A stretch of DNA of 64,000 bases. It comes from Octopus sinensis (lineage: Eukaryota). Every line of letters starts with the position of its first letter. Positions within the stretch are counted from its first letter, which is position 1. Shown piece by piece: positions 1-64,000 of this stretch. The stretch lies in NCBI RefSeq assembly GCF_006345805.1, contig NC_043017.1:16616001-16680000 (forward strand). Direction: 5' to 3'. Below the pieces are notes generated by a model, which worked only from the letters and a program-made list of their open reading frames with translations, made no database searches and was not told the DNA's origin. A program made the translations under genes and the position numbers.

Positions 1-28
1 ATTGGATTTGTTGTATTTTCATTTACAG

Positions 29-117
29 GTTTTGTGATCGAAGGGCTGCATCGCTCCGGTGTCACATCCGAAAGTGTTACAACCGAGAAAATGAACGAAG
101 TGTTAAGTCATGTGATT
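29..117 (+). CDS. QTRT2: QTRT2 coding exon (first in window; upstream exons lie outside)
   Basis: Acceptor tttacag|GT at 28/29, donor |GTGAGA at 118. Translates (G)FVIEGLHRSGVTSESVTTEKMNEVLSHVI, matching the GFLLDGF...LLSSVTAE region of vertebrate QTRT2 as recalled, and joins the next exon in frame. Confidence 0.85.
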
Positions 118-574
118 GTGAGACCCTCATTTTTTGACCCTGTATATTAGGGGGTGGGTGGGGGTGGGGGGAAACCCCATCACTCATGCATGGAATTTCA
201 GCCATATTCAAATTTGAAATCACCAACTGATGAGATTTAAAATACATAGGAAAAAAATAAGAAGAAAGATTTAAAACAATAAGAGTAATTTAACAGACGT
301 TTGCACTTGTAATTGAATTCTCCTACTAAAATGGTTCCCCTACCTTTGCTTCTGTGGCTAGTGGTTGTTTTATCACCAGTTAGCTCCGATCAAGTAGATC
401 TATGATTAGAATGTTCCACAAATGACTATTCTCTCTTTTATTTAGGCCAAATATGGTGTATCTAAAAGGGTAAAGGAAAACGGTGTATCTAGTACTTCAT
501 TATTCAATCTTTTATCTATTATTTGTTTCGGTCATTAGACTGTAGCCATGCTGAGGAATTGCTTTGAAGACTTT

Positions 575-1040
575 CATCATCATCATCATCATCATCATCA
601 TCGTTTAACGTCTGCTTTCCATGCTGGCATGGGTTGGACGATTTTGACTGAGGACTGGCGAACCAGATAACTGCACCAGGCTCCAATCTTGATCTGGCAG
701 AGTTTCTACAGCTTGATGCCCTTCCTAACGCCAACCACTCCGAGAGTGTAGTGGGTGCTTTTTACGTGCCATTGGCACAGGGGCCAGTCAGGTGCTACTG
801 GCAACGACCTCACTCAAATCTTTTTACACATGCCACTGGCACAGGTGCCAGTAAGGGGACGTTGGTAACGATCACGCTCGAATGGTGCGGGGGCCAGTCA
901 GGCAGTACTAGCAATGACCTCGCTCGAATCTTTTTACACATGCCACCGGCACAGGTGCCAGTAAGGCAACGTTGGTAATGATCACGCTCGGATGGTGCCC
1001 TTTTACGTACCACCGGCATGGAAGGCCAAACTTTAGCGCT
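575..1040 (-). mobile_element. RTE-type 3' end / short retroposon with (GAT)n tail
   Basis: (CAT)n followed by cgtttaacgtctgctttccatgctggcatgggttggacg. The same terminus ends the RTE LINE at 44326 and copies at 4715-4976, 6430-6490 and 53270-53822. Confidence 0.75.
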
Positions 1041-1364
1041 CATGTTATTTAAATGTCCTGGAAACTATGTCAAAGATGCAGAATAACATATTTTCTCAAA
1101 TTATGAAAATGTGCCACCAGTGGCGCATACAGTGGTTGAGTGAAGATTGTGATGAACCACTGGTGGCACATGTGGCAGTTAACATCTTTATAATTTATTG
1201 GGATTGTTTTTTTTTTTTTTAAGAATAATTTTTCAACCATTTCCCTATGTTTGGATGGGTGTAGATATGTTCTGGATTTTTGTTGCCTAGCCTTTACTAA
1301 TCTATGATTATAGGCAATCCAACCATGACTATCCCATGACTCTAGATTTTGTGCATCCATAAAG

Positions 1365-1490
1365 AGACCGATAGAATAAGTACTGGGCTTACAAAGAATA
1401 AGTCCCGGGGTCGAGTTGCTCGATTAAAGGCGGTGCTCCAGCATGGCCGCAGTCAAATGACTGAAACAAGTAAAAGAGTAAAAGAGAAAG
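1365..1490 (+). mobile_element. SINE family 2, 3' fragment
   Basis: Ends ggcggtgctccagcatggccgcagtcaaatgactgaaacaagtaaaagag, a tail repeated at ~2205-2270(-), ~3010, 33340-33460(-), 55500-55670 and ~61020. Confidence 0.75.
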
Positions 1491-1992
1491 ATGTCATCTA
1501 GTGTGTCTTTCTTTTTTTTTTTTTAAGGTGGTATGGTATTATTTGAGGTGGTTATCCCTAATTAATTGAGTGATCACCCAAAGGGCCCCACAGCGGATCA
1601 TTCTAATGTTTGTTATCCTGGGTTGTCATTTGTTTTATAAATAGATAGGACTGTACCCATTATTTTTATGGGCTGTCCCAGACTGGGGATGTGGTTGATC
1701 CCATTCTTGAATATCTACAGATCATGTCTGTATAAAAAAATACGAGATAGGGAGGGACGCAGAGCCTTAGTCCAGATGCTTGCTACAGAATGAACTCTGT
1801 CAAAGAACCTGATGACCAGGTTGTAATTGGTGCTCAGTGAAGCCTGCTATTTACTGGGCATGTCCTCAATATAACAGATTTCTGTTCTTTAGCTCCGTTA
1901 ATTCATAAATTTTATTTTTCTTCCTATTGGTTTAAAAAAAAATTTATTGTAAATTATTTCAATGGTGTGTCTTTTTTTATGTCTTTTAACAG

Positions 1993-2093
1993 AGCAATTT
2001 ACCTGAAGACAAACCTCGCCTAATGCAGTCATTGTGGACACCTGCGAAAGTGTTAGAAGCTGTTGAACAAGGAATTGATATATTCGACAGTTC
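1993..2093 (+). CDS. QTRT2: QTRT2 coding exon
   Basis: Acceptor ttttaacag|AGC. Translates SNLPEDKPRLMQSLWTPAKVLEAVEQGIDIFDS(S), with the LPEDKPR and G(I/V)D(I/L)F motifs of TGT-fold proteins. Ends at a U12-type donor |ATATCCTTTT. Confidence 0.92.
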
Positions 2094-2625
2094 ATATCCT
2101 TTTTTTAACCTTATAAAGAATTATTCAGCTTCTGTGATCATTCTAATCTTTGTGTATTTTACATGGTTCTATAAATAGCTTTTGTCCAGTATCCACTGCC
2201 TTTACGCTTTTACACTTTTACTTGTTTCAGTCATTTGACTGTGGCCATGCTGGAGCACCGCCTTCATTTAAAAAAAAAATTATTTGGAAATATATTGTCT
2301 GTAAATTGAATGTCCTGGACTACAAACTGTATAATCATAAGTTCATATCTCACTACTGTCTTTGTGGTGTTATGCTGTTCTAGATATTTCTAGTTAGTTT
2401 TTTAATTTTCCCTGAATTAAATACGTACCATAATGTGTTAACTGTAGTTTTCATAAAGATGGCATCTCTAAATTATTTAATTTCTTAACAATTCTATTTT
2501 TTCTACATCAACAATCATACCATCTTATACTTAGTGAAGTTTATGTTTTGCTGATGAGGCTGTAATAAAGTATTTTCTAGAAAATGAAAACATTATTTAT
2601 TGACTTATGTTTTTTTCCTTGCCAT

Positions 2626-2786
2626 AGGTGCAAGAGTGTCTGTGCAGTAAGTAGCTTGCTTACCAACCATATGGTTCCAAGTTCAGTCCCACTGCATGGC
2701 ACCTTGGGCAAGTATCTTCTACTATAGCCTCGGGCCGACCCAAAGCCTTGTGAGTGGATTTTTGATAGACAGAAACCTGTTGTATG

Positions 2787-2821
<35 letters not shown>

Positions 2822-3012
2822 TACTGTGTGTCTGTGTTTGTCCCCCATCATTGCTTGACAACTGATGTTGGTGTGTTTATGTCCCTTTAAGTTAGCCGTT
2901 TGGCAAAGGAGACTGATAGAATAAGTACTAGGCTTACAAAGAATAAGTCCTGGGGTCAATTTGACTAAAAGCAGTGCTCCAGCATGGCTGCAGTCAAATG
3001 ACTGAAACAAAC
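2626..3012 (+). mobile_element. tRNA-derived SINE family 2, near full length
   Basis: A/B-box-like head (gtgtctgtgcagtaag...aagttcagtccc), ggcaccttgggcaagt core, internal (TA)n, family-2 tail. Confidence 0.75.
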
Positions 3013-3499
3013 AAATAAAGTCTATTTATTTCCATTTAGCTTTTTTTTAATGTTCCTAATTTCTGTTCCAACATCCAACAGGTTTTATTGCTACGTCATG
3101 GTTGAGTGGTCATCAATAAGAATGGCCCATCCATTACAGCAGAATCGATGTCCTAAAACCACTCAGTTATGCTTGGACATATGTAGCCCTGTCCCTTCCT
3201 CCTCTCTCCCCTGTCTCTAACACATTGGGCACATCCCCCACCCCACTTTTCACATTATCTACTCTTATTTTTCTTAATTTCTGAGGGTAATGTGTCATTT
3301 GATGAAGATCTGGCTGTTGTTTCTAGCAGGTCAAATAGTCACATAGAGGCTTCCTCAAAACTTTTTTATGCAGTAAAGAGCACAGAATGTGTGTGTGGTG
3401 TTGCAATCATTTAGTCCTAGATCAGTAGACCTGTGATTAAAGACATTCCAAACATGACGAGCCCATCTTTTCTTTTGACAACGTCTAGTATTATAGAAG

Positions 3500-3705
3500 G
3501 CAGCGTTAGCACGCTGGGCGAAATGCTTAGCTGTTATGTTCTGAGTTCAAATTCCGGCGAGGTCAACTTTGCCTTTCATCATTTCGGGGTCGATTAAATA
3601 AGTACCAGTTACACACTGGGGTCGATATAATCGACTTAATCCGTTTGTCTGTCCTTGTTTGTCTTCTCTGTGTTTAGCCCCTTGTGGATAGTAAAGAAAT
3701 AAGTA
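3500..3705 (+). mobile_element. tRNA-derived SINE family 1 (Tx1-like tail)
   Basis: B box gagttcaaattcc, body gtcaactttgcctttcatc...ggggtcgat, tail tttgtcttctctgtgtttagccccttgtggatagtaaagaaat; other copies at 21395-21802 and 57500-57727. Confidence 0.8.
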
Positions 3706-3711
3706 TTTTGT

Positions 3712-3860
3712 CTTTACATTAGGAGTTCAAATTCCGCCAAGGTTGACTTTGCCTTTTGGGGTTGATAAATTACGTACCAGTTGTGTACTGGTGTCAATCT
3801 AATCAACTGGCCCCCTCCCCCAAAATTTCAGGCCTTGTGCCTAGAGTAGAAAAGAATGTC
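3712..3860 (+). mobile_element. SINE family-1 body with an alternative 3' tail
   Basis: Same B box and body as 3500-3705, but ends cccccaaaatttcaggccttgtgcctagagtagaaaagaat. Confidence 0.65.
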
Positions 3861-4141
3861 TAGTATTATTATTATTATCTATTGTGTCCTTTTATTGGTA
3901 AAGATGGTAGGGAACAATTTGAAGGAGATTTGGCTAAAATTTGTTACAACTCAAGCAACCGCAAAGAGGTTCTTTTGCTGGTTTGTGTGTACAGAGTTGT
4001 TGCAAGAGGTACAACAAGTGGGTGTTTTGTGTTGGCATCTGCAGAGAAAGCTGTGTAGTTGTAATTCTATTATAATTATAGTTCTGGATCAATATCTTTT
4101 TTTTTTCAGTTAAAGAAATTTGAAATAATTTTTTTTTTTAA

Positions 4142-4362
4142 CCCTTTAGCATTCAGGATCAATCTGTCAAATGTAAAGCCTGTTTAATCACATTGTTTTA
4201 AATTAATTGTACAGCATCTTGTAACTCTGAGATTTTGATGACGTCCCTGTTTATTTTTAGAATGACTTTGTAGGGTAAGTGTGAGAGGTCAGAGCTGGCT
4301 GGTTTGAGCATAAAACAGGAAAACAATTTTGGCCTGGTATGGCCGGTTTAAACACTAAAGGG
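4142..4362. mobile_element. piggyBac-type MITE
   Basis: TTAA|CCCTTTAG ... CTAAAGGG|TTAA, i.e. terminal inverted repeats flanked by TTAA at 4138-4141 and 4363-4366. Confidence 0.7.
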
Positions 4363-4402
4363 TTAAAGCAAAAATTATAAATATTCCTTAATAGCCTCCC
4401 AG

Positions 4403-4528
4403 ATATCCATATCTTGCCACAGAAAGGGGAGCAGCCTTGGTTTTCAGTTTTCAGTCTACTAAATCTTTGAAAGAGTCTAACAACAGAACTGGTTTGAGAC
4501 CATTTGAAATAGCTCTTTCAGACCCAGA
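4403..4528 (+). CDS. QTRT2: QTRT2 coding exon
   Basis: Translates YPYLATERGAALVFSFQSTKSLKESNNRTGLRPFEIALSDP(D); compare human FPYQVTERGCALTFSF...FEINLKEKK as recalled. Donor GA|GTAAGT at 4529. Confidence 0.92.
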
Positions 4529-4714
4529 GTAAGTAAACCTATTTTTATTATTAAATTACTAGTGTGTTACTTGTTAAAGGACAAATAATTTTGGTAGTAT
4601 ACTGTTGCCATTATGGGTAATATCAGGAAATGACATGGAAATACAAAATGATGAAATGAATACTAATCTTCAACATAAAAATATTTATTGCTTTAAAATA
4701 AAATTTCTCATTTG

Positions 4715-4919
4715 TATAGTGGCCGTTGCTAGCCTTGCCTGGCACTTGTGCCTGTGGCACGTAAAAAGCACCCACTACACTCATGGAGTGGTTGGCGTTA
4801 GGAAGGGCATCCAGCTGTAGAAACACTGCCAGATCAGACTGGTGCCTGGTGCAGCCTCCTGGCTTCCCAGACCCTGGTCGAACTGTCCAACCCATGCTAG
4901 CATGGAAAACGGACGTTAA

Positions 4920-4975
<56 letters not shown>

Positions 4976-4976
4976 A
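4715..4976 (+). mobile_element. RTE-type 3' end / short retroposon with (GAT)n tail
   Basis: Ends gtccaacccatgctagcatggaaaacggacgttaaa(tga)n. Confidence 0.75.
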
Positions 4977-6573
4977 TATTTGCAATTATGCTACTTTAAA
5001 ATTTTTTTTATCCACATAATTGCAATCTATTTCCATGAAAAACCTGTCTCTGCTAAGTTTCATTTCGAAAGTGTGTATTTTTCAGAAAGTTATTAGAACT
5101 CTTATCTCTTATATTAATTCTCTCTACATGAGATAAAGCATGATTTAGGAAATAACCGATCAACAAACATGTATATTGGTTATTATGATAAAGGAATTGT
5201 CACTTTGGTTACAATCTAGTTTCCTAAGGAAGCTTCTATAGTTGTTGTTGTATAAGCTCATGTTGGCTTTGATCAAAAAGAACTACAATTAAAGGCATTC
5301 AAATTGTGACCAAACTCTTTTTTTTTCAGTCATAATGTACCTGGAAATACATTATTCAAAGCATCTGTTTAGGTGTGACTTCAGTGAGATTTGGCATGTC
5401 CAGCAACCAATGATCCCTCTGGATAGAGCTCTTACTGGTTTATGCAATTTACGTAACTGAACCCCAAAAGGATGAAAAACAAAATTTATGTTATTTGGAC
5501 AAGGAAAAGTAACCAGATGGGGCGGACGCATATCTTTATGGCAGTTACACCAAATCTATTCTCACTACTAGCCAATGGGGGTGGGGTGGGGTAACACTTC
5601 AACAGATTCTCCTTGTTGAGTGCTAAGCAACAACTGTCAAATTCACTGCTTTAGTTCTTAGTAATGTTATTTGATTAGTGATTTAGTTTATTAATCAACA
5701 ATGTCTACCCTTTTCATTAACATGCAAATTTTCTGTGCTGTTGAGTGAACCATTTTCCGCAGTCTTTGTCAAATTTTGGCTGAGTCATTCTCTACGCACA
5801 TACATGTACTCACACACATACATACGCACATGCATACATGCGCATATACATACATACATACGCACATGCGTACGTACGTGCATACTCACATACATACATA
5901 CATACACACACACATACGTATATATATATATATATATATATAACCTGAACTAACTAGATGTAAGGGAGAAAAGAAAAAAAAAAGTAATAGTAAAACAAAA
6001 GTTTTGTGATATAGAGATAAATGTCTGATAATAGGTTTTAGAGTTTTGTTTTGGGGGTGAGGGTCGTAAATCACTTCCTAGTTTCCACGGTGGGGAGGTT
6101 GAAATTTGATATTGTTGTGATGAGTGGTCAGTCTACATCTATCCATCACTACAGGTTTATAGCTTTAAGTTTATAGTGTGTGTGCGCGTGCATATACACA
6201 CATACATACACATAGCGTACATACGTATATACATACATGCATGCATGCATTAGTGCGTGCATACACACACACATACGTACATATATATAACGAACTAACT
6301 GTTACTTTCTCAGATGCAGCACGGATTTTTGTCAGTGAATGAGAGTTCTAATAACTTTCTGAAAAATACACACTTTTGAAATGAAACTTAGCAGAGACAG
6401 GTTTTGATGGAATTAGATTGGCAAATATATCATCATCATCATCATCGTTTAACATCTATTTTCCATGCTAGCATAGGTTGGACGGTTCGACCAGTCTCAA
6501 AGCGATGAAAATATTTTGACAAATTAAACTTAAATGTTGAAGTGAATCTAACGGTTTTTGTGTGTTTCTTAAA

Positions 6574-7086
6574 TCTATATATATAAAACTGTAGTTGTGT
6601 GAGTGTCTGTCCCCTTCAATTTAGATTCCTAACTACTCCCACATTTTGCGGTGCAGTTTAACCAAATTCGGGTATCTTATAGTCGTGATTCATATCGAGC
6701 CCGTCTGAGTATTAGCGCGCGTCTACGATGAGTCTACGATTTTAAAAATAATTTAACATCATTTTTTATTCCATTTTAATGCATAATTTTTCGTGTGTCG
6801 ATGGCTGCGGAGTTGGCGTCCATGGTCACACCTGCACCTGTTTGCTTCTCCCCCTTCTTCCCTCCATCGTGAAGCTGTGGGGAAAGGAGTGTAAGGAAAT
6901 CAACGTCGTAAAGCATCGTCAAGGAGACCAGCGTTCTTTTAGAACAACGACTTCATGGCTTGAAGACACCAAAACAGAAATGGCTAAGAAAACCCGAATT
7001 GGCATCTATAAGGGAAGTAACTCTCTAAAAATGCTTATATAGTTATTTCCCTTACAAACCCGAGCAACGCCGGGCGATACTGCTAG
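6574..7086 (+). mobile_element. Non-autonomous Helitron (family A), complete
   Basis: A|TCTATATATAT at the 5' end; cccgagcaacgccggg hairpin plus CTAG|T at the 3' end; no TSD. Empty-site versions of the host repeat occur at ~54470-54620 and ~56950-57095. Confidence 0.9.
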
Positions 7087-7589
7087 TGGCTTATAAACAT
7101 CTTCAACGCTGTAATTGTTTTCGTTTCGGCACACGATCTCAGATCAAATCACTTGCTATGCAAGTACATCTCTGTAATATAAATTTGTTCTTTTTATTCT
7201 AATTTTTAAGTCTTAATACTTAGTTGTTTGTATCTTCATTAATAAATAATATAAAAAAAAGGGCCTCAGTGGCATAACCTTTAAATTCAGATTTCAACAA
7301 GTTAGTGCTAGAAAGTAGCTTGATCATTCACATTGGCCATTGGCCTGTATGTCACAGTATAAGAAATATGTGATCAGTCAAATTACAAATAGTCACAGAT
7401 TTTGTGTGCTGACTCCACAGCCTTTACTAAAAGTTAGGAAAATAGCAAACATAAGGATAATACTTCAAATATATTGAAATGTTAGCATTGTTCTTGTTGG
7501 TCATAAGTTGAAATCTCATACTGTATTCTCCCCCCGAATCAGTCTTATTCCAGTTGACATGACTGAAAAAACGAGTTTGTTTTGTATAA

Positions 7590-7826
<237 letters not shown>

Positions 7827-8166
7827 TGATCAATATTCCCCGAGTGAAAAGTTGGCTGATGGAAACCCACCAGAAACCGGATTAGTAGATTTCTCTCTAC
7901 ATTCTGAATTCAAATCCCACTGGGGTCAACTTTAATGAATAAAATGCAAACCCTTGCACTGGAGTCTTCCTTTTGTCTGACTGTCTCTTCTGGAAGAAAC
8001 AGTCTGTAGAGAGGGATGGACTTCACCAGCTCTCAAAGTACCTAAGACATGCTGTTTGTCTCAGGTACTCTACAACTCCATCAAGGAACTGAAGACCCAA
8101 AGCATAAACGACTTACTCTCTTAGTCAATCAATCATCAATCAATCTATCTATCCATCCACCCGTCC

Positions 8167-8220
<54 letters not shown>

Positions 8221-8583
8221 TTAACGATCTGTCTGTCTGTCTGCCTGTCTGTCTGTCTGCCTGCCTGTCCGTCCGTCCGTCTGCCCGTCCGTCTATCCAT
8301 CCATCCATCCATCCATCTATCTATCTATCTGTCTGTCTATCTATATCCAACCCTCTGCCTTTTACACCTTTTGTGTTATTTTTTCTGTGCTAAGTTTATC
8401 TCACACAGCAGACTAGAGACTGTCCCGTTAGAAACCTTATTACAAATGCTACAAATGTCCACCAATTATGATACAAATACATTCTCCACTGTTTAGCAAA
8501 TGTACTTCTTCATCTTATGTGACATCAAAATGTTAGTCACTTTTTCCATTTGGTGTATTTGACCATTGTTCCTTCTGTTGCAG

Positions 8584-8704
8584 CCACAACTTCAGTCATT
8601 ATTTCAGCTACTTTGAGGCAATACGTCAGGCTCTAAAAGACAATACATTTCTTCAGCTCAAAGCACTCATCCAAGAACAGGCATCAATGTTAGACAAAGA
8701 ATAA
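8584..8704 (+). CDS. QTRT2: QTRT2 terminal coding exon
   Basis: Acceptor ctgttgcag|C. Translates HNFSHYFSYFEAIRQALKDNTFLQLKALIQEQASMLDKE*, completing the C-x-C-x2-C-x25-H zinc site. The five exons sum to 563 nt = 2 nt + 187 codons. Confidence 0.95.
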
Positions 8705-8855
8705 ACCAAATTATGTTAAATAAATATTTTGTTCTTCAAATACCTGATTTCTTTCTTTTTGTTTGTTTGTTTGTTTCAAGCATTTTTCTATCATTTTATG
8801 TATAAAAGATTTCATAGAAAGGATTTTGGTTATTTTTTTCAAAGAACACAATAAA
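8700..8855 (+). promoter_or_regulatory. Candidate polyadenylation signals of QTRT2
   Basis: AATAAA at 8700-8705 (overlapping the stop codon), 8719-8724 and 8850-8855. Which one is used cannot be told from sequence. Confidence 0.4.
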
Positions 8856-9112
8856 ACAACCGTTTAGTTCAGGAGTGGGGCCAGTGAATCTTGAAAATAT
8901 TTGGTCTTCAACATAGTCAACGAACAGGCTCGCAAAGAGGGGTCCTATTCCCGTTCGCATGGTCACTTCCAAGACCTGTTGGTAAAACTCCCCTGCAAAC
9001 GAGAAGCAGTTGAAAGAGAGAACAAGTTCGGCCAAGGCGAAGTGTGGAGGTGTCAGGTTGGGGGTTGGGTCGGAGGTCTAGGAAGTGTTTGAGGCAGGAA
9101 GTCCTGGTTTGG
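8856..9112 (-). mobile_element. Penelope-like element reverse-transcriptase fragment
   Basis: LAELVLSFNCFSFAGEFYQQVLEVTMRTGIGPLFASLFVDYVEDQIFSRFTGPTPEL resembles the PLE RT region preceding YIDD. Confidence 0.75.
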
Positions 9113-9487
9113 TGTTGTCTTGCAATAAGATAGGAGTTGGTCTGTTGACTAATTTAGGCTGTTTTTCTGTAAGTTTCTGCATCGTTTGGTCCAGTTGGCT
9201 GTAGTTATACTTCGGTCGTGATTGATGAGCCGGGTTTAATGAAATTATAATGGATCATACCTGCGCCAGACCACCAAAGACTCACCACAGCTTCTTTTGA
9301 TGAATTTTGCTTTGGGGACTGTGTTTTGGTGGCTTGTCTTTGTATCATTTCTGTAGTTATCTTTCGGCCAAGGCGAAGTGAGGAGATATTAGGTTGACGG
9401 TTGGGTCGGAGGTCTAGGAAGTGTTTGAGGGCAGGAAGTCCTTCGATGTGTGGGATCCCCGTATATAGTCTCTTGATATCAAAAGTG
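9113..9487 (-). mobile_element. mariner transposase fragment fused to a PLE RT fragment (inverted copy of 13125-13512)
   Basis: Reverse complement nearly identical to 13125-13512, including the junction ccttggccgaa|agataactacag. Confidence 0.8.
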
Positions 9488-9858
9488 CATCTACGATGAG
9501 TCTACGATTTTAAAAATAATTTAACATCATTTTTTATTCCATTTTAATGCATAATTTTTCGTGTGTCGATGGCAGCGGAGTTGGCGTCCATGCTCAAACA
9601 CCTGCACCTGTGTTTGCTTCTCCCCCTTCTTCCCTCCCTCGTGAAGCTGTGGGGAAGGGAGTTTAAGGAAATCAACGTCGTAAAGCGTTGTCAAGGAGAC
9701 CAGCGTTCTTTTAGAACAACGGCTTCATGGCTTGAAGACACCAAAACAGAAATGGCTAAGAAAGCCCAAATTGGCATCTATAAGGGAAGTAACTCTCTAA
9801 AAATGCTTATATAGTTATTTCCCTTACAAACCCGAGCAACGCCGGGCGATACTGCTAG
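9488..9858 (+). mobile_element. Helitron family A, 5'-truncated
   Basis: Closely matches 6722-7086; hairpin plus CTAG|T at 9855-9859. Confidence 0.85.
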
Positions 9859-9873
9859 TTTCTTTATAAACAA

Positions 9874-10269
9874 CTAGCAGTATCGCTCAGCGTTGCTCGG
9901 GTTTGTAAGGGAAATAACTATATAAGCATTTTTAGAGATGTAAAGTATAATAGCCATCTCAATATGGCTAACCACAAAGGGGGCGGGTTACTGTAGCTTT
10001 TTACGTTCTGAGATTTAATAATACATTTTTAGAGAGTTACTTCTCTTATGTATGCCAAAAATGCATTAAAAATGGGAAAAATTGATGGTAAATTTTTTTT
10101 TAAATCGTAGACTCATCATATACGCGCGCTAATACCCAGAAGGGCTCGATATGAATCACGACTATAAGATACCCGGTTTTGGTTAAACTGCACCGCAAAA
10201 TGTGGGAGTAGTTAGGAATCTAAATCGTAGGAGACAGACAGCACACAACCTCACTTTTATATATAAAGA
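9874..10269 (-). mobile_element. Non-autonomous Helitron (family A subtype), complete
   Basis: On the minus strand A|TC...hairpin...CTAG|T; near-identical to 22744-23134. Confidence 0.85.
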
Positions 10270-11062
10270 TATTTTAAAATTTTATTTCGGGGTGCATAAG
10301 GAAAAAGATTTGCTTTTGCTTCCACACGCACAAACATAAACATACACAAAAAATTACGTACATATAGAGAGATATATTGATAGCGCGTTGGATGGATAGA
10401 TAGATGGATGGATGGATAGATGAATGGGTAGATAGATAGATAGATGAATAGATAGATGGATGGATGGATAGATAGATAGATAAGAGACACATTTGATTTA
10501 ATAAAGTATCTTTACTGAAAGAGCAAAGAAATAAAACAAATTCTTGTGTGTGTGTGTGTGTGTGAAGGTAGATACCGAGACAGTTTATTAAATCGAAGAG
10601 CGTTGAGCGCGTGGAAAGCTGGAACGTCGGTCATTAATGCAGTTGCTATAGTTGCAATGAGCCCCGCTTGAAATCCGCTGATAATCCGATATCTTATTGA
10701 CCGCAAATTATAGTCCTTAATGATTTACTACTGATGCAACAATGATAAATATAAATCAATGATTGCCATCTGCTTATAGGTGTAAGGGAACAAAGATGGC
10801 TTAGACCATACGGTCAATCAGTCAAAAAGATCGGTTATTTTGTGCTGCAATGCGTATGATTGTTGCATTGACACTCAACGATCTATAAAGCATTCATTGC
10901 TGCACAATTTTCTTTCTGTATTTTAATTTGAAGTATTGTGTTCAGTTATTCCTTCATCAGAAACAAAAAAACATCAGCGTGATCTTCTCATTCTGTAGTA
11001 TATATGCTGCCAAGCATTTTGTTCGGCGCGCTCACGATGTTGCTAGGTCACTGCATTATTTA

Positions 11063-12749
11063 TCTTCTGTATATATATAAAATTGAATTTCTGTCTGTTT
11101 GCTTGTTTGTCTGTCAGAATGAAAGTAAAGACAGCAAATCCGTAGAAGTAGTCTCACCCTGGTTCAAATTCAAAACTGAATATTTCAATTCTCTTTGGGA
11201 ATATGGCCTGTCGATTTAAAGAATACCAATTAGGGAGACATATAAGCAGTAATGAGGCCTTTTGGCGCATATTTGGATTCTCAATCCACGAAAGGCTCCC
11301 AGTCGTTCAACAACATTTAGAAAATGGTCAAATGGTTTACTTCACTGCTGTGACAGCTGCAAATCAAGTTTCAGATGCAAAGGATACCACTTTAACAATC
11401 CTTTTCAATCTTTGTCGGGGGGACAATTTGGCAAAACGCTAGTATATCACGAGGTTCCTTCTTATTATACATGGAGTAATAATAAATGGAATAGACGCAA
11501 AATAGGTACATCCTGGGATTACGTTTGGCACAACAATTGGTAGAGTATATACTGTGCATTCTAACGAAAGCGAATGCTTCATATAAAAAAAGGGGCCGAC
11601 TTCATGGGAAAGCTTGAAAGAAGTTTGTCAAGAAAATAAAATAGCTTAAGCTACTTGCTGGGATTGCAGCAACATTACCACCCGGAGGTCGGACTACCCA
11701 TTCAATATTTAAGTTACATTTAGATTTATCTAACAAAGAAGATCCAGTGTGTAATATACCTAAAAATTCTGAAATGGGTGAACTAATACAAAAATGCTAC
11801 TTAATTGTCTGGGACGAATGTACCATGGCTCACAAAAATGGTTTTGAAGCTGTGGACAGAACATCATGTGACATTGGAAATTTTAATTCCAGGAAACTTC
11901 TGACAAACACTACAAGTTGTTCCAAGGGGAATAAAAGTGGACGAGCTCGATGCTTCCATATTCTGTATCATGGCACCATGTAAAAACACTTCAGCTTTCG
12001 ACAAATATGAGATCGAAGCTTTCAAGAGATCAATCAGCCGAACTATTTGCAGAGCAGCTTTTGAAACTCGGTGAAGGGAAATTTAGAATTGATGAAGAAC
12101 AGTTTCTTACGCTCAATCCAGTATATGTAATTCAGCTGATTCCATCGATGATTTGGTGAAATCTTTCCGAATCTTTTTCATAATTACAACAATACAGGTT
12201 GGATCCGTGAGCAAGCTATTCTGGCTCCAGTAAATGTTGCCGTAAATAGCAAAATTGAATAAACTTCCGGGAGAAATATTCACTTATAACTCAATTGAGA
12301 GTGTTAACTACCTCATCGAAGTTCTGAACTCACTAGAACCACCAGATATTGGTCATCAGCTGAAAAAAGTACTCCTATTATGCAATGGTACAAGACTGAT
12401 TGTGCAAAAACGTATGAGGAACTGCACTGAGGCAAATATTCTCACTGGTTGTGGTAAAGGTGAGATCGTTTACATTCTCCGCATACCAGTTATACCATCT
12501 GATGTCCCATTCCAGTTTAAGCGGTTACAGTTTCCTATCCGAGTTTCTTTTGCCATGAGCATTAATAACACTCAGGGCCAAACACTAAAAATTGTTGGAT
12601 TACAACTTGAACAACCATGCTTTTCACATTGTCAACTTTATATAGAGGCATCACGCGTGGAAGCAAAAGCAAATCCTTTTGCTTATGCACCCCGAAATAA
12701 AACAAAAAATATTGTTTATAAAGAAATATTCACTCTTAATGCAATATGA
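11063..12749 (+). mobile_element. Degenerate, internally deleted autonomous Helitron (RepHel: Rep-linker and PIF1 helicase fragments)
   Basis: A|TC start with TATATATAAAA. Frameshifted fragments YQLGRHISSNEAFWRIFGFSIHER, YHEVPSYYTW, LIVWDECTMAHK, LCNGTRLIV, FKRLQFPIRVSFAMSINNTQGQTL. No 3' CTAG hairpin seen. Confidence 0.85.
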
Positions 12750-12929
12750 ATACGTCAATAACTTAATCTTCCATTGCTCCCATTATATTCAAGAATCGGT
12801 AAATTGCCTTTTTGAATGATGCGTATTATATATAATTGCCGTTAGTGTATTAATAAATAAAATAACACATACAACTCGTTTGTTATTGTCAAACAGAATA
12901 AACAAACAGATAAAACAACAGACTTTAAG

Positions 12930-13257
12930 GTTGCAGGAAGTCATTCCGCGATAGAGCACATACACACGGGCTGACATGTACATTCGTATACAATCAAACC
13001 TACCGACCTCGACCGTGTCCACCCCCTACCCCCACTTGTGGCTTCCTCCCCTCCCATATCCACGACACTAACCATGCTCTCCGGCTCTGCAACTCTTTCT
13101 CCTTCCCTCTCGGCCCCTCTAAATTTCCCTTCACTTTTGATATCAAGAGACTATATACGGGGATCCCACACATCGAAGGACTTCCTGCCCTCAAACACTT
13201 CCTAGACCTCCGACCCAACCGCCAACCTGACACCTCCTCACTTCGCCTTGGCCGAAA
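12930..13257 (+). mobile_element. Penelope-like element RT fragment
   Basis: FDIKRLYTGIPHIEGLPALKHFLDLRPNRQPDTSSLRLAE resembles the PLE motif xDIKSLYTxIPH. Confidence 0.7.
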
Positions 13258-13582
13258 GATAACTACAGAAATGATACAAAGACAAGCCACCAAAACACAG
13301 TCCCCAAAGCAAAATTCATCAAAAGAAGCTGTGGTGAGTCTTTGGTGGTCTGGCGCAGGTATGATCCATTATAATTTCATTAAACCCGGCTCATCAATCA
13401 CGACCGAAGTATAACTACAGCCAACTGGACCAAACGATGCAGAAACTTACAGAAAAACAGCCTAAATTAGTCAACAGACCAACTCCTATCTTATTGCAAG
13501 ACAACACCAAACCATACATCGCAAAAATGACATTGGTGAAATTACAGGAGTTGGAGGTGGAAGTTCTCCATCCACCATCCTC
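13258..13582 (+). mobile_element. mariner (Tc1/mariner) transposase fragment
   Basis: MQKLTEKQPKLVNRPTPILLQDNTKPYIAKMTLVKLQELEVEVLHPP resembles the mariner LLHDNARPH...HPPYSPDL region. Confidence 0.8.
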
Positions 13583-14507
13583 AAAAGCATTCTATAGGGG
13601 ATTAGTGGAGGGGAGGTACGACGATGATCTCGGGGCGAACCTGGGCGTCGACGAGGATTACCTGACCCGCTTGTTCAGGAGACTTTCAGGCCGGGACCTA
13701 TGGACAACTTCCAGAGAACCCTGGCCTGGCAGTGCTATCGAGAACCGCTACTCGTTCGGGATAAGCTCTACAGACACGGCTCAAGGGGCCGACCTGCCCG
13801 AGATGCGGTCAGAGCGACGAAACAGTTCTGCACGCACTCGTGCAGTGTCCAACCATTTCCGACCTGTGGGCTTATGTCGAACAATTGCTCTCACGTGTGG
13901 GACGAGTCGGTTTATCAGCCGAGTCTATCGTCAATATCGTCACGCTTCCTTCCTTCAAATGGGAAGGAAGAGCTATTTTCATCATCCTTGTGGCTATGAC
14001 GAAAGAATGTATCTGGTGGACGCGTCTGAAAGGATTGGCGACAAACACTTTCCTCTCTGGTCAATCTCTTATCAATGTCTTCAAGTATCACTTGAAAAGG
14101 AAAGTGAGAGTAGAGAGACAAGTTTTGTCTAGCGAATGTTTAAAAAAAAAGATGGGTGAATGTAGCAAGGAAGCCACCTTGAGCATAATCCTATGAACCC
14201 GGAAAAAAATTAAAATAGAGAGTTACTTACTTGCAAATAAATGTGTTAACATGTGACATTATTGACTGAGGTTACCGTGGTCTTTTCCGTAGGCTTTTCT
14301 TTCCACGGATAAACTTTATCTGCTTCCTCCTTTACACTTTACATCATACCATTTCTGTGATACATGATTCCTATTGATCGTTTTTTTCACAATCCCTTTT
14401 AATCGAAAACCTACCCCATCTTTTTTTTCTTTCTCCCTAAAAAGAAAAGCTCTACTTTGTAATTTGTCCCGTCTGTGTTCAGCCATGTGTGGCTAATAAA
14501 GAAACAT
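13583..14507 (+). mobile_element. Tx1-clade LINE copy A, 3' fragment
   Basis: KAFYRGLVEGRYDDDLGANLGVDE...CPRCGQSDETVLH (zf-RVT-like), 3' UTR ending ctaataaagaa; closely matches 19960-20940. Confidence 0.9.
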
Positions 14508-14749
<242 letters not shown>

Positions 14750-15220
14750 ACGGACGTGATGTCAGTTCGGCTCCGAAGGTAATCGTTTATTTTGACTATC
14801 TATAGCCCATATTTTGTGTACATTTTTGTAAATAAGGTGTGTAAGGCACCCAACTTTCGTTTGAGTGCTTTTCCAAGGGAGGAATTCGCCCCTAGGGGCA
14901 GTTTCAACCCTATTTAATTTGTGTAATTTCCTTTTCGACATTTTGAAAATGTCGAGAAATTGTATTGTAGAACGATGGTCGCGTTCCTCTATCGACCATC
15001 ATTTTCCTAGTCTGGAAACGCTCGGAGAAAAAAAGAACTTATGCACGCAAAGTGCAAACATAAATGATTTTGGAATAAACGCTGCAACCACTTGTAGTAA
15101 CAGCCCTGTCACCACCACCACCACCACCACCACCATCAGCAACAAATACAAACAAAGGTCGCAAGGCCAAGCACCGTCAACACCACCAGGGAGTCCACCA
15201 CCAACACCGACAACAACACC

Positions 15221-15370
15221 ATGGCAGCATCTGCTACTAAAACTGCTATCCCTGCTAAAGACATCGCCATCAATAACAATACCAACATCACCATCACCGC
15301 CACCAAAGACCGTGCCGTCAATGCTACTAATACCACCAACACCACCGCCGTCACCAAGAACGACAATAAC

Positions 15371-15402
<32 letters not shown>

Positions 15403-17112
15403 TTCCCTTCAACCACTGCTCACTCCATCACCAACAAGTGAAAAAATAACAACGACAACCAAACGAAATGCCGAAATTTGCGCTAATGCAGGACCAAATT
15501 ACGCAGACAATTTTCCACCCCTTGCTAGTTGCATAATCAGCAACCACAAACCTACAACCCACACCCCTGCCATCAACACCAACACCACCGGCAGTAACAA
15601 CAATAACAAAACAACAACAAACTTTGCCGAGGCGATAAAAGAAAAAGTAACAAGAGTATCGTTTACTGCACAACAAATAAAAGATTGCAGAAACCTTATC
15701 ACCAATGAAAACGGCAAAATACTCTTACACATACCACAACACATACTGAATGAGGAAAAAAAGAAAACCATTGTTTATAAAATAACAAATAAAACAACTA
15801 AAAGTCCAGAAAAGGCAAGCACGGACAAAATAGAAAAGTGCCTATCTGGGGATACAAGGATTATGTGACTTGGGCGAACAAGTTCGCCCACGTACAGGTG
15901 GTTTTTAAGAATGAAGAGTTGGCGAAGAAATTCTCAACGATAACCCTTCATTCTGATGAACTAACGATGACACCGAATTACCTTGGCCAGAAGGTGACGA
16001 AGGTCATTATCAGTGGTGTCCCCCAAGTAACTACAACACTGTGGATAACATCCGCCATAACATCCGAAATGGAGAACTTAAACATCCTGGATATCGCTGT
16101 TTCGAAAAACAAGGACTGGCTGGGAAAGAGAATGGAGTTCCTCTTCCACATAAGTCAAGACGACATTAACAAAATTCCCACCCACGTACATCTTGCGGAT
16201 GGCCGCAAGTTGTACGTAGTAGTCGAGGGCAGAAGGCCACGATGCTATACATGTGGCAGTGAGGCACACCTCAAAAAGGAGTGCAAATCTGCCGCTAAAT
16301 TACAACAACAACAACAGCCACAGGAAAAACCACAAAAGCCAGCATTATTGCCCACACCACAATATGGACGGCTAATCAAGAAGCTGTATGCAGAAATGCA
16401 TGAAAAACAACAAAGAACAAGCCAACCCAACCAAACAACACCAACACCAGCGCTAAGAACAGAATCATCACCACCAACAACAACTAAACCAATTCCAACA
16501 CCGAGAATAACAACGAAGAAGACAAGCACCAAGGATGTAGGAGAGACAATAACCACAACAAACTCACCAGCAACACCCTCCCCGCGCACCACAACAATAT
16601 CTACAACCTCACAAACAGACCCAGACGCTTTACCCTTACCCCCTGCTGATTCGTCAGACTTTTCATCTAACGATGAAAGTTCGACAGAATGGCAAATAGC
16701 CACAGGGGGTAAAAGAAAAAGATAAAAAAAAACCAAACAAGAAATCGCAACCAAAGCAGGGAGATACCTGAACCCTGAAAACTCCATACACAACCAAACA
16801 AGTACCAACACCACAAAAATACACACAATGCTATCAGCGATAGACACCAAAGACTCCAAACTAATGGAGTACATCACAGGCCACACAAACATTTGTGAAG
16901 ATGACTTTAAAAATAGCAATCATCCACGCACTACACCACCCAAACACATCAAAATACTACACATCACACAAACACAACACCACAAACTCAAAGCCCTCTT
17001 CCCAAATGCTGTAGGGGGTTTCCAAAAATATCTCTCCCAAAAACTTTATAAAAACCTCCTCGAAGACACATCAAAGAACGAGGAAGCCAAGACTTTCGAC
17101 AAAAGTAAGTAA
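15221..17112 (+). pseudogene. Tx1 ORF1 (gag-like, CCHC zinc knuckle), disrupted
   Basis: Track ORFs 15221-15868, 15838-16725 and 16828-17112. One frameshift in a G run near 15845 and one in-frame TAA at 16723-16725. Knuckle CYTCGSEAHLKKEC; Thr/Asn/Gln-rich low-complexity tracts. Confidence 0.8.
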
Positions 17113-17162
17113 CTCTCTGTACTTTCCTTTTTGTGTTTTAAAGCACACACCCTAATAGAATC

Positions 17163-20100
17163 ATGGTCAAGATTGGTTGTGTGAATGCGCGTGGCTTGGG
17201 GTCTCCTTGGAAACAAGGATACCTCCTAAATGACATCAAGTCACATGATTTGGGAATCATAGCCATAAGTGAGACCAGACTCCACGAGCCACGGGCCCTA
17301 AAGTCCATGTTTGGCGGACAGTTTAACATTTATTTTGCTCCCTGTCTGCCGAGGATGGGCGGTAGTGGCACCGTGGTACTTTTTCACAAGAGCCTGGATG
17401 TCGAAGTCAAGACGATATTCGTAGACCCGGAGGATAGACTGATCGTTCTGGATGTCGACGGCAGCAATGGGTGCGCTTTTCGACTCGTATCAGTCTACGC
17501 ACCGCCTTTAACAGGTCGGCCGGATTTCTTTCGACGTCTAGAAGTATTCCTGGGAACGTCTCGTCCTTTACTTTTAGTGGGGGATTGGAATGCTAGCTTG
17601 GACACACATCTAGACTATGTGGGGAGAGACAAAAACAGAAGGGGATGCAAATGTCTCAGAGACCTGCTCATACGATTCCAACTGTCTGACAGGTACCGAC
17701 TCGACCACCCAAATGCACCAACGTGGACATGGAGCAACCGCAGTGGGTCGTCGAGATCGTATCTAGATAGGATACTGTGTAGGACAGTAGACAAGGATAA
17801 CTTAGGATGTCCACAATTCCACACAGTCAGCTACACGGATCACAAATTCGTGACGTGTACACTAGACTTAGATAAGGCACATAGACAGGGTCCTGGGTAC
17901 TGGAAACTGAACGCATCATTCCCGTCCAGACAAGTTTTCAGAGACAGAATCAACATGTTAGTAAAAAGGGCTTTAACGGGAGCCATTGTCAACAACAAAT
18001 GGTGGTTCGCCCTCAAGAGAGCAGTAAAAGCGGAAGCAATTAGATATAGCAAGGCACTAGCCGTAGATAGAAATAGAGTAGAGGGTGAGTTAGTTAAGAA
18101 GTTAGAAGAGGCAATAAGAAGTGGCATCACGTCCGACGTTTTAGCGGCGAGGTTGGCCCTTGAACAACACTTCAACGCCAAACACGAAGGGTGTGCTGTC
18201 AGGGCTAGGATGCGTGCTCTAAGGATGGAAGGTGTTGGAGCCGCGAGGGAGGCCCGGGTGGCGGAGGCGCAGCAGGGCAACAAAGCCACCATTCGGTCTC
18301 TGGTAGATGAACAGGGGCGCGAATTGCTCGAGCCCAGCAAGATGTGCGAGACATTTCAGCGGCACTTTGCCCGACTGTACGGGACGAGTGGTGAGCGTGA
18401 ACGCAGGGTGGACTTCAGTGCCTACCTGCACAGCCTACCACGACTCTCGGCAAGAGAGGCAGAGTGCTGCGAAGGTGCCATCACGGCGGCGGATGTGCGG
18501 GACGCGATGGCAGAATGCTCGAGAGACAAATCGCCGGGTTTGGATGGTCTGCCCTACGAGTTTACAATTATATGCCAGACTTGTTTGGAGACGTCTTGGC
18601 AGCGGTATACTGCAACTGGCAGCAAAACGGGAGCATACCCGGTTTTGTGAGTCGAGGAGCTGTAACTCTGCTGAAGAAAGATCCAAACAAGGGGAACATT
18701 ATAGATAACTTTAGACCAATCACTCTGCTCAATGCAGACCTGAAAATTTTGACAAAGGTGTTAGCCAAGAGGTTGGCGCTTGTCATCGAGAAACTGGTCG
18801 ACAACGCACAAACGTGTGCCGTGCCCAGCCGGAGCATCCATGACAACCTCCATCTGATGCGCTACATCATAGACAGGGTAGTTAACGAACCTGGCATGGG
18901 TGGGGCCCTGATCAACTTGGATCAATCGAAAGCCTTCGATAGGGTAGACCATCGATACTTGGAGGCAGTCCTGAGAGCGGCTGGTTTGGGTCCCGTCTTC
19001 CGCGGCTGGATAGCTGCCTTGTACAGAGGCATCCGTTCGGTAATTTGCGTAAATGGACATCTATCGAGACCTTTCGACATTGCACGTTCGGTTCGTCAGG
19101 GATGCCCCCTTTCGGCGCTTCTATACGTATTGACTCTTGAGCCACTACTGCGGAAGCTGGCAACTCTGAGGGGCATCCCGCGAAAATTGGGATGCGGGAC
19201 GAGCGTGTCTGCATACGCGGACGACGTCACCGTCATAGTGTCAAGCCACGAGCACATCGAGCGGGTCGGCGAGACACTGAAAGACTACGAAGCGGTGACA
19301 GGAGCAAAAATCAACCGGGAAAAATCAGTGGGTTTGCGGGTCGGCACCTGGAGAAGCAAACCCATGCCGTCCACCAGTACCTCCGTCGTGGGACGCTGTA
19401 CAGACGGCCCGGTTAAGTTGCTCGGGGTCTGGTTCGGTCCGGACCTCCAAATGGAGAAGAACTGGAACGAGATAACGAGTAAGGTGGTCACTCTCGCCCA
19501 GCAATGGGCCGAGAGGAAACTGTCCCTAAAAGGTCGGGCGGAGGTGGCGAACGCGTACATCGCGTCCATCATCTACTACCGCCTGACCATCGTACCTTGT
19601 CCCGACCCTACCATCACCAAACTAGAACGCATTCTCTTCCGCTTCTTGTGGAAAGGATGCGTCCCGATGGTCAGGCGATCCATTTGCTGTCAACACCCGT
19701 TAAAAGGAGGGCTGGGCATGCCGTGGTTGATGATGCGCAGACACGCGCTGAGACTGCGACATCTCCGGCTCTATGTAGACGACAGTGAACAGGTGTGGTC
19801 GCCGTTTGTACAGCGCGCTTTCTCGCAGCTCATCTCCATGGCCGAGCTGCAGTCGTGGATCAAGAAGAGGCTAAAGAAGGGCGAATGGCACCGCGAGTGT
19901 CGCGTTGCTCTCAAGCAACTCTGCCGTCCCGGGTCGACCTTGAGTGACTTCAACACAACCAAAGCATTCTATAGGGGATTAGTGGAGGGGAGGTACGACG
20001 ACGATCTTGGGGCAAACCTGGGCGTCGATGAGGAATACCTGACCCGCCTGTTTCAAACGACTTTCGGCCCGGGACCTATGGATAACTTCCAGAGATCCCT

Positions 20101-20515
20101 GGCCTGGCGGTACTACCGTGAAGCGCTACTCGTTCGGGATAAGCTTTATAGGCATGGCTCGAGAAACACGGGGCCGACCTGCCCGAGATGCGGGCAGAGC
20201 GACGAAACCGCTCTGCACGCAATCGTGCAGTGTCCAGCAATTTCCGACCTGTGGACTTATGTCGAACGACTGCTGTCACGTGTGGGACGTGTCGGTTTAT
20301 CAGCCGAGTCTATCGTTAATATTGTCACGCCTCCTTCCTTCAAACGGGAAGGAAGAGCTATTTTTATCATACTTGTGGCTATGGCGAAAGAATGTATCTG
20401 GTGGACGCGCCTGAAAGGATTAGAGACAAACACTTTCCTCTCTGGTCAATCTCTCATCAACTTCTTCAAGTATCACTTGAAGAGGAAAGTGAGAGTAGAG
20501 AGGCAAGATGGATGA
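17163..20515 (+). pseudogene. Tx1 ORF2 (APE endonuclease + RT + C-terminal Zn-binding), one frameshift
   Basis: APE motifs NARGL, SET, GDWN, YLDRI, TDH; RT motifs FRPITLLN, DQSKAFDRV, RQGCPLS, YADD; CPRC...H...C. Frameshift at gagttt^acaat (~18565); short deletion near the C-terminus relative to copy A. Confidence 0.92.
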
Positions 20516-20940
20516 ATGTAGCAAGGATGGCACGTATGAATGACGAAACCACCTTGACTATGATTCTATGAACCGTAAAAATTAATACAGAGAGTTGCTT
20601 ATTTGCAAAAGAAAAAAAAGAAAGAAATATAACATGTGACTTCATTGACCGAGGGTACCGTGGTCTTTTCCGTAGGCTTTTCTTTCCACGGGTAAACCTC
20701 ACCTGTCCTCCCCTTTACACTTCATATTGACATTTCTGTGATAACGACCCCTATTGATTTCATTTTTTTCCCTTCCCCCCCACCTTTTTTTGTTTTGCTT
20801 TAATTATATCCGCCCCCCTTATTTTGTCCTTCTTTCCATTTCGATCCCTTTTGACCCCTTTCTTTTACACCCAAAAGAAAAGCTCTACCTTGTAATTTTG
20901 TCCTGTCTGTGTGCAGCCCTGTGTGGCTAATAAAGAAGCA

Positions 20941-21043
<103 letters not shown>

Positions 21044-21394
21044 GTCTATCTATCTATCGCCCGCGACAACCTCGGCTTCGTTGTTGCGTGATTGAGTGTA
21101 TGTGTCGTGTGTTTGTGTGTGTTTATTTGGATGGGTGTATGTGTGTGTATGATTGACTGAAGAACGCACCTCTCCGAATGACATCCTTTGTAAAGTCACC
21201 AGCCCTCTACCACTTCACTTAGCAACACTCCTTTACCAAATTCTTCTCATCCTTCTGTTTATCTGTTACCAACCCTCTACCACTTCCCTTAGCTATCCGC
21301 CTCACACCAGTCCTCTTACTGCCGCCTCTCTTCCTTCGAAAGTTGTCCATCCGTCCATTACAATTTTATAAGTTCTATGATAAAAGAATATATT

Positions 21395-21802
21395 TCTTTA
21401 CTACCCACATGGGGCTAAACACAGAAGGGACAAACAAGGACAGACAAAGGGATCAAGTCGATTACATCGACTCCAGTGCGTAACTGGTACTTAATTTATC
21501 GACCCCGAAAGGATGAAAGGCAAAGTCGATCTCGGCGGAATTTGAACTCACAACGTAGCAGCAGACGAAATACCTATTTCTTTATTACCCACAAGGGGCT
21601 AAACACAGAGGGGACAAACAAGGACAGACAAACGGATAAGTCGATTACATCGACCCCAGTGCGTAACTGGTACTTAATTTATCGACCCCGAAAGGATGAA
21701 AGGCGAAGTCGACCTCGGCGGAATTTGAACCCAGAACGTAACGGCAGACGAAATACGGCTACGCATTTCGCCCGGTGTGCTAACGATTCTACCAGCTCGC
21801 CA
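21395..21802 (-). mobile_element. Two tandem SINE family-1 copies (21395-21575 partial, 21576-21802 complete)
   Basis: Reverse complement of the 57500-57727 sequence, present twice head-to-tail. Confidence 0.85.
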
Positions 21803-22340
21803 AAGAATATAGATATGTGCTAAGTAATGCGCATGGCACTAGCAGAAACGCATCTGGCCACTGACATAGTCCACGCCGAAATACGTTTATCAAAGTAGGT
21901 TTTATTTCGTACTAACTGGAGTGAAAGAACTCGTAGTGGAGTTACCATTTCCATTACTCATTAGTTTGTGACATTTCTGCACACCAAGAATACTCAAGGA
22001 ATGGTCTTATGTAAAAAAACTCTTCTCAGTTCAGTAATACCGTTCTTATCTCCCAAATCCACTCTGCTCTCAATTTTCCCCTTCACCTCACCCTCCTCCA
22101 CTCCCTCTTTCCCCCCCTTTCCTTCTGCTTCATCAAGTTCCTCTCTCTCTCTACACGCAGGAATCTCACGTGGTCCTTGCGTTCCTCATGAGTTGGAGTC
22201 AGTTTTTCTAACACGTAAAACTCTGTTCTCTTTTCACTCCTGTCACTTTTTTTACCTGGAAAAAGAGCTGGATTTTGCACTTTTGACGGCAAGTTCACTG
22301 ATTTTATCGATTTTACTACACACACGCGCACGCACACACA

Positions 22341-22395
<55 letters not shown>

Positions 22396-22743
22396 GCACA
22401 CACACACTCACACACACTTGCAAGCGTAGGAGTGCATATGTGTGTGCATATGTTTGAGTCAGTGTGCAAAATTTTATGCATGCTTTTGTGAAGGAATGTA
22501 TATGTATATCTGTATGTGTGTGTGTGTGTGTCTGTGTGTGTGTGTATGTATGTGTGTGCGTGTGTGTGTGTGTGTGTATGTCTGTAGACACATTGTAAAA
22601 ATATGCCAAACCGCGTGTCTCAGTGGTAAACAGTAACTCTTATTTAAATGCGGTGTTCATAAATGATATTCATCTCACAGTTTGAACTACATTTTTGTCG
22701 TTGATTCTACCTTAACGAATATATATATATATATATATATATA

Positions 22744-23131
22744 CTAGCAGTATCGCCCGGCGTTGCTCGGGTTTGTAAGGGAAATAACTATATAAGCATT
22801 TTTAGAGATGTAAAGTATAATAGCCATCTCAATATGGTTAACCACAAAGGGGGGTGTTACTGTAGCTTTTTACGTTCTGAGATTTAATAAATTTTTAGAG
22901 AGTTACTTCCCTTATGTATGCCAAAAATGCATTAAAAATGGGAAAAATTGATTGTAAATTTTTTAAAAATCGTAGACTCATCGTAGACGCGCGCTAATAC
23001 CCAGAAGGGCTCGATATGAATCACGACTATAAGATACCCGGTTTTGGTTAAACTGCACCGCAAAATGTGGGAGTAGTTAGGAATCTAAATCGTAGGAGAC
23101 AGACAGCACACAACCTCACTTTTATATATAA

Positions 23132-23134
<3 letters not shown>
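22744..23134 (-). mobile_element. Non-autonomous Helitron (family A subtype) inside a (TA)n tract
   Basis: Minus-strand A|TC ... hairpin CTAG|T, with (TA)n on both flanks. Confidence 0.9.
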
Positions 23135-23189
<55 letters not shown>

Positions 23190-23202
<13 letters not shown>

Positions 23203-24650
23203 TTCAATTCTCTTTTGCACGGTTTTGAAACAACACGGTCCAACAAAAAACACCGATTATTTTTTTTGCACTGTTTTTTCTTTATTACTTTAACGCGGTT
23301 CGAACACCTGTCCTTGTGTGACCACGGAATTTATTGCAAGTGGCAAGTAAACCATTAAGTAACATCAATGAATTATAATTTACAAAACGCCAAAACTCTA
23401 CGTAACATGGTTAAGTAACAATTTAGCGAAGTAAAATAGAATCGAATCCATTTTTTCTTCCGTATAGCGATCCACCACTATCCGGTGTGGGCGGGACCTG
23501 TGCACCGTACATACCCCTGGCTGCGGAGGCAGTCTTTAGCGTCGGGTCTAAGACGAAAGACGCGTCACGTGCTTCATCTTCTGCTATATTTTTTTATTTG
23601 CGATCGTTATAGTGATAACCTATCCCAAAATATCGGTTGACACATCTAAAAAAAGAATAAAGGAGCATCAATTTCTTTGGAGACAAAGATCATTATTTTG
23701 GATCGCCTTCGTGAGGGTGAAAGCGAGCTTTCTGCCTGAACGAAGCTATCACTCTCACGAAGGCGATCCAAAATAATGATCTTGGTCTCCAAAGAAATTG
23801 ATGCTCCTTTATTCTTTTTTTAGATGTGTCAACCGATATTTTGGGATAGGTTATCACTATAACGATCGCAAATAAAAAAATATAGCAGAAGATGAAGCAC
23901 GTGACGCGTCTTTGGTCTTATTCAGTAAATTACCAGTTCATCGGATGACAGCAGAAATACTTACTAACTGGTTTAACAACTTCTTCGTTCTTGAAGTAAG
24001 AAGACATAAGATATATTGTAGATGAACTAGAAAAAAGATGGTACACTTTCAATCTTTCAAGCATGGAAAAAAATTTACTATAATTAATTGTGTTAATTAT
24101 GCTGCCCTGGCTTTATCCAAATTAAAGGCATCCACCTTAATTGCATGCTGGAGATCACTTTGGCTAGAATGTGTAAAGTCTAAAAATCTCGTATCTAAAT
24201 AGGAACGAATTAGATTCTAATATCATCAATTTGTCACATCAGATTGACAGAGAAGGTTTTGAAGAATTAACAATTGACGAAGCTACTAATGAAGAACAAA
24301 TTATAGAGAGTATTCCAGAGAATGTATATGAGTCCACGTTAATTTATAGTAGTGATGATGAAGAAGGGGTCCCACTATCTGCAAGTACAATCCAAGAAGG
24401 ACTCCAAATAGCCTATAAACTTGGAAATCATTTTCTTACAAATAATAACAATGTTGAACGAGCCGTGCAATTCCAACGTAATTTGAAAGTTATTATGGCA
24501 CGTTACGAAGAATCATCTAAAGAACTAACAAAAACAAATTCACAGCGTTTGATAACCGAATTCGTATTTAAAACCAGTGAAACAAAAGAAGCCCAAGATG
24601 TTAATTTTATTCAAGACGCACATGAAGATATATCGCCATTAAATATTTCC
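23190..24650 (+). mobile_element. pogo/Tigger DNA transposon remnant with an internal fold-back
   Basis: Degenerate N-terminal HTH-like (KKRI..SLETKIIILDRLREGES), DDE-region (LPVHRMTAEILTNWFNNFFVLEVRR) and acidic C-terminal (24231-24719) fragments typical of Tigger/CENP-B transposases. Confidence 0.7.
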
Positions 24651-24668
24651 AGTGTGTGTGTGTGTGTA

Positions 24669-25062
24669 TCTCTCTCTATATATAAAGCTGAAGTTGTCTG
24701 TGTATCGCAGGTTTGGTAGCCTTCAACTAACACTATCTTCTCCGAGACCCTATGGTGCAAGTTGACCAAAATTGAGAGTATGATAGAAGAAGGCTTGCTC
24801 TTCCTTCCGTAGAAGAAAAAATTCAAATCGGGCCATGTTAATACCAAAAATTATTTACAACACAAAGGTGCTTTTTTTCTATGAAAATCCCTATTTTTTA
24901 CGATTTTTTGACTGCTGTGTCGCCATTTTTCGGTGTATTTCACCCAGAAAAATGTTCACTTAAAGAGAATAACAAGCTACATAATGCAACATTTTTACTT
25001 TTCGAAAATTCCAATTCTAAAGGGTCGAAACAAACCCGAGCAACGCCGGGCGATACTGCTAG
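24669..25062 (+). mobile_element. Non-autonomous Helitron: family-A 3' terminus, different interior
   Basis: A|TC...tatatataaag start; acccgagcaacgccgggcgatactgctag|T end. Confidence 0.85.
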
Positions 25063-25065
25063 TAG

Positions 25066-25127
<62 letters not shown>

Positions 25128-25299
25128 TATATAGAGGGCACTATTACACATTACACATAGATGCCGCACGCTAGGAGGGACTTTTAAAGTCAAAACTACC
25201 AAAATAAACAAATTGTACCGAATGCAATCTTCGAAGCGAGTCATTTAAAAACAGAATTTAGTTACATATCACCTGTGATTTCGCAATCAATGCAGAATA

Positions 25300-27624
25300 T
25301 GCATTCTATGCCCCTCAGTGCAACGAACTCAAGATATATATGAATGAACAAACACAACATATACGAAGCATCCACCATCTCTCCAACTTAAACTTTCATA
25401 AAGCAAACTGGAAGTTGATTGGCCTAAATGTCTCTCCACACCGGACATTAACGTGAAACACAAACACTTCATGTCCATAATACAAGCCATATGTGACAAA
25501 TATGTCCCAGTGTACAGGGCCAACACACATAAAAACAAAAACAGGATCCCCAGAGAAAGGAGGATTCTTATGAGACGACGGACAAGGATTGCGAACCGCC
25601 TGAGCAAGCACACCAAAAGTGGTGAGAAGTCTCGGCTCGAGAGAATGCTAATGGAAATTGAGAAAAGTCTGCATCAATCTCATGAAAAGGAGAGAGCAGA
25701 TAAAGAAGTTTGGGTAATAGGAAATATAAAATCAAACCCTAAAGCTTTCTTTAAGTTTGCAAAAGAGAACAGTGCACCAGAGAATAGGACCTCTCTTCCA
25801 AAAAGATGGCTCTCTCACAGGAAATCCCACGAGGATAAGTGAAATACAGAACGAACAATTCCAAAGTGAGTTCACTACACCTCTGGGACACAGGCAAGTA
25901 AACAACCCAGAAGAATTCTTTGCCACTTTACCTGCGGCCAAAGAGGCAAAAATTGAGTACATCAACATTGAAGATGATGATATCACACTAGCCATAGATG
26001 AGATTGACACAAACTCAGCTGCTGGACCTGATGGATTTCCAGCGATCCTTCTCAAATCGTGCAAACGAGCCCTTGCAAAACCGCTACAGCTTCTTTTTCA
26101 GAGCTTTCTTGCAAGTGGTAAGCTCCCAGTCAAATTGAAAGAGGGGGTAATATGCAGATGCTAAAAATTATAGGCCTATCTCTCTGACCTCACACATCAG
26201 CAAAGTCATGGAACGAATAGTCCGCAAGAAACTAATCATGTTCCTTGAAGAAAATGACTTGCTGTCTGACACCCAGCATGGATTTCGACCAGGTAGAAGC
26301 TGCCTAACACAGCTCCTGCAAAACTATGACTGGGTGTTAAAACAGCTACTAAATGGCTCAAATGTGGATGTAATATATCTCAACTTTGCAAAAGCCTTTG
26401 ATAAAGTCGACCATGGTATGATCTGTCACAAACTGCGTGGTCTCGGCATAGGCGGAAAACTTGGAGAGTGGCTGCACAACTTCCTAAAAGACAGAAGACA
26501 GGCAGTTGTGAGCAATGGAGCCACCCCCAAGGAAACACAAATAACAAGCGGTGTTCCACAGGGCACTGTCTTGGGGCCACTGCTGTTCATAGTGGCCCTT
26601 TCAGACATGCCCTCAGTTGCTAAGATGGCCACCCTTGCCAGCTATGCAGATGACACAAAAGTCACCCACACAATGCAAAACATTGGGAATATTGCACATC
26701 TGCAACAGGAGTTGGATACAATATACAGGTGGGCGGAGGACAACAACATGCAGTTTAATGCAGGTAAATTCCAGGCCCTGCGCTACCGGCACACAAAGGT
26801 AAACGACGTGCAGACTGGATACACTGGCCCGGGAAGAATTGCAATCCCTGAGTCAAAATCAGTGCATGACCTGGGCATTGACATGAGCAATGATGCATCT
26901 TTCCAAGTGCATATTACTAATCTGATGATAAAATGCAGACGGCTAGCTGGATGGATTCTCCGAACTTTCAGAACAAGAGAGAAGGAGACACTGATGGTCC
27001 TCTGGAAAACATTCGTCCTCAGCCGCTTGGACTACTGCTCCCAATATAAACTACTGCTCACCACACAATATAAAACTAACAGCAGAACTCGAAGCAATTC
27101 AGCTACACAGAAGATCGTCTCAATGCAAAATATCAGCTACTGGGAAAGACTGAAAGTATTAAACCTCTTCTCCCTAGAGCGGAGGCGGGAGAGATAAGCG
27201 GTGATATACATCTGGAAAATCCTGGAGGGTCTTGTCCCAAACTTTGGCATTCAAAGTTACTCCAACCGCAGAACGGGGCGCCACTGCATGGTGCCAAAGA
27301 TTCCAACATCACCATCAAAATACAGGACCAGATACTGCAACAGCTTGGGTTTCAGAGGACCACAGCTCTTTAACATCCTCCCTAAATGCCTGAGAGACTT
27401 ACATGGTGTGGATGTGGGTTTCTTTAAAACTAAACTGGATCTCTTCTTGTCGGGAGTCCCAGATGAACCTACCTCACGACAGGAGACGCAGATGCGGGCA
27501 GCAGCATCGAACTCCCTTGTTGATCAAGTGCCACGTATCAGAGGTGGATTCACATATTCGTGTAGCTCATTCAGCGGTGGTGCCCCAGCATGGCCGCGGC
27601 CTACGGGCTAAAACATTTTTAAGG

Positions 27625-27625
<1 letters not shown>
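25300..27625 (+). mobile_element. CR1-like LINE, 5'-truncated and frameshifted
   Basis: RT motifs QHGFRPGRSCLTQLL, FAKAFDKVDH, SGVPQGTVLGPLLF, YADDTK; 3' end ggtggtgccccagcatggccgcggcctacgggctaaaac followed by (TA)n. Confidence 0.9.
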
Positions 27626-27711
<86 letters not shown>

Positions 27712-27785
27712 CATATATATATAGATTGGTAGACAGATAGACAGACAGATAGTTAGACAGACAGATAGCTAGATAAATAGATAGA

Positions 27786-29790
27786 TAACTTCTTTATTGG
27801 CCACGCAGGGCTGAACATAGAGGGGACAAATACAATGTAGAGTTTTTATTTTCGCGGGGGTGGGGGAATAAAAAATAGGGAAAACGATCAAAAAGGGAAT
27901 CAAAATCGTTTGGGATGTACAAAAGTCGAAATAGTACAAAAAGTGGGGAGGTTTATCCGTGGAAAGAAAACCCTACGAAAAGACTACGGTAACCTCGGGC
28001 AATAATGTCATACAATAACACATTTACAAGTAGGTAACTCTCTTTTTACCTTTGTTTTTTATGGTTTATAGGATCATGTTCAAGGTGGCTCCGTCATTCA
28101 CACGTGCCATCCTTGCTACATTCGCTAGACAAAACTTCCCTCTCTACTCTCACCTTCCTCAAGTGATGAAAGAATGATCAGAGAGGAAAGTGTTTGTCTC
28201 TAGTCCTTTCAGACGCGTCCATCACACACATTCACTCGCTATAACCACAAGTACGATGAAAATGGCTCTTCCTTCCCGTTTGAAGGAAGGAGGCGTGACA
28301 ATATTGACGATAGACTCGGCTGATAAACCGACTCGTCCCACAATTGACAGCAGTCGTTCGACAGAAGTCCACAGATTGGAAATGGTAGACACTGCACGAG
28401 TGCGTGCAGAACGGTTTCGTCCCTCTCACCGCATCTCGGACAGGTCGGCCTGGTGTTCCTCGAGCCATGCTTGTAGAGCTTATCCCGAACGGGTAGCGCT
28501 TCTCGATAGCATTGCCAGGCCAGGGATCTCTGGAAGTTGTCCATAGGTCCCGGTAATCCTCGTCGGGTCAGGTAATCCTCGTCGATGCCCAGGTTCGTCC
28601 CGAGATCATCGTCGTACCTCCCCTCCACTAATTCCCTATAGAATGCTTTGGTTATGATGCAGTCGATCAAGGTCGATCCGGACGGCATAGTTGCTTGAGA
28701 GCAACGCGACACTCGCGGTGCCATTCGCCCTTCTTTAGCCTCTTCTTGATCCACGACTGCAGCTCGGCCATGGAGATGAGCTGCGAGAAAGCGCGCTGTA
28801 CAAACGGCGACTACACCTGTCCACCATCGTCTACGTAGAGCTGGAGATGTCGCAGTTTCAGCGCATATCAACCACGGCATGTCCAGCCCTCTTTTTAACG
28901 GGTGTTGGCAGCAAATGGCTCGCCTGACTATCAGAACACTTCCTTTCCACAGGAAGCGGAAGAGGATACGTTCTAGTTTGGTGAGGGTAGGGTCGGGATA
29001 AGGCATGACAGTCAGGCGGTAGTAGATGACGGACGCGATGTACACGTTCGCCACCTCTGCCCAACCTTTTAGGGACAGCTTCCTCTCGGCCCATTGCCGG
29101 GAGAGAGTGGTCACTCTACTCGTTATTCCGTCCAAGCTCTTCTCCGTTTGGAGGTTCCGACCAAACCTGACCCGAAGCAACTTGACCGGACTGTCGGTTC
29201 ATCGCCCCACGACGGAGGCGCTGCTGGACGGCATGTACTTGCTAGACACTATGACGGTGACGTCGTCCGCATACGCGAACACGCTCGTCCCGCATCCCAG
29301 TTCCCGCGGGAATCCCCTCAGCGTCGCCAGCTTCCGTAGTAATGGCTCGAGAGTTAATGCGTACAGAAGTGACGTGACGGACCGAACGTGCAATGTCGAA
29401 AGGTCTCGATAGATGCCCATTCACGCGAATTACCGAACGATACCTCTCTATAGGGCAGCTATCCAGCCGCGGAAGACGGGACCGAAACCGGCTGCTATGA
29501 GGACAGCCTACAAGTATCGATGGTCTACCCTATCGAAAGCTTTGGATTGATCCAAATTGATCAGGGCCCCACTCATACCAGGTTCCTTAACTACCCTGTC
29601 TATGATGTAGCGCATCAGATCGAGGTTGTCATGGATGCTCCGGCTCGGCACAGCACACGTTTGCGCCTTGTCGACCAGGTTCTCGATGACAAGCGCCAAC
29701 CTCTTAGCTAACACCTTGGCCAAAATTTTCAAATCTGCATTGAGCATAGTGATGGGCCTAAATTTATCTATTACGTCCCCCTTATTTGGA
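27786..29790 (-). mobile_element. Tx1-clade LINE copy C, 5'-truncated with internal deletions
   Basis: Minus-strand ORF fragments LNADLKILAKVLAKRLALVIE..., YADDVTVIVSS, RQWAERKLSLKG...; 3' end ccaataaagaag followed by (TATC/TGTC)n. Confidence 0.9.
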
Positions 29791-30672
29791 AGAAGATTCT
29801 TTGATAAGAGAAAAGATAGGAGAGGAGACAGATAGAAATGCGTCTGGACTGCGCAACAGACTGAAGGAAAAGAAAGATGATCACGTGAGGAAAGGAAAGA
29901 TGGACGCAGTGTTCGCTACCTTACCTCGTCTGAACCTAACGGCCCTCCCTATTTGTATTTGTTTGGTTTGGTTTGTTGTATATCCTGTTTTATTACCAAA
30001 TTTCACTCTCCACAAATCCCAAATTTTATTTTGGTTCGCGGGAGCAACTACCTTCAAAGTCTTATCTTGTCGTTCTTTGCCCGGAATAAGGAGCAGAAGG
30101 TCAGCCGCCAACTGATGGAGGGTCGTTTTTTATGTTACTTGTCTTGTTTCCATTTGTTTCTCTCGTTCTTTGCGTATGGGTAAGACGGTTGACAAGAGCC
30201 GGCCAGACTACCCCAGACTACTGTTTCTGCGTTGGCAGGATTTTTACGGCTGGATGCCCTTCCTAACACCAACCACTCTGTAGAGTGGACTCAGTGCTTT
30301 TTACGTGGCTCTAGCACAAGCAAGGTTAATTTTGGCAAAAGTTTTACAGATGGATGTTCTTGCAAATGCCAACCACTTTATAGTGTGGACTGGATGCTTT
30401 TTACATGGCACCAGCACTGGTTGAGTCACCAAGTAACTCGCAAGAAAAAGAATCTTGAGAGGGGCAGGGAAATGTGAGGAGGGAAAGTTGTGTCAGTGGA
30501 TGAAAGGTTAGACTGTGGCAGAGAGACAGAGAAACAGAAACAGGGGTCTTGCTATGGCGGAGGGGACATTGGAGGAGGTGATCCTGTCTCAAATGATGAA
30601 AGGTTTAGAGTGTAACAGAGAAATAGATAGGCAGAAATAAGTGTCTTGCTATAGAGGAGGTACAGGGTTACC

Positions 30673-30713
<41 letters not shown>

Positions 30714-30999
30714 AGGAGAGGGACAAGAAGAGAGAGGTACAAGAATGCGGGCAGAGATAGGCGTGCTACCCAGTCAGAGGGAAGAGCAAGGGAAAGAGAG
30801 AGAGAGAGAGTAGGAAACAGTAAAAGTGCAAGGGAGAGCAGGAGAGAGATGATGAAGTGCCAGGGTATACTCACAAGTCACAAGAATCGGAGTAAGGAAG
30901 AGAGAGGTACGAAGATCACAATATACAATACAGTGAGCAGCGATATATTGAGGGCAGGAAAAACTTAACCAACCTATTTTTAACTCTTTGTAATTTTTA

Positions 31000-31300
31000 G
31001 TTAGAAACATTTTGAAGGAAGAGTAGACAACCATCACAGTATAGACATCCATTGACGTTTGGGAGTTGGTCAGCCATCTCATAAAGGATATATATATATA
31101 TATATGCCGACCGAATCAGCAATTTGTGCTGAGACAGAACTTCCCATCGTGACAGCAAAACTATCAGACGTATCTTTACGGACCCATAGCTTATTTTCAA
31201 ATTTAATGATTGATTTTCTGGCAGCTAACACCATCCCGGGTGGGACCTGCTTTGCTGTGTGCAAACCAGAGTGCTTTGTTAAGTACAATTGGATTAATGG
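31000..31300 (-). mobile_element. Penelope-like element RT fragment
   Basis: ARKSIIKFENKLWVRKDTSDSFAVTMGSSVSAQIADSVGIYI resembles the PLE motif FDVTMGSYDGAEICELVGLY. Confidence 0.6.
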
Positions 31301-31493
31301 AAGAATAGTAACTAGAAACGTCGGACTGGATAAACTTAGTCACTTCCTGTTATTAATAGAATTAAACAAGTCGACCACTTGGAACGAATTACACCATAAG
31401 TTAAGCTTTAATGTTTGAACTAAAGAAAGAATATATTTATCTAGAATATTTTTACTAAGTACATCGATATCAGAGCTAGAAGGACACACACAC

Positions 31494-31561
<68 letters not shown>

Positions 31562-32006
31562 TGTGATTGTGTATATGTATGTATGTATAAGTTCAATAAT
31601 AATAAAAGGGTAAAATTAATTAATTAATTAATCAATTAATTAATTAATAATTAATAATTTTACCAAGTAGTCAGTACGTTAAAATAACCATTTTAGATAA
31701 AATTATGCAAATACTCTATAATTATAATCAAGGGCTCAGCTAATTGCTTCGTAAGTAAGTAAATATAAATAAGTAAATATAACTTTACTTTAATCTCGAA
31801 ACGTGTATGTAGCTAATCTGAGTCGTGGGATTCATTATTTTTTCTGTTTGCCCACGTAAAAAAAGTGTGTTACTGTCTGGGAGATCTTTATGACAGGCAT
31901 TTAGCTCCTATTTCTAAATCAGTGCGTGGCGAAGCAATTAGCTGGTCCCTTGATTATAATTATGTATATAATCATAGAATATTTGCATATATATATATAT
32001 ATATAT

Positions 32007-32883
32007 AACATTATTGGTGAATTGAAGAAATGGAGCTGAACGCAGATTGAACAGAAATCGTTTTATTTCATTCTACACGTGTTTCGAAAGGCACAAATTA
32101 CCAAAATCCGATTGAATAATGGGACCATATTGTGTCTTTCTCTTCAGGAAGAAAAAAGGAAATCCGTTGGAAAAACAAAAACAGAACAGAGGCGGAGCAA
32201 AAAAACAAATCGAACTGTGCTCCTAAGAGCCCATGGCGAAACTGTTTATCATTGTATGTTGAGAACCGGTGGCTGAAGAATTCAACGGGTCAGGATCGGT
32301 CAATCATGTGGGTGAGGGTGTATAGATGTTCTTTGTGACCGAGAATAAAGTTCTGACTATTTAAGGAATATTGGATGTTTTTATGAGGGGCGAGAAAAAA
32401 TCTACTTAGAGACGTGTGTGTGTGTATACTGTTCTATATATGTGTGTGTTGGCGTAGGGGTAGAAAACATTTTTTGTGTATGTGTGTGCGTTTGATCGTT
32501 CGGCCGATAAAACATCCAATATTCCTTAAATAGTCAGAACTTTATTCTCGGTCACAAAGAACATCTATACACCCTCACCCACATGATTGACCGATGCCTG
32601 ACCCGTTGAATTCTTCAGCCACCGGTTCTCAACATACAATGATAAACAGTTTCGCCATGGGCTCTTAGGAGCACAGTTCGATTTGTTTTTTGCTCCGCCT
32701 CTGTTCTGTTTTTGTTTTTCCAACGGATTTCCTTTTTTCTTCCTGAAGAGAAAGACACAATATGGTCCCATTATTCAATCGGATTTTGGTAATTTGTGCC
32801 TTTCGAAACACGTGTAGAATGAAATAAAACGATTTCTGTTCAATCTGCGTTCAGCTCCATTTCTTCAATTCACCAATAATGTT
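32007..32883. repeat. Long inverted repeat: ~377-bp arms, 123-bp spacer
   Basis: 32007-32383 is the reverse complement of 32507-32883, apart from two single-base indels I could see. Confidence 0.95.
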
Positions 32884-33036
32884 TTAATTTCAATTATCCG
32901 CACCAACGCACGGTTGCAACGCCAGATGGTTGTACCTCCAACCGTGCTGTTTACTGCTGTGATTTTTGCTACTAAGGTATCGGTTTAAACTTTTGATTAA
33001 TCTACTACAAGATTATTCATCTTTCTATTTCACATA

Positions 33037-33082
<46 letters not shown>

Positions 33083-33207
33083 GAATATTGTATATATATA
33101 GTTAATCCAAACATGAAAAACACCAAGAGAAAACACAACAACGCGAGGACGTGGAACAAGTATAGTGTTATTGGACGCTCAGGAAAGGAAAGAAAGAAGG
33201 ACCATAT

Positions 33208-33240
33208 AACTTTTCGAGCGGAGCTCTTCGTCAGAAACAT
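33208..33240 (-). ncRNA. Minimal hammerhead-ribozyme-like motif (Penelope-terminus type)
   Basis: Minus strand CTGACGA-A-GAGC-TCC-GCTC-GAAA-AGTT: catalytic core, stem II and GAAA. Stem III is non-canonical. Confidence 0.45.
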
Positions 33241-33305
33241 AGAAAAAGGAAAGATCCAAGGAAGGGAAGACGGAAGAAAAAAAAATCGCCAACGATACAT
33301 ACGCG

Positions 33306-33561
<256 letters not shown>

Positions 33562-34023
33562 ATTTATTTATATATTATTATATTATTAAACGTCGGACTT
33601 TATATATCTGTTCTGTAGATATAAATGAATATATGAATATATGTATGTGTTTGATCTTTCTATGGATTTTAGTAATGTTCCTTTTCTTTACCTTTAGTTA
33701 CTGTTCGTATTGCCTCCGCTCAGATTAATAAGTATATATATATTTATATGTATGTATATAACAAACTCTCCTGTCGAAGACGATGTATGCCGAACGACCT
33801 GCACAAATGATTTGTTCATAATGATCAAATGTGTGCCGTAATTTGTCATATAATATGTGACAATTATTCGGTTGCCATAAATCTCCGTGCAGGTTTCCGC
33901 CCCGACGTCCGAAACTCGGAGTTTTATCATGGCGACCGTATAATTATCACATATATTACAAATAAATTCCTTTGTTTACATAATATCGAGGTCTCTTTCA
34001 TTCTTTTGTTGTCTTGCCATTAC

Positions 34024-34079
<56 letters not shown>

Positions 34080-34080
<1 letters not shown>

Positions 34081-34477
34081 TAGCAGTATCGCCCGGCGTT
34101 GCGCGGGTTGTAAAGGAAATAACTATATAAGGATTTTTAGAGAGTTATAGCCAAAAAATAGCAAAAAAATGCAGTAAAAATGGAAAAAAAATTAAGGTAA
34201 ATTTTTTTTAAAATCGTTGACACATCGTAGATATTTTAGAGAGTTACTTCCTTATATAATAGCGATTAAAAATGCATATTAAAATGGAAAATATGATGGT
34301 AATTTTTTTTTAAATCGTAGACTCATCGTAGAGCACGCTAATACCCAGAAGGGCTCGATATGAATCACGACTATAAGATACCCGGTTTTTGTTACACTGC
34401 ACCGCAAAATGTGGGGGAGTAGTTAGGAATCTAAATCGTAGGAGACAGACACACAACTTCACTTTTATATATAAAGA
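34080..34477 (-). mobile_element. Non-autonomous Helitron family A
   Basis: CTAG at 34080-34083 with hairpin cccggcgttgcgcggg; minus-strand A|TC start at 34477; (TA)n flank. Confidence 0.85.
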
Positions 34478-35539
34478 TATAAGCCACGTAGTTATATACA
34501 CATACTTTGTTATTACACATTCTCAAAAGAAAATGTTATTTTGAACACAAAACATTTATAAAGAATAAAATATTTTTTGGTTTTTCTTTTAAACGGAATG
34601 CATACATTTATTAATAACTATTATATAAGTGTCGTCTGTTTATACATAAACACTGTTTCATACTGCAAGCTCGGCTCGCCAATTAATACTACCAAAATTT
34701 AACGACAGAAAGTAAAATAAAAACCAATTTACCTTCTGTATTGTTATAGCAATTCGACCGTCCGTGTGTCTTTGCAAAGTGTTGGAATGAGAAGCGAGTT
34801 GTGTTTGGGCCTTTTTTTACTAATAACAAACACAACGTGTTGTATGTAGTTGTTTGAAAAGTTGGTGTTTGTCACTGTCTATATGTATGTGTATGCGTGT
34901 GTGTGAGGAATGACACACACACACTCACGCACGCACACATGTACATCAATGCTTTCGGAGTGGAGTAAAGAAATGTTAAAATATTGAGTTTTCTCGAATT
35001 TTGTCTTAATTGGGGGTAAAAATTGAAGAAAATTTTGTATGGCATGACCCATGAAGAAGTACTTTGCAAAATCATGGGTAAACTCTAATTGAAGAAATTG
35101 CTGTGGAGGAGAAAATCGTTATGTATTTATTTGTTTTGTTTGCTGGTGTTTTTTTTTTTTAGTAGTGGTTTAAGGTACACTCTTCTTTTTATCGAAATAG
35201 TTTCACTTTAAACGTTGCAAACTTGCAAAGAGAAGTCGTAGAAATTAGAGTGGAGGTGATAGAGTGAGGAATCAGATCGCTCCCTTTTTGTGTTGTGGTG
35301 TGTGCGTGTGCTATAGCCCACACTAAGAAAAGCACTTGACTCACACACCACAATGTGAGTTTTCTCTAAATTTGCTAATTGGGGTTGAAATTTTAAAAAC
35401 TGGACCTGGCACGACCCGATGCATTCTACTCTTAAAAATGCTAGGTAAATTGTAATTGAAGAAATCCTATATTGTAGATTTCTAAAAGAGACAAAGGGAG
35501 GCAGATAAAATGATTGCACTGAATTATGATGATTATTCA

Positions 35540-36313
35540 GGCAAATATTGATATAAGCTTACGGTGGGAGATAAGGACTTAACGATCAAACGTGTGCCAT
35601 TGCATTGTTTTGGGGGAACCAAATTTCTGATGAGCATTATAGGGGCACCAACTTTAAGTTTGAGAAAGTGTGGTGGTAGTCCGGGGTGCTCAAAGGAATT
35701 GAGTACCTCTATTGGATAGTTGATGACGTCCTCTGTGTCAGGAGTTGTATCGATAGACTGATATACATAGACTTCCCAGGGAATGAGTTTAGCATTTCAT
35801 CATTAATATGGTGAACAGTTTTTATTCCTCGGGGCCAGTATAGCCTTTTGCCAATCCAATCCATATTCTGATAATTAGCTTGTAGATCTGGGAACACTGC
35901 ATCTCTGAGATCAGAAGGCGTCTCTTAACAATGGTACAAATGGAATCGATGGCAATATTACCATTTTCATCATCTTGTATTTGCCTTCGCCAAGTGCAAG
36001 GAGGGTGGTGGTGTGAGGAAAATGCTGCTGATGTGATATAGTCGCATATGGGCACGCATATTGGTGTGAAGTTTGAGAGTTACTTCCCTTTATTAAAAAA
36101 AATATGCATTAAAATGGAAAAAAATGATGGTAAAATTATTTTGTAAAATCATAGACTCATCGTAGACGCGCGTAATACCCAGAAGGGATCGATATGAATC
36201 ACGACTATAAGATACCGGTTTTGGTTTTAAACTGCATCGCAAAATGTGGGAGTAGTTAGGAATCTAAATCAGGAGAGTAGGAGACAGACACACCAACCTT
36301 TCTTTTATATATA
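35540..36313 (-). mobile_element. Helitron with family-A 5' end and PIF1 helicase fragment
   Basis: Family-A 5' segment (~36070-36313) joined to fragments LALGEGKIQDDENGNIAID, VFPDLQANYQNMDWIGKR, PGLPPHFLKLKVGAPIMLIRNL..CNGTRLIV. Confidence 0.75.
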
Positions 36314-36316
36314 ATA

Positions 36317-36820
36317 TTTTCGTCCTAAAAAACTTTGTATGGATTGAATGGTTACCTCTATGGAATATATACTCGCACATTATTCATACATGTGTGTATA
36401 GATGAATATAAATACATTTAAATATCTATATACACTTTTGAGCGATCTTTCTGTTTCTTAGAGATAACTTTAGATCTTATTTTCGTCCTAAAAATCTTTG
36501 TATGGAGTGCATGGTTACCTCTATAGGAAATATATACACAACGTTATACATACATGTGTGCATAGTGAATATATAAAATACATTTATATATTATATACCC
36601 TTTGGGCAATCTTTGTGCTACTTAGAGATAACTTTAGATCTTATTTTCGTCCTAAAAAAAATTTGTGCGGAGTGAATGGTTACGTTATGGAAATATATAC
36701 ACACACATTTATACATACATCTGTGTATAGATGAATATATAAATACATTTAAATATCTATATACACTTTGGGCGATCTTTCTGCTACTTGGATATAGGTC
36801 TTATATTCGTCCTAAAAAAC
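36317..36820. repeat. Tandem repeat, ~163-bp unit, about 3 copies
   Basis: The anchor cgtcctaaaa recurs at 36321, 36484, 36648 and 36808. Confidence 0.85.
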
Positions 36821-36866
36821 TTTCCTGTCACACACTCACGCACACGCACACACCACACAGACGCAC

Positions 36867-36908
<42 letters not shown>

Positions 36909-37296
36909 AAACGCACACACGTTAGCTTACAATTTTATTTATATATTTGCGTGTTCATGTGTGTAAAGAGGAAGTGGCAGAGTGAAAGAGTCACTCACTA
37001 CAAAAAGTGAATACTTTCACTTTATTCGTTGCACACTGTGTGTGTGCGTGTGCGTGTGGTGTAGGCCACACAAGAAAAGCATTTGACTTACACACACAAT
37101 GTGAGTTTTCTCTAAATTTGCTTAATTGGGGTTGTGAATTGAAATTTTAAAAACTGGACCTGGCACGACCCGATGCATTCTACTCTTACAAATGCTAGGT
37201 AAATTGTAATTGAAGAAATCCTATATTGTAGATTTTATAAGACTACAAAGGGAGCAGTAAAATCTGCCTTTTATAATAAGATAGATTATATATATA

Positions 37297-37349
<53 letters not shown>

Positions 37350-39340
37350 GTATATATATATGAAAGAAGGTTTGAAAATGCAATTTTAAAGATGTTTATT
37401 CACTTGACCGGTTTCACTTTTTCAAATGTAAAATGTAAAGCTTTGTATAAGTTTTGTTGTGTTAAGTACTGGTTGTCACAAAAGTATTAAAATACATATA
37501 TACATTCTTTGATAATAATAATAAGAAAATGTTAAAAACAGTTTACAACAAAAGTATTTAAGAAAATATTCAACAAAAAGTATTAAGAATTCAATAAAAA
37601 TCATGTTTGTTTGGTAGTATATACACAGAAGGAGATATATTTTCAAAGAATTCGAGAGGAACCAACCTGTCTTTCTGGCATTTTTTTATCTTTTGTGTAG
37701 CTAAAGATTGTTTGCTATTTGAAGGGACAGTGTGTGAGGCTGGTTGAGGTGAGGGGAAGGAAGAGCAATGTGGAATTAAAAGGATATTTTTGTTTCTGGG
37801 TTAGTCTGTGATGGTTCAGTGGTTTTTGGGACTGGTCTCAGAGGTCAGAATGGTGTGAGTGTGTGTGTCTCAGTGCTCGTCTCTATGTGTGTGTGTGTGT
37901 GTGTGTGTGTGGACCGTTTTTGATTGGTCCCCGAGTTTATTGTGGCGTGTGTAAATGGGTTTATGTGTTTTATATTTGGTAGGATGGTGGTGTGTATATG
38001 TGTGCACGTTTGTGTGTATATGTGTGTGGTTAATATTTGTTAGGGTTTTGTGTGTGCGCATGTGTGTGTATGTGTTTGTTCGCGTGTGTCTATGTGTGTT
38101 TCAGGATTTGTTCCCTATAAACCTGGTGCTTATTCTATCAGCTAAGTTACGGTGACGCAAACACACCAACATCGGTTATCAAACAATGGTGGTGGTGGTG
38201 GTAGGAGAAACACAGACACAGCATAATATATATATATATATATATACCCTATATAGAGATATAATATATATATAAGGATATACGTAAGATACATGACACA
38301 TGTATAGAAGAATCCAGAATACGTAACATATGGAGGGAAACGTGCAGAAGCTAAAGCTATCAGATTGTGAACCACACACGTGGTATGACAAACGACAGTA
38401 AATGGTTGGTAACATACAGAGCTAGAGAAGATACATGCATGGATGCTAGGAGGGCAAATGGATGTTAATCTGTTGCCAGACATGGAGACTAGGCTGTATA
38501 TCTGTATTCTGGACCTTTGTTAAGTGTCCATTTACTGTCCCAGGTCACTGTGTGAAGGGATTGGTGTTAGAATGAATTGCCAGCCATGATTACAATGTCT
38601 AAATGGTATAAATGAGCAAGAAGATCCTCAAAACTTCTTCAGCACAGAACTATCGAAAATAGAAAGAGTTGGAGTCTCAAAGAGTGCAGAATCCAAGGCA
38701 GCTTGGAAACCAGATGTCAAATGATGATGATGGTGATGAACACCAGTCTATGATTTCTAACATTTTAAGTGATGTTATAACAAGAGATTGAAGAGAATAC
38801 GTGTCTCAGTAATTTACTCATAATGTCAAATAAATAAAGTGTATACTTTCTCCCTCCCAAAATATATCAGATGGAGATATATATATATATATATATATAT
38901 ATCTGGGGAAAAAAGATTTAGTTAAAGTTTGAATATTAATGGATTAAGAACGTCTTTCTTTATTATCTTATATTTTTTGTAATTTCCTTGTTGAAGAGAT
39001 TATGGTAAGATCTAAGTCTACGTTGTATATATTTCTGGTTTTGTCAGCCTGTACCCTTCAATTTTTGAAGTTCATTAACTGTGCTTCAAATTACATAGGT
39101 GTTTATTCCTGCGAGCGTTTTACTTAATATTTTAAAGTAGTCTCCAGAATTATTTATTAAAACACAACACAGAGGAAAGTTACCTCGCACTAAAGATATA
39201 TTTATGTAACTATAAGTTTTCTGAATATTTGGAAGTATTCAGATAATTATTCACTGAAGAAATTGAAAAAGTGGGAGAAATTGATGCGATCATCATGAAA
39301 AATCCCCGCACAGAATTAACCCATTCTGATAATGAGCTCG

Positions 39341-40526
<1,186 letters not shown>

Positions 40527-54739: not shown

Positions 54740-55224
54740 CAATAATAATATAGGGTGAAATTAATTAATTTGGAATAATCATCAATTTCACCAAGTAGAT
54801 TTCGGCATGTAAAAGCCCCATTCAAGGAAGGTTTAAGTAATACTAAGTAATTAAGGGTTTAGCAACGATTTGCCTCACCACACACCGAATTTAGAAATAG
54901 CAGTCAAAAGAGTTTTGGCTATTCTTTCTACTTAAAAGGGAGATCCCAGTAAAACCACAGCACTTAAAAGGCATGCATATATATTTATAGGGAGAGTTTA
55001 CGAAAAAAACAAAAGACGAAGACATGTGGAGTACAAAACAAACAGATGTATTAGTATAACGCTCAGAAATAGAAAAAAGTATTTTACGTTTCGAGCCTAC
55101 GCTCTTCTACAGAAAGGGACACAGAAAAAACAAGGAGAGAGAAAAAGGAAAGAAAAGAAGGAGAGAAAAAAGGATATATATATATATATATATAGTTACA
55201 TATATATACGTATATGTATGTATG

Positions 55225-55271
<47 letters not shown>

Positions 55272-55768
55272 TAATAAATAAAATATATGCATACATACAA
55301 ACATATATGTACGTACCGACATCTACATGTATATATACATGCATATATAAATATATATATACGTACAGGACACCACGAGAAGACGTAAAAATCAACAGAA
55401 ACGAAAACGGAAAAGTCATTTGTTACAACAGAAGGACAGAGACGTGGAACAAGACGAAACGAAATGTGTGTGTGTGTGTCTGTCTGTCTCCTACCATCGC
55501 TTAACAACTGATGTTGCTGCGTTTACGTCCCCTTAATCAAGTCGTTTTGCAAAACACACCAATACATTAAGTACTAATCTTACAAAGAATAAATCCTGGC
55601 GTCGATTTTTTCGACTAAAATTGGTGCTCCAGCATGGCTGCAGTCACATGACCGATGCAATTAAATCAATAGAAAAAACTCTGCTATTTGATCTCCGAGC
55701 AACGCCGGGTATCTCTGCTCGTAACCTCTATGCGTTCAAAGTAAACCGTGTTCTGTGTGAGAAATTGC

Positions 55769-56169
55769 GGATCTTTTCGGTTTGAACGGCAGTTTTTAAA
55801 AATAATTTCCACGTAACTAAACACTTTTAAACTTCGTATACTTGTAGAATGTGTTTATAAAACATCTTTTTCTCTTGGCTTTATTGAGAAAATTCTATAG
55901 TTTGTAAGATATTTGTTGCTTTGTTTTTTTTTTTCAATTTCTGCAATTTCAACCAATCAATGACCTCTGTTGAGGTGAAAACATTCTGTCCCTCGTTTAA
56001 GAAACAGATTTGGTTTATTTACATTTGTGAAGAAAAAAAGATATCCTTCCCCCCACCTCTAACCCTAAAACACATTGAAATGCAATAGATCGATACTAGG
56101 GTTATAATTATGGGTGACAATTTCATATGACACCGCTACAAAAAACTGTCGTTCAAACCGAAAAGATCC
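55769..56169. mobile_element. MITE with 29-bp TIRs and 8-bp TSD (Merlin- or hAT-type)
   Basis: TIR ggatcttttcggtttgaacggcagttttt (1 mismatch at the other end); TSD gaaattgc at 55761-55768 and 56170-56177. Confidence 0.85.
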
Positions 56170-56891
56170 GAAATTGCATTAGTATACGAAGTTTCAAACT
56201 GTTTAGTTAAAAAAAAAAAAAGGGTTTATTAAAAAATCTGGGAGCCAAACTGAACAGATCCCTATTCGCCACTTTTTAACTGTTAAATCCGAAAGGTAAT
56301 TGTGAAATCCCGTTAATCTAAGTTAAGTTATCTAACTTCCGTACCGACAAGGGAGGCAACTATCAGTACGCTGTGAATGATTATGCCCCTTTAATGATGC
56401 CTGTGTAAGAAACTCCACTTTTAGTTCCAACATTCCATGCTGTTATAATAATGAAATTGTTGTATACAGTGCTCAGGTGCACTGTATTTCTTGCTATATT
56501 CTCAACTGCAATTAAATGATTTTATTTGTGATTTGAATTCTAGATGAATAAATGCAAAATTTCCAAATAAATTTTTATTATTATTCTAAATATATAAACG
56601 AAGGTTTCACGTGGCTGTCAACCTTTTTTGATAAATCGAATTTTAATTCTTCAGTTATGGTCAAATATTTTCTTAAAATATCTTTTTTTTAGAAACGCAA
56701 AAAGATTTTGCATTTGTTAGAATTCATTGAAATCAGGTATTTTGTTATACTTTATCAAATTTATAGGGTTTCTTCATAATCATTATTTGTTGCTCCAAAA
56801 CTGAAATTGTAATTCAACACATATTTAAAAACCTCAATTTCTGGATACTAAAGAAAAGCCACGATTTCTTCAGCACAAATCAAAATGTATG

Positions 56892-56947
<56 letters not shown>

Positions 56948-57499
56948 TATAAATTTAAATTTAAATGTTGAAGTGAATCTAACGGTTTTTGTGTTTCTTA
57001 AATGGCTTATAAACACCTTCCACGCTGCAATTGTTTTCGTTCCAGCACACGATCTGAGATCAGGTCACTTGCTATGCAAGTACATCTCCGTAATATATAT
57101 ATTACTTTCCTGAATAAATAGACGGATAAATTTTTTAAAGGACTTAATGACTGATTGGTTAATTAATTAAGTGGATTTCGTATATGGAAACTGAAGGAAG
57201 ACTGTCGTATATATGTGTATAAATATATATATGTAAGTTTATAAATGTTGGAATTCATATCTTTTACTAGTTTCAAAATAACCAGCGTTACTTTTGCTGA
57301 CCTAGCAGAGATAAGATGATATTGTTGTTCACTGAAATTTTTCTCCAGTGTTCCTGTAATCATTTTGTGACTATTCCGTGGCATAGAAGTATTTTTGACA
57401 TCTATTTTTAGCGATACAGGTGCTCAGGTAGTACCCTTGTGTTTGTTTGTGTGTGTGTGTATACAGACCAAAGTGTACGGACGCCGCTATATATATGTG

Positions 57500-57727
57500 T
57501 GTTAGCTGGCAGAATCGTTAGCACGCCGGGCGAAATGCTTTGCGGTATTTCGTCTGCCGCTACGTTCTGAGTTCAAATTCCGCCGAGGTCGACTTTGCCT
57601 TTCATCCTTTCGGGGTCGATTAAATAAGTACCAGTTACGCACTGGGATCGATATAATCGACTTAATCTGTTTGTCTGTCCTTGTTTGTCCCCTCTATGTT
57701 TAGCCCCTTGTGGGTAATAAAGAAATA
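57500..57727 (+). mobile_element. tRNA-derived SINE family 1, complete
   Basis: agctggcagaatcgttagc (A-box-like), gagttcaaattcc (B box), tail tttgtcccctctatgtttagccccttgtgggtaataaagaaatag. Confidence 0.85.
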
Positions 57728-57759
57728 GCTATATATATATGTGTGTGTCTGTGCGAAGT

Positions 57760-58330
57760 GCTTGTCTACTAACCTAAGCAATATTCTCCCCACAAGTTTT
57801 AATGTTGAGTGAGAAGGGTGGGGAAAACCAAACGACCTTCCTATGGCGTTCCTTTTGCGGGTGCTAGGGCGCGACATATAGATGTAGTGCTTAAACCCTC
57901 TGGATGCCAGGGCTTCGTTGTGATAGGGAACCGGGACGTCGAAAATTTCTTGATTTGGGGACAGATTCGATATCTTCTTGTTAACACCCTTCACTAGGTT
58001 TCTGAACATGATAGGCGGGTGGCAGGAGGCTGTGTTGATGTACGACGCCTCTCGTTTGGTTTGCGGTAAGGCCTGTATAAACCAGAGCCCAAGTCTAGCG
58101 TGACATCCAGGAAGTTAACGATGGTGACTAGCGCCCTCGGCTCTATTGTTGAGTCCTAGGACGCTAGTCAAGTCCTTTTAAGTCTATCAAGGGTGTGCCT
58201 ATTGGCTCCTCTAGAGGTGGCCAAAGCGTCATCTCTGTAGAGACCAAAGAGGACTGAAGGGAACGTCTTCCCTGTTGGCCCTTTAAGACCGTAAGATTTG
58301 CCAACCGAACTGGTCTAAGGGAGACTGTTT
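57760..58330 (-). mobile_element. Penelope-like element RT fragment (YRDD)
   Basis: FGLYRDDAL, VNFLDVTLDL, YRPYRKPN, HPPIMFRNLVKGVNKKISNLS...LRLVDKHF. Confidence 0.8.
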
Positions 58331-58547
58331 ATGGCTGAAACAGAGTATATTATTGTTTTTACAAATTAACTGAAGTTAGATGCCCGTCGCAACTGGAGTC
58401 AGACGAGTTGTCTATAAAGCTAAGCGCTTCATGGATGCGAATCCATTGGGAACTCTGTGACTGGGCAGATATATTTATACTTCATGTAAATACATTACTA
58501 CTTTAACGTTTAGAGTATGCTTCCTTTTCGGATATATAATACTCCGA

Positions 58548-58581
<34 letters not shown>

Positions 58582-58805
58582 AGCGAAATCACCTAAAACT
58601 CCACAAGACTCCGGCGATCCCTGCTGTACTCTTTTGACACAACTTTCTCTCACTCTTTCTTCTGTTGGCCTGCTCGCTTAGCCAGTGGGGTGGCGTCATT
58701 TGAAGGCTAAAACAATGCGAAGCGCATTGTGACCAGCGATGTGTAGCAACATCTGATAGCCTGGTCGGTCACATGATCACGTGATATATATATATGTATG
58801 TATAT

Positions 58806-58851
<46 letters not shown>

Positions 58852-59299
58852 CCTTGTGTGACTACTGTATCTCCAGGTAGATTTTCGTGTTCCAAGTATA
58901 GTGGTTATGTCACTACTCTACCCAGTAGTTATGAAATAAGATAAACTCGAGTTTATAATTGCTTGGAACGCTGCATTGAATGTTCCAAATGCATTTGGAT
59001 GCTTAATCAGAACGGATTGGCCCTTGAGTGTGGTGTTTCTCATATTTTTGTAAGAAAGAATTGTAGGGAATGGACTGAGTCTTAGTATTGAGTCAACCAA
59101 CAACTGAGCTCTATCGTAACTCCAACCCAAAAGGTAAAAGGGACAAAATTAATGTTAGACACAATGAATCTTAAAAACATAAGAATGAAAGCATGTGCAC
59201 ACACATATATCTAGTCTTCTATCCGTTCCAGACAATGGATTCCGGTTGTACTTGGATACCATCTATATGAATATACTAAAGAATGTGTCTGGTTTCTTA

Positions 59300-60480
59300 C
59301 AAATGTAATATAATTTCTTCCCTTGGTGCATACCACAAATGTACAGAGAAGAGATAGTAGACTAAATTAAATTGACCAGAATATATCAATAAACCTTATT
59401 GGAGCCAATGAAGGTGATCTGGTCCACCACTTATTCTGAACAGTTGGACAAAGTGTCATTGAAAAGCTACACACATCTGTTTGGGGGTCAACATATAATA
59501 TCGTGCTCTGCCAAAATCTGAATTATGCTTTGTTGCCATTTTGCACCCATGTTACTCAAGGTAACTGAATAGCTTTTGTCAACTTGCAGCAAGAATGTTG
59601 GTTGTGATGCCTTTCCTCAGCACCTCTTCTAAGTTTCAAAGTCTCCCTCTTTTCTAGTTTTCTTTATCATTACATCCTTGCTAAACCTTGCCAATTCTAC
59701 ATTAATTGCCCTTTGCAGAGCAAACCAGTATTTGTTATTGAGAACTGCCCTCATCAACCCCTGCTAATTAATTAATACAGCCTTTGTAATCTTGGTGGCG
59801 CACTATGAGTGATATGTTTAGTCCCCAGTGACCAGGCTCTTGTCTTCAAAGACCAAGATGACCATACAGATCGCAAATTTGGGTCTGTGTAGCTGATCCT
59901 TTTATACTGTGGACAACCCATGCAATCCTTATCTTTTGGAATACAAAAACATTTTACCAATCAGTATGACTTTAAGCAGTTTGACCAAGTCCACATTGGT
60001 ACATTTTGGAAAACCCAGTTATTATCGGTCAGTTAGAAACATTTGAACCTTCCCTCTCCAATCAGTTACCTTGATACAGCCCAAGAGTATATCCAAGATA
60101 CTGTTTCAATATCCCGCTAGTACTAAGGAGCAGGACATTCCAAGAAATACTCTAGCTACCAAAAAAATCTGGTCATCCCTGTCAGGCCATAGGAGGCTAC
60201 GTGTTTCAAAGTATGGCCCTCACTGCTGGTGTCTATAATAAGATCCAGACTTCTCTGAAACAACACAACTCTGCTTCCCAGTTAACCTGGATTTGAGTAT
60301 ACCTTGTACCCATTGAAAATGGGTGTAATATCTATTGTCCCATAAACTCTGGACATGCTAATGGCCACCATATCTATGTCTACTGACCCAAGATTGTTGA
60401 GCAGGTGTCCTTGCTTCCACGACGATTCCAGGACATGTGCATTTGCACCACCTAAAGAAGGCCATGTTTAAACAGATGAA
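59300..60480 (-). mobile_element. Old, highly degenerate Tx1-like ORF2 (endonuclease region)
   Basis: KDKDCMGCPQYKRISYTD and ALQRAINVELARFSK parallel DKDNLGCPQFHTVSYTDH and ALKRAVKAEAIRYSK in copy B. Boundaries approximate. Confidence 0.5.
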
Positions 60481-60649
60481 ACAGGTCCATTTACCTTAAT
60501 GCAGTGGAAAGATAGATATTCCATCCTTCCAGCTAATGGGTGTTTCCACTCTTAAATGTTTTAATAATCTTTTATCATCTCCCCACCCTGCCCAGAAATC
60601 TTCCTTTCCATCAGGCTATAATTTGGTTCTATGTTTATTGAGTTATTTT

Positions 60650-61020
60650 AAGAATTCAGCATGGCCGTATGGTAGGAAGTTGGTTTTTCAAACACATTTT
60701 CCTGGGTTCAGTCCCAATGCGTAGCACCTTGGACAAGTACCTTCTGTTATAAACTTCGGTCAACCAAAGCCTTGTGAGTGGATTTGATAGATGGAAACAA
60801 AGTCTGTCGTATGCATATGTGTGTGTGTGTGTGTGTCTGAGTTTGTCCCCTACCACCACTTGACAACAGGCATTGGTTTGTTGCATCCCCCATAAAACAC
60901 TGACGAAATAATGACTAGGCTTTACTAAAGATAAGTTCTGGGGTTGATATGTTCAACTAAAATCCAAGGCAGTGCCCCAACATGGCCACAGTCTAACAAC
61001 CGAAACAAGTAAAAGGTCTA
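60650..61020 (+). mobile_element. SINE family 2, diverged full length
   Basis: Head gcatggccgtatggtagg...gggttcagtccc; tail ggcagtgccccaacatggccacagtc...gaaacaagtaaaag. Confidence 0.7.
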
Positions 61021-61413
61021 TATTAGTATGTCATTTGTTGGTGTGATGAAATCATGAAGTTTTACGTGGCTTACTAGTTCTCTGTTGTTTGTACTTCTGA
61101 TTGTAGTCTCTTTGTAGATGTTGATGTTGAGCGGTCTTCTGTAGTGAGAGAAGTCCGAAACGTGGTCCTTTGCTATTCGTTAGACACGCAGAAGAGAAAG
61201 CAGGTCGACCCCCAACACCGAGAGCAACGACGGATGGATGAATGCGCATCCAGGCCCAGCGGTTGCATAGGAAGTCGGGGACAAGAAACAAGAAGAAAGA
61301 GTGAGAGAAAGTTGGAGCGGAAGAGTACAACAGGGGTCACCACCACCCCCTGCCAGAGCCTCGTGGAGCTTTAGGTGTAGATGTTGCTCATGTTATTGGT
61401 TTGGCCATGGATT

Positions 61414-64000
61414 CAGTTAGTTAGTTAGTTAATTTGGCTCAAAAGCAAATAGCAAGGCCATGTATGGGGACATGGAGTTAAGTACAGGGTGGTGTTCATG
61501 TAAAGAGTTCAGGCCACTTGAGGTCAAGGGAGGCTTTGAACAAAGCGGTCGTCGGCATCTTCACCATCTCGTCTGGCAGCTTGTTCCACGGATCCGCAAC
61601 CCGGACGGAGAAAGCTCCTCTCCTTCGATTGAGATGAAATCGTCGCAGGTAGAGCTTTTTGGAATGATCCCGCAGCCGACGCTCTGGAGCAGGAGTGAAG
61701 AACAGCTCTTTCAAGAGGTTACACTTTCCGCTTATGATGCTGTGGGCGAGAATGAGATCACCACGGCGGCGGCGTTTTTCTAGAGAATAAAGGTCGAGCG
61801 TCCTCAGCCTTTCTTCATAGGACAAATTTTTGAGACCATGAACCATGCGGGTAGCCAGCTTCTGGACTCTTTCGAGATGCTGTATGTCTTTGAGGAGATA
61901 AGGAGAAGAGGCTTGAATCCCGTATTCCAATATGGGTCTCACCAGCGTGACATAGAGTGGTAGGAATATGGCTGCTGTGAGCATTCCGAATGAACGTCGA
62001 ATCAAGAACAGAATTCCGCGTGCTTTGTTGGCAGCATGGACGCACTGGACCGAAGGTGAAAAGGAGGAATACACCAAGATACCCAGGTCCTTTACCTGAT
62101 CGGTCCTCTCCAGCAGCAGACGACCCGGCTCGAAATCAAGTTAAGTTGCAGGAGGAGAGCCAACAGGCAGATGACAGCACTTTGACACGTTCAGACACAG
62201 GTCCCATTCGTTAGACCACCTCCAAATTTGTTGGAGGCATCGACGAAGATCCTCTATATCACCGCGAGGAGCGACCAGTTTGACATCGTCGGCAAATAGA
62301 AGGGTGTGTTGCGTGAGGTCGTCGGGCAAGTCATTTATGAAGACTAAGAACAATAAGGGCCCAAGCACTGAACCTTGAGGCACGCCACTGCTCGCACTGG
62401 AGACGTCGGACCGCGAACCATTAACTTGGACTTAGAAGGAGCGATCTGAGAGGAAGGTACCAACTCATCGTACAATATCCGGATGGAAACTATATGCTTG
62501 AAGCTTGACAAGTAATAGGCGGTGGTTTACCGAGTCAAAAGCTTTGGCAAAGTCCAATAAAACGATGTCAACAGCATCACTATCATCGAGGATGCGCGTC
62601 ACCAATTCTTCCATTACCAGTAAGTTGGTCAAGCATGATCTCTTCGGCATGAAGCCGTGTTGGGAATCAGAGATGGAGGCTGTGTTTTGGAGGTGGAGCA
62701 TCATACTTTTCTTAAGGATGGTTTCGAACATCTTGCTGATTATTGATGTAAGGGAAACCGATCGGTAGTTAAGCGGGTCTTCGCGGCTCCCTTTCTTGAA
62801 AATTGGGCAGATTATCGCTGTTCTCCAGTCCGCAGGTATAACACCCGTCGCCAATGACATATTGAATATTCGTGTTAAGGGCTCGCAGATGACCGGAGCC
62901 AACGCTTTGATAACCCGTGGGTGTATGCCGTCAGGGCCGTGACCCTTGTTGACATCGAGGCCTTGAATTGTTATTCAAGGCCTCGATGTCAACAAGGGTC
63001 CTGCGTGATGACCAATCGAAGCATTGGAGGTACCGATCTATCAAATGGAGGGGATTCACGACCGTCATCTTGTTTGAAAATAGTTGAAAAAGCCTCGGCA
63101 AATAATTGACTCTGTTGATACGGGTCCTCAATCGATACGCCTGTTGAGTCTACCAACGTTGCAATCTGGTTGTTCAAGCGGGAATTCCGCTGGACATGGG
63201 CAAAGAAGGTTTTTGGATTGCTACTGGCATTTGCCGCGATTTTGTATTCATAACTGAAGCGTTCTTCCTTTTAATTTTCACAGCTCAGTCTCGTTGAGTT
63301 TTGTACACCTCAAAAGCTGCAGTCGAATCTAGATTTTTGAATTCAGCCCAAGCAATATCTCTGAGTTGAAGTTCTCGTTTAACCTTCTTCGTCACCCAGG
63401 GCTTGTGTTGTTTCTTCTTGGGAAGCCCAACGGGAACTGCCTGGTCAGTCAACCAGATTACATATGCTTTGAGGGATGACCATAGTTTGTCAACTGAGGA
63501 CAACGTCATCAGGGATTGCCAGTCCAGAAGTGCGGAAGCCTCGGTTAGAATTTCAATATTAATTGCAGAGAAGACTCTACATGGCAGCGAAGTAGTCGTG
63601 GGTGTAGAAAAAGTTGTGTGCATGACGAACTTCAGGACCGCATGATCACTCTTGGCAAGAGGGGCACAAACAGATACATATTCAACATGTTGCGATAGAA
63701 AACAATCTTCAGCCACGTCAAGAAGGGCCTGGCCGAACCGGGAAGATGATGTACAAATTGATGCGGGCCAATCGATCGTGGGTGCGTTGAAGTCTCCTAG
63801 TATCAAACAGTCATGCGAAGCTGAAACGAATCTTATCGCTTCGAGTAAATGAGCATCGTCTTTGAGGAGATAAGGAGAAGAGGCTTGAATCCCGTATTCC
63901 AATATGGGTCTCACCAGCGTGACATAGAGTGGTAGGAATATGGCTGCTGTGAGCATTCCGAATGAACGTCGAATCAAGAACAGAATTCCGCGTGCTTTGT
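61414..64000 (-). mobile_element. CR1-like LINE (second family) with (TAAC)n tail and an internal tandem duplication
   Basis: APE GDFNAP...SDHAVL; RT QHGFMPKRSCLTNLL, DFAKAFDSVNH, PQGSVLGPLLF, LFADDVK; ends ttttgagccaaatt(aact)n. 63858-64000 is identical to 61886-62028. Confidence 0.9.

Follow-up and report, generated by a model that had tools for sequence, protein, structure and literature searches.

Does the stretch between exons 8 and 9 of the octopus QTRT2 gene, which begins with AT and ends with AG, represent a genuine minor-spliceosome intron, or does it only appear to do so? The question was raised by a first-pass annotation of a 64,000-nt stretch of Octopus sinensis DNA (the window), which described positions 2094–4402 as a U12-type intron with AT-AG termini in QTRT2. 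We are confident that 2094–4402 is indeed a genuine U12-type intron, intron 8 of O. sinensis QTRT2, belonging to the rare AT-AG (A-type, AT-AN) subclass. The core of the earlier description is upheld by the splice signals, a gapless protein alignment, the situation in a second Octopus species and orthologous U12 introns in other animals.

The window contains the 3′ half of the gene and matches O. sinensis chromosome CM016879.1 at 100% identity, with intron 8 spanning positions 16,618,094–16,620,402 of that record. The host gene is QTRT2, queuine tRNA-ribosyltransferase accessory subunit 2. This name, already given in the first-pass annotation, agrees with the TGT fold (full protein against Pfam TGT, 1.8e-73), with a closer similarity to QTRT2 than to QTRT1 (the best PDB matches of the spliced peptide are QTRT2 chains, 7nq4_B, at E 1e-13, and QTRT1 follows at 0.015–0.05) and with the identity of the window exons to the RefSeq protein XP_029649128.1, which is named QTRT2. 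Annotated QTRT2 proteins were recovered with an alignment seeded by representative-library matches, after a plain word-indexed search. Exon coordinates were obtained by mapping XP_029649128.1 exactly onto contig L008, where the window coordinate equals the L008 coordinate minus 17981:

29–117, + strand: QTRT2 exon 7 (GFVIEGLHRSGVTSESVTTEKMNEVLSHVI), followed by a GT-AG intron; exact mapping of XP_029649128.1
1993–2093, + strand: QTRT2 exon 8, last codons ...GAC AGT TC (D-S-S, phase 2); aligns to human QTRT2 residues 242–275
2094–4402, + strand: QTRT2 intron 8, very probably U12-type, with AT-AG termini, 2309 nt, phase 2; the sole one of 10 introns without a canonical placement
4403–4528, + strand: QTRT2 exon 9 (YPYLATERGAALVFSF...ALSDP-D), whose first bases ATATCC equal the first six of the intron
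7607–7732, + strand: QTRT2 exon 10
8584–8704, + strand: QTRT2 exon 11, including the stop codon

For each of the nine remaining introns of QTRT2 there is exactly one way of placing it as GT-AG; for intron 8 there is none. Its splice signals are the following:

2094–2102, + strand: U12-type 5′ splice site ATATCCTTT, matching RTATCCTTT at 9/9 positions
4384–4392, + strand: branch-point sequence TTCCTTAAT, matching TTCCTTRAY at 9/9 positions, with A4391 as the presumed branch A
4400–4402, + strand: 3′ splice site CAG (cCAG)

The sequence from position 2094 reads ATATCCTTTTTTT, and the donor consensus RTATCCTTT (PMC1635337) occurs once on the + strand of the window, as the donor of intron 8. From A4391 to the last intron base, G4402, the distance is 11 nt, and the optimum between a U12 branch A and the 3′ splice site is 11–13 nt (PMC3584512). 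The C that precedes the terminal AG is reportedly typical of animal AT-AG minor introns (bioRxiv 10.1101/2022.09.24.509304). Before the branch site the intron is rich in A (GCAAAAATTATAAATA), so that a polypyrimidine tract is lacking; after the branch site only the 10-nt spacer AGCCTCCCAG is found. We thus recovered each element that the first-pass annotation had pointed out, namely the perfect donor at 2094, the branch site with its A 11 nt from the intron end, the AG instead of AC at that end, and an exon 9 that starts with the same ATATCC as the intron.

Exon 9 starts at 4403 with ATATCCATAT. The junction can slide by 0–6 nt with an unchanged mRNA, giving the termini AT-AG, TA-GA, AT-AT, TC-TA, CC-AT, CT-TC or TT-CC. 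GT-AG, GC-AG and AT-AC were sought among all 7 of these mRNA-equivalent placements and none was found. When all in-frame pairs of the GT-AG, GC-AG, AT-AC and AT-AG types around the junction were compared with the orthologues, the 2094/4402 pair scored best, and the alignment of the peptide joined from exons 8 and 9 to human and mouse QTRT2 contains no gap. Counted by themselves, the motifs show no excess over chance: ATATCCTT is present twice on the + strand where 1.9 occurrences are expected (per-site probability 3e-5). Their significance lies in position rather than frequency, since both motifs sit exactly at exon ends defined by homology; by our own estimate the joint chance of this is of the order of 1e-8. 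The predicted 2093/4403 junction of the mRNA is supported by the RefSeq protein model and by homology. A protein search of public assemblies with the 76-aa spliced peptide yielded one short metagenome ORF and no octopus transcript contig.

The analysis shows how the intron is built, that it is orthologous to others and conserved, and where the junction lies in the protein; that its removal depends on the minor spliceosome, and how efficiently it is spliced, is inferred. On established knowledge of U12 splicing, the U11/U12 di-snRNP would jointly bind the donor ATATCCTTT and the branch site TTCCTTAAT, with A4391 or the neighboring A4390 as the likely branch nucleophile. The 3′ splice site would then be picked by distance, as the CAG 11 nt downstream of the branch A, and its use would join ...GAC AGT TC to A TAT CCA..., encoding D-S-S-Y-P-Y. 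According to published surveys, O. sinensis keeps many minor introns. Rfam and tRNA scans for snRNA or tRNA genes in the whole window were empty.

In the independent assembly of Octopus bimaculoides (GCA_001194135.2) the orthologous site reads ATATCCCTT...TTCCTTAATAGCTTCTCAG, and therefore also has AT-AG termini, although a C at +7 makes the donor ATATCCCTT a weaker match to the consensus. Introns of the two species are 82–90% identical. The exons downstream of intron 8 are 96.8–100% identical and without indels, so the reading frame past the junction is kept.

U12 signals were found in 12 further orthologous introns (O. bimaculoides, Argonauta, Patella, Pecten, Branchiostoma and seven other metazoan contigs). 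Outside Octopus, 11 contigs, representing nine further animals or taxa, have a U12-type intron at exactly this codon position. Their termini are GT-AG in Argonauta, Patella, Pecten, Branchiostoma belcheri and contigs L035 and L017, AT-AG in the coral-like contigs L025 and L046, and AT-AC in the metazoan contigs L002, L014 and L027. Related coral-like contigs display all three states, with an exon identity of 88–95% across the states and of 98% between the two AT-AG contigs. For L002, we rejected a reading of SYPFQ as coding sequence instead of intron start, since splice signals can be recognised, and the length of the protein is preserved, under the AT-AC model alone. By BLAST, the QTRT2 proteins of L002, L003 and other such contigs show approximately 40–47% identity to all named QTRT2 proteins. 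The octopus intron 8 has no counterpart in vertebrate QTRT2.

The position of the intron is ancient, because it is common to cnidarian-like, molluscan and cephalochordate sequences. As to its termini, the first-pass annotation had suggested a change from AT-AC to AT-AG; the orthologue comparison speaks against that history, as Argonauta, Patella and Pecten have GT-AG U12 introns. Because these are the nearest relatives, the octopus AT-AG most likely arose by a G>A change at +1 in an ancient GT-AG U12 intron and not from AT-AC, a polarity based on parsimony over a few taxa, with Argonauta and the two Octopus species as the cephalopods. The ancestral molluscan state would have been a GT-AG U12 intron. 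On the branch to O. sinensis and O. bimaculoides its initial G would have been replaced by A, and the resulting "intermediate" AT-AG form presumably stayed functional.

AT-AG is a recognized terminus of minor introns (PMC1635337; bioRxiv 10.1101/2022.09.24.509304), a documented rare class to which QTRT2 intron 8 adds a member. Published work describes the AT-AG pairing as disfavoured and possibly inefficient in splicing (PMC3584512). Like the A-type (AT-AN) introns known in human and other animals from U12DB, intronIC surveys and the CENATAC study, intron 8 has a ATATCCTT donor, a TTCCTTAAY branch site approximately 11 nt from the 3′ end, no polypyrimidine tract and a variable 3′ terminal base, which in octopus is a G after C. 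It differs from them in its host gene, QTRT2, which does not belong to the minor-intron genes of vertebrates. With the GT-AG QTRT2 orthologues of Argonauta hians, Patella vulgata, Pecten maximus and Branchiostoma belcheri it shares the codon and phase (after TC, in the second Ser of D-S-S), a donor of the form xTATCCTT and a TCCTTRAY-type branch site 10–15 nt from the 3′ end; in these orthologues, however, the first base is G and not A.

A close parallel is the AT-AG intron in ACTR10 of some primates, which was formerly GT-AG (Parada et al., 2014, PMC4176328). Both cases are lineage-restricted AT-AG introns arising through +1 G>A, with GT-AG in related species. Gene and phylum are different, however, the octopus state is common to two species, and elsewhere among animals the QTRT2 intron occurs with AT-AG as well as with AT-AC termini. 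Switching of U12 subtypes between AT-AC and GT-AG was proposed by Burge, Padgett and Sharp (1998; summarised in PMC3584512), and most of the published changes run from AT-AC to GT-AG, through an intermediate that is regarded as poorly tolerated. AT-AG is precisely such a single-step intermediate and the QTRT2 intron exhibits all three states. In contrast to the switching described, parsimony here suggests GT-AG to AT-AG, with an intermediate that persists in two octopus species. Intron 8 is a well-supported natural example of an AT-AG minor intron, fixed in at least two octopus species; and with all three terminal states among its orthologues it forms a convenient natural series, bearing on the course of U12 subtype switches and on the tolerance of A-type termini. 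The understanding of the minor splicing mechanism is unchanged, and the intron was already implicit in the RefSeq annotation.

A regulatory role of the unusual terminus, in which QTRT2 expression would depend on ADAR or, in a milder version, would be throttled by intron retention after a move into the inefficient CENATAC-dependent A-type class, seems to us improbable. Under the milder version, a retained intron 8 would run into an early stop:

2176–2178, + strand: first in-frame stop, TAG, on retention of intron 8, with a product ending ...DSSYPFFNLIKNYSASVIILIFVYFTWFYK; frame-0 translation

The editing on which the stronger version builds, conversion of the +1 A to inosine by ADAR in the pre-mRNA so that the splicing machinery would in effect meet a G(I)U-AG U12 intron, is very unlikely in our judgment. 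Were it to occur, queuosine modification of tRNA would hinge on RNA editing. Coleoid cephalopods edit their RNA heavily and their ADAR is very active. In the human genes NUP210 and CRYZL1, the terminal dinucleotide of U12-like AT-AG sites is subject to A>G editing (PMC4176328). Against editing in octopus, fold z-score, duplex and inverted-repeat searches for a double-stranded structure at the 5′ splice site of intron 8 found none: exon 8 with 200 nt of intron 8 has a fold z-score of 0.34, the best intramolecular duplex with the 5′ splice site region is no better than those of shuffled queries, and positions 2080–2110 lie under no top arm of the inverted repeats. The coral-like contigs, moreover, have AT-AG without any known heavy editing. 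One inverted repeat is present within the intron itself:

2217–2272, + strand: left arm of a 56-nt inverted repeat in intron 8, formed by copies of a dispersed repeat that are 84% complementary; partner arm at 2960–3015

Further copies of this dispersed repeat were seen beyond the two arms, and the window also carries a LINE ORF.

The remaining alternatives to an AT-AG U12 intron invoke other splice sites near the junction:

2090–2091, + strand: GT four bases upstream of the donor; with AG 4393–4394 it gives an out-of-frame, truncated product, as in UniProt A0A0L8FI12
4393–4394, + strand: upstream AG within the spacer between branch site and 3′ splice site, the acceptor of the mis-modelled transcript
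4419–4420, + strand: in-phase AC, 29 nt from the branch A; its use would delete YPYLAT

The first-pass annotation held that the only nearby GT, at 2090, lacks an in-frame AG. The 2090/4394 combination is indeed out of frame, but a second GT at 2134 is in frame with AG 4393–4394. Splicing by the major spliceosome through GT 2090 or GT 2134 to AG 4394, with a truncated or frameshifted product or a 15-residue insert, is nevertheless highly unlikely. In its favor, the 2134/4394 pair is free of stops as well as in frame, and an older O. bimaculoides model (UniProt A0A0L8FI12, 299 aa, ending DIFDTSQISISSHRKGSSLGFQFSVY) is truncated exactly at intron 8 by a junction of exactly the 2090/4394 type, out of frame between the GT four bases upstream and the upstream AG; the equivalent reading was taken from the O. 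sinensis window sequence. Both GTs are poor matches to the U1 consensus, however, and AG 4394 lies just 3 nt past the branch A. The 2090/4394 product meets a stop after 23 codons and loses exons 9–11, which are 97–100% conserved between the two Octopus species. The GT-AG solution through 2134/4394 was rejected, as its insert of approximately 15 residues is absent from every orthologue. Both junctions may arise as minor cryptic by-products.

Contrary to the earlier statement that no AC lies in the right phase, the AC at 4419–4420, 18 nt downstream, is in phase, and with it the termini would be canonical. We consider it exceedingly unlikely that QTRT2 carries an AT-AC U12 intron ending there, with an mRNA shortened by the 18 nt encoding YPYLAT; this candidate was rejected, as it deletes conserved residues (Y-P-Y-x-x-T is conserved across Metazoa and protein-identical in O. 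bimaculoides) and the 29 nt from the branch A exceed the short U12 distances with their optimum of 11–13 nt (PMC3584512), and the RefSeq models keep YPYLAT. An assembly or base-calling error, with A 2094 or G 4402 artefactual and true termini of GT-AG or AT-AC, has next to no probability: AT-AG is rare and long-read assemblies do contain single-base errors, but the AT-AG ends are not such an error because the orthologous intron in the independent O. bimaculoides assembly likewise opens with A and closes with G, and L025 and L046 are AT-AG as well.

The expectation that automated annotation would probably truncate or mis-model the gene proved partly right: the RefSeq junction is correct in O. 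sinensis, O. bimaculoides and Argonauta, and the older O. bimaculoides model is truncated here. Gene models go wrong at this site because an in-frame reading of the donor ATATCCTT resembles the S-Y-P-Y/F of the next exon. Intron 8 is thus of practical value in flagging a site of gene-model errors, and anomalies in bivalve and coral QTRT2 models start at the same residues.

The first 9000 positions of the window (1-9000) are 100% identical to chromosome CM016879.1 of the O. sinensis assembly GCA_006345805.1 (window position 1 being record position 16,616,001), and the exons in the window are identical to those of RefSeq XP_029649128.1, 'queuine tRNA-ribosyltransferase accessory subunit 2 isoform X1' (402 aa; Pfam TGT match 1.8e-73). 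Exact mapping of this protein resolves O. sinensis QTRT2 into 11 coding exons and 10 introns. Exactly one GT-AG placement exists in nine of the ten introns, and none for intron 8. The exons (placed by protein mapping) and the elements of intron 8 (read from the window) are:

29-117, + strand, QTRT2 exon 7
1993-2093, + strand, QTRT2 exon 8
2094-4402, + strand, QTRT2 intron 8 (2309 nt, phase 2)
From 2094, + strand, U12 donor ATATCCTTT, first bases of intron 8
4384-4392, + strand, branch-point sequence TTCCTTAAT, with A4391 11 nt before the last intron base
4403-4528, + strand, QTRT2 exon 9
7607-7732, + strand, QTRT2 exon 10
8584-8704, + strand, QTRT2 exon 11

The exon 8/intron 8 boundary (2093/2094) reads ...GAT ATA TTC GAC AGT TC/ATATCCTTTTTTTAACC..., and the intron 8/exon 9 boundary (4402/4403) reads ...AAATATTCCTTAATAGCCTCCCAG/ATATCCATATCTTGCCACAG..., so that the 3' terminus is AG. 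The donor, the branch sequence with its A 11 nt from the end, the terminal AG and the ATATCC start of exon 9 are all as the first-pass annotation had described them. As intron 8 and exon 9 share these first six bases, the junction can slide by 0-6 nt with the mRNA unchanged; the seven equivalent placements have the termini AT-AG, TA-GA, AT-AT, TC-TA, CC-AT, CT-TC and TT-CC, and thus offer no canonical pair. Taken alone, the donor and branch motifs are not enriched on the + strand of the window (ATATCCTT, 2 found against 1.9 expected; RTATCCTTT, 1 found against 0.9 in shuffles). Both, however, lie exactly at exon ends set independently by homology, a placement for which chance does not account: with approximately 3e-5 per site for the donor and 5e-5 per position over roughly a dozen positions for the branch motif, we estimate a joint chance of about 1e-8. 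Every testable sequence-level feature that defines the U12-type AT-AN class is present, and by these signals intron 8 is a member of that class. For TTCCTTRAY, the + strand holds five copies where shuffles lead one to expect about 1.6; the extra ones (29583, 43212, 47487 and 51021) lie in repeat-rich sequence, none near a U12-type donor. Upstream of the window, QTRT2 intron 4 (position 7868 of L008, an O. sinensis contig) has a donor with partial U12 likeness, GTATCCCATAAC, which is the same in O. bimaculoides; with a pyrimidine tract but no TCCTTAAC at its 3' end, it is probably an ordinary U2-type intron.

Joining 1993-2093 to 4403 onward yields the peptide SNLPEDKPRLMQSLWTPAKVLEAVEQGIDIFDSSYPYLATERGAALVFSF..., which aligns without gaps to human and mouse QTRT2 (PDB 7nq4_B residues 242-295, E 1e-13) and scores far more poorly against the catalytic QTRT1. 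All in-frame, stop-free GT-AG, GC-AG, AT-AC and AT-AG pairs around the site were enumerated and scored against orthologues, and the 2094/4402 pair scored highest. The best canonical alternative, GT 2134 with AG 4394, adds approximately 15 residues present in no orthologue, while GT 2090 with AG 4394 is out of frame and meets a stop after 23 codons. It had been claimed that no AC lies in the right phase; one does, at 4419-4420, though badly placed as an AT-AC acceptor, being 29 nt from the branch A and costing YPYLAT, in which the orthologue alignments show P, Y and T to be conserved among animals. U12 3' sites are picked at a short distance from the branch point, with an optimum of 11-13 nt (PMC3584512).

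An assembly error is argued against by the independent O. bimaculoides assembly GCA_001194135.2, in which the orthologous site, TTC/ATATCCCTTTTT...TTCCTTAATAGCTTCTCAG/ATATCC, likewise has AT-AG termini and places the branch A 11 nt before the intron's end; on this comparison the termini of intron 8 are genuine. The O. bimaculoides donor, ATATCCCTT (47166-47174 of contig L007), has C at +7 and is a weaker match to the U12 consensus than that of O. sinensis. Between the two species, exons 9-11 show identities of 96.8%, 100% and 97.5% and zero indels, whereas intron sequence shows 82-90% identity and contains indels, which points to constraint on the downstream reading frame. Such constraint makes sense only if 2093/4403 is the productive junction, as we read it to be.

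The first-pass annotation had also expected mis-annotation here. This does not hold for O. sinensis, as DIFDSSYPY(L/V)ATERG stands in each of the RefSeq models of O. sinensis, O. bimaculoides and Argonauta, but it does elsewhere: the 299-aa O. bimaculoides entry A0A0L8FI12 in UniProt ends in DIFDTSQISISSHRKGSSLGFQFSVY, the exact product of joining the GT four bases upstream to an AG in the spacer between branch point and 3' splice site. The QTRT2 models of Sinanodonta woodiana (P0225), Solemya velum (P0234) and Montipora capricornis (P0146) are anomalous right after DSSYP, skipping an exon or carrying an odd insert, which suggests that they mis-model the same U12 intron. The window shows one source of such errors: in-frame translation of the donor TC/ATATCCTTT gives S-Y-P-F, resembling the true S-Y-P-Y of exon 9 (2092-2103 against 4401-4412), so that similarity searches (tblastn) stretch exon 8 to 2103. 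The exon that follows the intron starts (A/T)TATCCTTA, itself donor-like, in Patella and in the coral-like contigs.

RNA editing is heavy in coleoid cephalopods. As A-to-I editing also turns some human U12-like AT-AG sites into G(I)T-AG (PMC4176328), we searched for double-stranded structure at the intron 8 donor. None was found by folding (z-score 0.34 at the donor region), by a duplex search of the pre-mRNA (best partner no better than for shuffled queries) or among inverted repeats (no strong arm over the site), and it is very improbable that the donor +1 A is edited and the intron spliced as G(I)T-AG.

Orthologous loci were collected by two routes, starting from annotated QTRT2 proteins and by scanning metagenomes for the pattern of exon end plus donor. 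The 13 orthologous introns (Octopus included) interrupt the same codon in the same phase, following TC of the second Ser in D-S-S, and all 13 have a U12-type donor and branch site. This one intron shows three states across animals:

GT-AG: Argonauta hians (GTATCCTTT...TTCCTTAAC, +15), Patella vulgata, Pecten maximus, Branchiostoma belcheri, contig L035, coral-like L017
AT-AG: O. sinensis, O. bimaculoides, coral-like L025 and L046
AT-AC: L002 (metazoan; same sequence in L003/L042; 6165-6363, 199 nt, same QTRT2 codon), L014 (metazoan; 344-565, 222 nt, same codon), coral-like L027 (same sequence in L039)

The intron is absent from vertebrates, where genomic ORF fragments run straight through DLFESFFPYQVTERG, and from the invertebrate contigs L001 and L005. 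Judged by presence and absence across the sampled animals, the position is old, and the intron has gone missing more than once, in several losses. We find by sequence comparison that the AT-AG state arose at least twice at this site. On parsimony over these few taxa, the Octopus state would derive from a GT-AG U12 intron by a single G>A at +1, since GT-AG is found in the nearest sampled relative, the octopod Argonauta, and likewise in gastropod, bivalve and amphioxus; the same states leave the change from AT-AC to AT-AG that had been floated unsupported. The coral-like contigs form a complete subtype-switch series inside one clade (L017, L025, L046, L027/L039). Exon identity among the four is 88-98%, with GT-AG L017 at 88-89% to L025, L046 and L027, and AT-AG L025 and L046 at 94-95% to AT-AC L027, which, for these few taxa, fits the order GT-AG, AT-AG, AT-AC.

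Minor introns with AT-AG termini have been documented in human and in other animals (PMC8280824; bioRxiv 10.1101/2022.09.24.509304; PMC1635337; PMC4176328). Following established U12 splicing, U11 and U12 would read the donor and branch sequence of intron 8 jointly, and the distance to the branch point would fix its 3' site; the last intron base tolerates substitution, above all in AT-starting introns (PMC3584512; PMC1635337). A pan-eukaryotic survey preprint, which covered O. sinensis in its genome-wide minor-intron set, found C directly before AG in animal AT-AG introns (bioRxiv 10.1101/2022.09.24.509304), as in intron 8. The nearest known parallel is the AT-AG intron of primate ACTR10, where AT derives from GT (PMC4176328). 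Our literature search found no paper tying QTRT2 or QTRTD1 to minor introns, which is unsurprising because vertebrates lack this intron. Intron 8 is, on its signals, a further case of a known class, and its junction is already implicit in RefSeq. AT-AG has been called disfavoured and probably an inefficient intermediate (PMC3584512), and in human cells A-type minor introns show higher basal retention and selective CENATAC dependence (PMC8280824). Inefficient splicing of intron 8 would reduce QTRT2 output, because the retained intron, read in frame, stops translation at 2176-2178.

A dispersed short repeat has copies at 574-797, 2217-2272, 2960-3015 and 4716-4949; the two within intron 8, at 2217-2272 and 2960-3015, are inverted with respect to each other over 56 nt, with 84% complementarity, and could give dsRNA in the pre-mRNA. 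Outside QTRT2 the window is mostly LINE-type repeat sequence, with endonuclease/exonuclease/phosphatase, reverse transcriptase and zf-RVT domains in the ORFs. Further features are:

2783-2821, QTRT2 intron microsatellite (TA)19
4920-4975, QTRT2 intron microsatellite (ATG)18.7
5797-5940, QTRT2 intron microsatellite (ACAT)n
8125-8344, QTRT2 intron microsatellite (GTCT/TCTA)n
17163-20515 and 26208-27197, LINE-type retrotransposon ORFs, by domains
28239-29180 and 63285-63977, - strand, LINE-type retrotransposon ORFs, by domains
47213-47312, assembly gap of 100 N
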